A stretch of 64,000 nt of DNA. It comes from Alphaproteobacteria bacterium (GTDB lineage: Bacteria > Pseudomonadota > Alphaproteobacteria > SP197). The notes below the pieces were generated by a model. That model had not been told where the DNA came from. It saw only the letters and a program-made list of their open reading frames with translations, and made no database searches. The DNA is taken from contig OZ219918.1 in NCBI GenBank assembly GCA_964291415.2, positions 736,001-800,000 of the forward strand. The letters run 5' to 3'. A program made the position numbers and the translations under genes. Shown in pieces: positions 1 through 64,000 of the stretch. Within the stretch, counting starts at the first letter, position 1; each line of letters opens with the position of its first letter.

Positions 1-1644
1 GTCGACGAACACCTCGACGAATTCCCCCTCGTCGACGAGTTCCCGCGCCATCTGCCGTTCGGCCCTGAATGGCGAGATGAAGGAGACGAGGACGATGAGT
101 CCGGCATCGGCAAAGAGCCTGGCGACCTCGGCGATGCGGCGAATGTTCTCCACCCGGTCGGCATCGGTGAACCCGAGGTCCCGGTTCAGCCCGAAGCGGA
201 TGTTGTCGCCGTCGAGCAGGTAGCTGTGGCGTCCCATGGCGGCGAGCCGGCGTTCGACATGATTGGCGGTGGTCGACTTGCCGGAACCCGACAGCCCGGT
301 GAACCACAGGATGCAGGGTTTCTGGTGTTTCTGGGCAGCGCGCAGATCCCTGCCGACATCGATGGCCTGGCGCTCCAGGTTCGTGGCCCGCCGCAGGCCG
401 AAATCGATCATGCCGGCCGCCACGGTGCGGTTGGTGAACCGGTCGATGAGGATGAAGCTTCCCGTGCCGTTCACCTCGTCATAGGGATCGCAGGCGATCG
501 TCTGGTCCAGTGCCAGGTTGCAGTAGCCGATCTCGTTGAGAGAGAGCGTCCTCGCCGCCACATGTTCGAGGGTGTCGACATGGAGGCGGTGGCGCAGGTC
601 GGTGACTCTCGCCATCGTCGTTCGGGTGCCCGATTTCATGAGGTAGAGCCGTTCCGGCAGCAGGTCATCCTCGTCCATCCAGATGATGTGGGCAGCGAAC
701 TGGTCGGTCGTCTGCGGCGGCTGGTCCGACGCGGCCAGCACATGCCCCCTCGCGATGACGATGTCGTCGGTGAGTTCCAGGGTGACTGACTCGCCGGCGC
801 CGGCCTCCTCGAGATCGCCGTCGAAGGCGATGATGCGGGAGACGGTCGACGACCTGAGGGAGGGAGCCGCCACCACCTCCATACCCGGCCTTACCGTTCC
901 CGAGACTATGAGGCCACTGTAGCCCGGACGGTCCTGATCCGGACGGCTGACCCTCTGGACCGGCATGCGGAAGGGGCCGGCTGCCGCACTTCTGCCGGCA
1001 TGCGCCGATTCCAGGATTGCGAGCAGCGTCTCGCCGCGATACCAGGGCATCTCGTCCGAGCGTTCGAGCACGTTGGCGCCGGTGACGGCCGAGACCGGCA
1101 CGGCATCCACGTACGAAAACCCGAGCTGCGCGGCGTGGTGACGGAACGTCTCCTCGATCACCTGGAACACCCCCTCGTCCCAGTCAACGAGATCCATCTT
1201 GTTGACCGCCAGGATGACGTGGGGGATGCCGAGCAGGCTGGCAATGGCGGCATGGCGGAAGCCTTGTGTGAGGACGCCCTTCTTCGCGTCGATGAGGATG
1301 AGGGCGAGATCCGCGGTCGAGGCGCCGATCGCCATGTTGCGGGTGTACCGGACGTGCCCTGGTGTGTCGGCAACGATGAAGCGGCGCCTTGATGTCTGGA
1401 AGCAGCGGTAGGCGACATCGACGGTGATGTCCTGTTCGCGTTCCCCCTCGAGACCGTCGACGAGGAGCGCCAGGTCGATCCCGTCTCCCCGGGTTCCCCA
1501 GATGCGTCTTGCCGCGGCGATGTCGGCGAATTCATCCTCGAAGATGGGCGCAGCGTCGTGGAACAGGCGTGCGATGAGTGTCGACTTTCCGTCATCGACA
1601 CTGCCGCATGTCACGAAGCGCAGAAGATCGGCCGTATCGCTCAT
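1..1644 (-). CDS. cysNC: Bifunctional sulfate adenylyltransferase subunit 1 / APS kinase (CysN/CysC), runs off the left edge; CysN part diverged
   Basis: Manual translation from ATG at 1644: [31 protein letters not shown]; C-terminal [12 protein letters not shown]...LLDGDNIR...RVENIRR...SFISPF of APS kinase. Absent from the ORF track because its stop lies outside the window. Confidence 0.9.
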
Positions 1645-2070
1645 CTAGACGCAGCCCTCTCGCGTCTTCCTCTCCATCGAACCCGGCTGGTCGCGGTCGA
1701 TCAGCCGTCCAGTTCTCTCCGACGTCTTGAGGGCCCGCATTTCGTCGATGTCGGTCGGCGACTCGATGGCGCCGGTGAGAGGCCGGCGGCCCAGAGTGCG
1801 GAATCTTGCGCGGCGCATGCGGACGGTCTGGCCCTCCTTCAGCGCCATCCGGTCGCGAAAGGCATAGGTCTCCGGGAACTTCCCGGTGGTGCCGACATGG
1901 AGCAGGGGAAAGGGTGGCCCCGATGGACGGAAGGCCTTGCGCGCCAGGTCCAGCATCACCGAGGAGTCCTTGCCGATCGAATAGAGCGTGACTGGGCGGC
2001 GGAACTCGCTCACCGCCTCGCGCGTGATATGGATGGATTGCGCCTCGAGCCGGTGCAGATATGAAACCAT
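1645..2070 (-). pseudogene. cysD: Internally deleted sulfate adenylyltransferase subunit 2 (CysD) remnant, 141 aa
   Basis: N-terminal [35 protein letters not shown] joined directly to C-terminal [31 protein letters not shown]; CysD is normally about 300 aa. Confidence 0.85.
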
Positions 2071-2232
2071 GCTGCAAACCCTTCCCTGCAGTCACGTCCC
2101 GGGGCAGGGATGAGGACCATCATGTTATCCCGCGCGGGCTATCAATCCAATCGTGCGACCTGCCGCCTGCCTTCATGTTTCAGCGTGCGTGATGTAGGGT
2201 GAGAGCGTGTATCGCAGCCAGGCAGCAGTCCG

Positions 2233-3168
2233 ATGACGACACGTTTCTACACGCACGAAGCGTGCCTTGCCCACGATACCGGCCCTCATCATCCCGAGAG
2301 GGCGTCCCGACTGCAGACGATCCTCCATACCTTCGATGACCAGAGGTTTGCGACGCTCGAGCGCTGCGTTCCACAGCCCGCGACACCCGGCCACGTCGCT
2401 CTCATGCACCCGGCGCCATGGGTCGACGCGGTGCTGGACGCCATTCCTGCGACCGGTCACGGCCATCTCGATGCGGACACTGTGGTCTCGAGCGGTTCGG
2501 GGGAGGCGGCCCTCGTCGCTGCCGGCGCCCTCGTCGAGGCGGTCGATGCGGTGGTGAACGGCGAGGCTCGCAACGCCTTCTGCGCCGTTCGTCCTCCAGG
2601 CCACCACGCGGAACAGACACGCGCCATGGGCTTCTGCCTCTTCAATTCCGTCGCTGTCGGCGCCGCTCACGCCCGTGCCGCCCACGGTCTCCACAGGGTC
2701 GCGGTCGTCGACTTCGACGTCCATCACGGCAACGGCACACAGGCGATGTTCTGGGACGAGGAGGGAATGTTCTACGCCTCGACCCACCAGTATCCCCACT
2801 ACCCGGGAACCGGCAGCGAAGACGAGACCGGACGCTGGAACAACATCGTGAACGCCCCGCTTCGCCCGGGCGTGGGGAGCGCCGACTTCCGGGCCGCCAT
2901 CGATGATCGCGTCATTCCGGCGCTCGATGCGTTCCGTCCCGAGATGCTGTTCATGTCTGCAGGCTTCGATGCCCACGAGCGTGATCCGCTGGCCAGCATC
3001 AATCTGGTGGAAGACGACTTTGCCTGGGTGACTGAGCGTCTGCTCGACGTCGCCCGACTTCACTCGGGCGGGCGTGTTGTGTCGGTCCTGGAAGGCGGTT
3101 ATGACCTCGATGCCCTGGCGGCGAGCGCCGCCCGGCACGTCGGCGAACTCATGGAGGCAGGGGAATGA
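2233..3168 (+). CDS. Histone deacetylase family (AcuC/AphA-like) amidohydrolase
   Basis: HPE, RPPGHHA, GFCLFN, DFDVHHGNGTQ, SAGFDAH, LEGGY motifs. Confidence 0.95.
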   Translation: MTTRFYTHEACLAHDTGPHHPERASRLQTILHTFDDQRFATLERCVPQPATPGHVALMHPAPWVDAVLDAIPATGHGHLDADTVVSSGSGEAALVAAGALVEAVDAVVNGEARNAFCAVRPPGHHAEQTRAMGFCLFNSVAVGAAHARAAHGLHRVAVVDFDVHHGNGTQAMFWDEEGMFYASTHQYPHYPGTGSEDETGRWNNIVNAPLRPGVGSADFRAAIDDRVIPALDAFRPEMLFMSAGFDAHERDPLASINLVEDDFAWVTERLLDVARLHSGGRVVSVLEGGYDLDALAASAARHVGELMEAGE

Positions 3169-3422
3169 CAGGCGTGGACACCGAAGAGGACATTGCCTCG
3201 ATGAGTTTCGAGGCCGCCATGGAGGAACTCGAGACCATTGTCGCGCGCCTCGAGAAGGGCGAGGCGAAACTCGACGAGGCGATCAGCGACTACGAACGGG
3301 GCGCCCTCCTGCGGCGACACTGCGAAGCCAGATTGCGGGAGGCCCGCGAGAAGGTCGAGAAGATCCGCCTCGGCGCCGACGGAAGCCTCGAGGCCGAACC
3401 GGAGCCTGCCGGGCAGGAATGA
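3165..3422 (+). CDS. xseB: Exodeoxyribonuclease VII small subunit
   Basis: SFEAAMEELETIVARLEKG..LDEAISDYERG..L...C; conserved position before ispA. Confidence 0.95.
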   Translation: MTGVDTEEDIASMSFEAAMEELETIVARLEKGEAKLDEAISDYERGALLRRHCEARLREAREKVEKIRLGADGSLEAEPEPAGQE

Positions 3423-3426
3423 GGCA

Positions 3427-4305
3427 ATGGCAAGCCTGCCGGACATACTGGGAAGCGGCGCCCGGAGCGTCGAAGAGACGCTCGAGCGGCTCTTGCCGCA
3501 GGCATCCGGACCGGAGAGCAGATTCCACGAAGCCATGCGCTATGCCGTCTTCAACGGTGGCAAGCGCCTGCGTCCGGTGCTCGTGCTGCTGTCTGCCGCG
3601 GTGTACGGAATTACCGGAATCCGCGCCCTGAGGACGGCAGCCGCTGTCGAGATGATCCACTGCTATTCGCTGATTCACGACGACCTGCCCGCACTCGACA
3701 ACGATGATCTGCGACGCGGCCAGCCGACCTGTCACCGGGCCTTTGACGAGGCGACGGCGATCCTCGCCGGAGACGGCCTGCAGTCGCTGGCCTTCGAGGT
3801 TCTGGCCGATCCGGCCACTCACGAGGATGCCGACGTGCGCATCGGCCTCGTCAGCGCCCTTGCCAGCGCGTCGGGGTGCACGGGCATGATTGCCGGTCAG
3901 GCGATCGACATGGCGGCGGAACGCATGGCCATCGATCCCCCCGGGATCAGGCGCCTGCAGGCCCTCAAGACCGGAGGTCTCTTTGTCTTCAGCACCCGGG
4001 CTGGCGCCATTCTCGCGAAGGCGGACGAAGCGGCGATGATCGCTTTTGGCAGGGATCTGGGAACGGCTTTCCAGATCACCGACGACATTCTCGACGTCAT
4101 AGGCAGCAGGGACGTTCTGGGCAAGGCGACCGGCAAGGATGCCGCTGCCGGCAAGGCGACGCTGGTTCAGACTCTCGGGCTGGAAGCGGCCCGGCGCAAG
4201 GCGGTCGAGCTTTCCGAGCGGGCAATCGATGCTCTCGAGGCGTTCGGGGAGGCAGCCGACGGTCTGCGTGACCTGGCGCGGTTTGCCGTCCATCGCCAGG
4301 TCTGA
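3427..4305 (+). CDS. ispA: Farnesyl diphosphate synthase / geranyltranstransferase
   Basis: GGKRLRP, SLIHDDLPALDNDDLRRG, FQITDDILD, GKD; start moved to ATG 3427 after GAGG. Confidence 0.95.
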   Translation: MASLPDILGSGARSVEETLERLLPQASGPESRFHEAMRYAVFNGGKRLRPVLVLLSAAVYGITGIRALRTAAAVEMIHCYSLIHDDLPALDNDDLRRGQPTCHRAFDEATAILAGDGLQSLAFEVLADPATHEDADVRIGLVSALASASGCTGMIAGQAIDMAAERMAIDPPGIRRLQALKTGGLFVFSTRAGAILAKADEAAMIAFGRDLGTAFQITDDILDVIGSRDVLGKATGKDAAAGKATLVQTLGLEAARRKAVELSERAIDALEAFGEAADGLRDLARFAVHRQV

Positions 4306-4313
4306 AGTCCTTC

Positions 4314-5063
4314 GTGGCACGACCCTGCCGGCAGCGTGTTGATCAACTGCTGGTTCGGCGTCAGTTGGCGCCAAGCCGAACACGGGCGCAGTCGCTGGTC
4401 ATGGCGGGCGCCGTGTTCAGCGGCTCGAGGCGGATCGACAAGCCCGGTGAACTGATGGCCGTCGACAGCGCCATCGAGGTTCGCAGGCCGGATCATCCCT
4501 GGGTGTCGCGGGGAGGCCTCAAGCTTGAGCACGCCCTGGATCACTTCGCCATCGATGTCCGGGACGCCCCGGCCCTCGACCTTGGAGCGTCCACCGGCGG
4601 ATTCGTGGACGTTCTCGTCGCCCGGGGTGCGGCTCATGTCTGGGCCGTCGATGTCGGCAGGGGACAGCTTGCATGGAGGTTGCGCCAGTCTCCCCGCGTC
4701 ACCGTTCTGGAGGGGGTCAACGCACGCGCCCTCGATGCGGAGCTCATTCCCGAATCGCCGGACATCGTCGTCGCCGATCTTTCCTTCATATCGCTGATGA
4801 CCGCATTGCCGGCGGCACTGTCGCTGGCGGCCCCGGCCTCGCACCTGGTTGCGCTCATCAAACCCCAGTTTGAAGCCGGACGGGAACGTGTCGGCAAGGG
4901 CGGCATCGTCCGTGATCCGGCGGTGCACCAGGACGTCTGTGCCGGCATCCGCACCTGGCTTGCCGACACCATGGGCTGGCACCCCCTCGGCATTGTCGAC
5001 AGTCCGATCACGGGCCGCACCGGCAACCGCGAGTTTCTCATCGCCGCCCGCAAGCCCGGCTGA
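4314..5063 (+). CDS. tlyA: TlyA family rRNA 2'-O-methyltransferase (S4 + FtsJ domains)
   Basis: VSRGGLKL, LDLGASTGGF, DLSFISL, LIKPQFE, SPITG..GNREF. Confidence 0.95.
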   Translation: MARPCRQRVDQLLVRRQLAPSRTRAQSLVMAGAVFSGSRRIDKPGELMAVDSAIEVRRPDHPWVSRGGLKLEHALDHFAIDVRDAPALDLGASTGGFVDVLVARGAAHVWAVDVGRGQLAWRLRQSPRVTVLEGVNARALDAELIPESPDIVVADLSFISLMTALPAALSLAAPASHLVALIKPQFEAGRERVGKGGIVRDPAVHQDVCAGIRTWLADTMGWHPLGIVDSPITGRTGNREFLIAARKPG

Positions 5064-5161
5064 CAGCGCACCACTTGACCCGGGGCGTTGCCGTTCGTCC
5101 CGTCGCTCCGTAGTCTCGTCGTCGATGCTTCCTTGTGCCGGAACGCGACCAGGAGGGCAGC

Positions 5162-5980
5162 ATGGCCGATCCAATCGTCAACACCCGCATCTCCTGGCCC
5201 CGTGGCGCGAAGTGCGCGGTTCTGCTGAGTTTCGATTTCGATGCCGAGACGCTCTGGATCGGCCGAGACAAGATCAACTGGAAACGACCGGGCGTGCTGT
5301 CTCAGGGCAGGTACGGCGCCAACCTTGGCGTGCCAAAGATTCTCGAGACCCTGGAGGATGCCGGCGTTCCGGCGACGTTCTTCGTTCCCGGCTGGACCGC
5401 CGAGAACCACACGGCACGCGTGGAGCAGATCCTGGAACGTGGACACGAGGTTGGTCACCACAGCTATCTGCACGAATGGATCGACCCGGAAGACCCGGCC
5501 GCCGAGGAGGCGGAGCTCGACCGCGGCCTGGAAGCCCTCCAGAACACGGTGGGCATCGTTCCCTCGGGCTACCGTTCACCAGCGGGTGAAACCAGCGACA
5601 ACATGGTCCGCCTGCTGACGGAACGCGGCTTCGTCTACGACAGCTCCATGATGGATCACATCAATCCCTACAGGCACCCGTCGGGACTGATCGAGCTGCC
5701 CTGGCACTGGAGTCTCGACGATGCGATCTACGCGCTGTTTTCGGTCAGGAATCCGAGGCCGGTGTTCACCAACAGCCATATCCTGGAGATCTGGCAGGAG
5801 GAGTTCCGGGAGATCCACGCGTGGGGAGGGCTCTTCGATCTCGTCATGCACCCTCAGATCACGGGCCGCCCCTCGAGAATCAGGCTGCTGCGCGAGATGA
5901 TCGCGTGGATGCAGTCCTTCCCGGACGTCTGGTTCGCCACCGCCCGCGAAATCGCCGACGCCTGGGCGGCCCAGGAGTGA
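5162..5980 (+). CDS. Polysaccharide deacetylase (CE4, PuuE/PgdA-like)
   Basis: SFDFDAE, ATFFVPG, GHEVGHHSYLH, GYRSP, YDSS, MHPQITGRP; AGGAGG RBS before ATG 5162. Confidence 0.9.
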   Translation: MADPIVNTRISWPRGAKCAVLLSFDFDAETLWIGRDKINWKRPGVLSQGRYGANLGVPKILETLEDAGVPATFFVPGWTAENHTARVEQILERGHEVGHHSYLHEWIDPEDPAAEEAELDRGLEALQNTVGIVPSGYRSPAGETSDNMVRLLTERGFVYDSSMMDHINPYRHPSGLIELPWHWSLDDAIYALFSVRNPRPVFTNSHILEIWQEEFREIHAWGGLFDLVMHPQITGRPSRIRLLREMIAWMQSFPDVWFATAREIADAWAAQE

Positions 5981-6176
5981 CACCTGTGGGGAGTCGCCGG
6001 AACCAGGCGGGGAGGAGCCGGTGCCGGAGCCTGACTGGTTGGACAGGTTGACGAACCGGGCGCCGTGTTCCCGGAGCGCTCCGCAACCGCAGTCGTCGCC
6101 GAACGGGAGTCCCGGAGGCGAGCGACCTCGCCAGGTCGCCATGCGTCTCTCATAATCGCAGGATCCGGATGTTACG

Positions 6177-6677
6177 ATGACCTTGTCCGAAGAGATCGCC
6201 TCCTGGGACGGCAAGTCCGCTGCCGCTCTGCAATCGACCTATGAGCGCCACTGCGCCGAAGAGGGCTTTGTCGCGACGATCCTAGGCCATTTCGCGGATG
6301 TCGAATTGCAACGGGCGGCAACCTGGCTGCTGAAGAAACATCTTGAGTCCGGCAACTCCCTGACCGCCGCCGATGGCCGCGCCGTCTTCGACATGCTGTC
6401 CGTTCAGGGTCATTGGGAATGCAAGTTGCATGTCCTCCAATGCCTTCCCTACCTGGAGATTCCCGAGAGCGAGAGCGCCAGTCTGGAACGGTTTCTGGAT
6501 GCCTGTCTCGAGAGCGACAACAAGTTCGTGAGGGCGTGGGCCTATAACGGGTTCAGCGAACTGTCGCTGCGCTTTCCGAGATACCGGGAGAGGGTGGACG
6601 GCCTGCTCGCCCGGGCCGCCACATCGGAAGCGGCGTCGGTTCGGGCAAGAATTCGCAATATCCTTAAACGGCGCTGA
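6177..6677 (+). CDS. Hypothetical helical-repeat (HEAT/ARM-like) protein
   Basis: 166-aa ORF with amphipathic helices, NKFVRAWAY and ASVRARIR; CATAAT -10 upstream. Confidence 0.65.
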   Translation: MTLSEEIASWDGKSAAALQSTYERHCAEEGFVATILGHFADVELQRAATWLLKKHLESGNSLTAADGRAVFDMLSVQGHWECKLHVLQCLPYLEIPESESASLERFLDACLESDNKFVRAWAYNGFSELSLRFPRYRERVDGLLARAATSEAASVRARIRNILKRR

Positions 6678-6700
6678 GATACCGACTACCGCTCGTCCGC

Positions 6701-7162
6701 ATGCGGCATGCGGTATCCGACGCCGCGGTGGTTGTAGAACCAGGCCGGGCGGGCGGCGGGCTCGCCTGGACCGACCCCAAGAGCGGGATCACGGTCGAGA
6801 TCAAGGCGCGCGGCCTGCCGGCCCACGATGCGCACGGGTTCCGCGAGCTCGGCCTCTTGGGCTCATTCGGCTGGGACCCGAGACCGGGCTCCGGCTGTGG
6901 TCCGTCGCTGACGCTGACCATGAGCGCGTCGGCCTCGGGCGGCGTGGCCCCGCTGTTCGGCAAAGCCGCGCCGTCGGCACTCTCGGCCAACGACACCGCT
7001 GCCGGGCTCGACTCGCGGCGCTTCGAAGCGAAGCTGGGCTACGGCATCGGCGCGTTCGGCGACCGGTCCTTCGAGCTCAGGCTCGACGCGACCCGAACGG
7101 AGCCCTCCAACGACAACGCGCCGGAGCACAGCGTCGGACTGACGATGACGGCTCGTTGGTAG
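6701..7162 (+). pseudogene. Remnant of the C-terminal beta-barrel of an autotransporter-like surface protein
   Basis: GGGLAWTDP.SG....ARGL.AH...GFRE.G....WDPRP..G.GPSLTL...SASGG...ANDT...RRFEAKLGYG...ELRLDATR.E..NDNAPEH.VG....ARW; no signal peptide or passenger domain. Confidence 0.7.
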
Positions 7163-7336
7163 CACTGTGGAGGCCCAGGCGGCGCGCGCTCTGGAGTCCG
7201 GAATGTGACGCAGGTCCAATCAGGAAGATCCGGTCCATTTGCTGGCACGTGGAGATGACGTGCGGAATGAGGCTCTCATTCTGCCGAGGATCGATCTTTC
7301 GGACTCCGGGCCGAACCGGAAGAATCTCTCCGGATC

Positions 7337-8551
7337 TTACACGGTGGTGATGGTCCGTGGCAGTGAGGAGAGAACCTCGAGGCCGGAGTCGGTGACGAGG
7401 AAGCTGTCGATCCAGGCGGCGCCGGATCCGCCTGGCCAGTCCTCCCAGACGTCGAACTGGTTCTCGAGGTTGAACACCTGGCCTGGCTCCAGGGTGCGGT
7501 CTCCCAGGTTGTTGCGGGGGCTGATCCAGTGGCTGCCGCACCAGTCCGGGGGCACGGCGATGCCGAGAGAGTAGCCGCCGACAAACCAGACCCACTGCCT
7601 CAGTCCGGCGCGGTCGATGTAGTCGTCCGCCACCTCCTGGACCTTCGAGACCGGATCGCCGGGCCGGCATGCTTGCGTGACGGCATCCATGCAGCCGGCG
7701 GATGTTGTCATGAGCCTGGTCCAGCGCTCGTCGGGCTGGCCTAAGGAAAACGTGCGGTTGAGGTTGACGTGGTAGCGGTGGAGGCAGCCGCAGAAATCGA
7801 GAAACACCAGGTCTCCCTGCCTGATGCGGCGGTGCTGCGGGGGACTGTGGTGGGTGCCGGCGCGAGGGCCTGTGCCCACCATGGTGCGGATTCCGGGATA
7901 GCCGCCGCCCGCCTTCATCATGGTCGAGGCGACGACGGCTTCGAGGTGTGTCTCCATCACGCCCTCGGCAATGGCGTCACGGGCCGCCAGCATGGCCTCG
8001 TCGGCGATGGCGGCCGCCCGCTTCATCACGGCAACCTCCGCCGGCGACTTCACGAAGCGCAGTTCCTCGACGAGGAACGAGGCGTCGTCCACCGTCGCTC
8101 CACCGGCCTCGAGGACCGCCTTGAGCGTGTCGCTGGTCCGCCCGTGGGGGGCGTAGGCCCAGGGCTGTATTCCGACCCTTGCCGAAGCGAGGCCGAAGTC
8201 TCCAAGGGCTCCGGCGACCTGGCGGCACTCGCTCTCCACGGATTCGTGATTGAGCCAGCACACGTCGCGAATCTCCGGCGTGGTGGAAATGATCGTCGTG
8301 TGGCCGCGACCGTCGAAGAACAGCGTGTCGTCGCTGCCGGCGCGTACCAGGAGCCCTGTCAGGTTCTCGAGGTGATACCAGATCATGTCATAGCCGGTGA
8401 GCCACGTGAGATCGGCCGGGTTGGTGACGAAGAGAGCCTCGAGACCGGCACGGGTCATCGCCTGCCTCGTGCGTTCCCGGCGCCGGGCATACTCCTCGGC
8501 TGTGAAAGGCTGGTCCCAGTCAATCTGTTGGCGCAGGTAGGTCTGGATCAT
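7337..8551 (-). CDS. M24 family amidohydrolase (creatinase/ectoine hydrolase DoeA-like)
   Basis: FT.EEY.RR..TR.AM...GL..L.VT.PA...WLTGYD; R.VKS.AE; GYSLG in place of GHGVG; start at MIQTYL after GGAGA. Confidence 0.85.
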   Translation of the reverse strand: MIQTYLRQQIDWDQPFTAEEYARRRERTRQAMTRAGLEALFVTNPADLTWLTGYDMIWYHLENLTGLLVRAGSDDTLFFDGRGHTTIISTTPEIRDVCWLNHESVESECRQVAGALGDFGLASARVGIQPWAYAPHGRTSDTLKAVLEAGGATVDDASFLVEELRFVKSPAEVAVMKRAAAIADEAMLAARDAIAEGVMETHLEAVVASTMMKAGGGYPGIRTMVGTGPRAGTHHSPPQHRRIRQGDLVFLDFCGCLHRYHVNLNRTFSLGQPDERWTRLMTTSAGCMDAVTQACRPGDPVSKVQEVADDYIDRAGLRQWVWFVGGYSLGIAVPPDWCGSHWISPRNNLGDRTLEPGQVFNLENQFDVWEDWPGGSGAAWIDSFLVTDSGLEVLSSLPRTITTV

Positions 8552-8591
8552 GGCGTTCTCCGGGGGCCGGTGGTTGATGACAATCGGCGGG

Positions 8592-9428
8592 TCAGTCGGA
8601 CTGCCAGCCCCACATCTCGCCGCCCTTGAGGTCCCCGAGAGGCACACGGCCGCGATCGGTGGGATAGTAGCCGAGCATGCCGCCGTGCAGACTGTAGCCC
8701 ATGAGGCGCTGCAGGTGTTCCGGCAAGGCGGCGGCGGTGGCGCGGGGGACCGCAAGAACGTGGTTCACCTCCTGGCGCAGCCAGCCGAGGCAGTAGGTGT
8801 TGATGAGGCCGGCACGGGGCCGACGGTCGTGGTTCGCGCCGCCGCCGTGCCATACGGATCCGAGATAGAAGAGGGCCGATCCCTTCGGCATCTCGGCAGA
8901 CACCACGGGGTCGTCGGGCCCGGGAGAGCGCCACGGTGGCCAGCGGTGGCTCTCCGGCACGAGCCGGGTTGCTCCGTTGAGTTCGGTGAAGGTCTCAAGG
9001 GCCCACATGACCGAGACCTGCAACTCGATGCCGGGGATCTGGACGGGATAGATCGTGTCGTCGCGATGGAGAACCTGCGTGGTCTCGCCGGGGTGGATCT
9101 CGATGGCCGTGCAGCTGCCGATGAGATAGGACGTGCAGTGGTCGAGGAGAATGGCGTCGAGTACACGCATCATGCCACGGTGACCGACAATACCGGCGGA
9201 TGCCGGCGAGATGTCGAGGACCGAGTTGACCCGCAGGGTAGTGTAGCCGTTGAAGTCGCTCTCGGTGGATCGTCCCACCTGGTCGAAGGGTTCCCTGAGG
9301 TCGTCCCTTACCTCATCGGCGACAGCATCATCGATGTAGTTCTCGACGATGGCCGCGCCGTCGCGCCGGATCGCTTCGACGATGTCGGAGACCGGTGCGT
9401 CGTCGTCGAACCGTTCGAGCCCGGACAT
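8592..9428 (-). CDS. Phytanoyl-CoA dioxygenase family Fe(II)/2-oxoglutarate enzyme
   Basis: I.I.PGE..Q.LHRDD, FTELNGATR.VP.SH, WHGGGAN, GWLRQE. Confidence 0.92.
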   Translation of the reverse strand: MSGLERFDDDAPVSDIVEAIRRDGAAIVENYIDDAVADEVRDDLREPFDQVGRSTESDFNGYTTLRVNSVLDISPASAGIVGHRGMMRVLDAILLDHCTSYLIGSCTAIEIHPGETTQVLHRDDTIYPVQIPGIELQVSVMWALETFTELNGATRLVPESHRWPPWRSPGPDDPVVSAEMPKGSALFYLGSVWHGGGANHDRRPRAGLINTYCLGWLRQEVNHVLAVPRATAAALPEHLQRLMGYSLHGGMLGYYPTDRGRVPLGDLKGGEMWGWQSD

Positions 9429-9438
9429 GCGCCTCCCG

Positions 9439-10074
9439 TCACTTCCCTGGCCGGGGATAGACAATGACGGAAAGAAACCTGATCGGCAACCGAATCAGTG
9501 TCTCGGGCCCGTGCGGGGCGTCGGCGTCAAAGAACAGGGAATCGCCGACCTCCATCCGGTAGCTGGTTCCGGCATGGCGGTAGACCATGGCCCCCTCGAC
9601 GACATAGAGGAACTCCTGGCCGTCGTGCTGGAACACGGGAAAGACCTCGGACTCGTGGGTCAGAGTGATCATGTAGGGTTCGACGGCAACCTCCTTGTGG
9701 ACGCTGTGGCCGAGCAGGGCGTACTGGTGACCGGCGCGGGTTCCGCGGCGTTCGATCTTGAGGCCCTCTCCCGCCTTGACGTGACTGGCGTCGCGCTGTT
9801 CCTCGAATCTCTGGAAGAGTGCGGTAAACGGAACGTTGAGAGCACCGACAAGCCGCTGCAGGGTCCCCAGGGATGGCGATGTGTGGCCGTTCTCGATCTT
9901 CGAGAGCATGCCCCGCGACACCCCGGCCTGAGCCGCAAGTTCCGTCACGGTCATGCCGAGTTGCCGCCGGTGGTGGCGGATCTGATTGCCGATGGAGGCC
10001 TCGAGATCGCGGTCCCCCCGGGTGACGGCGTGGGGATCCTGATCAAGGACCGCAGCAGGCTCATTGTCCCGCAT
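9439..10074 (-). CDS. XRE family HTH-cupin transcriptional regulator
   Basis: ELAAQAGVSRGMLSKIENG..SPSL; cupin FQHDGQEFLYV..G...Y, GDSLFFDADAPHGP. Confidence 0.93.
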   Translation of the reverse strand: MRDNEPAAVLDQDPHAVTRGDRDLEASIGNQIRHHRRQLGMTVTELAAQAGVSRGMLSKIENGHTSPSLGTLQRLVGALNVPFTALFQRFEEQRDASHVKAGEGLKIERRGTRAGHQYALLGHSVHKEVAVEPYMITLTHESEVFPVFQHDGQEFLYVVEGAMVYRHAGTSYRMEVGDSLFFDADAPHGPETLIRLPIRFLSVIVYPRPGK

Positions 10075-10085
10075 GGGATCGCATC

Positions 10086-10307
10086 CTACAGTGTGTCGTC
10101 ATCGAGATGCCCGGCCCCCAGGATCACCGCCACCGGCCCCTTGCCGTCATGGCGCACCATGAAGTGGACGGCCATGCCGGGAGCAATGGCGCCCAGTCTG
10201 GCGCGGGTCGTACGATCGACATCGAACACCATGTCGCCACCGCCGTCGACCGGACGCACGAAGCCGTAGGACCGTTCTGGCCTCAACCAGACGATGTGAC
10301 CATTCAT
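10086..10307 (-). CDS. Divergent cold-shock domain protein
   Basis: G.IVW....SYGFVRP.DGG.D...GKGPVA pattern; RNP2 degenerate. Confidence 0.7.
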   Translation of the reverse strand: MNGHIVWLRPERSYGFVRPVDGGGDMVFDVDRTTRARLGAIAPGMAVHFMVRHDGKGPVAVILGAGHLDDDTL

Positions 10308-10516
10308 GAACGAGACACATGCGGGGGCGGCGTGTCGGGTGTCAAGAGGCAGGATGTGCGGAAATCGCTTGCCCTCGGCGGCATCCTCGCTACACTCGGC
10401 GCGCTTCGGGGGATGTGGTTCTCAGGAGTGGCCGGGCCGTGGGCCAGGGTGTCCACGCGTATACTCAAACCAAAGGATGGAGCGGCGTCGAGGCGCCCCC
10501 GGCGCGTCCCTGACGT

Positions 10517-11050
10517 GTGGCAGTTGTGGAGGACACGACACTGGAGGACAGGCTCGAAAGTCTGATCGCACCGAGCGTGGCGAGCGTCGGTTTCAGCCTT
10601 GTGCGGGTGAAGATGTTCAACCGCCAGGGCAGGATTCTGCAGGTCATGATCGAGCGCGCCGACGGCGACAGCGCGACGATTGACGACTGCGCCATGGTGA
10701 GCCGCCTTGTGAGTGCCCATCTCGATGCCGAGGATCCGGTTTCGGGAGCTTACGACCTTGAGGTGAGCTCCACCGGAATCGACCGTCCTCTGGTGCGCCG
10801 GGAGGATTTCAGCCGGTTCGCCGGTTTCGAGGCGACGGCGTCCATCGATCCGCCGCTCGACGGCAGAAGGCGATTCCAGGGCCGCCTCGCCGGCATGGCC
10901 GACGACAACGTGCAGATGGAACAGTCTCCCGGCTCGATCGTCTGCCTGCCGTTTGCCCGCATTGTCGAAGCGAAACTTGTCCTCAATGACGAACTGATCA
11001 GGGAAACGGCGCAGCCGGCCGGCGAACCGGCCGTGGCCGAGGCGGGATAG
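10517..11050 (+). CDS. rimP: Ribosome maturation factor RimP
   Basis: LQVMIER, IDDCA.VSR.VSA.LD.EDP, Y.LEVSS.GIDRPL. Confidence 0.95.
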   Translation: MAVVEDTTLEDRLESLIAPSVASVGFSLVRVKMFNRQGRILQVMIERADGDSATIDDCAMVSRLVSAHLDAEDPVSGAYDLEVSSTGIDRPLVRREDFSRFAGFEATASIDPPLDGRRRFQGRLAGMADDNVQMEQSPGSIVCLPFARIVEAKLVLNDELIRETAQPAGEPAVAEAG

Positions 11051-11054
11051 GATC

Positions 11055-12632
11055 ATGGCGGCTGTGACGAACGTGGCGCACAGGGATCTGCTGCAGATCG
11101 CGGCGACCGTGGCGACAGAGAAAGGCATCGAGCGCGAGACCGTGATCGAGGCACTCGAACAGGCGATCCAGAGTGCCGCGATGAAGAAGTACGGTGAACT
11201 CGATATCAGGGTCGAGATCGACCGCACGTCCGGTGCGGTGACGCTGTTGCTCTACCGCGAGGTCGTCGGGGATGACGTCGAGCTGCAGCCGGGTCTGCAC
11301 ATCACTCTCGATGAGGCACGCCGGAAGAATCCCGTCGCCGAGGTCGGGGACTTCATCACCGAGGATCTGCCGCCGGTCGAATTCGGACGCATCTCCGCCC
11401 AGGGCGCCAAGCAGACCATCATGCAGAAGGTTCGCGAGGCCGAGCGCGCCCGCCAGTACAACGAATTCAAGGACCGCGTCGGGGAGATTATCAATGGAGT
11501 CGTCAAGCGCGACGAGCGCGGCAACCAGATCGTCGATCTGGGACGTGCCGAGGCGATGTTGCGGCGCGATGACTGCCTGCCGCGCGAGCCGTTGCGCCGC
11601 GGAGACCGGGTGAGGGCCTATGTCTACGACGTGCGCCAGGAGTCCCGTGGCCCGCAGGTCTTCATCTCGCGCGTGCACCCCGATTTCATGCGCAAGCTCT
11701 TCGAAATGGAGGTCCCGGAGATCTATGACGGGATCATCGAGATCCGCGCGGTCGCCCGCGACGCCGGGAGCCGGGCAAAGATCGCCGTCAGGACCAACGA
11801 CGACTCCATTGATCCCGTTGGCGCCTGCGTCGGCATGCGGGGCAGCCGTGTTCAGGCCGTCGTCAACGAGCTGGGCGGCGAGAAGATCGACATCATTCCC
11901 TGGTCGCCGGACACCGCCACCTTCGTCGTAAACGCCCTGCAGCCGGCGGAGGTCGCCAAGGTTGTCATGGACGAAGCGGAGCGGCGCATGGAAGTCGTGG
12001 TTCCGGATGACCAGTTGTCCCTGGCGATTGGCAGGCGCGGCCAGAATGTGCGCCTCGCCTCGCAACTCGTAGGCTGGGACATCGATATCATGACGGAAAG
12101 CGGCGAATCGGAGCGCCGCACCAATGAAATGCGCGTGCAGTCCGAGCACTTCATGGAAGCGCTCGACGTCGATGACGTGCTTGCCAGACTCCTCGTGACC
12201 GAGGGATTCTCGGAGGTCGAGGAGATTGCCTTCGAGTCCACCGAGGAACTGCTTTCCATCGAGGGACTCGACGAGGGAATCGCCCAGGAACTGCAGAACC
12301 GGGCCATCGCGTTTGTTCAGGAGCGCGATCTTCAGTTCGATGCCAGGCGCCAGGAACTTGGCGTCGAGGACGACGTTGCCGCCGTTGACGGACTGACGCC
12401 GGCCTTCCTTGTCGAGCTGGGCGAGAAGGGAATCAGGACTCTCGACGATCTGGCCGACCTGGCGGCTGACGAGTTGCTGCAGGACTATCTGCCCGGCACG
12501 TACCTGACGCCGGATGACGCCAACGCCATCATCATGGCGGCACGTGCCCACTGGTTCGAGGGTGAGGAAGACGGCCACGCGACCGGGCCGTCCGCGCAAG
12601 GTGACAACGCTGATGCCCGGTCCGAACACTAA
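11055..12632 (+). CDS. nusA: Transcription termination/antitermination factor NusA
   Basis: [48 protein letters not shown]. Confidence 0.98.
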
Positions 12633-13209
12633 TGTCCAGCGGCGCTGCATAGCGACCGGCAGGTCCGTCGACAAGTCGGAGCTGGTGCGCTTCGTACTGG
12701 CACCGTCAGGGGACATTGTGCCGGATGTGGCGGAACGCCTGCCCGGACGCGGCGTCTGGGTATCCGCCCGGCGCGACGCCATCGACCGCGCGGTTGCCAG
12801 AAAGCAGTTCAGCCGTGGTCTGCGCCGGCCGGTGGCCGCTGGCTCAGATCTCGCCGACTCCGTGGAGAGCCTGCTCGTCCGGCGGATTGTCGAGCTCCTG
12901 GGATTCGCCCGCCGGGCGGGCGAGGCCGTATGTGGATTCGAGAAGTGCCGCGCATTTCTCTCAAGGGAGGGAAGCCTCCTGCTGCACGCCCGTGACGGCT
13001 CGGCCGCCGGCCTCGACAAGCTCGCCGGACGATCGTCCGTCACGGTGTTGCGGGTCCTGGATCGCGTCGAACTCGGCGAAGCGTTTGGCCGGATCGACGC
13101 GGTTCACGTGGCTCTTCATTCCGGTGGCCTGGCCACCAGGATCGCGCGGGAATGTGCCCGCCTCGCGGGATTTCGAGGACTCGCCGAACAAGGCATGGAA
13201 GGAACCTGA
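12613..13209 (+). CDS. YlxR/DUF448 RNA-binding protein fused to an L7Ae-like domain
   Basis: RRCIATG, LVRFVLAP.G..VPD....LPGRGVWV; LGFARRAG..V.GFEK; conserved position between nusA and infB. Confidence 0.9.
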   Translation: MPGPNTNVQRRCIATGRSVDKSELVRFVLAPSGDIVPDVAERLPGRGVWVSARRDAIDRAVARKQFSRGLRRPVAAGSDLADSVESLLVRRIVELLGFARRAGEAVCGFEKCRAFLSREGSLLLHARDGSAAGLDKLAGRSSVTVLRVLDRVELGEAFGRIDAVHVALHSGGLATRIARECARLAGFRGLAEQGMEGT

Positions 13210-13212
13210 AGG

Positions 13213-15807
13213 ATGGCAACCACGGACGAAGGCCCACGCAAGCCGACGCTGAGTCTCGGCGGGCGCAGGCAGGTCGAGCGCAAGACGACCGAGGTCAGCG
13301 GCTCCGTACAGCAGAGCTTCAGCCATGGCCGCAAGAAGAATGTCGCCGTCGTGGTCAAGAAGCGGCGCACCCTGCGCGCCGGCCGCCAGGACAGCGCCGA
13401 GTCCCGGAGCGCCACTCCGGCGCCGGAGGCCAGCGAGCCCGTCGCGGAGCAGGAAACCGCGACTCCGGTGAAGGAAGAGGCCAACCGGCGCTCATCCCTG
13501 GTTCTGCGGCATCTCAGTCCCGAAGAGCGCGAGAGCCGTCTGCGTGCCCTTGAACAGGCGCAGAAGGCTGACGAGGAAGCCCGCGTTCTGGCGGGCGAGC
13601 AGGCGCGTCTGAGGGCCGAGGAGGAGGCGAGGCTCAAGGCTGAACGCGAGGAGGCCGAGCGCCGGGCCCGCGAGGAAGCCGAACGGCGCGAACGGGAGGA
13701 AGAGGCCCGTCGGCGGGCTGAAGAACAGGCCAGGCGGCAACTCGACAGACAGCGCGATTCCGCCGAGAAACGCGATGAGGCTCCGGCGACCGAGGCGCCC
13801 TCTCCCGCGGCCGATCCCGAGGATGAGCCCAAGCGGGGCAAGCGCGACCAGAAACGTTCCGCCCTGGCCCCGGGCAAGCGTGCCGCCGGCCGACGCCGGA
13901 GCGGCAAGCTCACCGTTGCCCAGGCCCTGAACGAGGAGGACCGCGAGGAGCGGGCACGCAGCCTCGCTGCGGCAAGACGGGCCCGCGAGAAGCTGCGCCA
14001 GCAGCAGCTCGAGCGTAAGGCGGTCACGGGATCGACGAAGAAGATGGTGCGCGATGTCGTCGTGCCGGAGGTCATTCTCGTGAGCGAACTGGCCAACCGC
14101 ATGGCGGTGCGCGGCAGCGAGATCGTCAAGAAGATGATGGAAATGGGCCAGATGGTGACCATCAACCAGACCATCGACGCCGATACGGCCGAGGTCGTCG
14201 TGGCGGAGTTCGGGCATCGGGCGCGACGCGTCTCGGAGGCCGATATCGAGGTCGGGCTGAAACAGGATGATGATCCCGAGGACATGAAGCAGGCGCGTGC
14301 GCCGGTGGTCACGGTCATGGGCCACGTGGATCACGGCAAGACGTCCCTGCTCGATGCCCTGCGTCGTACTGACGTGGTGTCCGGCGAGGCCGGAGGCATC
14401 ACGCAGCACATCGGTGCCTACCAGGTCCGTCTCGATGGCGGCGAACGGATCACGTTCCTGGACACGCCCGGCCATGCCGCCTTCACGTCCATGCGTGCCC
14501 GCGGCGCCAGTGTCACGGACATCGTGGTGCTGGTGGTGGCGGCCGACGATTCGGTGATGCCCCAGACGAGGGAAGCGATCGACCACGCCAGGGCGGCCGA
14601 GGTGCCGATCATCGTGGCCATCAACAAGTGCGACCTTCCCGGCGCCGAGCCCGACAGGGTGCGTCAGGATCTGCTGCGCAACAGCCTGGTGGTCGAATCG
14701 CTGGGAGGCGACATTCTCGATGTCGAGATCTCGGCTCTCAAGGGTGATGGTCTCGACCGTCTCGAGGAGGCCATCCTGCTGCAGGCCGAGGTTCTCGAAC
14801 TCAAGGCGAATCCGGATCGCGAAGCCGAAGGCGTCGTTGTCGAGGCCAAACTCGACAAGGGCCGTGGTCCCGTTTCCACGGTGCTGGTGCAGCGTGGAAC
14901 GCTGGAAGTCGGAGACACGGTGGTGGTCGGCAATGCCTGGGGCAGGGTCCGCGCCCTGATCGATGACCGGGGCAGCAACGTCAAGACTGCCGGTCCCGCC
15001 CTGCCGGTCGAGATTCTCGGACTATCCGGGGCGCCGCTGGCGGGTGACGAGTTCTTTGTCGTGGAGAACGAACGGCGGGCGAGGGAAGTGGCCGCCTACC
15101 GCGCAGCGCAGGAGCGCCAGAAGAAGATCACCGCCACGGGCCGGGGTTCGTTCGACCAGATTCTCGCCGGCATCAAGGCGGGCAAGGCGACGGAACTTCC
15201 CATCGTCGTCAAGACGGATGTCCAGGGTTCGGCGGAAGCCATCGCCGACAGTCTCCTGGCCTTCGGCACCGAGGAAGTCAAACCCCGCATCCTGTTGTCC
15301 GCCGTCGGTGGTGTGACCGAAAGCGATGTGACGCTGGCGAGCGCCTCCAATGCGGTCATCCTGGGATTCAATGTGCGGGCCAACAGTCTGGCCCGCCGTC
15401 TCGCTGCCCGTGAGGGCGTGGAGATCCTCTATTTCCGGGTGATCTACGAACTTCTCGACCAGGTGAAGGACATGCTGGCGGGTCTGCTCAAGCCGGCAAC
15501 GGAGGAACAGGTCCTCGGGGCTGCCCAGGTTCTGGAGACATTCGATATCTCGGGCGCCGGGACGATTGCCGGTTGCCGCGTGATGGACGGCTACATTCGC
15601 GCCAGTGCACGGGTCAGGTTGCTGCGAGGCGGACGTACCATGTTCGACGGTTCGATCCGGTCGTTGCGTCATCACAAGGACCAGGTCCGCGAGGTCCGTC
15701 AGGGCAGCGAATGCGGCATTCAGCTTGCCGATCACCAGGACATCGAGATCGGTGACGAGATCGAGGCCTATGAACTGAAACAGGTCGCCCGAACGCTGGA
15801 TGCCTGA
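13213..15807 (+). CDS. infB: Translation initiation factor IF-2
   Basis: [42 protein letters not shown]. Confidence 0.99.
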
Positions 15808-16171
15808 TGTGAGGCAGCGCAACAACCAGCGTCGATTGAGGGTGGGCGAGGAGATCCGCCATGTGCTGTCGGACATGTTTGCCCGGGACGAAGTTCACGA
15901 TCCGGCGCTCTTCGGCCGGGCGATCACCGTCTCCGAAGTCCGCATGAGCGTCGATCTCAGGCACGCCGCCTGCTACATCATGCCGCTCGGCGGGGAGAAT
16001 GTCGGCGACGTGCTGGAAGGGTTGGAGCGGGCGACGCCATGGTTGCGTGGCGAGGTCTCGCGCCGGGTGCGTCTGCGGGTGGCGCCTGAGCTTGTCTTCC
16101 ACGCGGATCGCGGATTCGACCATGCCCAGCGCATCCGCGACCTGCTCGAGACGTCAGGCCGCCCCTCGTAA
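15800..16171 (+). CDS. rbfA: 30S ribosome-binding factor A
   Basis: R.LRVGEEIRHVLS, ITVSEVRMS.DLR.A, LR..PEL.F..D. Confidence 0.95.
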   Translation: MPDVRQRNNQRRLRVGEEIRHVLSDMFARDEVHDPALFGRAITVSEVRMSVDLRHAACYIMPLGGENVGDVLEGLERATPWLRGEVSRRVRLRVAPELVFHADRGFDHAQRIRDLLETSGRPS

Positions 16172-16177
16172 GCCCGC

Positions 16178-17098
16178 ATGAGGCGAGGGAGCCGCATTCA
16201 TGGCTGGCTTGTCTGTGACAAGCCGGCTGGTGTGACATCGAGTCAGCTGGTAGGGCGGGCGCGCCGACTCACCGGTGCTGCCCGCCTCGGGCATGGCGGC
16301 ACGCTCGATCCCCTGGCCACCGGCGTTCTTCCGGTAGCCCTGGGCGAGGCGACGAAAACCATCGCCTGGTGCCAGGACGCTCTCAAGACCTACCGTGTCA
16401 CGGCACGCTGGGGAGTCTCGACGTCCACCGACGATACCGAAGGCGATGTCACCGGAACATCCGAGGTGCGGCCATCGGCGGACAGGATCGGGGCCGTCCT
16501 TGCGTCCTTTACCGGCGATGTCAGCCAGACGCCTCCTGCCTTTTCGGCCGTCAAGGTGGCTGGCCGGCGCGCCTACGCACTCGCACGAAAGGACATCATG
16601 CCTGACCTCAAGCCCCGCCTTGTGAGGATTGAGCGGATCACGCTGCTCGCCATCGAGGATGGAGACCACGCATCGTTCGAGGTGGTGTGCGGCAAGGGGA
16701 CCTACATGCGCGCCCTTGTTCGCGACATGGGGTTGCGTCTTGGCACATTGGGTCATGTTCATGCCCTGCGTCGCACCCGGGTGGGACCGTTTTCGCTGTC
16801 CATGGCGATTTCTGTGGATTCCTGGCTGGAACGTGGTAGGAATGCGCGCGCTTGCGGGGTGATCCATCCCGTGGAGACGGCGCTGGTCGACATCCCGGCG
16901 CTTGTAGTCACGGAATTGCAGGCACGTCAGCTCAGACACGGGCAGGCGGTCCGGATCGGCCAGACCTGCAAGGGTACCGTTCGCCTCCAGGACGACCACG
17001 GGCTTGTCGCGATAGCGAAATCCGATGGTGATCTGGTTCGACCGGTTCGCGTTTTCAACCATGACGGAACACGAGGTCACGATGTCGATCACAGCTGA
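16178..17098 (+). CDS. truB: tRNA pseudouridine(55) synthase TruB (3' end overlaps rpsO)
   Basis: [41 protein letters not shown]. Confidence 0.95.
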
Positions 17099-17351
17099 AC
17101 GCAAGGGCGAATTGATTCGCCAGCATGGCCGCACCGACGGTGATACCGGATCACCCGAGGTGCAGATCGCCATCCTGACGGAACGCATCACCAATCTCAC
17201 CGAACACTTCAAGTTCCACCGCAAGGACAAGCACTCCAGGCGGGGTCTGCTCATGCTGGTCAGCAGGCGCCGGGCTCTGCTGGACTACCTGCGTGGCCGG
17301 GACGAGAGTCGCTATCGTTCGATTGTCGGTAGCCTGGGTCTGCGCCGCTGA
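17082..17351 (+). CDS. rpsO: 30S ribosomal protein S15
   Basis: [37 protein letters not shown]; GAGG RBS. Confidence 0.98.
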
Positions 17352-17373
17352 CACCTGCGGCGAGGCATGGCGG

Positions 17374-17520
17374 AAGCGCACGTCGTCAGGCGGGCCTCCT
17401 CTGGAGGGCGCCTGGCTGGGACTGTCATGGCCGGTTCATCGTTGATACCGGATCATGTCAGGGAATCTTCACATCACAATGGGCGGAGTGCGCTGATTCC
17501 GCCAATGTCAGGGAACAACA
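17374..17520 (+). promoter_or_regulatory. Structured pnp leader (three hairpins; 11-nt direct repeat ATGTCAGGGAA)
   Basis: Inverted repeats caggcg..cctcc/ggagg..cgcctg, catg.ccgg/ccgg..catg, ggcggagt/attccgcc; repeat at 17455 and 17505. Confidence 0.45.
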
Positions 17521-17523
17521 CGC

Positions 17524-19707
17524 ATGTTTGATATTCATAAGAAGGAACTAGTCTGGGGTGGCCGCACGCTGACGCTGGAAACCGGGCGCGTCGCCCGTCA
17601 GGCGGACGGAGCGGTGCTCGCGACCTACGGTGCGACCACCGTATTGTGCACGGCCGTGGCCCAGAAACAGCCACGCGAGGGCGTGGACTTTTTTCCGCTC
17701 ACCGTGAACTACCAGGAAAAGGCCTTCGCGGCCGGCAAGATTCCCGGAGGATTCTTCAAGCGGGAAGGGCGCCCGAGCGAAAAGGAAACCCTGTCGTCGC
17801 GTATTATCGACCGGTCGATCCGGCCGCTCTTCGCCTCCGGATTCCGCAACGAGACACAGGTCATCTGTACCGTGCTCGCCCACGACCTCGAGAATGATCC
17901 GGATGTCGTCGCCCTGGTCGGATCCTCCGCCGCGCTGGCCATATCGGGTATCCCGTTCAACGGTCCCGTCGGCTGCGCCAGGGTCGGCTTCATCGATGGC
18001 GAGTATGTCCTCAACCCGTTGCTGAGACAGATGAGCGAATCCCGCCTCGATCTCGTGGTCGCCGGACGTTCTGATGCCGTCATGATGGTGGAGTCCGAGG
18101 CGCAGGAGCTGAGCGAGGACGAGATGCTCGGTGCCGTGATGTTTGCCCAGCAGGAGTTCCAGCCGGTGATCGCCGCCATCAGCGACCTTGCCGCAGCCTG
18201 CGGCCGGGATCCCTGGCGCGTGCCGGAGCCCGAAGACACGGGCGATCTCGAGAGCGCGGTACGCGACATCATCGGTGAAGAACTCGCCGATGCGTACCGG
18301 GAGGCCGACAAGCAGACCCGCCAGGAGAGACTGCAGGCAGCCAGAAGCACGGTGAGGGAGCGCTTTGCCAAGGACGAATCGGTGACGAGCGACACCCTGG
18401 CGGGAGTTCTCAAGTCCCTCGAAAAGGCGACCATGCGCGATGCCACCCTGAGCTCGGGCGTGCGCGTCGACGGTCGGCAGACCAACGCCGTCCGTCAGAT
18501 TTCATCGCAAGTCGGCGTTCTCGAACGCTCCCATGGTTCGTCACTTTTCACCAGGGGGGAGACCCAGGCGCTCGTGACCGTGACGCTGGGAACCGGGCAG
18601 GACGAGCAGGTGATGGATGCCCTTGCGGGTGAGTACCGTGAGCACTTCATGCTGCACTACAACTTTCCGCCCTACTCGGTGGGCGAGGCGAGTTTCCTGC
18701 GCTCTCCTGGCCGCCGCGAGATCGGTCACGGCAAGCTGGCCTGGCGCGCCATCCACCCGCTGCTGCCGGAAAAGGAGAAGTTCCCCTACACCATCAGGGT
18801 GGTCTCGGAGATCACCGAATCAAACGGTTCCTCGTCGATGGCGACGGTATGCGGCAGTTCGCTCGCGCTGATGGATGCCGGCGTGCCGCTGACACGGCCC
18901 TGCGCCGGCATTGCCATGGGTCTCATCAAGGAAGGCGACCGGTTCGTCGTTCTCTCCGACATCCTTGGAGACGAGGACCACCTGGGTGACATGGACTTCA
19001 AGGTAGCGGGCACCGGGAACGGCGTCACGAGCCTGCAGATGGACATCAAGATCGCCGGCATCACCCGGGAGATCATGTCCGTCGCTCTCGAACAGGCACG
19101 TGAAGGCCGACTTCACATTCTGGAGGAAATGGCGCGCGCGATCGGCTCGACGCGAGACACGCTGTCGGACTTCGCGCCGCGCATCACCACGATCAAGGTT
19201 CCTTCCGACAGGATTCGCGACATCATCGGACCGGGCGGCAAGGTCATCCGCGAGATGACGGAGGTCAGCGGAACCAAGATCGATGTCGAGGATGATGGAA
19301 CCGTCAAGATCGCGTCCTCGGATCCCTCGGCAACCGACACGGCCCTGACGATGATCAGGGACATCGTCGCCGAACCGGAGGTCGGTGTGATCTATGATGG
19401 AACCGTGGTCAAGTGCCTCGATTTCGGCGCGTTTGTCAACTTCATCGGCAAGCGGGACGGCCTCGTGCACATTTCCGAACTGGCGCAGGGTCGTGTGGCC
19501 ACCGTCGGCGACGTGGTCAAGGAAGGAGACCGCGTGAAGGTCAAAGTCCTGGGGATCGATGATCGCGGCAAGGTGAAGCTCTCCATGAGGGTGGTCGATC
19601 AGGAGACTGGCGAGGACATCACGGAACAGGTCGGTGAACGCGAACAGCCAAAGCGCCGTGAACGCAGGGATGACGGCCGCAAACCCCGCCGGCCGCATCA
19701 CAATTGA
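17524..19707 (+). CDS. pnp: Polyribonucleotide nucleotidyltransferase
   Basis: [48 protein letters not shown]; KH and S1 domains. Confidence 0.99.
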
Positions 19708-19779
19708 ACGCATCACTGGATGATGGGACACGATGTAACGTGTCATAATGGCGTACCGTAGCCAGGGGAGACCGGGTGG

Positions 19780-21177
19780 GTGAAGCCGCTGAACTCCATA
19801 CGCATCTCGGGACGCGACGTTCTGCCCCTTGTCGAAGGCGGCAAGGGGATCTCGATTTCGAATGGCGAGAGTTCAGGCGCCTGGGCGAACTGTGGCGGCG
19901 TCGGCACGTTTTCCGGCGTCAACGCTGATCATCGTGACGAGAGCGGGGAACTGATCCCCCAGGTCTACACGGGGCGCAGCCGCAAGGAGCGGCATGAGGA
20001 GCTGGTGGAGTTCGGAATCAAGGGTGGCATTCACCAGGCACAGGTGGCCCACGAACTTGCCGCCGGCGAGGGCGTCATTCATGTGAACGTCCTGTGGGAG
20101 ATGGGGGGATGCGAGAGAGTGCTGCACGGCGTTCTCGAGGGAGCCAAGGGACTGGTCCATGGCGTCACGTGCGGCGCCGGCATGCCCTACAAGATGGCCC
20201 AGATCTGTTCGGAGTACGGTGTCTACTACTACCCGATCACCAGTTCCGCCCGGGCCTTCAACATCCTGTGGAAACGCGCCTATCATCGATTTCCCGAGCT
20301 GCTGGGAGGTGTCGTCTACGAAGATCCGTGGCGCGCCGGCGGACACAATGGTCTCTCCAATGTCGAGGATCCGGAGGTTCCCGAAGACCCCTATCCCAGG
20401 GTCGTCGCATTGCGCAAGGTGATGCAGAGTGTCGGTCTTGATGACACTCCCATCTTCATGGCCGGAGGTGTGTGGCGCGTCGACGAGTGGCTTGACTGGC
20501 TTGACAATCCCGAGGTCGGCCCCGTGGCCTTCCAGTTCGGAACACGTCCTCTGCTGACCGAGGAAAGCCCGATCTCGGATACATGGAAGCGGCGATTGCT
20601 CACGCTGCGCGAGGGCGAGATCAGTCTCAACCGGTTCAGTCCGACCGGGTTCTATTCATCGGCGGTGGAGAACAGCTTCCTTCTCGAACTCAAGACACGC
20701 AATCGCCGCCAGGTCGCGTATGCGACCGAACCTGTCGGCGATCATGTGGTCGAGTTCGCCTTTGGTCCCCGGGGGCGCCTCGTCTACCTCACGGAGCACG
20801 ATCTCGACGAGGTCCGTCAATGGGTCGCGGCAGGGTTCAGCGACCCCCTGAAGACGCCCGATTCCACTCTGGTTTTCGTCACGCCCGAGAAATCCCGGCA
20901 GATCCGTACCGATCAGATCGAGTGCATGGGCTGTCTCAGCCAGTGCCGGTTCTCGAACTGGAAGTGCAGCGAAACGGGGACCACCGGCCGCAAACCGGAT
21001 CCTCGCAGCTATTGCATCCAGAAGACCCTGCAGGTCATCAGCCATTCCGACGACATTGAAACCCAGCTCATGTTCGCCGGTCACAACGCTTACCGATTTG
21101 CCAACGACCCCTGGTACGCCAACGGCTTCATTCCGAGCGTGGCACAACTGATGGACCGCCTTCAGACCGGTCAGTAG
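19780..21177 (+). CDS. Nitronate monooxygenase family FMN oxidoreductase with a C-terminal Cys cluster
   Basis: PLVEGGKG, GAGMP, AGGHNG, AFQFGTR, CMGCLSQC...YCIQ. Confidence 0.85.
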   Translation: MKPLNSIRISGRDVLPLVEGGKGISISNGESSGAWANCGGVGTFSGVNADHRDESGELIPQVYTGRSRKERHEELVEFGIKGGIHQAQVAHELAAGEGVIHVNVLWEMGGCERVLHGVLEGAKGLVHGVTCGAGMPYKMAQICSEYGVYYYPITSSARAFNILWKRAYHRFPELLGGVVYEDPWRAGGHNGLSNVEDPEVPEDPYPRVVALRKVMQSVGLDDTPIFMAGGVWRVDEWLDWLDNPEVGPVAFQFGTRPLLTEESPISDTWKRRLLTLREGEISLNRFSPTGFYSSAVENSFLLELKTRNRRQVAYATEPVGDHVVEFAFGPRGRLVYLTEHDLDEVRQWVAAGFSDPLKTPDSTLVFVTPEKSRQIRTDQIECMGCLSQCRFSNWKCSETGTTGRKPDPRSYCIQKTLQVISHSDDIETQLMFAGHNAYRFANDPWYANGFIPSVAQLMDRLQTGQ

Positions 21178-21235
21178 GATGTCGCGATCGGTCGGACGTG
21201 GAATCTTGCCGTGGCCGGCGCTATAGAGAACTCCC

Positions 21236-21646
21236 ATGCGACACGACAATGACGATATCGATGAACTGCTCGCCTCCAGGGGATTGCGGCTGACGCGTCA
21301 GAGACGTCAGCTCGCCGGCCTCCTCTTCAGGGGCGGCGACCGCCACGTGACAGCGGAAATGCTCGCGCGGGAAGCGAAGCTGGGCGGTATCAGAGTGTCT
21401 CTCGCAACGGTCTACAACACGCTGCACCAGTTCACCCGGGCGGGTCTGCTGCGCCGGATCAGTGTTGACTCCGCCAGGACCTGGTTCGATACGAATACGA
21501 CCGTCCATCACCATTTCTTCAATACCAGTAGTCTGGAGCTCACCGACATTCCGCAGGACCGTGTCAGCGTCAACGTGCAGCCGGCACCACCGGACGGCAC
21601 CGCCATCGATCACGTCGACGTGGTGATCCGGGTGACGCCACAGTGA
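21236..21646 (+). CDS. irr: Fur family iron response regulator (Irr-like)
   Basis: GLRLTRQR, RH.TAE.L, VSLATVYNTLHQFT.AGLLR, FDTN...HHHF. Confidence 0.85.
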   Translation: MRHDNDDIDELLASRGLRLTRQRRQLAGLLFRGGDRHVTAEMLAREAKLGGIRVSLATVYNTLHQFTRAGLLRRISVDSARTWFDTNTTVHHHFFNTSSLELTDIPQDRVSVNVQPAPPDGTAIDHVDVVIRVTPQ

Positions 21647-21653
21647 CTGCCGC

Positions 21654-21681
21654 TTGACAGATTGGAATGATTCCAGATAAC
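21654..21681 (+). promoter_or_regulatory. Sigma70 promoter (TTGACA -35) with an ICE/Irr-box-like palindrome in the spacer
   Basis: TTGACA 21654-21659; ATTGGAA-TGA-TTCCAGA 21661-21677 resembles ICE TTTAGAA-N3-TTCTAAA; lies upstream of rubrerythrin. Confidence 0.75.
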
Positions 21682-21762
21682 GTCCAGCCGGAGCGGTCGG
21701 ACCGCTCCTTTCACCAGCACCCCGAGGGCCCCTGAGGGCCGCATAATCCTGAGGAGAAGAGC

Positions 21763-22182
21763 ATGTCACTTGGTGGCACCAGGACCGAACAGAATCTGAA
21801 AGACGCCTTTGCCGGCGAGAGCCAGGCGAACCGCCGCTACCTCTACTTTGCCCAGAAGGCAGATATCGAGGGCTACAACGACGTAGCTGCCGTTTTCCGT
21901 TCGACGGCGGAAGGCGAGACCGGACACGCCCATGGCCATCTCGAGTTCCTCGAGGAGACCGGTGATCCGGCAACCGGCGAGCCGATCGGGTCCACGGACC
22001 GGAATCTCAAGGCAGCGATTGCCGGAGAGACCCACGAGTACACGGACATGTATCCAGGCATGGCCAGGGCAGCCCGCGACGAAGGATTTGACGAGATTGC
22101 GGACTGGTTCGAGACCCTCGCCAAGGCCGAGAAGAGTCACGCCGGGCGTTTCCAGAAGGCGCTTGATACGCTCGACGACTGA
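21763..22182 (+). CDS. Short rubrerythrin (no rubredoxin domain)
   Basis: [44 protein letters not shown]. Confidence 0.95.
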
Positions 22183-22196
22183 TCCGGAGCCGGGAC

Positions 22197-22251
22197 GGGG
22201 GCTTGCCTGCGGCAGCCGCCGTCCCTGTCTTCCCGCCGCAGGCAAGCCTTT
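22197..22251 (+). terminator. Strong intergenic hairpin (terminator or mRNA stabiliser)
   Basis: Perfect 14-bp stem GGCTTGCCTGCGGC (22200-22213)/GCCGCAGGCAAGCC (22235-22248) followed by TTT. Confidence 0.65.
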
Positions 22252-22269
22252 CCTGTGCGGATTGTGACC

Positions 22270-23634
22270 ATGCGAGAAGGCAGTCTCGACGCCCCGACAC
22301 GCCATGTCGTCGACTGGCGCAATCCCGAATTCGTCGATGCCGGGAAGATTGATGCCGAGTTGCGGCGCGTCTTCGACATCTGTCACGGATGTCGGCGGTG
22401 CTTCAACCTGTGCGATACCTTTCCCCGCCTGTTCGATCTCATCGACGACTCGGCAACCGGCGAACTCGATTCCGTCGACAGCGCGGATTTCCGATCTGTT
22501 ACCGATGCCTGCACGTTCTGCGACATGTGCTTCATGACCAAGTGTCCCTACGTGCCGCCCCACGAATTCGATCTCGACTTTCCCCACCTCATGCTTCGCG
22601 TCAGGGCGGCCGAGTTTCGCCGTAGCGAACGCAGCTTCATGGATCGACGGATCGCCGATACCGACACCAACGGCCGGTTGGGAACGACGTTCTCGCCCCT
22701 GGCCAACTGGGCGCTCGACAGGAAGAACCGTCTGACCCGCCCCCTGATGCAGGCGGCCTGCGGGATCCACGCCGAGGCCGAACTCCCCCGATTCAATGCG
22801 GCAAGCCTGGTGTCCGTTGCCGCCCGGGAGCCCCTCGACGTCAACCGCGAAGCCCCGGCCTATCCCCGCAAGGCGGTCATCTACGCCACCTGTTTCTCGA
22901 ACTGGAACGATGCCGGGATCGGGGACGCATTCCGGCGTATCCTGGCCCACAACGGCATCGAGACAAGGGTGGTGCATCCGGGCTGTTGCGGCATGCCGAA
23001 GCTGGAACTCGGTGATTTGGCGGATGTGGCACAGCGCGCCCGGACGGTGTCCGGGGAACTGCTGCGCTGGCACGACGACGGCTGGGACATCGTGTCCCTC
23101 GTGCCGTCGTGTTCACTGATGATGAAGTTCGAATGGCCGTTGATCGTTCCCGACGACGGTTCGGTCACGCGCCTGGCATCCGTGGTTCACGATGCCAGCG
23201 AGTACGTTGTCCAGATTGCCCGCTCGGAGGGCCTCGCCGGCGACCTCGAACCGATCGACGGACCCGTGACCCTGCATGTCGCCTGTCACGCGCGGGCCCA
23301 GAACATGGGAGCGAAGGCGGCTGAGATGCTGCGTCTGATTCCCGATACGAAGGTCAACGTCATCGAGAGGTGTTCCGGGCACGGCGGATCCTGGGGGGTG
23401 CGGACTGCCACCTTCGAAACAGGCATGAAGGTCGGCAAGGCCGTCATGCGCAACGTTGCCAGGCACGATCCCGAGGGCGCCGGCGTCGTCGCTTCGGAAT
23501 GCCCGTTGGCAGGCCTCCACATTGGCCAGGGAGTCGCGCGCTTGGAAGGACGCGAGACGCCGGCTCTGAAGGCATGTCATCCGATCCAGCTGATGGCTCG
23601 TTCCTGGGGCCTTGAAGAGAGGGGTCCGGGATGA
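22270..23634 (+). CDS. Rubrerythrin-associated Fe-S oxidoreductase (GlpC/CCG-domain family)
   Basis: CHGCRRCFNLC, CTFCDMC...KCPY, CCGMP, H.ACH.RAQ, RCSGHGG, SECPLA. Confidence 0.93.
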   Translation: MREGSLDAPTRHVVDWRNPEFVDAGKIDAELRRVFDICHGCRRCFNLCDTFPRLFDLIDDSATGELDSVDSADFRSVTDACTFCDMCFMTKCPYVPPHEFDLDFPHLMLRVRAAEFRRSERSFMDRRIADTDTNGRLGTTFSPLANWALDRKNRLTRPLMQAACGIHAEAELPRFNAASLVSVAAREPLDVNREAPAYPRKAVIYATCFSNWNDAGIGDAFRRILAHNGIETRVVHPGCCGMPKLELGDLADVAQRARTVSGELLRWHDDGWDIVSLVPSCSLMMKFEWPLIVPDDGSVTRLASVVHDASEYVVQIARSEGLAGDLEPIDGPVTLHVACHARAQNMGAKAAEMLRLIPDTKVNVIERCSGHGGSWGVRTATFETGMKVGKAVMRNVARHDPEGAGVVASECPLAGLHIGQGVARLEGRETPALKACHPIQLMARSWGLEERGPG

Positions 23635-24209
23635 AGATTCACCGTGATGACATCATCGCGCCTGAAGAGTACGCACGGATGCGTGGGGAACACCGTGCCC
23701 GCATCCGCGAAGTCAAGCGGCACCGGCGCGTCGAAGTCGGTCCCTTCATCACCTTCTTTTTCGAGAACCGCCAGACGATGTGGCACCAGATCCATGAGAT
23801 GCTGCACATCGAGAAGGGTGGTGAAGAACAGATCGCCGACGAACTCGACGCCTACAACCCCCTGGTTCCCGAAGGCCGCGATCTGCGCGTGACGATGATG
23901 ATCGAGATCGACGACCCGATACGGCGCAATACAATGCTGCGCCGTCTGGGATGGATCGACGAAACAGTGTCCTTCCTGGTCGGTGACCGGTCGATTGTCG
24001 CAGAACCGCTTCAGGACACCGAACGCAACACGTCTGACGGCAAGACGAGCAGCATCCACTTCCTGGTGTTCCGCTTCGATGACGAAACCGTCGCCATGTT
24101 CCGTGATCCCGGGGTGCGCGTGGCCCTGGAGGTCGGCCACGAGAACTATGGCCACCAGGCAGTCCTGACGCCGCAGACGCGCGAATCCCTTGCCGGCGAC
24201 TTTTCCTGA
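23631..24209 (+). CDS. DUF3501 family protein
   Basis: FFEN..T...QI.EML.IE, EL.AYNPLVP, GKTSS.HF; third gene of the rubrerythrin-FeS-DUF3501 cluster. Confidence 0.88.
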   Translation: MKIHRDDIIAPEEYARMRGEHRARIREVKRHRRVEVGPFITFFFENRQTMWHQIHEMLHIEKGGEEQIADELDAYNPLVPEGRDLRVTMMIEIDDPIRRNTMLRRLGWIDETVSFLVGDRSIVAEPLQDTERNTSDGKTSSIHFLVFRFDDETVAMFRDPGVRVALEVGHENYGHQAVLTPQTRESLAGDFS

Positions 24210-24224
24210 ATTGGCCGGGGGCGT

Positions 24225-25016
24225 TCAGCGAGTCCGCTTGAGCGCCGTCTGGGTGAAGTCGTTGAGATCGAGGTCGGTTCCGAACGTGTAGTCCGTCCAG
24301 TTGAGATCGGTACTCTTCCCGGTGAGATGATTCGTCATCGACAGTTGTCTGGCACGCCAGAAGCGGTCGAGGTAGAGGTTGTAGTCATCGACCACCAGAG
24401 TCTTGAGAAGGGATTCCCTGCGGTCGTAGTACTCGATCCTGACGGTGAGCAGTTCGACCGTGTCGATCCACATCACCTGGCGCGAGTAACCGGAGTCCTC
24501 GAGGGTCGGGAAGCGTTCAATCATGTGGCATGTCAGATCGCCACAGGGTTCCTCACCGAGATGCCGGTAGGTGTATCGTTCGATCTCCGAGGCCCCCATG
24601 TCCTCGTATGAGAATTCGCTTCCCATGAATGAACCCGACTGGTTCGACGAACTGATGCGCTTGACCCTCTCGAGGGCCGGGAGATAGAGCCACTGGTCGT
24701 CCGCCTCGTCCTTGTGGGCGTGGACGAGGAAGGCTGTTCCCTTGACATCGCGCGGCCGGTCGAAAACGAAAATGGTGCGGTCTCCATCGTTCTCGACCTC
24801 GATGACCTTGATGCGGACCTCCCGCGTACTTTCCTCCCCGCGCTTGTTGCGCAGGATCATGCCCATGTTCGCCGTGAAGTTTCCGAATCCCTTCTGGCGT
24901 TCGCGGGCCTCCGTGGCAATACGCAACCCGGCTTCCTCGGGCGTTTCGGCATCGACACGGGACAGTCCCGGAATCCAGGCGGCGGCAAAGGCAACGAGGA
25001 CGAGAATCATGCGCAT
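24225..25016 (-). CDS. Outer membrane lipoprotein-sorting protein (LolA-like)
   Basis: Signal peptide MRMILVLVAFAAA; F..P.DVKGTAFL, DDQWLYLPAL.RVKRI, GSFMGSEFSYED. Confidence 0.9.
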   Translation of the reverse strand: MRMILVLVAFAAAWIPGLSRVDAETPEEAGLRIATEARERQKGFGNFTANMGMILRNKRGEESTREVRIKVIEVENDGDRTIFVFDRPRDVKGTAFLVHAHKDEADDQWLYLPALERVKRISSSNQSGSFMGSEFSYEDMGASEIERYTYRHLGEEPCGDLTCHMIERFPTLEDSGYSRQVMWIDTVELLTVRIEYYDRRESLLKTLVVDDYNLYLDRFWRARQLSMTNHLTGKSTDLNWTDYTFGTDLDLNDFTQTALKRTR

Positions 25017-25462
25017 GGTGGGTTCCTCACTTTCCGTTTCCGGAGCCTGCAGTCCAGGTCGAGTCCGACGAGACGGGAAGGCCGGCGGTCCGTGCATGCG
25101 CGACAACGCTGCCGGACGGCGTCAGGAACCCCTCACTGCCATCGCACAAGCCTGAGGCCATCGAACGCTCCATTCCGTAGAACCATGCCGATCATAGCCC
25201 CAAGACAGTCAAACAAACAGGTGAACGAGAGCCAGACGGGCTTGACCCCTTGACATGACATGCGTTGCCAAACGACCGCATGGCGCCGGCAGCCCAGGCT
25301 CAACAGCCGGCACAGATCCGCACGGATTCGCAGCGCAAGGCACCGTTTGGCACGACACCAGGCTGTTCGGAGCCCGGATCCACAGCGCGCACAGACCGAA
25401 TTCGCGGCCTCCGGATCAACGTCCTCCAGTCGGACCGTTCCATCGAGCGGTCCGCAACCCGA

Positions 25463-26491
25463 TCACAGTCGCTGACTGTCCTGGGTTTCGCGTCCGACAG
25501 GGTTGGCTGGTTCGTGATGGAGGGCGAGACGTTGGCACATTGTTGCCAACCTCTTGCGGAGGCGGACGGGCTTCTCGACGATGACGCTGTCGCCCCAGGT
25601 GACGAGGTGCCAGCACATCTCGTCGATGCCGCCCGCCTTGAACTGCACCGTGACCGAACCATCGCCGTTCTCCTCGACCGCCTGGTCCGGGTGAAACAGG
25701 AAGGCTGCAGCATCCCGCGCCGCCCGGGGCAGGAAGCGCAGGACGACCTTGACGGGCCTTTCCTGGAACGTGCCAAAGGAACGCCTGGCGTAGGCCCTCA
25801 AGTCGAACGCCGGATCGCGCTCGAACCGCTCGTCGGCGAGCCGGGCGTCGCTCACGTTCGTGAGACGCCACAGACGCAACTCGCCGGCCCAGTCGGTACG
25901 TCCTACCAGGAAGGCCCGATTGCCGTGGAGCAGGCCATAGGGCTGCACACGTTGGCGGCTTTGCCGTCCCGTCGACTGGGCGATGTAGTGGAATTCCACC
26001 ACACGGCTGGTCACGACGGCCTCGCGCAGGAGCGAGAGAAGGCCGGCGTCGAGGCGTGGTCGGGGCCCAGGACGCATGGCCAGCCCTTCGGCGAGGACCA
26101 GCGCCTCGACGTCCGCCTCAATTCTGTCAAGCGTATGCTGTTGCATCGCGGCACGCAGCTTGCAGGCGATCTCCCGCATCGTCTCAGCCCTTCCGTCGAG
26201 GCCAGCGCGCTCCAGGGCGTCGGCGGCTCCTGCCAGTTCCGCCAGCTCCTCTGCCGAGATGGAGACGAGGCGGCGCAGGGCATCCGAGCGCAATCGCCAG
26301 TGTTTCCTCTTGTCGTCCCGTGGCACGGTTTCCAGAGCTCCGAAGGCCGCTTCGACAGCATCCCGCATGCGCTCTGCCGTCTTCCGGCTGACTTTGAAGT
26401 CATCCTGGATGCCGTCCAGCGTCATGCCGCTGCGCGAGCCCTGCATGCGTATTGCCAGATCGATGATGTCCGTCAGTCGTTCATACCGCAT
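25463..26491 (-). CDS. HTH-WYL-WCX transcriptional regulator, DriD-like
   Basis: wHTH GMTLD.I...FKVSRKTAERMRDAV; DVEALV.AE...GPRP; WYL core R.V.PYGL......FLV; C-terminal DGSV.V.F.AGG..EM.WHL.TWGD recalls Caulobacter DriD. Confidence 0.9.
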   Translation of the reverse strand: MRYERLTDIIDLAIRMQGSRSGMTLDGIQDDFKVSRKTAERMRDAVEAAFGALETVPRDDKRKHWRLRSDALRRLVSISAEELAELAGAADALERAGLDGRAETMREIACKLRAAMQQHTLDRIEADVEALVLAEGLAMRPGPRPRLDAGLLSLLREAVVTSRVVEFHYIAQSTGRQSRQRVQPYGLLHGNRAFLVGRTDWAGELRLWRLTNVSDARLADERFERDPAFDLRAYARRSFGTFQERPVKVVLRFLPRAARDAAAFLFHPDQAVEENGDGSVTVQFKAGGIDEMCWHLVTWGDSVIVEKPVRLRKRLATMCQRLALHHEPANPVGRETQDSQRL

Positions 26492-26563
26492 CGGGATGTT
26501 CCTCGCTGTCCCCGGAGGTTCACTGGCCGGCCACCATGGCGCGACCGATGGGGCGCGACAACC

Positions 26564-28633
26564 TCATCTCAGGAAGCCGATGGTCCGGGGGCGGTGGGGC
26601 TTGGCGGCACACTCGGCACGGAGCATCGCGGCGAGTGCATCCGGTTCCGTGAGGCGTCCCAGAAGGCCAGCCTTACGGCGAACCACCGCAAAGTCGCCAG
26701 GAGTGAGGGCTGTCAGGTCCGAAAAATTCTCCGGCGGAGCGAGTCCGAACAAGGTGTGGAACGCCATGCAAACCTGGGCGGGCGTGAGATAGTCGAGGGA
26801 GACCTTGAAGACGAAACGCCGCAGGGTCGCCGGGTCGAGGTGTTCGCCGAAGTTGGTCGTGCAGGCGAAGGGCAGGGGATGGCTCTCCATCCAGGTCAGC
26901 ATCTCGTTGACCTGGCTGACTTCCCAGTTCCTGTTGGCGAAACGCCGGTCGGCGAGCAGCGAGTCGGCCTCGTCGAACACCAGGAACGCCCCGTCGTCGC
27001 GCGCCTCCGCAAATGCGTCGGCGATCTGCTGCTCCGTCTCTCCGACCCACATCGACATCAGGTCCGAGGCCCGCTTCTGCATCACCTCGAGGCCGAGGCG
27101 TTCGGCAAGGTAGCGGACAAATGCGCTCTTGCCCGTGCCCGGCGGTCCCTGAAGACACAGCGAGAACCGTCGTTCTCCGGACTTGACGAGACGGTCGGCG
27201 AGTTCGCGGGGGTCGGTGTCGGCCTTCAACAGCGCCAGGTCGAAGCGTTCCGGCGTCACCGGAGGGGGAGCATGGCGCCCCATGACGCGGGACAGGCTGC
27301 GTACGCCCAGGCGCACCGTGGCGAGATCGCCGGCACCGAGACGCGCCGCGGCGACGGCACCGGCTGCGACGCCGGGCGTGGCGTCGAACTCACATGCCAG
27401 AGCGCGAGCGTCCCCGGGGCCCGCCGGGATGCGGTAACGCTCGAGTTGACGGGTCCAGATCCTCGTGCGCACCCGGACCGTCGGCGCGCGCATCTCGAAG
27501 GCAAACATCATGCGCCGGAGAACGGCGGGGCTGACGTGTTCCGTGTCGTTCGTGGTCCACAGCGTCGGCGTCGGAGCCTGTTCAAGCAGCCGATGCATGA
27601 ACACCCTTGAGGCCGCTCCGCGCGAACCCGCACGCCGGCGCGGGAGGAAGCCGAGGTCCGGAGCGGCGTTGCCAAGCAGATCCTCCATCTCGTCGAACAT
27701 GAGAAGTGCGCGGTGCTCGCCGGCGAGCAGGCGCTGGACGAGGCGCAACTCCTGGAGCCTCTCGCTCCGGGAGGGTTCGTCGCCACTCTCATCCGATTCC
27801 CCGACGCCGTAGAGCTTTACGCCGAGCCGCTCGGCCAGAACCTTGCAGAACTCGGTCTTGCCGGTTCCCGGCGGTCCGTACAAGAGGATGTTGACGCCCG
27901 GCGCGCGGGTATCGAGCGCGCCCTTGATCAGCGTCTCGACGTGGTCTCGGTCGCCGGCGACATGGTCGAAGTCGGTCCAGTCGAGATCGCTCGCGAGCGC
28001 AGGATCGAGCAGCAGGCTGGCGACATCGCGATCCGAATCGCCCTGCGCGTAGACGAGTTGTCTCAGCCGTTTCAGCATCATCACTTCGCCGTCGTCGCGG
28101 TCGATGGAGACGAGTCCCGACCGGACGAGAGGGGCGTCGGCCTCGAGCCGTCTCGCGATCGCGTTGGGCGAGCGGCCGAGAAGCACTGGCAGGATCCGCC
28201 CTCCGAGGGAGAAGACGGGTCCGCTGTCCAAGGAACCCTCGAAGATGTCGTCGATCATCGACTCGAACACCGGCCGGGTCCAGTAACGCAACAGGACTTC
28301 CAGGATGGCGACGTCGGTGGGCGAAAGGCCGGCCGAGTGCCCGAGACGCCGGAGGCGTCGCGCGACCCGGTCCGGTCTCACCCTGCGGTTCGCGCATTCC
28401 TCGCGCAGGGTGGCGCCGAGATTGCGGAATCGCCGGGCGGTCAACTCGTCGTCACAGTCGAACTCCCGGCGGCGTCTGCGTGAGCGCCGGCTCTCGCGTC
28501 CACGCGCGATAAGGCTCTCCCTGTCGGTCACCCACATGGCCAGCGCCGTCGCCTCTGGATCCCGATGGGAGAGACGCGATGCGGCGTTCGCCAGGTAAAG
28601 CGCCAGCAGGCGATGTTCGTAAGCGGTCAGCAT
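26564..28633 (-). CDS. Tandem (double) AAA+ ATPase with an unknown N-terminal domain
   Basis: Walker A GPPGTGKT / Walker B LLMFDEMED; second module GPPGTGKS / FLVFDEADS; SRH TTN...LDPA.LRRF; ends RTIGFLR; GGAGG RBS. Confidence 0.93.
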   Translation of the reverse strand: MLTAYEHRLLALYLANAASRLSHRDPEATALAMWVTDRESLIARGRESRRSRRRRREFDCDDELTARRFRNLGATLREECANRRVRPDRVARRLRRLGHSAGLSPTDVAILEVLLRYWTRPVFESMIDDIFEGSLDSGPVFSLGGRILPVLLGRSPNAIARRLEADAPLVRSGLVSIDRDDGEVMMLKRLRQLVYAQGDSDRDVASLLLDPALASDLDWTDFDHVAGDRDHVETLIKGALDTRAPGVNILLYGPPGTGKTEFCKVLAERLGVKLYGVGESDESGDEPSRSERLQELRLVQRLLAGEHRALLMFDEMEDLLGNAAPDLGFLPRRRAGSRGAASRVFMHRLLEQAPTPTLWTTNDTEHVSPAVLRRMMFAFEMRAPTVRVRTRIWTRQLERYRIPAGPGDARALACEFDATPGVAAGAVAAARLGAGDLATVRLGVRSLSRVMGRHAPPPVTPERFDLALLKADTDPRELADRLVKSGERRFSLCLQGPPGTGKSAFVRYLAERLGLEVMQKRASDLMSMWVGETEQQIADAFAEARDDGAFLVFDEADSLLADRRFANRNWEVSQVNEMLTWMESHPLPFACTTNFGEHLDPATLRRFVFKVSLDYLTPAQVCMAFHTLFGLAPPENFSDLTALTPGDFAVVRRKAGLLGRLTEPDALAAMLRAECAAKPHRPRTIGFLR

Positions 28634-28664
28634 GGCGTTCCCTCCGTTCCGTCAAGTCGGAGGA

Positions 28665-28699
28665 AATGTAACCGGCCACGACGTCATATCCGGTCGTAT
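28665..28699 (-). promoter_or_regulatory. Putative WYL-activator (DriD-like) box plus -10 element for the AAA-WYL operon
   Basis: Minus strand ATACGAC-CGGATAT-GACGTCG; TGACGT-N10-TACATT geometry; -10 ends 31 nt before the ATG. Confidence 0.65.
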
Positions 28700-29092
28700 T
28701 GGGGGAGTCTTTCTTCGACGTGGACGAGACCGGTCCGCTCTGTGCGGCAAGCGGTCAGGGGCAGTCACTCGCTTGATCGACGAACCTCTCCAGAATGTCG
28801 AGAAACTCCGGATCATCATGAACATCGCGGGCAACAACACCGACGTGCCGCCCAGCCCTCAAGCTCCCGTCGCGTCATCGCAGCTTCATCCTGGCAGGAT
28901 CCGGTTCAGTATCCCCGGACCGGTTTGGTGACATTGACACGTGGCTCGCCACGCATGAATCGGCCGGGATTGTCCAGAAAGACCCTGACGGCGGCGGTCG
29001 GACGTCTACGCAAGCATGGAATGACATCTGGAATCCGGTCTTCGGTTGTCCCAATCTTCAGGACAGCCGTTGTTCCATTGGGAGAATCGATC

Positions 29093-29518
29093 ATGGACGG
29101 GTCAGCCTACGCCGGTGACGTCATGCCTGCTGATGCCTTCGCCGCCCTCGAAAATGACGAGGACGCCGTTCTCATTGACGTGCGCACGGAAGCTGAATGG
29201 CGCTTTGTCGGGGTGCCGGACCTCTCGGGCCTGGGCAAGAGAACGAGATTCGTCGAGTGGCAGCTCTATCCCGACGGCCGGCCCAATCCGGCGTTCGCGA
29301 GACAGTGCGGGGAACAGGGTCTCGAGAAGGGGAGGGCGGTCTACTTCCTGTGCCGCTCCGGCGTACGCTCCATGCATGCAGCGATCGCCATGACATCGCT
29401 GGGCTACGGTCCCTGCTACAACGTGGCGGAGGGATTCGAAGGCGACAAGGATGCATCGATGCAGCGGGGCCGGCTTGGCGGCTGGAAGGTCCGCGGTTTG
29501 CCCTGGCGTCAGGAATAG
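29093..29518 (+). CDS. Rhodanese-like sulfurtransferase
   Basis: YAGDV.P..A, LIDVRTEAEW.FVGVP, FLCRSG.RS, YNV.EGFEG, GW...GLPW.Q. Confidence 0.93.
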   Translation: MDGSAYAGDVMPADAFAALENDEDAVLIDVRTEAEWRFVGVPDLSGLGKRTRFVEWQLYPDGRPNPAFARQCGEQGLEKGRAVYFLCRSGVRSMHAAIAMTSLGYGPCYNVAEGFEGDKDASMQRGRLGGWKVRGLPWRQE

Positions 29519-30253
29519 GCCGGAAATCGGGACAATCCTGACCAATTCGGTGCGTGCAACCCTCGCTCGCCTCGTATGGAAGGCAAGACGGGCTCCGCCT
29601 TCGGGGTAACCACATCACCCACATGTCGCTCAGACATGTTCGATGACCCGGTTCCGTTCAACTGTCGGTTTCGACTGCATGATGAGCGCACACGAAGCCA
29701 GCGCCCGCTCCCGTGAGAGGAACTGACCGCCCTGCAACATCGAGAAGAAGGGCGGCAACGGTCACTGCGTCACGATGGCCGTCGCCTGCTTCGGTGACAG
29801 CGATCTTGAGATCGTCCACCGTCACGGAGTCCGGACCGACATCCGGGGAAGGCGACAAGGCGCGCACCCGCCTGCATCGCGCATCGAAGCCCCAGGCGCG
29901 CCTTCCGGCCCATGGTTCCAGAGCCAGCCCGGAGAACGGTCTGCGTCACATCGACTTCGTGCCCGATGCGCTGAAGCCGCGAGCGATCAAGATCTCTACG
30001 GGCCAGAGCCCGCGCCAGTTCAGGGTTTCCAGCAAAGCGGCAGGCTTGAATCAGGGAGGGTGCCGGACCTCTCTTCGATTCTGCCTGTTGGCGGAGCGCC
30101 AGTCGGGCGAGAGTGTCCTGGCGGCTCCGGCGGCGGTTGGCCGATGACCAGGGCACAAATCGCGTGCGCGTCAAGACGGCACCATCATCCTCTTCGTCGG
30201 TGCCGGCGGCACCCGACATCGGAGTATGGAAACGACCGCGTCGGGACCGGTCC

Positions 30254-30294
30254 CGGAGGGCGGCGGCAAGTCCGGATCCTGCCGCCACCCTCCG
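30254..30294 (-). terminator. Hairpin downstream of the ABC solute-binding gene
   Basis: CGGAGGGCGGCGGCA/TGCCGCCACCCTCCG, 14 of 15 complementary, 18 nt past the stop. Confidence 0.5.
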
Positions 30295-30312
30295 TGGATC
30301 GCTGATCGCGTG

Positions 30313-31842
30313 CTACTCGCTCTTCGTGATCAACTCCCAGCGCAAACTGGCTTCCTCGATCGGCTGGAAGCCATCGACGTTTGCCGAATACGCCCGGGTG
30401 ATGTTGAAGTGGAAGGGGATGAGCGAACCTCCCTCTTCGTACAATTGCCGCTGAAGTTCGCCGTAAAGCGCCTTGCGCTTCTCGAAATCGGGTTCTCCGG
30501 CAGCTGCGTCGAGATTGGCGTCGAACTCTTCATCCCTCCAGAAGTTCTCGTTCCATGAGGAATCGCTGCGCCACCCGAGGTTCAGGATCACTCCGGCTGA
30601 CCTTTGCCACCACCAGGTCTGGAAGACCGTTTCAACCTGATAGACATCGTTCCAGTAGCCGTCAGCCGGCGCCACGACGATATTGACCCTGATGCCGGCG
30701 TCCGCCACCTGCTCCTGGTAAACCTCCGCCATCGTCAGCCAGTGCGGGTCCTTGTCGCTGGTGTAGAGATCGAATTCGATCCCGTCAGCGAATCCGGCTT
30801 CCGCCAGCAGACGCCTGGCCTCGGCAATATCCTGCGGACAGTCGATATCGGCCTGGTAGGCATCGCCCGCCCATACCGGATGATCGCATACGACCGTACC
30901 ACCGCCGGGGCCGGCAACCAGATTGGTCATCTCCTGGCGATCGACGGCGATCCGGACGGCCTTGCGAACCCTCGGATCGTCGAACGGCTCCCTGTCGACC
31001 AGGAAGATGATGCCCTTCCATTCACCGGTCGGGATGGTCTGCGTCTTGAACTTGGAGTTGTTCACGAACAGCGGCTTTTGCTGGGCTGTCAACGCCTCGA
31101 TGTAGTCGATCTGTCCGGTCAGCAGCGCCTGTATCCGTGCCTCGCTGTCCGGAATCGCGATTACCTCGACACGATCGACGCCGGCCCTTTGACCCCAGTA
31201 GTCCTCGTTGACGACCACTTCGGAGGTCCCTTCAGGATCCAGTCTGGTCATCCGGAAGGGGCCGGTGCCGATACCGGTCGTGGCCATGGTGTCACCCGAG
31301 TCTTCCGGGATCATGATCATCTTCCATTCGGTCAAGGCAATGGGCAGATCCGCATCCGGCTGGTTCAGGTTGAAACGTACCGTGTGGCTGCCGAGAGCCT
31401 CGATACTGTCCACTGACTTGATGGTCGAACGGTTTGGCGAATCGACTTCAGGATCCAGGATGCGGCTGATGCTGTAGACGACATCGGCGGCATCGAAGTC
31501 CGAGCCGTCATGGAAACGGACCCCTTCACGCAGTTGCATGGTCAGGGAAAGACCATCGTCGGCAATGCTCCACGACGTCGCAAGGTAGGGTGATGCAGCG
31601 CCGGTCTCGTCGGTTCGGGTCAACCGCTCGTGCACCAGCTGGTTCATGATGTAGAACGCGTCGACGGTGTGCGCGTCCATGGTCTCGGCGCCCCCTCTGC
31701 CAAGGCCGTGGGAAAGCCGAAGAACGGTTTCCGCCATGGCGGTGCCGACGAACATCGTCGCACAGAGAACGACCATTGCCGCGACGCGACCGACGCCCAC
31801 GGCTGATTGTCGTACGATTGAATCAACGTTGTTTTTTCGCAT
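30313..31842 (-). CDS. ABC transporter solute-binding protein, family 5 (Opp/Dpp-like)
   Basis: P.LA.SW, LREGVRFHDGS.F.A.DVVYS, GTGPF, PFDD.RVRKA...A.DR; start set at MRKNN after GAGGAG. Confidence 0.93.
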   Translation of the reverse strand: MRKNNVDSIVRQSAVGVGRVAAMVVLCATMFVGTAMAETVLRLSHGLGRGGAETMDAHTVDAFYIMNQLVHERLTRTDETGAASPYLATSWSIADDGLSLTMQLREGVRFHDGSDFDAADVVYSISRILDPEVDSPNRSTIKSVDSIEALGSHTVRFNLNQPDADLPIALTEWKMIMIPEDSGDTMATTGIGTGPFRMTRLDPEGTSEVVVNEDYWGQRAGVDRVEVIAIPDSEARIQALLTGQIDYIEALTAQQKPLFVNNSKFKTQTIPTGEWKGIIFLVDREPFDDPRVRKAVRIAVDRQEMTNLVAGPGGGTVVCDHPVWAGDAYQADIDCPQDIAEARRLLAEAGFADGIEFDLYTSDKDPHWLTMAEVYQEQVADAGIRVNIVVAPADGYWNDVYQVETVFQTWWWQRSAGVILNLGWRSDSSWNENFWRDEEFDANLDAAAGEPDFEKRKALYGELQRQLYEEGGSLIPFHFNITRAYSANVDGFQPIEEASLRWELITKSE

Positions 31843-32203
31843 GATGTTCTCCTCTCCTCGGTATCGGATGAATAGTTCTGAGAGCCCGGAAGGGCTCCTC
31901 GTTCCGCCGGTTGATGGCGCAGCGATGTCAATCCGATTGGAGGGCCAGTCTAGAGCTTCCGCGCCAGGAGGTCCATTGGACCGGCCGTGGAGCCGGAACC
32001 GGCGCCTGACATGTCCCTGAATTGCAACGATGAATCCGTCGCAGGTACCGATGTCCACGGGCCCCCACCTGGAGCGGGGAAACCGGCCCACGGCCCGGCA
32101 CGTCCGCTTGAGAACAGGCAGCCGGATCCACCAGGATGCAAGACGGGGCTGATATCGTCTCAGGATCGAGACCGCGGTCGAACGGCTTCGGACATGTGGC
32201 CGA

Positions 32204-34252
32204 TCAGGGGCGGCGGGCAGAATCCGTTGTCTTCTGCCGGCTCTCCAGATCAGTGAGCGGGATGTGACAGCGGATCACGTGACCGTCGCCTGCCCTCTGC
32301 CATGGCGGTGTCGTCGTATCGCAGATCGCGCCGATCCTGTGAGGGCAGCGCCGCTGGAATGGGCACCCCCTGGCCGGAGGCGAGAGTTCCACCGCATCAT
32401 CTGCCGTGAGGACCGGCACTGAATCGGGGTCCGGTTCGAGAACGGCGCCGAGCAGGACTTCGGTGTAGGGGTGAGAGGGCAGGGCGTAGACCTTGCCGGA
32501 CGGCCCGACTTCGCACAGCCGTCCCTGGTAGAGCACCGCCACCCGGCCGGCGATTGCCCGCACCACCGCAAGGTCGTGCGAAACGTACACGTACGCTGCG
32601 TTGTGACGGGCCTGGAGTTCCATCAGCAAATCGAGGATCACCGCCTGAACCGAAACATCGAGCGCCGAGGTGACCTCGTCACAGAGAACCAGTTCGGGCT
32701 CCGCGGCGAACGCCCTGGCGATCGCAACCCGCTGTTTCTCCCCACCCGACATCTGGCCGGGCAGGCGGCCGAGGTAGTGAGAGCCAAGACGGACATGCTC
32801 CAGGAGGGCAACACTGCGGTCCCGCAAATCGCCGGCGTTGAGCCCGAAGTAGAGCCGCAGCGGCTGGGCGAGCAACTCGGCCACCGTGTGGCGCGGGTTG
32901 AGCGAGGCATCCGGGTTCTGGAAAATGAGCTGAACCCGGCGCAGGAGATTCGTGTCACGCCGATCGACGGGCGCATTCAGACTCACGTCGTTCTCGAAGG
33001 TGATCGTGCCCTGTCGTGGCGGGCGCAACCCGGCGATGGTGTTGAGAATCGACGACTTGCCACTCCCCGACTCGCCGACCAGCCCCAGCGTCTCGCCACG
33101 GGCCACGTCGAGGACGATACCGTCCACGGTGGGCGTGACGTCAGGTTGTCTTCCGAGAATCTGGTCGATGACGCCGGGCCTGGCGTAACTGATGGAGACA
33201 TCGTCGAGTCGCAGGACCGTGTCGGAGAGACCGCGGCTGCGACCATCTCCTCGTCGCGGAGGTTCGGGTGGTGGCAGGTTTTCGACTTTCTCGTGGTAAT
33301 GACAACGCACGACCTCGCCGGTGGCGGTGGAAACCAGCGGTGGCGACACGTCGCGGCAGAGTTGTCCGGCCATCACGCAGCGGTCCGCAAAGGCACAGCC
33401 CTGCACCTCCTTGTCCGGCGCTGGCGGGCGGCCCGGCATCGATGACGGCACGACCGCTTCCTTGAGCTTGGGGATCGACAGCAGCAGGCCACGGGCATAG
33501 GGATGGGCCGGGTTCCTGAGCACCCGGCGTGCCGGGCCCTGGAGCACGAGCTCCCCGGCGTACATGACGGCGATACGATCGCTGACCCGTGCTACGGCGC
33601 CCAGATCATGGCTGACGTAGACCATCGCGGTTCCCGTTTCCGTCGCCAGATCCCGCAACAGTTCGAGAACATGGGCTTGCGTGGTGACGTCAAGTCCGGT
33701 TGTCGGCTCGTCGAGCAGAAGCACTTCGGGCTTGCCGGCCAGTGCCATGGCGATGGCGACGCGCTGTTGCTGGCCGCCCGAAATCTCGTGGGGATAGCGT
33801 TCCAGGAGTTCTTCGGGTTCCGGCAAGCGCACCTGCGACAACAACTCGATGACACGCTCACGGCGCCGCTCTGGTGCAAGAGTCGTGTGGAGTCTCACCG
33901 ACTCCTCGATCTGCCGGCCGATTCTGGATGTTGGTGTCAATGCCTGACCGGCATTCTGCGGAATCAGGGCGAGGTCGCCGCCCCGAATGTCCTCGAGGGC
34001 ATGGTTGTCCATGGCGAACAGATTGTGCTCCCGAAACACGACATCGCCTTCCAGAACACGCAGTCCCGGTTTCAGGAATCCCATCATGGCCAGGGCCAGG
34101 GTGCTCTTGCCGCAACCCGACTCGCCGACCAGTCCGACCGTCTCGCCCTTGCCGAAGCTGAAGTCCACGTTGCGGAGAATGGCCAGGGTCGCGCCGCCGG
34201 CGCCGGTGAAGCCGACACTCAGGTTGTTGACTTGGACGAGCGCATCCGCCAC
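32204..34252 (-). CDS. Fused OppD/OppF-type ABC ATP-binding protein
   Basis: Two modules: GESGCGKS/ISGGQQQR/DEPT and GESGSGKS/MSGGEKQR/DEVT, each with HPY and a Cys-rich tail; probable GTG start at 34252. Confidence 0.93.
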   Translation of the reverse strand: MADALVQVNNLSVGFTGAGGATLAILRNVDFSFGKGETVGLVGESGCGKSTLALAMMGFLKPGLRVLEGDVVFREHNLFAMDNHALEDIRGGDLALIPQNAGQALTPTSRIGRQIEESVRLHTTLAPERRRERVIELLSQVRLPEPEELLERYPHEISGGQQQRVAIAMALAGKPEVLLLDEPTTGLDVTTQAHVLELLRDLATETGTAMVYVSHDLGAVARVSDRIAVMYAGELVLQGPARRVLRNPAHPYARGLLLSIPKLKEAVVPSSMPGRPPAPDKEVQGCAFADRCVMAGQLCRDVSPPLVSTATGEVVRCHYHEKVENLPPPEPPRRGDGRSRGLSDTVLRLDDVSISYARPGVIDQILGRQPDVTPTVDGIVLDVARGETLGLVGESGSGKSSILNTIAGLRPPRQGTITFENDVSLNAPVDRRDTNLLRRVQLIFQNPDASLNPRHTVAELLAQPLRLYFGLNAGDLRDRSVALLEHVRLGSHYLGRLPGQMSGGEKQRVAIARAFAAEPELVLCDEVTSALDVSVQAVILDLLMELQARHNAAYVYVSHDLAVVRAIAGRVAVLYQGRLCEVGPSGKVYALPSHPYTEVLLGAVLEPDPDSVPVLTADDAVELSPPARGCPFQRRCPHRIGAICDTTTPPWQRAGDGHVIRCHIPLTDLESRQKTTDSARRP

Positions 34253-34259
34253 GGGAGAC

Positions 34260-35153
34260 CTACACGGGAGCCTTTTGGGCCCGGTCAATGCCGAGTGTCT
34301 TGGCGAGGGCATCGGCGCTGAGGTTGACGCCGACTATCATCGAGCTCAAGGCGATGATCGGCGCCAACACCGCCCACGGCGCGACGGCCATGTAGCTGCG
34401 TCCGTTTGCAATCATCAATCCCCAGTCGGCTGTCGGCGGAGTGATGCCGAAGCCGAGGAACGACAGCGAACTGAATGCCAGGATCATCCACGACCAGCGC
34501 ATGGCACCGTCGACCAGCAGCACGTCCCGGACATTGGGCAGGATCTCGCGCCAGACGATGGTCCACATTCTCTCGCCGCGCGCCCGCGCGGCGGTGATGA
34601 AGTCTCGTGCCGTCACGTCGTGGGTTGCCGCTCGTGAGATGCGAATGACCGAGATGCCGTAGAAGAACGCCAGGGTCGGGATCAGGACGGCGTCAGCGGT
34701 ACCAAGAACGGCGATGATCAGAAGCAGGAACAGGATCCAGGGGATCGCCATGAAGGCGTCAACGACCCGCATCACCACGTCGTCGACCTTTCCGCCGACC
34801 AGGCCGAGCATGAGGCCGAGAGATCCGCCCCACAGCACGGCAATCAGGGTTCCCAGACTGGAAATGACCAGCGCTTGCCGCCCGCCCAGCATGGTGCGGG
34901 TCAGGACGTCGCGGCCGAGGTGATCGCCGCCGAGCCAATGCTCCGGGCTTGGGCTGGCGAGAACCAGATGTGAATCCTGGGTTGTATAGTCATAAGGCAC
35001 GATCCACGGCGAGACGACGGCAAGGAGGACATGGCCGCCGACGATTGCGAGGCCCACCAGGCCGGAGGGACGCCTGGCCATCTCGCGGATCACCGCGCCG
35101 ACCCGGAACACCCTGTTGCCGGGAACCTCGTTCGCTGAACTCACCGCGGCCAT
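34260..35153 (-). CDS. ABC permease (DppC/OppC-like)
   Basis: H.LG.D.LGRDV, AARARG, ILPN, LSFLGFG..PP..DWG.MI. Confidence 0.93.
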   Translation of the reverse strand: MAAVSSANEVPGNRVFRVGAVIREMARRPSGLVGLAIVGGHVLLAVVSPWIVPYDYTTQDSHLVLASPSPEHWLGGDHLGRDVLTRTMLGGRQALVISSLGTLIAVLWGGSLGLMLGLVGGKVDDVVMRVVDAFMAIPWILFLLLIIAVLGTADAVLIPTLAFFYGISVIRISRAATHDVTARDFITAARARGERMWTIVWREILPNVRDVLLVDGAMRWSWMILAFSSLSFLGFGITPPTADWGLMIANGRSYMAVAPWAVLAPIIALSSMIVGVNLSADALAKTLGIDRAQKAPV

Positions 35154-35157
35154 GGTG

Positions 35158-36111
35158 TCAGACCTTCATGGTCCTGAGTCGGGGATTGGCGATCAGGGAC
35201 AGCAAGTCGGCGACCAGGTTCAGCCCGACGTAGAGCACCGCGAGGATCAGTGCGATCGCCTGAACCAGCGCCAGGTCGCGGTCAGACACCGAATCGAGCA
35301 TCAATCGCCCCAATCCCGGATAGTTGAAGACGATTTCGATGACCACGGTGCCGCCAAGCAGCCATGCGAGTGTCAGCGCCACCAGGTTGATGGTGGGAAG
35401 GAGTGCGTTGGGCAGCACATGCCTGAACACCACCTGCCAGTAGGGAACACCCTTGAGAATTGCCATTTGCACGTAGTCGCTTGCCAAGACGTCGATCACG
35501 CAGGTTCTGACCATGCGCAGAATGTGCGCCGTCATGACGAAGGCGAGCGCAATGATCGGCAGGATGATGTCCTGGAGAAACTCGAAGACGGGGGCATCGG
35601 GCCTGGTGATGACAATTCCCGGCAGCCAGCCCAGCCAGACGCTGAAGAAGAGAATCAACAGTGTGGCGCTGATGAACTCCGGCAGGGTCATGGCGAAGAT
35701 CGCGCTCGTGGATATCCAGAGGTCTGCCGCGCGGTCGCGTGTCAACGCGGCGATGACACCGAGCAGAATCGCAATCGGGATCCCGACCGCAGAGGCTGCC
35801 GCACCGAGAAGCAGGGTGTTGCGCAGGCGGATTTCCACCAGATCGGAAATGGGTTTGTGACGCCGGGTCGAAACACCCAGGTCACCCTGGAGGGCGCCTC
35901 CCGCCCAAACAAGGAACCGCTCGTGGGCCGGCCGGTCGAGCCCGAATTCGTCGCGGCATTGCGCGAGCCGGGTCTCCAGGGCCGTGTCACGTCCCAGATA
36001 GGCGGTGCAGGCATCGCCGGGCAGTGCTTCCACGCCGACAAAGACGATGACTGTGACCATGACAAGCGTCAACACGCCCAGTGCCAACCGGCGCAGTATC
36101 AACTTGAACAT
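35158..36111 (-). CDS. ABC permease (DppB/OppB-like)
   Basis: GLDRP, GDLG.S, DYV.MA.LKG, H.LPNA, IE.VFNYPGLG; GGAGG RBS. Confidence 0.93.
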   Translation of the reverse strand: MFKLILRRLALGVLTLVMVTVIVFVGVEALPGDACTAYLGRDTALETRLAQCRDEFGLDRPAHERFLVWAGGALQGDLGVSTRRHKPISDLVEIRLRNTLLLGAAASAVGIPIAILLGVIAALTRDRAADLWISTSAIFAMTLPEFISATLLILFFSVWLGWLPGIVITRPDAPVFEFLQDIILPIIALAFVMTAHILRMVRTCVIDVLASDYVQMAILKGVPYWQVVFRHVLPNALLPTINLVALTLAWLLGGTVVIEIVFNYPGLGRLMLDSVSDRDLALVQAIALILAVLYVGLNLVADLLSLIANPRLRTMKV

Positions 36112-36397
36112 GGTACCTCCGGATTGCCGCCGGGCACGGTGCTGATCTGAATGGCCCTTTCGACGTGTGTCGCAAACATAGCCCACTTGCGGTGTACGTG
36201 CCAGACGCGTTGCTCATCGAGCAGGTTCGATCGCGTCGACGTGCCCTCTGCCTGGTGTCTTCGCGTCGACAGGGAAGTCCGCGGCCTGGACCAGGCGCGT
36301 ACGGCAAGACTCTCGTCTGCCGGGCCTCTCTTGTCATCCGTTCGACCGGCCGATACCGTGTCGTCGATCCTGCCCCTCCAGCGGACGGTCCGCCACC

Positions 36398-37531
36398 ATG
36401 TCGACCACCTACGTTCGCCTTGACGAGGTCTCCGACACGTTACCGAGCAGCTTCTACTACGATCGTGATCACCACGATCGGGAACTCAGGCAGATCTGGT
36501 ACAGACAATGGTTGCTGGTAGGCCGATCTGACGCATTGGCGGAGGTCGGCGACTATCAGGTTGTGGAAGTCGGAGACCAGAGCGTCATCATCACGCGTGA
36601 CGGGGATCAACGGCTGCAGGCTTTCCACAACACCTGCCGGCACCGTGGTTCGGTTCTCTGCGAGCATTCGCGCGGCAAGTTTCGCGCCAGGCGGATCGTG
36701 TGCCCCTATCACGCATGGACCTACTCTCTTGAAGGCGAACTGACGGCAACACCCTGGCGTCTCGAGGGCGGCGGGTTCGATGCCGCACGATACCCGCTCT
36801 ACAAGGTTGCGGTTGGAGAATGGGCGGGGTTCACCTTCATCAATCTTGACGAAAACGCGGCGCCGTTCGATGACCGGACACTCGGCGACACGCCTGCTCT
36901 CCTGGCGAACTGGAATCTGGGAGAGACCGTCGCCGTGCACACGATGACGCTGGATCTCGAGTGCAACTGGAAGGCGTTCTGGGACAACTTCAACGAGTGT
37001 CTGCACTGTCCCGGCGTGCACCCTGAACTGTGCCGCATCGTGCCGCAGTTCCGCGAAGGGCTGGCAACCGGCAACGTCGTGCGCGGTGACGGGGACACCT
37101 CTTCACCCCTCATCGAGGGCGCAGTCACGTGGAGCGTTGGCGGCGCGACAAGTCTGCCGTGGTTCGAAGGACTCAACGAGCGTGAGAAGCGCGCCGGCGC
37201 GACGTTCGGCGTTTTTCCGCCGAGCGGCTATGTGGTGACGCACGTGGACTACGCCAGGTTGGTGCACATGCTTCCCACGGGGCCGGAGCGCACACGGCTC
37301 GTGGTGTCGTGGCTTGTCCCGCCCGGGACCGTGGATCACCCCGAGTTTTCGGTGGAAAAGCTGATCAAGCTCGCCGAAGCCGTGGTTCGCGAGGATGGCC
37401 GGGCAAGCGAGATCAACCAGAAGGGGTTGCGCTCCAACCGGCACAAGACGGGCGTGCTTGTGCCGCAGGAGATCTTCGTGCGCGAGTTTCACGACTGGGT
37501 GAGAGAACAGTTGGACGATGCCGGCGCTTGA
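36398..37531 (+). CDS. Rieske non-heme iron oxygenase alpha subunit (quaternary-amine demethylase group)
   Basis: Rieske CRH...CPYH; mononuclear iron site NWK...NFNECLHCP.VH and D in VREDG. Confidence 0.9.
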   Translation: MSTTYVRLDEVSDTLPSSFYYDRDHHDRELRQIWYRQWLLVGRSDALAEVGDYQVVEVGDQSVIITRDGDQRLQAFHNTCRHRGSVLCEHSRGKFRARRIVCPYHAWTYSLEGELTATPWRLEGGGFDAARYPLYKVAVGEWAGFTFINLDENAAPFDDRTLGDTPALLANWNLGETVAVHTMTLDLECNWKAFWDNFNECLHCPGVHPELCRIVPQFREGLATGNVVRGDGDTSSPLIEGAVTWSVGGATSLPWFEGLNEREKRAGATFGVFPPSGYVVTHVDYARLVHMLPTGPERTRLVVSWLVPPGTVDHPEFSVEKLIKLAEAVVREDGRASEINQKGLRSNRHKTGVLVPQEIFVREFHDWVREQLDDAGA

Positions 37532-37733
37532 ACCTCTGTCGAAGACGCCGTGAGGCAGTTGCCAGGGTTGTCAGCGTGCTCCATCTTGATGCAAGACGGC
37601 TGCAGTTCATCCTTGGATGACCGGTGCACGCAACGGTTTGCCGAGGGCCCGGCCCATGACGAGTGGGTTCAGAGTCCGGTGCCGTCCGGCGTTTTCACTT
37701 GACTTGCGGTTGCTTTCCTTTCAAGGAGGAAGC

Positions 37734-37792
37734 ACGTGGTGATTTGTGCCAACCGGCTTGCGGCCACGAAAAACAACTCGCTAAAAGGTTGC
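37734..37792 (+). ncRNA. SAM riboswitch, alphaproteobacterial SAM-II (SAM_alpha) type
   Basis: CGTGGTGATTTG.GCC.ACCGGCTTGC.GCCACG...AACAA.TCGCTAAA matches the SAM-alpha pattern; directly upstream of metZ. Confidence 0.9.
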
Positions 37793-37851
37793 GGTCGATC
37801 TTCCGATGAGGCCGGACCCTTCAGGCGGGTTTCGGGAAGGAAGATCGCGCG

Positions 37852-39036
37852 ATGGAACAGCCTCCGAACGAATGGCGCCTGCCCACACGCCTGGTGCGTG
37901 GCGGCCTGACGCGTAGCCCTCACAGCGAAACCAGCGAAGCTCTCTACCTGACCTCCGGCTATGTCTACGACACGGCCGAGGAAGCGGCGGCGGCCTTTGC
38001 CGAAGAGAACCCGCGCTACATCTATTCGCGCTATGGAAACCCCACGGTCTCCATGTTCGAGGAACGGTTGCGCCTGCTCGAGGGCGCCGAAGCGTGCCGC
38101 GCCACGTCTTCGGGCATGGCGGCGGTCTTCGCCGCGCTTGCCTCGATCCTCAAGGCCGGCGACAGGCTCGTGGCGTCGCGGGCGCTGTTCGGTTCGTGCC
38201 TTCATGTCGTCGCCAAGATCCTGCCGCCCTTCGGAATAGAGACGCATCTCGTGGACGGCACCGATCTTGGCCAGTGGCGCGATGCTCTGAAAGGCGGCGC
38301 CAGGGCCGTCTTCCTCGAAACACCCTCGAACCCCACGCTCGAGATCATCGATCTTCCTCAAGTCTGCGCGCTTGCGCACGAGGCGGGAGCGACGGTCGTG
38401 GTTGACAACGTCTTCGCCTCGCCCCTGTTGCAGAAACCCCTGGAACTCGGCGCCGACATCGTCGTCTACTCCGCCACGAAGCACATCGACGGCCAGGGCC
38501 GCTGCCTCGGCGGTGCGGTGCTGGGTCCGGCGAAGTTCGTGGACGGACCGTTGTTCACCTTTCTCAAGCACACCGGTCCCGCCCTCTCCCCCTTCAATGC
38601 CTGGGTGCTGCTCAAAGGGTTGGAGACCCTCGATCTCAGGGTGGCGCGCCACTCGGCAAACGCCGAGTCCGTCGCCGGCTGGCTGGATTCACGGCATGGC
38701 GTTCGGCGCATGCTCTATCCCTGGCACCCGGCTCATCCCCAGACGGAGCTAGCCCGGCGCATGATGAAGGGAGGGGGCAGCGTCATCGCTTTCGAGGTCG
38801 AGGGCGGCCGGCAGCGCGCCTTCAGCTTTCTCAACGCCCTGAAGCTGATCGACATCTCGAACAATCTCGGCGATTCGAAAAGCCTCGTCACGCATCCCGC
38901 CACCACGACGCATTCCAAGCTGTCGCCGGAAGAACGGGAACACCTTGGCATCACGGAAGGCCTTGTGCGCCTGCATGTTGGTCTGGAGGACGTCGCGGAC
39001 ATCGAAGACGACCTCGCGCAGGCGCTCGCCGATTGA
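37852..39036 (+). CDS. metZ: O-succinylhomoserine sulfhydrylase
   Basis: ETSEALYLTSGYVY, YSRYGNPTV, YSATKHIDGQGR, ISNNLGDSKS..THPATTTH. Confidence 0.95.
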   Translation: MEQPPNEWRLPTRLVRGGLTRSPHSETSEALYLTSGYVYDTAEEAAAAFAEENPRYIYSRYGNPTVSMFEERLRLLEGAEACRATSSGMAAVFAALASILKAGDRLVASRALFGSCLHVVAKILPPFGIETHLVDGTDLGQWRDALKGGARAVFLETPSNPTLEIIDLPQVCALAHEAGATVVVDNVFASPLLQKPLELGADIVVYSATKHIDGQGRCLGGAVLGPAKFVDGPLFTFLKHTGPALSPFNAWVLLKGLETLDLRVARHSANAESVAGWLDSRHGVRRMLYPWHPAHPQTELARRMMKGGGSVIAFEVEGGRQRAFSFLNALKLIDISNNLGDSKSLVTHPATTTHSKLSPEEREHLGITEGLVRLHVGLEDVADIEDDLAQALAD

Positions 39037-39078
39037 GCGGCCTTCATGTGGCGCGAACCGGGCAACCCCCGGGGCTTG

Positions 39079-39843
39079 TCAGGAGCGGTTCATGATCGAT
39101 GGCAGGGAGAGACGCGCGTGGCGCCCGCCGTCGATCGTGATCACCTGGCCGGTGACGAAACGCGAGTCCTCGCTGGCCAGCCAGACGACGACATCCGCCA
39201 CGTCGAGCGGATCGCCGACATGGCCCACCGGGTGCAGCCTGCCCAGTTCGGCCATCACGAGGTCGCGGTCGGGGTGCGACTCGACATAGGCCCTGTTGAG
39301 ATCGGTATCGATCCATCCGGGGGCCACCGCGTTGCAGCGGATGCCGAGCGCGCCGAGGTCGACGGCGAGCGCGACGGTCAGCCCGTGAACACCGGCCTTG
39401 GACGCGGCGTAGGCGGTGTGTCCGGGATTGCACGCGATCCCTTCGAGGGATCCGATGTTGACGATGGCGCCGCCGCCACGCGCCGCCATCTGCTCCACGA
39501 CATGCTTGGCCATCAGGAAGGGGCCCTTCAGGTTCACCGCCATCATGCGATCCCAGTCGTCCGTGCACTGCTCGGCCAGGGACTTTTCGAACATGATGCC
39601 TGCGTTGTTGACCAGGATGTCGATGCCGCCCTCATCGGCCGTCACGGCCTCGACGAAACCGGCGATCGAATCCTCGTCGGTCACGTCCAGCGCCTTCCAG
39701 GCCAGGTTCCCGTCCTCGGGGCGTCGCAAGTCGCCCGCCACGACCTGCGCGCCGGCTTCAGCCAGGCGCCGGCAGATCGCAAGGCCGATCCCTCTTGCGC
39801 CGCCTGTCACCACGGCACACTTGCCGGCCAGGCGTCCGCTCAT
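39079..39843 (-). CDS. Short-chain dehydrogenase/reductase
   Basis: TGGARGIG, NNAG, YAASK, NAVAPGWIDT. Confidence 0.93.
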   Translation of the reverse strand: MSGRLAGKCAVVTGGARGIGLAICRRLAEAGAQVVAGDLRRPEDGNLAWKALDVTDEDSIAGFVEAVTADEGGIDILVNNAGIMFEKSLAEQCTDDWDRMMAVNLKGPFLMAKHVVEQMAARGGGAIVNIGSLEGIACNPGHTAYAASKAGVHGLTVALAVDLGALGIRCNAVAPGWIDTDLNRAYVESHPDRDLVMAELGRLHPVGHVGDPLDVADVVVWLASEDSRFVTGQVITIDGGRHARLSLPSIMNRS

Positions 39844-40610
39844 CTCGCCGTGTAGCCGCCGTCGATCGAAATGGCCGCACCCGTGATGTGCAGGCTGTCG
39901 TCACAGGCAAGGAAGATGATCAACCGGGCGATTTCTTCAGGCTTCGGAATCCGCCCCTGAGGGATTCCCGCGCGGTTGCGTTCCAGCACCTCGTCCGGCG
40001 AGTTGCCGGCGCCGCGGTGGCCGGAAACCAGCATTGGCGTGTCGACCGCGCCCGGGCACACCGCATTCACCCGGATCCCGTCGGTGGCGTGATCCAGCGC
40101 CAGGGCGCGGGTGAGGTTCACCACGGCTCCCTTCGAGGCACAGTAGGCCGGCATGCCCGGCGTGCCGACCAGGCCGACGGTGGATGCCAGGTTGATGATG
40201 GCGCCGCCGCCGGTCTCCTTCATCGTGCGGATCGCCGCTCGCGCCATGAAGAAGGCGCCGTCGAGGTTGGTCGCCATGACCCGGCGCCAGGCCTCGTCGT
40301 CGGTGTCAAGGGCGTTGCCGCGCCACATGGTGCCGGCAATGTTGGCCAGCACGTCGAGCCGGCCATAGGTCGACATGGTACGGGCGACGGCCTCGTCGCA
40401 GAATGAGGACAGCGCCACGTCTCCAAGAATGACGTCGCCGGCGCCGCCGGTCTCCTCGATACGGCGCAACACCGCCGAGGCCTTGCCGCCGTCCCTGCCG
40501 GTCAGCATGACCCTGGCGCCCGCTGCGGCGGCGGCGATTGCAGTCGCCTCGCCGATCCCCGACGTCGCGCCGGTTACGAGCGCGACCCTGCCGTCCAGCG
40601 TCCCGCTCAC
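39840..40610 (-). CDS. Short-chain dehydrogenase/reductase
   Basis: TGATSGIG, NIAG, YCASK, IRVNAVCPG. Confidence 0.93.
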   Translation of the reverse strand: MSGTLDGRVALVTGATSGIGEATAIAAAAAGARVMLTGRDGGKASAVLRRIEETGGAGDVILGDVALSSFCDEAVARTMSTYGRLDVLANIAGTMWRGNALDTDDEAWRRVMATNLDGAFFMARAAIRTMKETGGGAIINLASTVGLVGTPGMPAYCASKGAVVNLTRALALDHATDGIRVNAVCPGAVDTPMLVSGHRGAGNSPDEVLERNRAGIPQGRIPKPEEIARLIIFLACDDSLHITGAAISIDGGYTAR

Positions 40611-41923
40611 AGTTCAAGTCCCGCCCTGTGGCGGCGAAACGCGAAGTTGCCCCGGACACCCCAGCCAAGAAAGGGCTCGGGAGGCAGACGGTCGGGCCGC
40701 CCGGCGGCCAGCATGTAGGACAGGAGTTCGGATTTGTGGCCGACGATCATCTCCGCCAGCAGTTTGCCGCAGATGGTTCCGCGGGCCACGCCGACGCCGT
40801 TGTGACAGAAGCTGCCGAAGACTCCTTCGGCCAGTTCGCCGAACACGGGTTCTCCGTTGCGCGACAGGGCGAGAGCACCGCCCCAGGTGTACTCCAGGTC
40901 GACCCCGGGCAGCATGGCGAAGCGGTTGGCGAAGGATCGTCGATGTGCCTCGCGAGCCTTGAGTCTCATCGCGTCCTCGCAGTTGAGACGCCTGGCAAAG
41001 CTGTAGATGTTGCGAACCAGGATGCGGTCGCCGACGATGCGCCGTACCGTGCTGCCGAAGGGATCGGCCGGAATGATGCCCCAGGCGGCCGAACCGCCCA
41101 GGGTCTCGACTTCGTCCGGCTCGAGCCTGCGGGAGAGGCTCCCCCAGGTCGCGATGGGAATGAGGGACTTGCGATAGTAGCCGAACTGGGGCGCGAAACC
41201 GTTGTTGGCCAGCACCAGCGTGGTGCAGGAGACCGTACCGTCTGCCAGTTCGAGGAGGTGCCGGGGACCATGGGTGATAGCCGTCACCGGCGAATCCTCG
41301 TAGACCGCGACGTTCTCCGGCATTGACCGCGCCATGCCGGTCACCAGGGCGGCCGGCTGGACCTGGATGGTGCCGGGCGTGTGAAGACCCTGGATGTAGA
41401 AGTCGGTGCCGGTGATCGCCTTCATCTCCGCGGCGTCGATCCATCGGTAGTCGGCGCCGAGCAGATCGAGGTTGCCGCTGTAGGCCTTGATGAGCGCCTG
41501 GCCACGCTGTGTTGCGGCGCCGTGGATCTTGCCTTCCTCGCGCCAGTCGCAATCGATCTCCTGGCCCGTCACGATGTCGCGCAGATAGTCCTGTCCCGCC
41601 CGATTCAGGGCGATCTGCCGCCTTTCCGCATCCAGGGAGCCGGCGAAGTTCCTGGCGCGGATGTTGTGGGCCTGGTCGATGGCGAAGCCCGAGGAGCGTC
41701 CGGCGGCGTTGTTGCCGATCCGTTCGGCATCGATCAGGGCGACACGGGCCTCAGGGTCGAGTTCGCCGAGGCGCCGCGCGGCCGCCAGTCCGGTGTATCC
41801 GCCGCCGACGACCGCGTAGTCGACGCAGATCGTGCCGACTGCCCGCTTCGCCGGGGGCTGCGGGGGCAGGATCTCCAGCCATCCGTTTTGGTTGTCGGAC
41901 TTGGGCAGGACCCCGATCTTCAC
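40607..41923 (-). CDS. FAD-dependent amine/amino-acid oxidoreductase (DAO/PuuB-like)
   Basis: VVGGGYTGL.AARRL, GRSSGF, QPAALV.G, TWGG, NG.G...GT..G. Confidence 0.92.
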   Translation of the reverse strand: MKIGVLPKSDNQNGWLEILPPQPPAKRAVGTICVDYAVVGGGYTGLAAARRLGELDPEARVALIDAERIGNNAAGRSSGFAIDQAHNIRARNFAGSLDAERRQIALNRAGQDYLRDIVTGQEIDCDWREEGKIHGAATQRGQALIKAYSGNLDLLGADYRWIDAAEMKAITGTDFYIQGLHTPGTIQVQPAALVTGMARSMPENVAVYEDSPVTAITHGPRHLLELADGTVSCTTLVLANNGFAPQFGYYRKSLIPIATWGSLSRRLEPDEVETLGGSAAWGIIPADPFGSTVRRIVGDRILVRNIYSFARRLNCEDAMRLKAREAHRRSFANRFAMLPGVDLEYTWGGALALSRNGEPVFGELAEGVFGSFCHNGVGVARGTICGKLLAEMIVGHKSELLSYMLAAGRPDRLPPEPFLGWGVRGNFAFRRHRAGLEL

Positions 41924-42042
41924 GAGGAGAGATCCACCCGGATGGTTCTGGTTTCGCTGTACTGGTCATGGACGGCCACGCGGACGTCGATGACGCCCGT
42001 GGTCGAGAAGGACGGAGTGTTCGCCGGGTGGATCTTCGTCAT
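41920..42042 (-). other. 40-codon ORF translationally coupled to the oxidoreductase (small protein or gene remnant)
   Basis: MTKIHPANTPSFSTTGVIDVRVAVHDQYSETRTIRVDLSS; its TGA overlaps the next GTG (GTGA). Confidence 0.4.
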
Positions 42043-42094
42043 CGGACCCCGCTTCACGTGAGGTCAGGCCCGGCGGCAGAACTGTACGAGCCAG

Positions 42095-43033
42095 TCACCC
42101 GGTCGCCTCTTCCTGCCAGTCCCGCCAAACCTGCCGTTCCGCCTTGCTGCGGTTGACCGGCAGTTTGGATAGAGCCATGCGCAGCTCATGCTGTGCCGGC
42201 TCGGGCACGAATGGCAGCGGCTTGCGCGGCGGACCCATGTCGCGTCCCGAGAGCCGTGTCGCCTCCTTGACGCCGCTCATGTAGTCGACCTCGTGGCCGT
42301 TGCCCCACAACCAAAGGCAGACGGCGCACATCGCATCCCACAGGGCCAGCGCCTCGCCATGTTCGCCGCCAGCAATCAGGTCGTAGAGCTTGGCGCACTC
42401 CTGGGGCATGAAGTTCGCCGCGCCCCAGATCATGCCGACGCAGCCCGCCATCAGACTGTGGGGCGCATAGGGATCGGTGCCGTTGAAAACGCCTCCGCCG
42501 CAGGCGATCAGCCTCTGCAGTTCCGGAAAGTCGCCGGAACTGTCCTTGACGTAATCGAGGTTCTCCACCTCGATCAGGCGGCGGTAGAGATCGACGGTCA
42601 GCGGTGCTGCCTGTTGCGGCACGTTGTACATGACCACCGGAATGTTGATCGCCCTGGCGATCGCCTCGTAGTGATGGAACACGCCGCGTTCGCCGGGAGG
42701 CTCGAGATAGGGGGGCATGACCATGACCGCGGCAACGCCGCAGTCTTCCGCCGCGCGCGCCTTGGCGATGCAGTCGGCCGTGCTCAGCGCCGTGGTCTGC
42801 GCGATCATCGGTACGCGGCCATCGACGTGTCGGACACCCTCTCGGATGAGAAAGTCGCGCTCGTCGTCTCTCAGGTAGGCGTACTCGCCGGTTCCCGAGC
42901 ACAGCACGAGACCATGCAGGCCCGCCTCGATCATGTCGTCGATATGGGCCCTGTAGCGCCCCGGATCGATCGTTTCGCCGTCGTCCTCGAAGGGTGTGCA
43001 CATGGCCGCGAAGATGCCGCGCAGTTGGGTCAT
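42095..43033 (-). CDS. Dihydrodipicolinate synthase family aldolase/deaminase
   Basis: TPF, GTGEY, MYNVP, Schiff-base YVKDSSGD; start set at MTQLRG. Confidence 0.92.
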   Translation of the reverse strand: MTQLRGIFAAMCTPFEDDGETIDPGRYRAHIDDMIEAGLHGLVLCSGTGEYAYLRDDERDFLIREGVRHVDGRVPMIAQTTALSTADCIAKARAAEDCGVAAVMVMPPYLEPPGERGVFHHYEAIARAINIPVVMYNVPQQAAPLTVDLYRRLIEVENLDYVKDSSGDFPELQRLIACGGGVFNGTDPYAPHSLMAGCVGMIWGAANFMPQECAKLYDLIAGGEHGEALALWDAMCAVCLWLWGNGHEVDYMSGVKEATRLSGRDMGPPRKPLPFVPEPAQHELRMALSKLPVNRSKAERQVWRDWQEEATG

Positions 43034-43302
43034 GTCCTGTTCTCGCCATCCCTGGAGCAGAAGGTGTGCCGGAGCCCGGCGATGATAGTCAGGACCCGTG
43101 AGGCCAACAAGAACGAATGGGATTCGACAGGATCCGGGCCAGGCGTCGATATCTGTTCCGCGTCTGATGTCCGGCGTCCGCCGGAACGACCGGACTGTCT
43201 CGAATGCAACGACGCAACCGCCGGGATCCCGTGAGCACGGTAGTTCGGCTCCCTTCACGACAGGAAGCCGGAAGGATCAAGGCAGATGTCGAACCGGTCG
43301 AA

Positions 43303-44409
43303 TCAGTTGTAGGACGCGACTGGAGGACCGAGTCGTTCAGGCGACGGCGAGATTCCCAGACCCGGTCCTTCCGGCAGCGCGATTCGACCGTTCAAGACCT
43401 CGATGCCTCCTTCGGGGTCGTAGTGGACCCCGGTATAGGGCTGGGAGATCCACACACCCTCGTTGAGATGCGCTTCCACCGTCGCTCCGGCATGGACGCA
43501 GGCGGCTGCGGCGATGTCGCCTCCGAAGCTGTCGTCGCACGTATGGGGAAGGGACCACACCTTGCAGATTTCGCGCGCCGTGCGCAGGTTGCTGAGCCCG
43601 CCGAGCCGCCCGATCTTGAATCCGAAGCCGTCGCAGAGGCCGGAGCCGACGGCGTAGAGGACATCGCCGAGGTTCTCCGTGTTCTCGTCGAGGTAGACCG
43701 GATGTTCGAGTAGCGGACGGATACGGGCGATTTCCGCCATGGTGTTGCAGGGCTGCTCGAGGACGATCGGGATATCGGCACACGCCTTCGACAGGTGGAG
43801 GACGTCACGGGTCGTCCAGCCACGGTTGGCATCGGCGACGAGCCGGGCCGACATCCCGACGGTCTCCCAGACCTTGCGGATCGTCGCGATGTCGGCGTCG
43901 ACGGAGCGGCCGCCCACCTTGAGTTGCAGACGCGGGAAACCCTGCCGGCTCTTCTCCAGGGCAAGGCGGGCGACCTCGTCAGGTTCGCCTACGCTGATGG
44001 CATAATAGGATGGAACCTCCTCGACGACCGCGCCGCCCAGAAGATCGCAGACTCTGACACCGTGAACCTTGCCCAGGAGATCCCAGTGCGCCATGTCGAC
44101 CACGGCCTTCGCGTAGTTGTGACCGTTGAGGTGGGCGTCCATGTTCCGGTGGAGGCCGTTGACGTTCAGCGGATCCTCGCCAATGAGGTGAGGGGCCATT
44201 TCGGCAAGCGCGGCCCTGGCGCCGAGCGCGTGCTCGGGCTGGTAGGTCGGGCCAACGGGGCAGGTCTCCCCGTAGGCCCTGAGACCCGTATCGGTGACGA
44301 GTTCGACGACGGTGGAGTCAACCTCATCAAGGCTGGCGCCCGACATGACGTAGGATCCGTTCCGGATAGGGAGATCGATCCGGTGGACGTGCAGTTCGGC
44401 AATCTTCAA
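43303..44409 (-). CDS. hpbD: Enolase-superfamily 4-hydroxyproline betaine 2-epimerase-like enzyme
   Basis: GETCPVGPTY, GHNYAK, RLQLK.G, DANRGWTTRD, EQPCN, DGFG.K, LPHTCDD..GGDI; close to HpbD as recalled; TTG start. Confidence 0.8.
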   Translation of the reverse strand: MKIAELHVHRIDLPIRNGSYVMSGASLDEVDSTVVELVTDTGLRAYGETCPVGPTYQPEHALGARAALAEMAPHLIGEDPLNVNGLHRNMDAHLNGHNYAKAVVDMAHWDLLGKVHGVRVCDLLGGAVVEEVPSYYAISVGEPDEVARLALEKSRQGFPRLQLKVGGRSVDADIATIRKVWETVGMSARLVADANRGWTTRDVLHLSKACADIPIVLEQPCNTMAEIARIRPLLEHPVYLDENTENLGDVLYAVGSGLCDGFGFKIGRLGGLSNLRTAREICKVWSLPHTCDDSFGGDIAAAACVHAGATVEAHLNEGVWISQPYTGVHYDPEGGIEVLNGRIALPEGPGLGISPSPERLGPPVASYN

Positions 44410-44540
44410 AAGGCAGCGGCCAAGGGTGGTATCACGATCAGCCTAGCGGTGTGGAAGCTGGCGCGAAAGTTCCTCCGGTGAGGCCGAACCGGGTTCGTTT
44501 CCCGTGCGGCACGGGCGAGGCACACAACCCCCCGAACCAC

Positions 44541-44559
44541 GTCCGCTGCCGCAGCGGAC
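44541..44559. terminator. Palindrome downstream of vapC
   Basis: GTCCGCTGC-C-GCAGCGGAC. Confidence 0.4.
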
Positions 44560-44565
44560 CGCGGT

Positions 44566-44979
44566 TCACGAATCATCGTTCTCGTGTGCCGGCAATGCGG
44601 CTCTCACATCGGTGAGAGCGAAGTCCGATCCCTTGTACAGCAACGGCTCACCTGTCGTTTCGGCAAGCGCGTAGGCGAAGCAGTCGCCGAAGTTCAACGC
44701 CGCCGGATGGTTGCCCTTTCCGAAACGACGCCAAGCGCGCCGCGCAGCGATGGCGTGTTCGGCGGTCACCGCGACGAGTTCGATGGACGCTTTCTCCAGC
44801 ACGGCGTCAAGAGCCTGGCCGGCTGCCGCGCCGCCGCGTCCCTCGACAACCATCGCTGCTTCGAGCAGCGCGACCGCCGACATGCGGCGCGGCCAACCCG
44901 TCGCGATCGCTCGTTCATACCGTGCCGCATCCACCTCGCCGAACAATATGGCAAGGACTGCCGAGGTATCGATGATCAC
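44566..44979 (-). CDS. vapC: VapC PIN-domain toxin
   Basis: MIIDTSAVLAIL..E, FGKG.HPA.LNFGDCFAYALA, LL.KG.DF. Confidence 0.95.
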   Translation of the reverse strand: MIIDTSAVLAILFGEVDAARYERAIATGWPRRMSAVALLEAAMVVEGRGGAAAGQALDAVLEKASIELVAVTAEHAIAARRAWRRFGKGNHPAALNFGDCFAYALAETTGEPLLYKGSDFALTDVRAALPAHENDDS

Positions 44980-45233
44980 TTGGGCAGGCCTCGCTCGTCA
45001 TAGATCAAGTCGCCATGTTCGACTGCGGACGGTCCGGGTTTCAGCAGACCTGCACAGCGCTGTCCGATCGCGTGAAGTTCCTGAGCCAAAGCATCTTCAT
45101 GCCGGCGTTGTCGCTCCCGCTCCAGACGTTCTCGCAGCGCGGCGGTGATCGCGCCCGTCATGGTATCGCCGGTCAGTCGGGCTACCTCGCGCGCCAACCT
45201 GCAGGTCTCCTCGTTCTTTATGTTCAAGCCCAT
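44976..45233 (-). CDS. vapB: VapB antitoxin (Rv0623/PSK transcription-factor type)
   Basis: MGLNIKNEE..RLA.E.A.LTG.T.T.AI..AL.ERL; YDE.GLP; stop overlaps the vapC start. Confidence 0.93.
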   Translation of the reverse strand: MGLNIKNEETCRLAREVARLTGDTMTGAITAALRERLERERQRRHEDALAQELHAIGQRCAGLLKPGPSAVEHGDLIYDERGLPK

Positions 45234-45242
45234 CGCACCCTC

Positions 45243-45274
45243 GGTAGAAAGCGGCGGAACATTATACCCTACCC
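45243..45274 (-). promoter_or_regulatory. vapBC promoter: TATAAT flanked by GGTAG/CTACC inverted repeat
   Basis: Minus strand GGTAGggTATAATgttccgccgctttCTACC. Confidence 0.55.
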
Positions 45275-45491
45275 ATCGATGACGACGAAGGCAATGAATG
45301 CTCCGACCGTGGATGCCGTCGTCAGAGGACGACTGTCCGGTAAGGCGACGGACAGGGGCTGCCTCAATCCGCGCGGCCGTGCGCGATTGACCGTGGACTC
45401 GGGGTCGGTGGCAGTCCTGAGCCAAACCTGGAGCACATCCGCATTCACAATGACTGGCTGAACTCGCCACGCACGATCGGCAGCCTTCCGG

Positions 45492-46427
45492 TCATCGTGT
45501 GCCAAATGCCCGCAAACATCTCAGGACGAGGCCGGCGGGGCCGCGTTGCCGCCACGATGCGCCTCTTCGGCGCTGGCTGCTCTGCGCGATGGACTGGGTC
45601 AGGCGGTCCAGCACGATGGCCAGCAGCACGATGCCGAGTCCGCCGACGGTCGCAAGTCCCATGTCCAGCCGGCCGATTCCGCGCAGCACCATCTGGCCCA
45701 GTCCTCCAACGGCGATCATGGAGGCGATGACGACCATCGACAGCGACATCATGAGTGTCTGGTTGATCCCCGCCATGATCGAAGGCATGGCGAGCGGCAG
45801 CTGCGCCTTCCACAGCAACTGGCGCCTGGACGCGCCGAAAGCCAGCATGGCCTCGATCACATCGTTCGGCACCTGCCGGATGCCGAGATTGGTCAGGCGG
45901 ATGACGGGAGGCAGCGCGAAGATGATGGTGACGATGACGCCGGGAACATTGCCGATGCCGAACAGCATGACGATCGGCACCAGGTAAACGAAGGCCGGAA
46001 TGGTCTGCATGCCGTCGAGAATGGGCCGCACGAGGGTATAGAAGCGGTCGCTCCTGGCAGCCCAGATACCCAGAGGTATCCCGATGACGAGGCACAGCAC
46101 CAGGGACGTGAAGACGACCGAAAGCGTCGTCATGGTTCCCTGCCAGACTCCGAGGAAACCGATGAAGAGCAGGGATGCGATGACGGCGAGCATCAGCCTG
46201 ATCCCGGCGATCTGCCAGGCCGCCAACGCGAAGATGGCCAGCATGAGCGTCGGCGGCATGCTGCCGAGCGCCCACTCGAAGTTGCGCAGCACCAGATCCA
46301 CGGGCCACTTCAGGGCCTGGAAGAAGGGCCGATAGTTTGCGACCAGCCAACGCAGTCCGTCCGAGACCCAGATCTCGAGCGGAACCGTGCCGCATTCGAA
46401 GACATTGAGCAGGCCGCATTCATCCAC
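45492..46427 (-). CDS. proW: Glycine betaine/proline ABC permease
   Basis: [48 protein letters not shown]. Confidence 0.93.
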
Positions 46428-47523
46428 GAGTCGGCACTCCCTTGTCCTCTCGGGCCGCTGCTTCGGGCCCGTCTTCCGACCGGTGGCCCTGGATGCCGCG
46501 AAGCAGGGTCCGGCCGGTCACGATGCCGACGGTCCGGCCTTCCGCGACGACGAGAATGGGATGCGGGCTTGTCACAGCCAGGTCGGTAAGGCGGTTCAGA
46601 CTGTCGTCAGGCGAGGCTCTCGGGCAGACCTTCTCGTCGATTGTACCGTGCCGCGTGGCATAGGCCTCGGGCGATTCCATGATCTTGTGTGCCGTCACCA
46701 GGTTGAGCCTGGAGATTCCGGCAACAAAATCCGCCACGTACTCGTCCTTTGGATTGGTGACGATGTCTTCGGGAGTGCCGATCTGCACAAGGGCACCGTC
46801 CTTCATGACGGCGATGCGATGGCCGATCCGAATCGCTTCGTCGAGGTCGTGGGTGATAAAGAGCGTGGTCTTGTTCATCCGCGAGGCCAGTGTCATGAAC
46901 TCGCCCTGGAGTTCCCGGCGAATCAGGGGATCGAGCGCCGAGAAAGGTTCGTCCATCAGGAGAATGTGCGGGTCGGCCGCCAGCGCCCGGGCAAGGCCGA
47001 CACGCTGCTTCATGCCGCCTGACAGCTCGTCGGGATAGTGGTCGCCCCAACCGGCGAGATCGACCCGTTCGAGTGTGTCCTCGGCGGTTGCGTTGCGCGT
47101 GTTCCTGTCGATTCCGCGCAGTTCGAGACCGAGCGCGACATTGTCCAGCACCGACCGGTGGGGAAGCAGGGCCATGTTCTGGAACACCATGCCGATCTTC
47201 CTCGACCGGAGCTCGCGCAGGGCCTCCGGCGCAAGCGTGTTGACGGCGATCCCCTCGACCAGAATCTCGCCCGCACTGGGATCGATGAGCCGGTTCACAT
47301 GGCGGATGAGTGTGGACTTGCCGGAGCCCGACAGACCCATGATGCAGAAGATCTCGCCCTCGGCTACGTCGAAGCTGACGTCCCGCACGCCGACGACACA
47401 TCCGAATTCTTCCAGCACCTGGCTCTTTCCGATTCCGCGCGATCTGACCGCGGCCAGCGCCTCCGTCTCGCGTCCGCCAAAGATTTTCCAGACGCTCCGG
47501 CACTCAATGGTGGCGTTCGCCAT
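46420..47523 (-). CDS. proV: Glycine betaine/proline ABC ATP-binding protein
   Basis: [43 protein letters not shown]. Confidence 0.93.
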
Positions 47524-47608
47524 GCCGTCTCCGGGCTATCGAATCAAAACGGGTGCATGGCCAACCATGCACCCGCTTCATCCAGATCGAGAAGGGAAAG
47601 CAGGCGCG

Positions 47609-48595
47609 TTACTGCGCCGCTTTCGCCTCGGCGATCCAGCTGTCCCATTGCGCCCGGTTCGCCTCGATCCAGTCGAGGGCGTGCTGGCGAATCTGCTCGT
47701 CCGAATTCTCGCCCTCGTTCACGAGCATGTTCTGGGCATTGATGTCGCCGATGGGGATCTGCAGCAACTCGAACCACTTCACCGCGACCGGGTTGGCCTC
47801 GAGCCATGCCGTGTTGGCGACGACATGCTGCGTGTTGACGGCAAACCCGAGATTGCCGATTCCCTCCACAGTCGTGCTGTCCTCTTCGGTCCGTCCATCG
47901 GGCAGGGACGTGAAGGGAACGTTGAGCCACACCACCTCGTGCCCGGGGCGCAGAACGCCGCTGAGCCAGAGTGGAGTCCAGGTGTAGTAGAGCGTGGATT
48001 GTCCACTCCTGATACGTTCCACGGCGTCGGGAATGATGGCAAAATAACCGCCTTGACGATGCTCGACCGTGTCCCGCAGCTCGTAGGCATCAAGCTGGTG
48101 CTCGATGACGCGCTCGCAACCCCAGCCCGTCTCGCAGCCATAGAGGTCGGCCTTGCCGTTGCCGTCGATGTCGAACAGCTTCGCAAGTTCCGGATCCTGC
48201 AGCTGGTCGAGCGTCGTGATGCCATGGGCTTCCGCGGTCGGCTTGTCGATGAGATAGCCTTGCAGCGAGTTCTCGACCAGGGTTCCGACCCGCTGCCAGG
48301 CCGCGTCGCCACCCTGCTGTTCCCAGAAGGTCTTGTGAAGCGGCCACCAGAGCATCGGATAGTACGTGGCATCGCCGTTCGCCACCGCCACGAAACTGGC
48401 CTGCATCTGGGCGATCGCCGGCTCTTCCACCTCGTAGCCGAGTTCTTCCAGTCCCATGCCGACAACGTAGGCCTGGAAGAGCTCTTCCGAGATTCCCTGG
48501 TAAATCGGCTTGACGGTGTCCGCGGCCACCGTAGTCGGCGCCAACTGGACGGCCAGAAGCATGCTTGCCGCTGCCCAAACTGCCCTCTTGATCAT
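47609..48595 (-). CDS. proX: Glycine betaine/proline betaine binding protein
   Basis: EE.FQ, W.PLH, QGYLIDK.TA, FD.DG.GKADL.GC..GWGC, YYTWTP.W. Confidence 0.9.
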   Translation of the reverse strand: MIKRAVWAAASMLLAVQLAPTTVAADTVKPIYQGISEELFQAYVVGMGLEELGYEVEEPAIAQMQASFVAVANGDATYYPMLWWPLHKTFWEQQGGDAAWQRVGTLVENSLQGYLIDKPTAEAHGITTLDQLQDPELAKLFDIDGNGKADLYGCETGWGCERVIEHQLDAYELRDTVEHRQGGYFAIIPDAVERIRSGQSTLYYTWTPLWLSGVLRPGHEVVWLNVPFTSLPDGRTEEDSTTVEGIGNLGFAVNTQHVVANTAWLEANPVAVKWFELLQIPIGDINAQNMLVNEGENSDEQIRQHALDWIEANRAQWDSWIAEAKAAQ

Positions 48596-48769
48596 TCCTT
48601 GCCTCCCTCGATGCCTGAAACGGCACCCGTTCTGTCGTCGTCAAGCGTATTCGGCTAGTGTCATCGAGGTCAAATGAAGAACGCCCGCTGTCGGCCCGGC
48701 GAAGACAGGGAGTTGTATGGTCAACCGGCAGAAAGCAGGTAGTCTGGCCTCACGCAGGGAGTTCTGCAT

Positions 48770-50314
48770 ATGACCGCCGTTGATGCCGTCGACAAGCCGC
48801 GAAGGCGCCGTGGACGGGACGCGCGCAAACAGGCCCGTATCGAGCGGCCGGCCCGCTTCCTGCCCGAGCTCGACCGCAGGATTCCCGTGATCGATCTCAT
48901 GACGCCGGATCAGGTCGAGCGCATCCACGATGCGACCATGACCCTGCTCGAGAGCAAGGGAATCGAGTTCCGGGACGATGAGAGCGTGGCCCTGTGGAAG
49001 GCAGCCGGAGCGCCGGTCGAGGGCTACAGGGTGCGCATCGACCGGGGCCAGTTGCTGGAACTGATTGCCACGGTGCCCGAGAGCTACACCATGGTCGCCC
49101 GCAACCGGGCACGCTCGGTCTCACTGGGCGGGTTGAAGCAGATCTTCACGCCGGCCTACGGTTCGCCCTACGTTCTCGATCTCGACGGACAGCGCCGCTA
49201 CGGGACGCTCGCCGACTTCGACGCCTTCGCCAAGCTGGCTCACATGTCGCCGGCCATGCACCTTTCCGGCGGCGTGCTGTGCGAACCGATGGACGTGCCC
49301 GTGCCGAAGCGCCATCTCCACATGGTCTACAGTCTCGTCAAGCACTCGGACAAGCCGTTCATGGGCATGGTGACGGCGCGCGAGCGGGCCGAGGACACCG
49401 TCGCCATGGCGAAGATCCTGTTCGGTGCCGAGTTCGTCGAGAGCAACACCGTCATGACGTCCATCGCCAACTGCAACTCGCCGCTGGTATGGGACCAGAC
49501 CATGCTCAATGCGGCCAAGGTCTATGCGGCCGCCAACCAGGCCATGCTCTATACGCCGTTCGTGCTCGGCGGCGCCAGCACGCCGGCCAGCACCGTCGGG
49601 TCGCTGGTCCAGATCAACGCCGAGGCACTGGCCGGAATTGCCTTCTCCCAGCTGGTCCGCAGCGGCGCGCCCGCCGTCTACGGCCAGTGGCTGGCAACGG
49701 TTTCCATGAAGTCCGGAGCGCCCATGGCGGGAACGCCGGAGATCTGCCACATGAACATGCTGGTCGGCCAGATGGCCCGCCACTATCGTCTGCCCTGGCG
49801 CTGCAGCGGCGGCTGTTCGAGCGCCAAGATCGTCGATGCCCAGGCCGGCTACGAAGCCGCGCGCAACATGTACGGCGTGATGATGGCCGGCGCCAACTTC
49901 GTTCTCTCGACCACGGGCTACATGGAGGGAGCGCTGACCCAGAGCTATGCGAAGTTCGTGCTCGACGCCGAACAGATGGAGATGTTCTACAGACTTGGAC
50001 AGGGCGTGAATTTTGGCGAACTCGACGCTGCCCTCGAGGCGATCGGGGAGGTCGAGGCCGGCGGACACTTCCTCGGCACGAAACACACGCTCGAGAACTT
50101 CGAGCAAGCTTTCATGATGCCCGAACTGATGAACCACGACAGCTTCGAGCAATGGGAGGCGGAAGGCGGTCTGGATGCCGACCGGCGCGCCGCCGCCCGT
50201 GTACGGCAGATGATCGAGGAATACGTGCCACCGCCGCTGGACGAGGCCATAGACGAGGAACTGCGCGACTTCGTCGCCCGCCGCGAGCGGGAGCTGCCTG
50301 ACAATGTGAGTTAG
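48770..50314 (+). CDS. Trimethylamine methyltransferase (MttB) superfamily, non-pyrrolysine
   Basis: ERIH......L...GIEF, RR.GT..DF, EP.D.P...RHL, NSPL.WD, GHFLG..HT, L.EAIDEEL..FV; no in-frame TAG. Confidence 0.92.
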   Translation: MTAVDAVDKPRRRRGRDARKQARIERPARFLPELDRRIPVIDLMTPDQVERIHDATMTLLESKGIEFRDDESVALWKAAGAPVEGYRVRIDRGQLLELIATVPESYTMVARNRARSVSLGGLKQIFTPAYGSPYVLDLDGQRRYGTLADFDAFAKLAHMSPAMHLSGGVLCEPMDVPVPKRHLHMVYSLVKHSDKPFMGMVTARERAEDTVAMAKILFGAEFVESNTVMTSIANCNSPLVWDQTMLNAAKVYAAANQAMLYTPFVLGGASTPASTVGSLVQINAEALAGIAFSQLVRSGAPAVYGQWLATVSMKSGAPMAGTPEICHMNMLVGQMARHYRLPWRCSGGCSSAKIVDAQAGYEAARNMYGVMMAGANFVLSTTGYMEGALTQSYAKFVLDAEQMEMFYRLGQGVNFGELDAALEAIGEVEAGGHFLGTKHTLENFEQAFMMPELMNHDSFEQWEAEGGLDADRRAAARVRQMIEEYVPPPLDEAIDEELRDFVARRERELPDNVS

Positions 50315-50342
50315 TCGGGGCAGCCCGCCCCGAACCTGTGAT

Positions 50343-51437
50343 GTGTCCAACGGCGTGATCAGCACGATGCCAGAAGAACTCGACCAGCGGGTTCCCCTGA
50401 AGGCCCGCTTCACCGCATACGACTGTCATTGCGAAGGTGATGTGGAGACCGTCGTCACGTCCGGCCTGCCGGAACTGCCGGCCGGCCCCGTGTTCGAGAA
50501 GATGAAGCACCTGCGCCGGCACCATGATGATATCCGCAGGTTCTTTCTGCATGAGCCGCGCGGGAGTGTCGTCAGGAGCGTCAACTTCATTGTCGCCTCG
50601 GAGCACCCGCAGGCCGTTGCCGGCTACATCATCGCGGAGAGCGAGGAGTACCCGGTCATGTCCGGCGGCAACACCATGAGCGTCGCCACGGTTCTGTTGA
50701 AGACGGGTGCGGTTCCCGTCACCCAACCTGTCACACGCTTCAACCTCGAATCGCCGGCCGGGCTGATCGGAATTGAGTGCGATACGGCCCATGGCAGGAT
50801 CGGCGCGGTCCGACTCGTCAACCGGCCTGCCTTCGTCTACTGCCTCGACCGCGTGATCGAGGTGCCCGGATTCGCGCCGATGCCGGTCGACGTGGCCTTC
50901 GGCGGCATGACCTACGTGCTGGCGGATGCGGCTCATTTCGGTTTCGAACTGGTGCCGTCCGAGGGGCGGCAGCTCTGCGAGGCGGGTCAGGCCGTCAAGC
51001 GGGCCGCGGCGGAGCAGATTCCGGTCAGCCATCCCGAGAATCCGGAGATCGCGGGCATAACGCAGACCCTGTTTCGCTCTCCGGCTGTGCGTGAGCAAGG
51101 CGGCCTCCACTCCAGGAACGCCGTGGTCGTGTCGCCCGGTCGAATTGACCGTTGTCCGTGCGGTACGGGAACGTCGGCCCGGCTTGCCGTGCTGCATGCG
51201 CGCGGACTGATCTCCGTTGGCGAGCCGTTCCTGCATCGCTCCCTGATCGACTCCGCCTTCTCTTCGGAAATCACGGAACTCGTCAGGGTCGGCCCCTACG
51301 AGGCCGTGGTCACCGCCATGAGTGGCCGGGCGTGGATCACTGCGGCGTGCGACTACGTCCTCGAGGCCGACGATCCCTTTCCGGAAGGCTACCGGATCGC
51401 CGATACGTGGCCGACGGGCGGGAGTGGATGGGAGTGA
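50343..51437 (+). CDS. Proline racemase superfamily protein (Ser/Cys catalytic pair)
   Basis: H.EG, EPRG, YP.MSG.N, VD.AFGG..Y, DRCPCGTGTSAR; start may be ATG 50367. Confidence 0.9.
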   Translation: MSNGVISTMPEELDQRVPLKARFTAYDCHCEGDVETVVTSGLPELPAGPVFEKMKHLRRHHDDIRRFFLHEPRGSVVRSVNFIVASEHPQAVAGYIIAESEEYPVMSGGNTMSVATVLLKTGAVPVTQPVTRFNLESPAGLIGIECDTAHGRIGAVRLVNRPAFVYCLDRVIEVPGFAPMPVDVAFGGMTYVLADAAHFGFELVPSEGRQLCEAGQAVKRAAAEQIPVSHPENPEIAGITQTLFRSPAVREQGGLHSRNAVVVSPGRIDRCPCGTGTSARLAVLHARGLISVGEPFLHRSLIDSAFSSEITELVRVGPYEAVVTAMSGRAWITAACDYVLEADDPFPEGYRIADTWPTGGSGWE

Positions 51438-51494
51438 ACCGGGGTGCTGGCGGCTGCGGTCCGCCCGGCAGGGCGCCACTGTCTGCGGTGAGTT

Positions 51495-51680
51495 CCGGAG
51501 GTGTATGGTTCGAGCTTCGAAATAGCCCTGGAGCGGGCAGGGCGGGACTCGACTGTTCGTCGCCCCAGACCATCGCCGAGGCGACGGCGCTCGAAGGTGA
51601 TGTGGTTTGTCTCTTCCATTCGCCGCGGCAGACCGCGTCGGCATCGACAAGGGCGTGGGCGCACGATCCGCGTTCCCTGT
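51495..51680 (+). pseudogene. Eroded fragment of a homocysteine S-methyltransferase paralogous to 55762-56718
   Basis: SSPQTIAE..ALEGDVVCLFHSP vs SSPQTIAEGFDEVMALGGDVVCLFHSP; identical 18-nt (51556/56376) and 15-nt (51611/56443) blocks. Confidence 0.85.
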
Positions 51681-51942
51681 CGGCGTCTTTGAGCGTCTGG
51701 TTGACTCCGCCGCCGCCCGGTCACCAGTATCCCTGGTGATCGGCACGTGGGGACCGGAACGGTCTGCCGCAGCTTCCAAGTCGCCAGTATCAAGAGGGGA
51801 CCGCCGTGACCGAAGGCAGGTGTCTCATTGGCCCCGCAGTCTCCACGTCACCAGCTTCCGCCGCCGCTGAAGGCGATCACGCCGTCATGGCCGCCGGTTC
51901 GCAGACCGTGACCGTTGCGAAGAAGCCTGGATAGGAGGGACC

Positions 51943-52917
51943 TTGGGCGAAGGCGTTCTCACTCCCCAGACCCAGGCGTTTCACGGCACCGTGTCGCTCC
52001 CGCGACGCGAGCTGAAGACCCTGATGCAGCGCTCGGATCTTCCGGCTCTCACCCGTCTTCCGCTGTGGTACGGCGTGCTGGCCTCCACGACCCTTCTGGT
52101 GTGGACGGCGCTCGGCACCTGGTGGCTCGTTCCGGCGATGTTCGTCCACGGAGTGGTGATGGTTCATCACTTCTCGCTGCAGCACGAGTGCATACACTTC
52201 ACCGCGTTTCGCACGCGACGGATCAACGAGTGGGTCGCGGCGTGGTGCGGCTTCTGGATCTGCGTTCCGCCCGTCTTCTTTCGTTACGAACATTGCGATC
52301 ACCACACGCACACCCAGATCGCAGGCCGCGATCCCGAGTTGATTCCCCTGTCCGGCACCGTGTGGGGGCACCTTGCCTATCTGTCGTCCCTGCCGTACTG
52401 GCGCGGCATGCTCGGCGGCCTCCTCAGACACGCATGGGGACGCCTGAGCGTCGCCGAGAGGCGCTTCGTTCCGCCGGAGGAGCGAAAGGCGGTCGTCGTC
52501 GAAGCGCGCGTGTTCCTCGCCCTCTATCTCGCCGTTGCCGTGTCCATGATCGCCTTCGACAGGTGGGAACCGCTCTGGTTCTGGTGGCTGCCGGTATTCC
52601 TGGGCGAACCCGTCATGCGCCTCATCCGCATGACGGAACACGTCGGCCGGCCCAATGTGCGCGACATGACGACCAACACGCGCACCACCCTGGTGTCCTG
52701 GCCCTGGCGCTTCCTGGCATGGAACATGCCGTTCCACGCCGAACACCACTTCGCTCCATCGGTTCCGTTCCATGCCCTGCCCGCGCTTCACGAGACGCTG
52801 AAAGGGCGCCTGCACGTCGAAGCCGGCGGCTATCTTGGCGTCCACCGGGGCATCGTGGACCAGATCGCGGGCCGATCCGCGCGCCTCGGCGACCACGTGG
52901 ATTCCGATGCCCGATGA
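51943..52917 (+). CDS. Fatty-acid-desaturase-like membrane di-iron oxygenase (MocD-like)
   Basis: His boxes HECIH, HCDHH, HAEHH; WNMPFH; TTG start after AGGAGG. Confidence 0.88.
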   Translation: MGEGVLTPQTQAFHGTVSLPRRELKTLMQRSDLPALTRLPLWYGVLASTTLLVWTALGTWWLVPAMFVHGVVMVHHFSLQHECIHFTAFRTRRINEWVAAWCGFWICVPPVFFRYEHCDHHTHTQIAGRDPELIPLSGTVWGHLAYLSSLPYWRGMLGGLLRHAWGRLSVAERRFVPPEERKAVVVEARVFLALYLAVAVSMIAFDRWEPLWFWWLPVFLGEPVMRLIRMTEHVGRPNVRDMTTNTRTTLVSWPWRFLAWNMPFHAEHHFAPSVPFHALPALHETLKGRLHVEAGGYLGVHRGIVDQIAGRSARLGDHVDSDAR

Positions 52918-53224
52918 TCGCTGGCGCGATCTGATCGCCGTTGCCCGCCTTGATCGCGGTGATGTCACGCCCGCGCTTCTCGACGGTCGACGTCTGGCAG
53001 TCTACGACACGCCGGGCGGCATCCACGTGACGTCGGCCCGCTGCAGCCATGGCGGCGCAGATCTGTGCGACGGCTATCTCGACGGTTTCCGGATCGAATG
53101 CCCGTTGCACCAGGGGTGTTTCGACATCCGCACCGGCAAGGCCACCGGTCGTCCGGCGACGCGGCCCATCAGGGTCTACGCCTGCCGTGTCGTCGACGGG
53201 GTGGTGCAGATCGACTGGACGTAG
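52907..53224 (+). CDS. Rieske [2Fe-2S] ferredoxin (MocE-like)
   Basis: CSH...L.DG....IECPLHQG.FD..TG; overlaps the desaturase stop. Confidence 0.9.
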   Translation: MPDDRWRDLIAVARLDRGDVTPALLDGRRLAVYDTPGGIHVTSARCSHGGADLCDGYLDGFRIECPLHQGCFDIRTGKATGRPATRPIRVYACRVVDGVVQIDWT

Positions 53225-53309
53225 GCACGATCACCCGCACTCGCTCCGGGGCAGCTCCGCCTCCTGGCGTCAAGGGCGTTCCGGGAAGGGCAGTTGTTGG
53301 TCTTCTTGC

Positions 53310-53344
53310 GCAAACGAAAAGGGCCCGGCGAACACCGGGCCCTT
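53310..53344 (-). terminator. Intrinsic terminator of the Tat solute-binding gene
   Basis: AAGGGCCCGG-N6-CCGGGCCCTT, followed on the minus strand by a T-rich tail (TTTTCGTTT, overlapping the stem base). Confidence 0.75.
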
Positions 53345-53363
53345 CGCATCGTACCGGGAACGA

Positions 53364-54968
53364 TCAGACGGTGCCTTCGGCGAACCACCAGCGCTCCGGT
53401 GCGCGGTTCCCGTCGAGCGACCATTCGCCCGACACGCTCTCGGTGTGCCGCACGTTGAGCCCGGTGGCCCAGATGTAGTTGCGGAAGAACGGCACGATCG
53501 TGCCGCCGTCGTCGCGCACGAGCCGCTGCATCTCCGAGTACATCTCCCCGCGGAGTTTGTCGTCGAGTTCGGCACGGGCCTGGATCAACAACTCGTCGAA
53601 GCGCTCGTTCTGCCAATGCGCGTCGTTCCAGGGCGCAGGCCCGTAGTAGCCCAGCGAGAAGATCATGTCGGGCGTCGGGCGCGGGCCCCAGCCGCACAGG
53701 CAGAAGGGCTTGACGAGCCAGACGTTCGACCAGTAGCCGTCTTCCGCCTCGCGAATGACGTTGACGTCGATGCCAGCGGCCTTGGCCGACTCCTGGTAGA
53801 GGACCGAGAAATCGACGCCGCCGACGAACGGCACCTCCGAGGTCGAGAAGTCGACGGCGAGGCTGTCCAAGCCGGCCTGCTGGAGATGCCACTTCGCCTT
53901 GTCGGGGTCGTACACCCGCTGCTCGATATCGGGATCGAAGTAGGGCATCGTCGGGGGGATGGGATGGTCGTTGCCGACCGTGCCATGACCGCGCAGCACG
54001 ACGTCGAGCGCGCCCTCGCGATCGAGGGCGTGCTTCAGGGCCAGACGGACGTTGACATCGTTGAACGGCGCAACGTCCGTGTGCATGGGCATGCTGGCGT
54101 GCTGGCCGGTCGCGATCTCCTCGACGATCACGTTCTCGTTTTGGGCGAGGAGATCCGCGGTCTTCGGGTCGGCCTCGATCATGGCGTCGAACTGGCCTGT
54201 CTGCACACCCGCCTCGCGCGCGATCACATCGGTCACCTGATGGATCTCGACGGCGTCGAAGTTCGCCTTGCCCTCCTTGTAGTAGTTGGGGTTCCTCGAA
54301 CCGATGGCCACGATGCCGGGTTCGAACTCCTCCAGCACATAGCCGCCGATGCCGACTCCGCTCCAGTCGATGCTGCCCTCGCCATCGGACGGGAACATGA
54401 CGAAATGATAGTCGGTCATGATGTAGGGCAGGTCGGCGTTGCCGGTTTCGAGATCGATTCTGACGGTGTGGGCGTCCTCGGCCGTGATGTCGGTGACCGT
54501 CGAGAGCAACGCCGTGCCGCCCGAAGTCGAGTTCGGGCCGCGGTGATGGTTGAGCGAGGCAACCACGTCGTCAGCCGTGAAGCTCTTGCCATTGTGGAAC
54601 TCCACGCCCTTGTGCAGATTGAAGAACCAGGTCTTGGCGTCGGGCGTCGCTTCCCAGCTCTCGGCGGCATCGGGACCCAACTCTTGATCGGACGTGATTT
54701 CGGTCAGGTTGTTGGTGATCATCCGCGGCAGGAAAATCTGGAAGGTCGACTCGTAGGTCGCCGGATCCAGGCTGTCAGTGGTGTTGCCGTCGTCCACCGC
54801 AATACGGAACGTGCCGCCCTTCGTCGGCGTTTCCGCCAGCGCGGCGTTGTTTGCGAGCGTGCCAGCCGCGGCGGCCGTCACGCCGAGCGCGGTCGCCTGC
54901 TGGATGAAGTCGCGGCGGTTGATGCGGCCGTCAAGCGCCGCGCGTTTGAGATCGTTCAATGTGGTCAT
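53364..54968 (-). CDS. Tat-exported ABC solute-binding protein, family 5
   Basis: GRINRRDF Tat motif; GVEFHNGK...ADDVVAS.NHH, PF.D.NVRLALK, DGYWSNVW. Confidence 0.93.
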   Translation of the reverse strand: MTTLNDLKRAALDGRINRRDFIQQATALGVTAAAAGTLANNAALAETPTKGGTFRIAVDDGNTTDSLDPATYESTFQIFLPRMITNNLTEITSDQELGPDAAESWEATPDAKTWFFNLHKGVEFHNGKSFTADDVVASLNHHRGPNSTSGGTALLSTVTDITAEDAHTVRIDLETGNADLPYIMTDYHFVMFPSDGEGSIDWSGVGIGGYVLEEFEPGIVAIGSRNPNYYKEGKANFDAVEIHQVTDVIAREAGVQTGQFDAMIEADPKTADLLAQNENVIVEEIATGQHASMPMHTDVAPFNDVNVRLALKHALDREGALDVVLRGHGTVGNDHPIPPTMPYFDPDIEQRVYDPDKAKWHLQQAGLDSLAVDFSTSEVPFVGGVDFSVLYQESAKAAGIDVNVIREAEDGYWSNVWLVKPFCLCGWGPRPTPDMIFSLGYYGPAPWNDAHWQNERFDELLIQARAELDDKLRGEMYSEMQRLVRDDGGTIVPFFRNYIWATGLNVRHTESVSGEWSLDGNRAPERWWFAEGTV

Positions 54969-55269
54969 GATGCCTTCCTCAGTCTGGTTCCGGTCCCAGG
55001 CGCGTACCTGTCCCAATGGGATCGGGGCACAGTAGCCTCGATCATGATCCGTAGCAAAACTCCTTGCCACCTGGGCTCAAGGCGGAGAACGGCCGGCGGT
55101 GATTGACTCCGGGCGAGACCAATAGGGTGGCCGCCTCGCGCCGAGGCGGGTGGCCTGTTCGCAAGCGTGAATGAAGCGCACGAGTCGCAGTTTGTCGCCC
55201 GGAAGTCCGGCCTCCGAGAAACCTGAGGAATCCTCCGCAGCGACATGGCCGACACCCTTCGGCTACTTC

Positions 55270-55620
55270 GCTGCAACCTTCAAGACGCGATTCAACATCG
55301 TCACCGACCATGGCGTCAGGGCTGTACGTGCGGCCGATGAACGGCACCAACGCTGTCGTCCGAAACGGCATCGTCGTACATTTTCGATGCGGCGGGCCCG
55401 CGATGGTCCCGGTTGACCGAGACCCGGCGCTTGATCTCATCGTCCAGCCGGAAGAACGCAAGCCCTGCCGCCTGGGCTTCGGTGATCAGATCTTCGTCAA
55501 TTCCGTGGTTGCCAACTCAGAGAAAGTCCACGTCGCGGTTCGCTTCAAAGACGGCACGAGCGACGTCTGCCTCGCCCGAACCATCGCGGCCTGCGATGAG
55601 TCCTCGAGACCGACAGTCCC
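55270..55620 (-). pseudogene. Fossil isopenicillin-N-synthase-like 2OG-Fe(II) oxygenase
   Basis: Manual translation IAGRDGSGEADVARAVFEANRDVDFL*VGNHGIDEDLI..AQAAGLAFFRL..EIKRRV.VNRDHRG...KMYDDA is the DIOX_N pattern; TGA at 55517-55519; catalytic domain absent. Confidence 0.75.
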
Positions 55621-55761
55621 TTTTCCCCTTTTCGTCCGGCTGCCGAACTGGCGATGCGCGGGTGACGAATGGACACGATGCCGGATGATCCATGAGGGTG
55701 TTTTCGCTGGATGCGCCGGTGATGTAATGTTCGGGCCGGGGCTCGCTCCTGGGAGGGCAAC

Positions 55762-56718
55762 GTGAGCGCGTACGCCAATCTTGAAAGACGTCTGGCGCGG
55801 CGTGAGGTCATCCTTCTCGACGGCGCCATCGGCACCCGGCTCCAGAGCATGGGTGTGCCCATGTCCGGGCTTGCCTGGGCAGCAGCCGCGCTGGAAACCC
55901 ACCCCTTCACCGTGCGCCGCATGCACGAGGAGTACATCGCGGCCGGCGCCGACATCATCACAACCAACACCTATTCCTCGGCACGCCATAACCTCGAGCC
56001 CATCGGACTCGGCGACAAGCTTGTCGAACTCAACCTGCGCGCCGTCATGCTGGCGGAGGATGCCCGCGACAGGAAGGCGAGGGACCGCCCCGTGCTGATC
56101 GCCGGCTCCGTCTCGAACTTCGGCCTGCGGGTCGCCTGCGAGGGAGACTACGAGGAGCGGCGGAGCGAGACCTCCGAGGCCCAGGCCCGGGAGAATCTCC
56201 GCCAGCAGGCCGACATCCTGGCCGAGGCCGGGGTCGACTTTCTGATCGCTGAATCGACCGGTGGCAACATTCATCGCAAGTGGGTTGTCGAGGCGTGTCT
56301 CGCGACCGGCCTGCCGGTGTGGCCCGGCTTCAAGATCAGGCAGGACGACGACGAAGAGACGCCCAGGCTGGGCTATTCGTCGCCCCAGACCATTGCCGAG
56401 GGCTTCGACGAGGTGATGGCGCTCGGTGGCGACGTGGTCTGCCTCTTCCATTCGCCGATCAGGGCGACCGACGCGGCGCTCGACGTGGTGCGTGCCAGGT
56501 GGCAGGGACCGATCTGCGTCTACCCCGAAGCCGAGCGCATGGACTATGTCGACACCTACCGGGACCGGGAAAGGCCAACACCGGTCACGCCGGAGGAGTT
56601 CACGGCATGGGCCAGGGACTGCGTCGAGGCCGGTGTGCAGATCGTAGGAGGTTGTTGCGGCATCGAGATCGAGCATATCCGGCCGTTGCGCGACGCACTG
56701 CCGACACACCTGTCCTGA
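55762..56718 (+). CDS. Homocysteine S-methyltransferase family protein
   Basis: ILLDGA.GT.L, H.EYI.AGADIITTNTY, GVD.L.AE, IVGGCCG. Confidence 0.93.
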   Translation: MSAYANLERRLARREVILLDGAIGTRLQSMGVPMSGLAWAAAALETHPFTVRRMHEEYIAAGADIITTNTYSSARHNLEPIGLGDKLVELNLRAVMLAEDARDRKARDRPVLIAGSVSNFGLRVACEGDYEERRSETSEAQARENLRQQADILAEAGVDFLIAESTGGNIHRKWVVEACLATGLPVWPGFKIRQDDDEETPRLGYSSPQTIAEGFDEVMALGGDVVCLFHSPIRATDAALDVVRARWQGPICVYPEAERMDYVDTYRDRERPTPVTPEEFTAWARDCVEAGVQIVGGCCGIEIEHIRPLRDALPTHLS

Positions 56719-56972
56719 CGGCGTCGGGAGTCTGCGGCTCGACCCTTGACGCGGGCATCACCGGCGAACCAGTCACGGACTTCGTCGAGCGCCGCGTCGC
56801 TATCGACAGGAGCAGGGATGCGGCCGAAGATCGCCGTCACGCGGAGGCGATCGAACGTCTCGAGTTGCTGGGCTGGAGTCCCGATCCGCAGGCCGTGAAC
56901 CCCTGATCCGCAACAACGGCATCGATTCGAACTGTCGGCAGGGCTCCCACACAGTTGGTCAGGAGAATTGAG

Positions 56973-57452
56973 ATGAACGGTGACGACCCGCTGTTTTCAG
57001 ACATCTACCAGGTGGACGTGCCCGATTCCTGGACGGATCACTACGGCCACATGAACGAAGGATACTTCGTGGTGGCGGCCAGTGACGCCTCATGGGCGTT
57101 CCAGGCGCACCTCGATATCGGTACCGCCTACTACGACAGGACCGGATGCGCCCTGGTGACGGTGGAAACGCATGTCCGCTACCTGGCCGAGGTGTCGAGG
57201 GACGAGTGTCTTTCCTTCGACAGCCTTGTCATTGGTCATGACGCCAAGCGCCTCCACATCGGTCATGTCTTTCGTGTCGGTGAACGTCAGTGCGGGACCA
57301 TCGAGTGCATGTGGCTCCATCTCGACCACCAGGCGGGACGAACGAAACCCTTTTCGCCGGACATCGATTCACGCCTTGCCGCGCTGGAGTGGAAGGAGCC
57401 GCCGGAATGGGCGGGACGCCATATCGGGCTCGCAAGGGGCGCGCGCCGGTGA
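56973..57452 (+). CDS. Hotdog-fold thioesterase (resembles the carnitine-dehydrogenase-associated thioesterase)
   Basis: V...WTD.YGHMNE.Y, TVETH.RYL.EV, D.KRLH. Confidence 0.85.
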   Translation: MNGDDPLFSDIYQVDVPDSWTDHYGHMNEGYFVVAASDASWAFQAHLDIGTAYYDRTGCALVTVETHVRYLAEVSRDECLSFDSLVIGHDAKRLHIGHVFRVGERQCGTIECMWLHLDHQAGRTKPFSPDIDSRLAALEWKEPPEWAGRHIGLARGARR

Positions 57453-57536
57453 CTCCAATCCCCGGCCGCTCTGCGCTATAGTGCCGCTCCAGAGAACAGT
57501 CATCACCGGCACACGGCCCGTGATGAATCCGGCACC

Positions 57537-58640
57537 ATGAAATTCTCCCACATTCTCGCAGTTGTCTTCGCGATAGGTGCCGCAGCCTGGGTGCTGTCCG
57601 GCAATCTCGGCGACGATGTGCCCGCAGCAGAGGGCGATGCAGGGCCTGCGCCGGAAACCGTGACCGAGACGCCACCTGCCACCTCCGTCAGGGTCGCAAC
57701 GAGTGTCGCGACACCCCATGCGCTCGAACTGACCCTGACGGGACAGACCGCGGCCGAGAGAATTGTGGCGATCAGCGCACGGACAGCGGGCCGCGTCGAA
57801 TCCGTTGAGGTGCGGGAAGGCGATTTCGTTGATGCTGGCGACCTGATCGCCCGGTTGGCTCCCGACGACCGCATGGAGCGCCTGGAAAAGGCCCGGTCAA
57901 GCGTCCGTCTGCGTGAGATCGAGCACGAAGCGGCTTCCAGGCTGGCAGAGAGCGGTTGGCAGTCCGAAGCCGCGGAGGCCGAAGCGCTGGCCCAGCTCGA
58001 CCAGGCGCGGTCCGACCTCGCGGCCATTCTTCTCGACATCGAGCGCACGCGAATCAAGGCGCCGATATCGGGCATTCTCGAGGAACTCGATGTCGAGGAG
58101 GGATCGATCGTCTTCAGCGGTGCCGTCGCCGACACGCTCGGCAAGATCGTGGATCTCGATCCGATCACCGTTGTCGGCTTTGTCAGCGAAACCCGCGTGG
58201 CGAGCATCGAGACCGGGGCCCGGGGCATGGTGACACTGGCGACGGGAGAGACCGTGTCGGGGATGGTGCGCTACATTGCCAGAACTGCGGATGAACGGAC
58301 CCGGACCTACAGGATCGAACTGGACGTTCCCAACCCGCAGCACACCATTCCGGCTGGCATGACAACGCTCGTGAGGCTGCCGCTGGCGACCGTCCCCAGC
58401 CACTTCCTTTCGCCTTCGATCCTGTCTCTCGATGACTCGGGCACGCTCGGCGTCAAGATCGTCAGCGGGGAATCGACGGTCCGTTTTCTTCCGGTGACGA
58501 TCATTTCCGCGGAAGCCGATGGCTATCACGTCGCCGGGCTCCCGGAACGGGTCACGTTGATCACCGTCGGTCACGAATTCGTCAGCGACGGACAATCCGT
58601 CACTCCGGTCCACGTCGACAGTTCTTCGGGGACGTTGTGA
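57537..58640 (+). CDS. RND efflux periplasmic adaptor (MFP)
   Basis: N-terminal TM; G.V..V.V.EG..V..G, I.AP.SG, TRTY.IE. Confidence 0.92.
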   Translation: MKFSHILAVVFAIGAAAWVLSGNLGDDVPAAEGDAGPAPETVTETPPATSVRVATSVATPHALELTLTGQTAAERIVAISARTAGRVESVEVREGDFVDAGDLIARLAPDDRMERLEKARSSVRLREIEHEAASRLAESGWQSEAAEAEALAQLDQARSDLAAILLDIERTRIKAPISGILEELDVEEGSIVFSGAVADTLGKIVDLDPITVVGFVSETRVASIETGARGMVTLATGETVSGMVRYIARTADERTRTYRIELDVPNPQHTIPAGMTTLVRLPLATVPSHFLSPSILSLDDSGTLGVKIVSGESTVRFLPVTIISAEADGYHVAGLPERVTLITVGHEFVSDGQSVTPVHVDSSSGTL

Positions 58641-61600
58641 ACGCCCTCATCAACGCAGCTCTCGACCGTCCCCGTACGGTCATGCTCACCCTCGTGCTGC
58701 TCCTGGTCGTCGGCGTGTCGGTCTACATCGCGATCCCGAAGGAGTCCGATCCCGACATCAACATCCCCATCATCTACGTGTCGATGCACCACGAGGGAAT
58801 CTCGCCCGATGATGCGGTCAGCCTTCTGATCAAGCCCATGGAACAGGAGCTCCGCGGCATCGAGCATGTCAGTGAAGTCAGATCGACGGCGTATGAGGGC
58901 GGCGCCAACGTCACTCTCGAATTCGAAGCGGGATTCGATCCCGACACCGCCCTGGAAGATGTCCGGTCCAGGGTCGACATCGCCAAGACCGACCTGCCTG
59001 ACGACACGGACGATCCCACCGTGCACGAGATCAACCTGTCGCTGTTCCCCGTGCTCGTCGTGAGTCTGTCGGGCAACGTGCCGGAACGGACCATGTTGCG
59101 TCTGGCCCGCACGCTCAAGGACAACATCGAGGGTGTCAGTGAGGTTCTCGAGGCCGTCATCAAGGGAGACCGAGAAGAGGTCATCGAGGTCATCGTCGAT
59201 CCTGTCGTCCTGGAGAGCTACCGGCTCAATGTCGTGGAGATCGCGCGGGACATCAGCCGGTCCAACCGACCGGTGGCCGTCGGTCTGATGGACACCGGCG
59301 CCGGACAGTTCGCGATCAAGGTCCCGGGGCTAATCGACGACGTGAATGACTTCCTGGGTCTGCCCCTCAAGATCGAGGGCGATGCGACCGCGAATGTCGG
59401 CGAAGTGGCAGAGGTCAGGCGGACGTTCAAGGATGCCCGGGTCCATGCACGGGTGAAGGGTGAGCCGGCACTGACCATCGAGGTGTCCAAGAGAACCGGC
59501 GAGAACATCATCGAGACCATAGAAAAGGTGAGGGCCGTCGTGGCGGCAACGAGCGCCGGCTGGCCGCCGAGCGTAAAGGTCGCCTTCTCGAGGGACGAAT
59601 CGAAGGGCATCCGGCTCATGCTGGCCGACTTGCAGAACAACGTGATGACAGCCGTGCTCCTCGTGATGGTCGTGATCGTGTGGTGTCTGGGCTGGCGATC
59701 GGCCGCCCTTGTCGGTGTCGCCATACCGGGGTCGTTCCTGACCGGAATCCTGGTTCTTGCGATTGCCGGCCTGACCCTCAACATCGTCGTGTTGTTCAGC
59801 CTCATACTTGCGGTCGGCATGCTCGTCGATGGTGCCATTGTCGTCACCGAGTATGCCGACAGGAAGATGTCCGAAGGCCTCGATCGCCGCGAGGCCTACT
59901 TTGCCGCCGCCTCCCGCATGGCCTGGCCGATCACCGCTTCCACCCTGACAACACTCGTGGCGTTCTTTCCCCTCATGTTCTGGACGGGAATGGTCGGCGA
60001 GTTCATGAAGTACCTGCCGATCACCCTGATCGCCGTTCTCTCCGCGTCGCTTGCCATGGCGCTCATCTTCGTGCCCACCCTGGGATCGTTGTTTGGCAAG
60101 AGCGCCGGGCATGACAGCGACCAGGCACGGGCCCTGTCGGAGGACTCTGGCGGCAGCCTCGATGGCGTGCGTGGCTTTACCGGTCTTTATCTCGGGATTC
60201 TGCGGGTCCTGCTGCGTCACCCGGTCAAGGTTCTCCTGGTCTCGGTCCTGTTGCTGGCCGGAGTGCAGGTTGCCTACGCCCGCTACGGCAACGGCGTCGA
60301 GTTCTTTCCCGATATCGAGCCTGAAAGGGCGGCGTTCCAGATTCATGCCAGGGGCAACCTCTCGACGGCGGAAAAGGACAGTCTGGTTCGCGAGGTCGAG
60401 GACGGGTTGCTCGACATGAACGAGTTCGAGACGATCTTTGCGGCATCGGGCGGCAGAGAGGACAACCGGGGGGCCGAAGACGTCATCGGAACGGTCAACG
60501 TGGAACTCGTCGACTGGTCGCTGAGACGTCCCGCGTCCGCCATTTTCGAGGAAGTCCTCGAGAGACTTGCAGGCCTTGCCGGCATCCATGTCGAATCGCG
60601 CGGGCAGAGGCGGGGCCCGCGATCTGCGAAACCGATCAAGATTCAGGTGTCGTCGAGCGACCCGGTGCTTCTGGAAGGAGCGGTTGCCACCCTGCGCGAC
60701 CATCTCGACGAGGTGGACGGACTGAGGGATATCGAGGACAGCCGCCCGATCCCCGGAATTCAGTGGGAGGTCGTTGTCGATCGCACCCAGGCGGCGAAGT
60801 TCGGGGCGGACGTCGGCTCGGTCGGCTCGATCATTCAGCTCGTGACCAGGGGGCTGCGCATCACCACGGTGCGTCTCGAAGATTCGAATGAAGAGATCGA
60901 TGTCCTGGCCCGGTTCCCGGAAGACATGCGCACCCTTGACGGACTTGACCAGCTCCGCGTCGAGACCCCTCTGGGACACGTGCCGATCAGGAACTTTGTG
61001 GAGCGTTCGGCCAGGCCAAGAGTTGGCAGAATTCAGCGGGTGGACGGCGAACGCGTCATGACCGTCGAGGCTGATATCAAGGAAGGAGTCCTGGCGGATT
61101 CCCTGGTGCGTGACCTGCAGGCATGGCTGGGCACGGTCGAGCTCGGACCCGGCGTCGAGGTCGAATTCCGGGGTGACAATGAACGCCAGGAAGAGGCATC
61201 CGAGTTCCTGCTCAAGGCCTTCATCGTCGCGATCTTCATGATGGCCATCATTCTCGTCACGCAGTTCAACAGTTTCTATTCGGCCTTCCTCATCCTGACT
61301 GCGGTGATCATGTCGACGGTCGGGGTCATGATCGGCCTCCTTGTGACCGGCAAGCCCTACGGCATGATCATGTCGAGCATCGGCGTCATTGCTCTCGCCG
61401 GCATTGTGGTCAACAACAACATCGTCCTCATCGACACCTTTGACAGGCTGCGCCGCACCATCGGTGATCCCGTTGAAGCCATCCTGCGGACCGGGGCGCA
61501 GCGCCTCAGACCAGTGCTCCTGACCATGGTCACGACCATTCTCGGACTCATGCCCATGGTGCTGCAGGTCAACATCGATTTCGTCACCCGGGAGGTCAGC

Positions 61601-61915
61601 GTGGGAGCGCCGTCGACCCAGTGGTGGGTCCAGCTGGCAAGCGCCATCGTGTTCGGCCTGGCATTCGCCACGGTCCTGACTCTGATTGTCACGCCATGCG
61701 CCCTGATGGTGCGCGAGAACGTTGGCAGCTGGCGCCAGGCCCGCAAGGCACGCCGTTCCGCCGCGCGGGTACGGCGCTGGAAGCCGCGGAATGATCCTCC
61801 CCGACAGGAACGGGTGATCGGTGGTCGCACGGCGTATCCTGTGGATCGCAGCGGCGGTTGTCGCTCTCGCGGCCATCTACACGGTTGCCTGGCACGGCCT
61901 TGCGCTCAGGCTTGA
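58637..61915 (+). CDS. RND efflux permease (AcrB/AcrD/AcrF family); true stop probably 61794
   Basis: IPKES.PDI, GMLVDGAIVV.E, G.FMKYLP, AGIVVNNNIVL.D, RLRPVLLT; read-through overlaps the next gene. Confidence 0.93.
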   Translation: MNALINAALDRPRTVMLTLVLLLVVGVSVYIAIPKESDPDINIPIIYVSMHHEGISPDDAVSLLIKPMEQELRGIEHVSEVRSTAYEGGANVTLEFEAGFDPDTALEDVRSRVDIAKTDLPDDTDDPTVHEINLSLFPVLVVSLSGNVPERTMLRLARTLKDNIEGVSEVLEAVIKGDREEVIEVIVDPVVLESYRLNVVEIARDISRSNRPVAVGLMDTGAGQFAIKVPGLIDDVNDFLGLPLKIEGDATANVGEVAEVRRTFKDARVHARVKGEPALTIEVSKRTGENIIETIEKVRAVVAATSAGWPPSVKVAFSRDESKGIRLMLADLQNNVMTAVLLVMVVIVWCLGWRSAALVGVAIPGSFLTGILVLAIAGLTLNIVVLFSLILAVGMLVDGAIVVTEYADRKMSEGLDRREAYFAAASRMAWPITASTLTTLVAFFPLMFWTGMVGEFMKYLPITLIAVLSASLAMALIFVPTLGSLFGKSAGHDSDQARALSEDSGGSLDGVRGFTGLYLGILRVLLRHPVKVLLVSVLLLAGVQVAYARYGNGVEFFPDIEPERAAFQIHARGNLSTAEKDSLVREVEDGLLDMNEFETIFAASGGREDNRGAEDVIGTVNVELVDWSLRRPASAIFEEVLERLAGLAGIHVESRGQRRGPRSAKPIKIQVSSSDPVLLEGAVATLRDHLDEVDGLRDIEDSRPIPGIQWEVVVDRTQAAKFGADVGSVGSIIQLVTRGLRITTVRLEDSNEEIDVLARFPEDMRTLDGLDQLRVETPLGHVPIRNFVERSARPRVGRIQRVDGERVMTVEADIKEGVLADSLVRDLQAWLGTVELGPGVEVEFRGDNERQEEASEFLLKAFIVAIFMMAIILVTQFNSFYSAFLILTAVIMSTVGVMIGLLVTGKPYGMIMSSIGVIALAGIVVNNNIVLIDTFDRLRRTIGDPVEAILRTGAQRLRPVLLTMVTTILGLMPMVLQVNIDFVTREVSVGAPSTQWWVQLASAIVFGLAFATVLTLIVTPCALMVRENVGSWRQARKARRSAARVRRWKPRNDPPRQERVIGGRTAYPVDRSGGCRSRGHLHGCLARPCAQA

Positions 61916-62832
61916 AGGGATCATGGACGAGGCCGCGGCCCCGTCTGCGGAGAAGGACTGGCACGCCTCCTGGGCACGGCTGGAAGCGGACGGCTTTCCC
62001 TTTGCCATGCGCATGACCGCCCGGCAGCCGAGCGTTGTCTGGGGACGCGGCGGCGAGCAGGCCACCTGGCAGGCGTCGGAACTCGTGATCATCACGAATC
62101 CGTTCAACCCGGCAGTCGTGTCGCTGGAACTGCCCCGCAGGCAGGATCTTGCCTTCGAGACACCGTCGCGCCGTCAGGTCGTCGGCGTGTCCATGGTTCA
62201 GGGCCGCGCTGCCATCGGGTTTGCATCCGGCGAGGTGGATGCCATCGATATCGGTCTCGAGGATGTGACCTTGATCTCCGGCAACGGGAACAGCTCTCGC
62301 CGCGGCCGGTACGCTGGATCTCGTCTCGGCTGCACGCAGCGACGGGGAGGGCAGGGATGTCTTCCTGGAGGTGACGGACCTGACGACCGGGGGCGGGCCC
62401 GCCGGGCGGGTGGAACGAGGCTTGGCGCGGATGCGCGTGGCGGGCGCCTTGCCGCTCCAGGGTACGGCGAGGGAACGAGTGGACGCCTGGAGGCGCGCCG
62501 GCGGTTACGTGGACCTGGAAGATCTCGTTCTCGAGCGGCCGCCGGTCGTGGCCCGGGGCCAGGGACGCGTCGCGCTCGACGGGGAGAACCGGCCCATCGG
62601 CGCCCTGCGCCTCGACATCGTCGGCTATCGCGAGATCATCACGGTTCTGGCGCAGTCGGGCAAGGTGCGTCAGGACCAGGCGGAGATCCTGTTGGCGGCA
62701 CTCGATTTCATGGCCGGCCCCCCGGTTGACGGCCAACGGCGTCTTGATGTCGACCTTTCAATGCAACACGGGCGGTTGACCATCGGTCCTTTCACCGTCA
62801 TGCGCCTTGCCCCGCTGTGGCCGCCGCCATGA
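61821..62832 (+). pseudogene. DUF2125-like protein, frameshifted near 62295 (pseudogene or sequencing error)
   Basis: N-half Y...W..LA...GFPF in one frame; C-half AWR.AGG.V.L....G.G.VALD...RP.G in another. Confidence 0.7.
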
Positions 62833-62848
62833 TGAGGGTCCGGGCGGT

Positions 62849-64000
62849 TCAGCCGCGTGCCGTGACGTCGAGGACGAGGCCGGGCAGCCGCGAGACATCA
62901 CCAAGGCAACGTCGCAAGCTTCGCTTCTGACGGGGTGCAAGCTGCGTCACGTCGATGCCCGGACCAGCGGCAGCACCGGCCTCGAGATCCCTGATCTGCT
63001 GCCTGATCATGAGGTCCAGAAAAACCTCGTGGGCTTCGGTGAATGCCAGCATGTCGGCCCTGGCGATCACGCCGAGTTCGGCCAGGGCTGCCAGGCGCAT
63101 GGCGGTGCCGGTCGCTTCTATGCCGTGACGCAAGGCCATGGCGCGGGCCCCTGCGACCAGTGGAAACAGACCACCGATCTTGAGATCGAGACGCCCATCC
63201 TTCGTCTTCAGAACACCCAGAAACCCGCGAGGCGAAACCCAGGTCTGCAACTGCTCCGCCATCATTCTCGGCAACACCGGAGTGCGGGCCGTTTCCAGTG
63301 CCCGACTGCGCAGCCGGTCGGTCAGCATGCGCTCGCCGTGCACGTGAACCAGATCGAAGAAGATGTCGACATTGAGCAGACTCGCGCCGTCGGCGCGTGC
63401 CGCCCAACCGGCGATGACCTTCTGCCAGCCGTCGATGGACCGTCGCCACTCGGGATTGGAGGCCATGACCCCGCCCTTGCAATAGGGCAGGCCGGCTGCG
63501 TCCAGCAGATCGCAGGCCCCTGTTGCGATGCGCTGGAGGACGGCGTCCTCCACCTCGCCGGTGCTGACGATGGCGTTGTCCTGATCGCCGGCGAGCAGGG
63601 ACTCGCCGCGTCCGGCGGATCCAAGAATGAAGAAGGCCCAGCCGTCTTCCGCCTCATCGGCCGCGGCGAGGCGGGCAGCGCGGGCCGTGAGCTTGCGATA
63701 GAAGCTCGAGATCATCGAGGCAATGCGCGAGGCGCTCATGCCCTCTTCGAGCAGCGCGCCGGCCATCGGCGCCAGCCGGCCATGAACCTCTGCCAGGTCC
63801 TGCGCGCCGGTGGCGGCATCGAGTGCATCGTTGATGGCAAGGGCCTCGCCCGCCTGGTGCCGGACCAGCAGCTTCGAGGTCATGATGCCGCACAGGGCGC
63901 CGGACGATTCCGTGACGGCGAGGTGGCGCAGGGACAGCCTCGTCATGCGGCCAAGGGCCACGTAGGCGGGCTCGTCAGCCATGACGGAGATGAGCGGCGT
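62849..64000 (-). CDS. CBS-domain / DUF294 nucleotidyltransferase-like protein (5' part outside window)
   Basis: LRHLAV CBS motif; LGSAGRGESLL..DQDNAI, G.PYCKGGVMASNP.W, DIFFD, DLK..GL.PLV..AR. Confidence 0.9.
   Translation of the reverse strand, partial: TPLISVMADEPAYVALGRMTRLSLRHLAVTESSGALCGIMTSKLLVRHQAGEALAINDALDAATGAQDLAEVHGRLAPMAGALLEEGMSASRIASMISSFYRKLTARAARLAAADEAEDGWAFFILGSAGRGESLLAGDQDNAIVSTGEVEDAVLQRIATGACDLLDAAGLPYCKGGVMASNPEWRRSIDGWQKVIAGWAARADGASLLNVDIFFDLVHVHGERMLTDRLRSRALETARTPVLPRMMAEQLQTWVSPRGFLGVLKTKDGRLDLKIGGLFPLVAGARAMALRHGIEATGTAMRLAALAELGVIARADMLAFTEAHEVFLDLMIRQQIRDLEAGAAAGPGIDVTQLAPRQKRSLRRCLGDVSRLPGLVLDVTARG

Follow-up and report, generated by a model that had tools for sequence, protein, structure and literature searches.

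A two-gene cassette on the minus strand of the analysed window, a 64,000-nucleotide stretch of an alphaproteobacterial contig, probably forms an ssDNA-activated, horizontally mobile and self-inducing operon, whose output protein would be an unfoldase serving a conflict or DNA-damage response. The upstream gene (positions 26564..28633, minus strand, stop codon included; ORF call with an ATG start) encodes a tandem AAA+ ATPase of 689 aa, and the gene 72 nt downstream of it on the same strand (25463..26491, stop codon included) encodes a 342-aa homologue of the ssDNA-activated, SOS-independent activator DriD of Caulobacter crescentus. The two ORFs are exactly those of the preliminary description, and the roughly 450 bp of non-coding DNA that it had placed on each side measured 446 bp and 459 bp, with no recognisable gene in either; beyond them lie a LolA_like gene (24225..25016, minus strand) and a gene for a single-domain rhodanese of 141 aa (29093..29518, plus strand). 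A Shine–Dalgarno sequence, GGAGGG, was seen ahead of the ATPase gene at 28640..28645 (minus strand) and is kept as GGAG(A/G)G in a sequence alignment. Each of the two genes, the regulator's and the ATPase's, occurs just once in the 4.44-Mb genome, and the surroundings of the cassette are housekeeping genes with no defence island. The RNA-library signal at the locus consisted solely of a few low-depth contigs, one of which extends upstream of the predicted start and is therefore unable to show transcription; the two genes are presumably co-transcribed.

The regulator has the wHTH–three-helix bundle–WYL–WCX architecture, in which Pfam recognised the WYL domain (PF13280, residues 151-217, 9.7e-12) and the WCX domain (PF25583, residues 246-323, 4.8e-13), and it is similar over its full length to the solved Caulobacter DriD (9pfq/8tp8; phmmer E 1.5e-59, residues 1-315). 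By comparison, PafBC matched at E 1.8e-4 in the PDB sequence search, and no BrxR or CapW chain was matched at E<=1 (the reported BrxR structures are 7QFZ and 7T8K). The DriD motifs from which the protein had initially been recognised as DriD-like, namely TAERMRDAV, which the recognition helices of both proteins share, DVEALV.AE, GPRP and AGG..E..WHL.TWGD, were all found and aligned to the solved DriD. Twelve residues of DriD are described as ssDNA contacts (Y168, S172, R176, R178, Y192, K202, R204, W206, R207, Y240, H241 and R288; PMC9186387). According to our own mapping on the phmmer alignment of the regulator with DriD, half of them are identical in the regulator (Y168, S172, R178, R204, W206 and R207), two are conservatively replaced (Y192 to F and Y240 to F) and four are changed (R176 to Q, K202 to E, H241 to Q and R288 to D). 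By analogy with DriD, we infer that the regulator binds ssDNA as its ligand.

A predicted 21-bp DriD-type operator, ATACGACCGGATATGACGTCG, occupies 28679..28699 (minus strand), with its centre at the position expected of a -35 element, and is followed 8 nt later by the -10 hexamer TACATT (28665..28670, minus strand). No sigma-70 consensus promoter with a -35 was found within 24900-29200. The operator is a pseudo-palindrome of the ATACGAC-N7-GTCGTAT type, and it recurred with at most three mismatches to the consensus in 60 of the 81 ATPase upstream regions, from many phyla; in 55 of these 60 box-bearing promoters it stands 60-71 nt ahead of the start codon. At offsets 9-14 past the box, all 60 promoters have a TAnnnT-type hexamer, in which the first T reaches 92%, the A 100% and the last T 100%. 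DriD sites are reported to lie across the -35 and to keep a constant distance to the -10 (PMC13004042), and in a by-eye reading, the register of our operator agrees with the boxes in the didA and CCNA_03891 promoters printed there, where offset 10 is likewise A and offset 14 likewise T. With this conserved operator of DriD-like geometry, the sequence directly supports control of the ATPase by the WYL protein, and given that the regulator itself is DriD-like, the ATPase is therefore probably switched on by single-stranded DNA.

In a position weight matrix (PWM) scan of its own genome, with a PWM built from the same ATPase promoters that it then scored, the operator site reached 26.4 bits and the runner-up 15.2, the training minimum being 21.7. 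Among the weak sites, the best one lies within a coding frame and two others have no proper -10; with a single strong box in 4.44 Mb, the scan found no global damage regulon of the didA, bapE, recJ and dnaG type. DriD, by contrast, is described as controlling such a dispersed regulon (didA, bapE, recJ and dnaG) and as not being damage-induced itself, and driD as diverging from a small gene of unknown function and a TonB-dependent transporter gene. In the present genome, a single operon bears the box and has the regulator as its second gene, and the regulator is therefore predicted to act locally and to induce itself; the regulator–ATPase unit as a whole is also mobile, unlike DriD.

A further analogy by description is SiwR of Mycobacterium smegmatis, a homodimeric, ssDNA-binding WYL activator that is reported to act locally on adjacent DinB-superfamily genes upon genotoxic stress, through a palindrome that lies shortly before the -10 in the promoter of the neighbouring operon. 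The logic is the same; however, the cargo of SiwR is DinB-like metalloenzymes rather than a tandem AAA+ ATPase, and siwR is described as divergent from its cargo, whereas the regulator here sits within the cargo operon. BrxR/CapW repressors and PafBC share the wHTH–WYL–WCX architecture and the link to mobile conflict or damage genes, but they usually precede their cargo, whereas the regulator here follows it, and PafBC is a heterodimer or tandem fusion.

The regulator would be expected, by analogy with DriD, to activate rather than repress, and one unlikely alternative is a repressor of the BrxR/CapW type, which would occupy the operator in unstressed cells and be released on ligand binding. 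WYL regulators are reported to act either way depending on the system (PMC13010146), CapW is described as an ssDNA-sensing repressor (PMC11662680), and the operator overlaps the core promoter. The RNA polymerase contacts reported for DriD are only partly kept in the regulator (R122, E128 and G18 are kept; R121 is changed to D, P125 to A and A20 to R), so that activation is not assured; two of the four alpha-CTD contacts are thus changed, and A20 also. In addition, G is found at offset 7 in 80% and T at offset 6 in 37% of the box promoters, so that a minority of them have an extended -10, and such a partial extended -10 would make basal transcription and a repressor mode possible. Against this, the regulator stands far nearer to DriD, an activator, than to any of the repressors, the promoters are altogether devoid of a -35, and the box-to-(-10) spacing equals that described for DriD-activated promoters.

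Recurrent linkage of the two genes, whose absence the preliminary description had set as part of what would refute its proposal, was found across phyla, on plasmids and on viral contigs. A close WYL homologue is immediately downstream of the ATPase gene in 49 of 80 loci; in others a WYL gene is further downstream (3), divergent (2), partial (4) or present only at a distance (5), and in 15 loci none lies within about 6 kb. The divergence of the ATPase is correlated with that of the WYL protein across loci (r 0.89; Mantel 0/2000, distance matrices). Six of the seven ATPase loci on viral contigs have an adjoining WYL gene and an upstream box, and six of the seven plasmid loci have a WYL gene (annotated in five of the six loci with annotation, and found by tblastn in the unannotated Azospirillum locus). 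At these plasmid and viral loci, the pairing persists at 29-52% ATPase identity. Among 14 ATPase-bearing genomes from an even sample of the class, nine have a DriD-like gene no more than 4 kb away, and it is lacking nearby in the other five. Small genomes of 0.9-1.7 Mb retain both genes. The literature searched contained no description of this ATPase–WYL pairing, in keeping with the initial impression that it has no characterised precedent.

The pair is horizontally mobile and patchy. ATPase homologues of 54-66% identity occur, judged by record titles, in Alpha- and Gammaproteobacteria, Latescibacterota, Acidobacteriota, Binatia, Nitrospirales, Gemmatimonadota and Thermodesulfobacteriota, and certain genomes contain two to three copies. 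Of 22 further species of the genus, 11 have the cassette (56-89% identity), whereas none of 10 genomes from other genera of the order does. A blastn block of 83% identity (25367..28698) is shared with the cassette of one relative (L005), and the homology starts at the operator. A segment of ~4.0 kb (25018..29020) is missing from another genome of the genus (L111 from G025), in which the LolA-like and rhodanese genes are ~280 bp apart, an empty site; the GC content is 0.66-0.70 within this segment and 0.60-0.63 outside. Relatives are also found on viral contigs and on plasmids, both conjugative and mobilisable ones.

Two stretches of the ATPase matched PF00004 (AAA; E 7.3e-34), and both Walker A/B modules, first noted from the letters of the sequence, are intact. 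Module D1 (~residues 240-400; 27434..27916, minus strand) has Walker A GPPGTGKT at 253-260 and Walker B D314-E315, and module D2 (~residues 485-689; 26567..27181, minus strand) has Walker A GPPGTGKS at 496-503, Walker B D554-E555 and the pore loop MWVGE at 528-532. Conservation among 78 full-length homologues is at least 90-98% for the Walker A/B pairs, the sensor-1 Asn, the RR pairs and the D2 pore loop; ~120 full-length homologues of 61-89% identity among the matches listed are all titled just 'AAA family ATPase'. The nearest solved structures are the VAT/Cdc48/p97 unfoldases (E about 1e-21), which share the tandem classic-clade D1–D2 arrangement and MWVGE in D2, and D2 is the part nearest to the D2 of Cdc48/p97/VAT and to IetA. 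The family level was not reached, as TIGR01243 (Cdc48/p97/VAT family) scored 58.9 where the cut-off is 802.65. D1 has a shifted pore loop (YGVGE), and the N-domain (residues 1-235; 27929..28633, minus strand) is unrelated to that of Cdc48-type proteins, being predicted by an AF2 model (pLDDT 83, pTM 0.78) to be helical with a winged-helix-like element. It had no Pfam match, and its model no PDB fold match in Foldseek at E<=0.001. A profile of this family-specific domain retrieved 816 representatives, N-terminal in every one; its Atlas look-alikes are hypothetical proteins, and PF22977 WHD was found in 11% of the members. The winged-helix resemblance is weak. The ATPase is most likely a hexameric, ATP-driven protein unfoldase or segregase.

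The mobility and the kinship to IetA bring in a possible but not favoured reading, in which the pair is an abortive-type anti-phage or anti-plasmid defence: the WYL protein would sense replication intermediates of the invader, and the ATPase, once induced, would itself be the toxic effector by unfolding essential proteins of the host or the phage, a mode of action proposed for IetA. Cross-phylum transfer, multiple copies, the patchiness within the genus and the plasmid-borne and viral relatives all fit this reading, and the neighbours of relatives include Mrr, HNH, PD-(D/E)XK, HEPN, PLD, SNF2, NERD, AbiEi and PADLOC candidate families. IetA is the top PADLOC match of the ATPase (5.6e-26) and the best NCBIfam match of D2 (8.5e-26), toxicity of ietA is mentioned in PMC13069673, and an all-or-none decision would fit positive feedback. 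Like the relatives here, IetAS, a plasmid stability and anti-phage system of the AAA ATPase IetA and the serine protease IetS, is mobile and plasmid-borne. However, the match is confined to D2 and scored 91 for NF042959 (IetA) against a curated cut-off of 510, and IetA has a single AAA module where the ATPase has two. IetAS has no WYL regulator, and the protease partner is absent here, the neighbours being the WYL regulator, LolA_like and rhodanese genes. No system model of PADLOC-DB v2.0.0 fits both proteins; the ATPase gave partial IetA, TRIP13 and P-loop matches only, and the regulator only generic WYL models. The context is also one of housekeeping genes, both in the window and for most of the 142 nearest neighbours, which fall into 84 Pfam families, mostly seen once or twice (raw counts).

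Most loci, our own among them, are without any accessory gene, and additions are found in some relatives. An ADP-ribosylglycohydrolase gene follows the ATPase gene in seven loci by clustering (after a 25-nt gap in L036), the assignment being verified by Pfam for L036 and L054; counted by source, such a gene occurs in 8 of 80 loci from genomes, in 4 of 7 from plasmids and in 1 of 7 from viral contigs, and it is absent within 6 kb of the pair in the window. Further additions comprise PD-(D/E)XK and Mrr nucleases, DUF2779 and UvrD/SNF2 helicases. On Leisingera and Fuscovulum plasmids, the box lies ahead of both the ATPase–WYL operon and an ADP-ribosylglycohydrolase–nuclease–helicase operon. Phosphatases (5'-nucleotidase and an inositol-monophosphatase fusion), Macro, REase-fold nucleases and helicases are also carried by relatives.

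These additions bear on a second reading, as possible as the defence reading and likewise not favoured, in which the pair is a DNA-damage tolerance module and the ATPase a Cdc48/p97-like segregase. Where proteins are trapped on DNA that is damaged, cross-linked or ADP-ribosylated, it would extract or unfold them and so clear the way for the accessory enzymes of relatives. DriD, SiwR, PafBC and DdaA are all described as damage-response WYL activators, the accessory genes are repair-like (AddAB-like PD-(D/E)XK with UvrD, RecB-like, DUF2779 and DnaB-like), and both the ADP-ribosylglycohydrolase in seven loci and the retention of the pair in small genomes are in accord with it. On the other side, core repair genes are rarely so patchy or so often transferred, no other damage-response promoter of the own genome bears the box in the PWM scan, and the likeness of the modelled N-domain to a winged helix is slight.

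The ARG-centred conflict systems predicted by Iyer, Burroughs, Anantharaman and Aravind (2022, PMC9503650) resemble the relatives of the cassette in sharing an ADP-ribosylglycohydrolase, a WYL factor, phosphatases, Macro, REase-fold nucleases and helicases. However, their core gene, the ADP-ribosylglycohydrolase, is absent from the window, and the main text of that paper does not name an AAA+ ATPase (0 occurrences). Its WYL factors are treated as negative regulators, which would suit the repressor alternative, and ADP-ribose sensing is assumed, unlike the reading proposed here.

It is improbable that the ATPase is a partner of the regulator instead of an effector, resetting or tuning the WYL protein in negative feedback by unfolding it or stripping it from ssDNA, with the true effectors being the accessory genes or located elsewhere. 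The pair is the invariant core and the effector-like genes vary, the two proteins co-diverge, and a positive-feedback loop needs a shut-off. Nevertheless, with no accessory gene in most loci and a single operator in the own genome, the pair must function alone, and some ATPase genes retain the operator though no WYL gene adjoins.

We thus favour the self-inducing operon, which would work as follows. The downstream gene would supply a homodimeric DriD-family wHTH–WYL–WCX transcription factor, which, by analogy with Caulobacter DriD, would bind the 21-bp operator overlapping the missing -35 of the operon promoter once single-stranded DNA has filled its WYL domain, the sources of such DNA being damage, replicating phage or mobile DNA entering the cell. 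The bound factor would recruit RNA polymerase and induce both its own gene, in positive feedback, and the upstream gene for the classic-clade tandem AAA+ ATPase with its putative helical/winged-helix N-terminal domain, which would act as the output, a hexameric, ATP-driven unfoldase or segregase under genotoxic or genetic-conflict stress. In relatives, this core is joined by ADP-ribosylglycohydrolase, nucleases and helicases, some with their own operator. More speculatively, and with considerable doubt, the pair may be the conserved core of a family of ssDNA-triggered systems that has not been described before and has been transferred widely. In this family, a bacterial Cdc48/p97-like segregase would be induced on demand, either to strip proteins from DNA that is damaged, invaded or ADP-ribosylated or to bring about the death of the cell, and ADP-ribosylglycohydrolase, nuclease and helicase modules would plug into the same operator code. 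If this is true, the DriD box would be a portable 'ssDNA alarm' promoter, common to at least eight phyla.

The cassette comprises two minus-strand genes, which encode a tandem AAA+ ATPase of 689 aa (28633..26564) and a wHTH-WYL-WCX regulator of 342 aa (26491..25463) and lie head to tail with a 72-nt spacer between them. Pfam assigned two AAA (PF00004) stretches to the ATPase, and WYL and WCX domains to residues 151-217 and 246-323 of the regulator, and no recognisable gene was present in the 446 bp and 459 bp on the two sides of the pair; the preliminary description of a two-gene unit was thus accurate in its ORFs, domains, motifs and non-coding flanks. The flanking genes, for a LolA_like lipoprotein-sorting protein (25016..24225, minus strand) and a 141-aa rhodanese (29093..29518, plus strand), have no relation to the pair. 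Neither a terminator nor a stable hairpin was found between the ATPase and WYL genes, where the spacer folds no better than its shuffles (z 0.73), suggesting that the two genes are co-transcribed and that the regulator would hence be under positive autoregulation. All the evidence for the pair is computational.

The regulator is 45% identical to DriD, the ssDNA-activated WYL activator of Caulobacter crescentus, and the DriD chains 9pfq and 8tp8 were its best sequence matches among PDB chains (E 1.5e-59, residues 1-315); PafBC matched at only E 1.8e-4, and no BrxR or CapW chain was found at E<=1 in the same search. The DriD motifs noted at first reading align column for column with DriD. Among the ssDNA-contact residues of DriD named by Gozzi et al. 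2022 (PMC9186387) and mapped on the DriD alignment, Y168, S172, R178, R204, W206 and R207 are identical in the regulator, Y192 and Y240 are conservatively changed to Phe, and R176, K202, H241 and R288 differ.

In the ATPase, Walker A motifs occupy residues 253-260 and 496-503, Walker B motifs D314-E315 and D554-E555, and the pore loop MWVGE of the second module (D2) residues 528-532. The Walker motifs, this pore loop, and the sensor-1 Asn and RR pairs of both modules reach at least 90-98% conservation among 78 full-length homologues, which makes both AAA+ modules look catalytically competent. Among solved structures, unfoldases of the VAT/Cdc48/p97 type gave the best matches (E ~1e-21). The first 235 residues (N-domain) were modelled as a helical domain with a winged-helix-like element (pLDDT 83, pTM 0.78), which had no Pfam match and, at E<=0.001, no counterpart in the PDB by Foldseek, where MarR and DnaD-N came up as weak matches. 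An N-domain profile retrieved 816 representative clusters from 1.84 billion proteins, always at the N-terminus and in proteins of up to ~740 aa, and no longer fusions were found, which is weak evidence; with neither a fold or Pfam match nor other fusions, the putative substrate-selecting part is family-specific. By homology, the first gene is predicted to encode a competent-looking tandem unfoldase and the second a homologue of an ssDNA-activated activator.

The recurrence of a DriD-type box in the ATPase promoters is the main new result of this analysis. Within the 300 nt 5′ of the ATPase start, searched in the window and 80 related loci (81 regions), a 21-bp palindrome with the consensus ATACG(A/T)CCGnATnTGACG(C/T)A was found at no more than three mismatches in 60 regions, and 55 of these 60 boxes lie 60-71 nt before the start codon. 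The box of the window (28699..28679, minus strand) is followed after 8 nt by a -10 hexamer, TACATT (28670..28665, minus strand). The same 8-nt spacing holds in general, with offsets 9-14 after the 21-mer reading T (92%), A (100%), n, n, n and T (100%) in 60/60 promoters, and position 21 after the box is A-rich, as for a start site. No -35-like hexamer was found in the box promoters, and a consensus scan of 24900-29200 detected no sigma-70 promoter. DriD sites (ATACGAC-N7-GTCGTAT) are described as overlapping the -35 position at one fixed distance from the -10 (PMC13004042), and the didA and CCNA_03891 promoters in the Methods of that paper hold a 21-mer that lines up with this register, A and T again falling at offsets 10 and 14 (compared by eye). 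The predicted promoter is one without a -35 element, in which a DriD-type operator takes the activator position. The residues with which DriD touches RNA polymerase (from PMC13004042) are only partly retained in the regulator, with R122, E128 and G18 unchanged and R121, P125 and A20 replaced by D, A and R, respectively. Activation is the reading followed here, and a regulator working in repressor mode is unlikely.

A position weight matrix (PWM) built from the 60 sites, and thus trained on the promoters it scores, gave 26.4 bits for the window promoter, and the second-best site in the 4.44-Mb genome to which the window belongs reached 15.2 bits, less than the weakest training site (21.7). The frames downstream of weak boxes in this genome were uninformative, and a loose operator pattern with one mismatch matched 57 times versus 128 times for the control. 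The genome contains a single WYL gene and a single ATPase gene of this type, single-copy and single-operator statements being qualified by an assembly of 5 contigs that is reported as 100% complete with 8.99% contamination. Whereas Caulobacter DriD has a dispersed regulon and, as its neighbour, a TonB-dependent transporter operon, the regulator here appears, judging from the predicted sites, to be dedicated to its own operon. A pyrimidine tract (CTCTCC type) after the -10 (28634-28664) is complementary to the Shine-Dalgarno sequence (28640-28646) in most loci. An anti-SD/SD leader hairpin was rejected: RNAalifold predicts no structure, the helix is 80.3% paired versus 77.8% in shuffles, slid controls give equal covariation, and the 5′ arm sits between the -10 and the likely start site. 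These results indicate that the complementarity is compositional, not a selected hairpin.

Several loci without an adjacent WYL gene still hold a DriD-like palindrome 5′ of the ATPase, such as ATACGAC-N7-GTCGTAT ~300 nt upstream in three Arenicellales-type loci. In L037 (~226 nt 5′ of the ATPase start) and L044 (~91 nt), the palindrome takes the variant form TGCGAC/CGCGAC-N7-GTCGCA, after which come CCTCCT and a -10-like element that contains TA (CCTCCTAGGTAAA in L037), and in L073 only the right half (GTCGCACCTCCTATGTAA) was found ~130 nt upstream, at the edge of the stretch read. Since the nearby WYL gene is only ~25% identical in L044 and L073 and L037 has none, the variant may represent a second operator dialect. 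L061 holds boxes at 302, 1267 and 5610 in addition to that of the ATPase promoter, L037 two ATPase copies (401-2494 and 6001-8076), and L036 two WYL-like genes (1780-2757 and 10583-11560); such arrays, in which 14 kb may hold two ATPase genes, more than one operator or a pair of distant WYL genes, suggest local duplication or module accretion. Operator-like boxes were also seen 48-246 nt upstream of genes for DUF1643 (L042:4390-4986), Nmad2 (L061:4882-5562), Fic/DOC (L043:10371-10775) and an inositol-monophosphatase/ADP-ribosylglycohydrolase fusion (L080:8796-10676), which are candidate further members of a DriD-box regulon.

Among the best 80 of 584 confirmed genome loci, which include kin and are not independent, a close WYL homologue lies directly downstream of the ATPase gene on the same strand in 49, further downstream in 3 and divergently upstream in 2; 4 loci hold a partial copy, 5 only a distant WYL gene (~25% identity) and 15 none within ~6 kb, and 2 end too early to judge. 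For the IMG/VR loci (44% ATPase identity), 6/7 had WYL next door and a box upstream, and 5/6 annotated plasmid loci (29-52% ATPase identity) had WYL, namely those of Leisingera, Fuscovulum, Rhodoferax, Pantoea and Sphingobium. A WYL gene was recovered by tblastn in an unannotated Azospirillum plasmid locus, and none was found in that of a Pseudomonas luteola plasmid. In an even class sample of 301 genomes, the ATPase was detected in 14 (E<=1e-40) and a DriD-like gene in 29 (E<=1e-30), the two lying within 4 kb in 9 by their coordinates; of the genomes in this sample with a DriD-like gene, about one third thus have the ATPase no more than 4 kb away, and the regulator accompanies most ATPases. 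Pairwise divergence of ATPase and WYL was correlated over 29 loci (r 0.89, Mantel 0 of 2000), which fits inheritance and transfer as a unit and is no demonstration of physical contact. Several cassettes look decayed, with internal stops in WYL genes (L006:8142-9119 and L039:8218-9195; one TGA in genome G095), a WYL gene split into two frames in genome G273, and in L026 a stop in the ATPase (6001-6720) beside a WYL of just 69 aa (8146-8352), and regulator loss may be a common fate. Three nearly complete, very small alphaproteobacterial genomes, G276 (0.9 Mb) and G109 and G259 (1.7 Mb), retain, 1-4 kb from a DriD-like gene, a homologue of the ATPase (39-40% identity), which would not be expected of a dispensable mobile gene.

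By record titles, homologues at 54-66% identity occur in Alpha- and Gammaproteobacteria, Latescibacterota, Acidobacteriota, Binatia, Nitrospirales, Gemmatimonadota and Thermodesulfobacteriota, all in metagenome-assembled genomes, some of which have two or three copies. No full-length ATPase homologue was found in phage records. In the order of the window's organism, 12/33 genomes contained the ATPase gene; 11 of the 22 other species of its genus carry it (56-89% identity), and it was found in 0/10 genomes of other genera. In the same-genus genome G025, which lacks the gene, LolA-like and rhodanese genes are ~280 bp apart, versus ~4.0 kb in the window. The block common to the window and locus L005 extends from exactly the operator (28698) to ~100 nt past the WYL stop (25367), with GC of 0.66-0.70 inside and 0.60-0.63 outside; the boundaries showed neither terminal nor target-site repeats, nor a terminator that was convincing. 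As the rhodanese gene is present at the empty site of G025 too and adjoins the cassette only in the close relatives L003 (96% identity) and L005 (90%), it was rejected as a system part and regarded as a host gene. The ~300 bp just 5′ of the operator (28699-28997) do not align with L003, the closest relative, both sides being ~90% identical, and form a small variable segment whose short ORFs are not conserved.

The ATPase and WYL genes aside, recurring gene families are each confined to at most 8 of the 81 loci. Within ~6 kb of the ATPase in 80 genome, 7 plasmid and 7 viral loci, ADP-ribosylglycohydrolase (ARG) was found in 8/80, 4/7 and 1/7, and DUF2779 in 9/80, 3/7 and 0/7, respectively; DnaB-like helicase (9/80), PDDEXK_4 (7/80), AddB-like PD-(D/E)XK (5/80), UvrD-type helicase (4/80) and Mrr-type nuclease (2/80) occurred in 0/7 plasmid and 0/7 viral loci, and none of these accessory genes is present in the window. 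The Leisingera and Fuscovulum plasmids share the order ATPase, WYL, ADP-ribosylglycohydrolase, (HEPN), PD-(D/E)XK nuclease and UvrD helicase, with a box before both the ATPase and glycohydrolase genes (21.9-27.3 bits); the Rhodoferax plasmid locus also has Macro and DUF2779, together with a PLD-like protein and a DEAD helicase, and that of Pantoea has in addition a SNF2 protein. The gene set of these relatives corresponds to the ARG-centric conflict systems that Iyer, Burroughs, Anantharaman and Aravind predicted in 2022 (PMC9503650, section 3.8), naming vWA, SseB and TY chaperones; an AAA+ ATPase has 0 occurrences in the main text, to which the comparison was confined. A survey of 142 nearest-neighbour ORFs (the 8 longest of 150 left out), made with a crude caller that includes spurious antisense ORFs, returned 84 Pfam families, most of them housekeeping, with ADP_ribosyl_GH the most recurrent (6), followed by DUF4143/AAA_14, PDDEXK_1, PDDEXK_4, GNAT and HNH_2 (3 each). 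About a dozen of these ORFs match PADLOC models at 1e-10, a count from which no enrichment is claimed, and the best defence-library match of the ATPase, IetA, covers D2 only, at 91 bits against a cut-off of 510.

In one metatranscriptome library, labelled sponge metagenome, a few short contigs match parts of the cassette, among them the promoter region, with 98-99% identity at a depth of ~4 (25300-29100, runs X1 and X2), for example 28566-28758 (2 differences) and 26107-26347 (5 differences). These contigs indicate only that near-identical sequence occurs there; neither transcription nor a start site follows, and the uncovered parts carry no meaning. Depth peaks at 26824-26950, where many divergent contigs cover the conserved D2 Walker B-to-sensor-1 region (NEMLTWME...FACTTN), are other organisms' homologues.

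In the proposed mechanism, ssDNA would load the WYL domain of the regulator, whose dimer would bind the box and recruit RNA polymerase; ATPase and regulator levels would rise together, and the ATPase hexamer would unfold or extract client proteins. Repair or damage tolerance, on the one hand, and abortive defence, on the other, are possible outcomes of this sequence of events, held as about equally probable and each with considerable doubt; that the ATPase resets the regulator is quite improbable. Local ssDNA-sensing WYL activators with adjacent cargo (SiwR, DriD, DdaA) and WYL regulators beside defence systems (BrxR, CapW) are already known. No account of this cargo ATPase, or of its tight and widely transferred pairing with a DriD orthologue under a portable operator, was found in print, the search covering the running text of papers; within that scope, the local WYL activator logic is known, and the pairing is probably new.

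The cassette ties a DriD orthologue-like regulator to one uncharacterised, highly conserved tandem AAA+ ATPase, in a unit that moves between distant phyla. Sensing of ssDNA by WYL regulators is emerging as a theme of DNA-damage responses as well as of phage defence, and their cargo is usually either a defence system already known or a regulon of dispersed genes. The operator can be recognised from sequence alone, which makes the system open to direct testing, and cultivable carriers exist, such as those with the Leisingera and Fuscovulum plasmids. The pair could lead to the function of an AAA+ family that counts several hundred representatives and provide a test of the generality of the DriD mechanism outside Caulobacter, and it would link ssDNA sensing to ADP-ribosylglycohydrolase-centred conflict systems, which have so far only been predicted.
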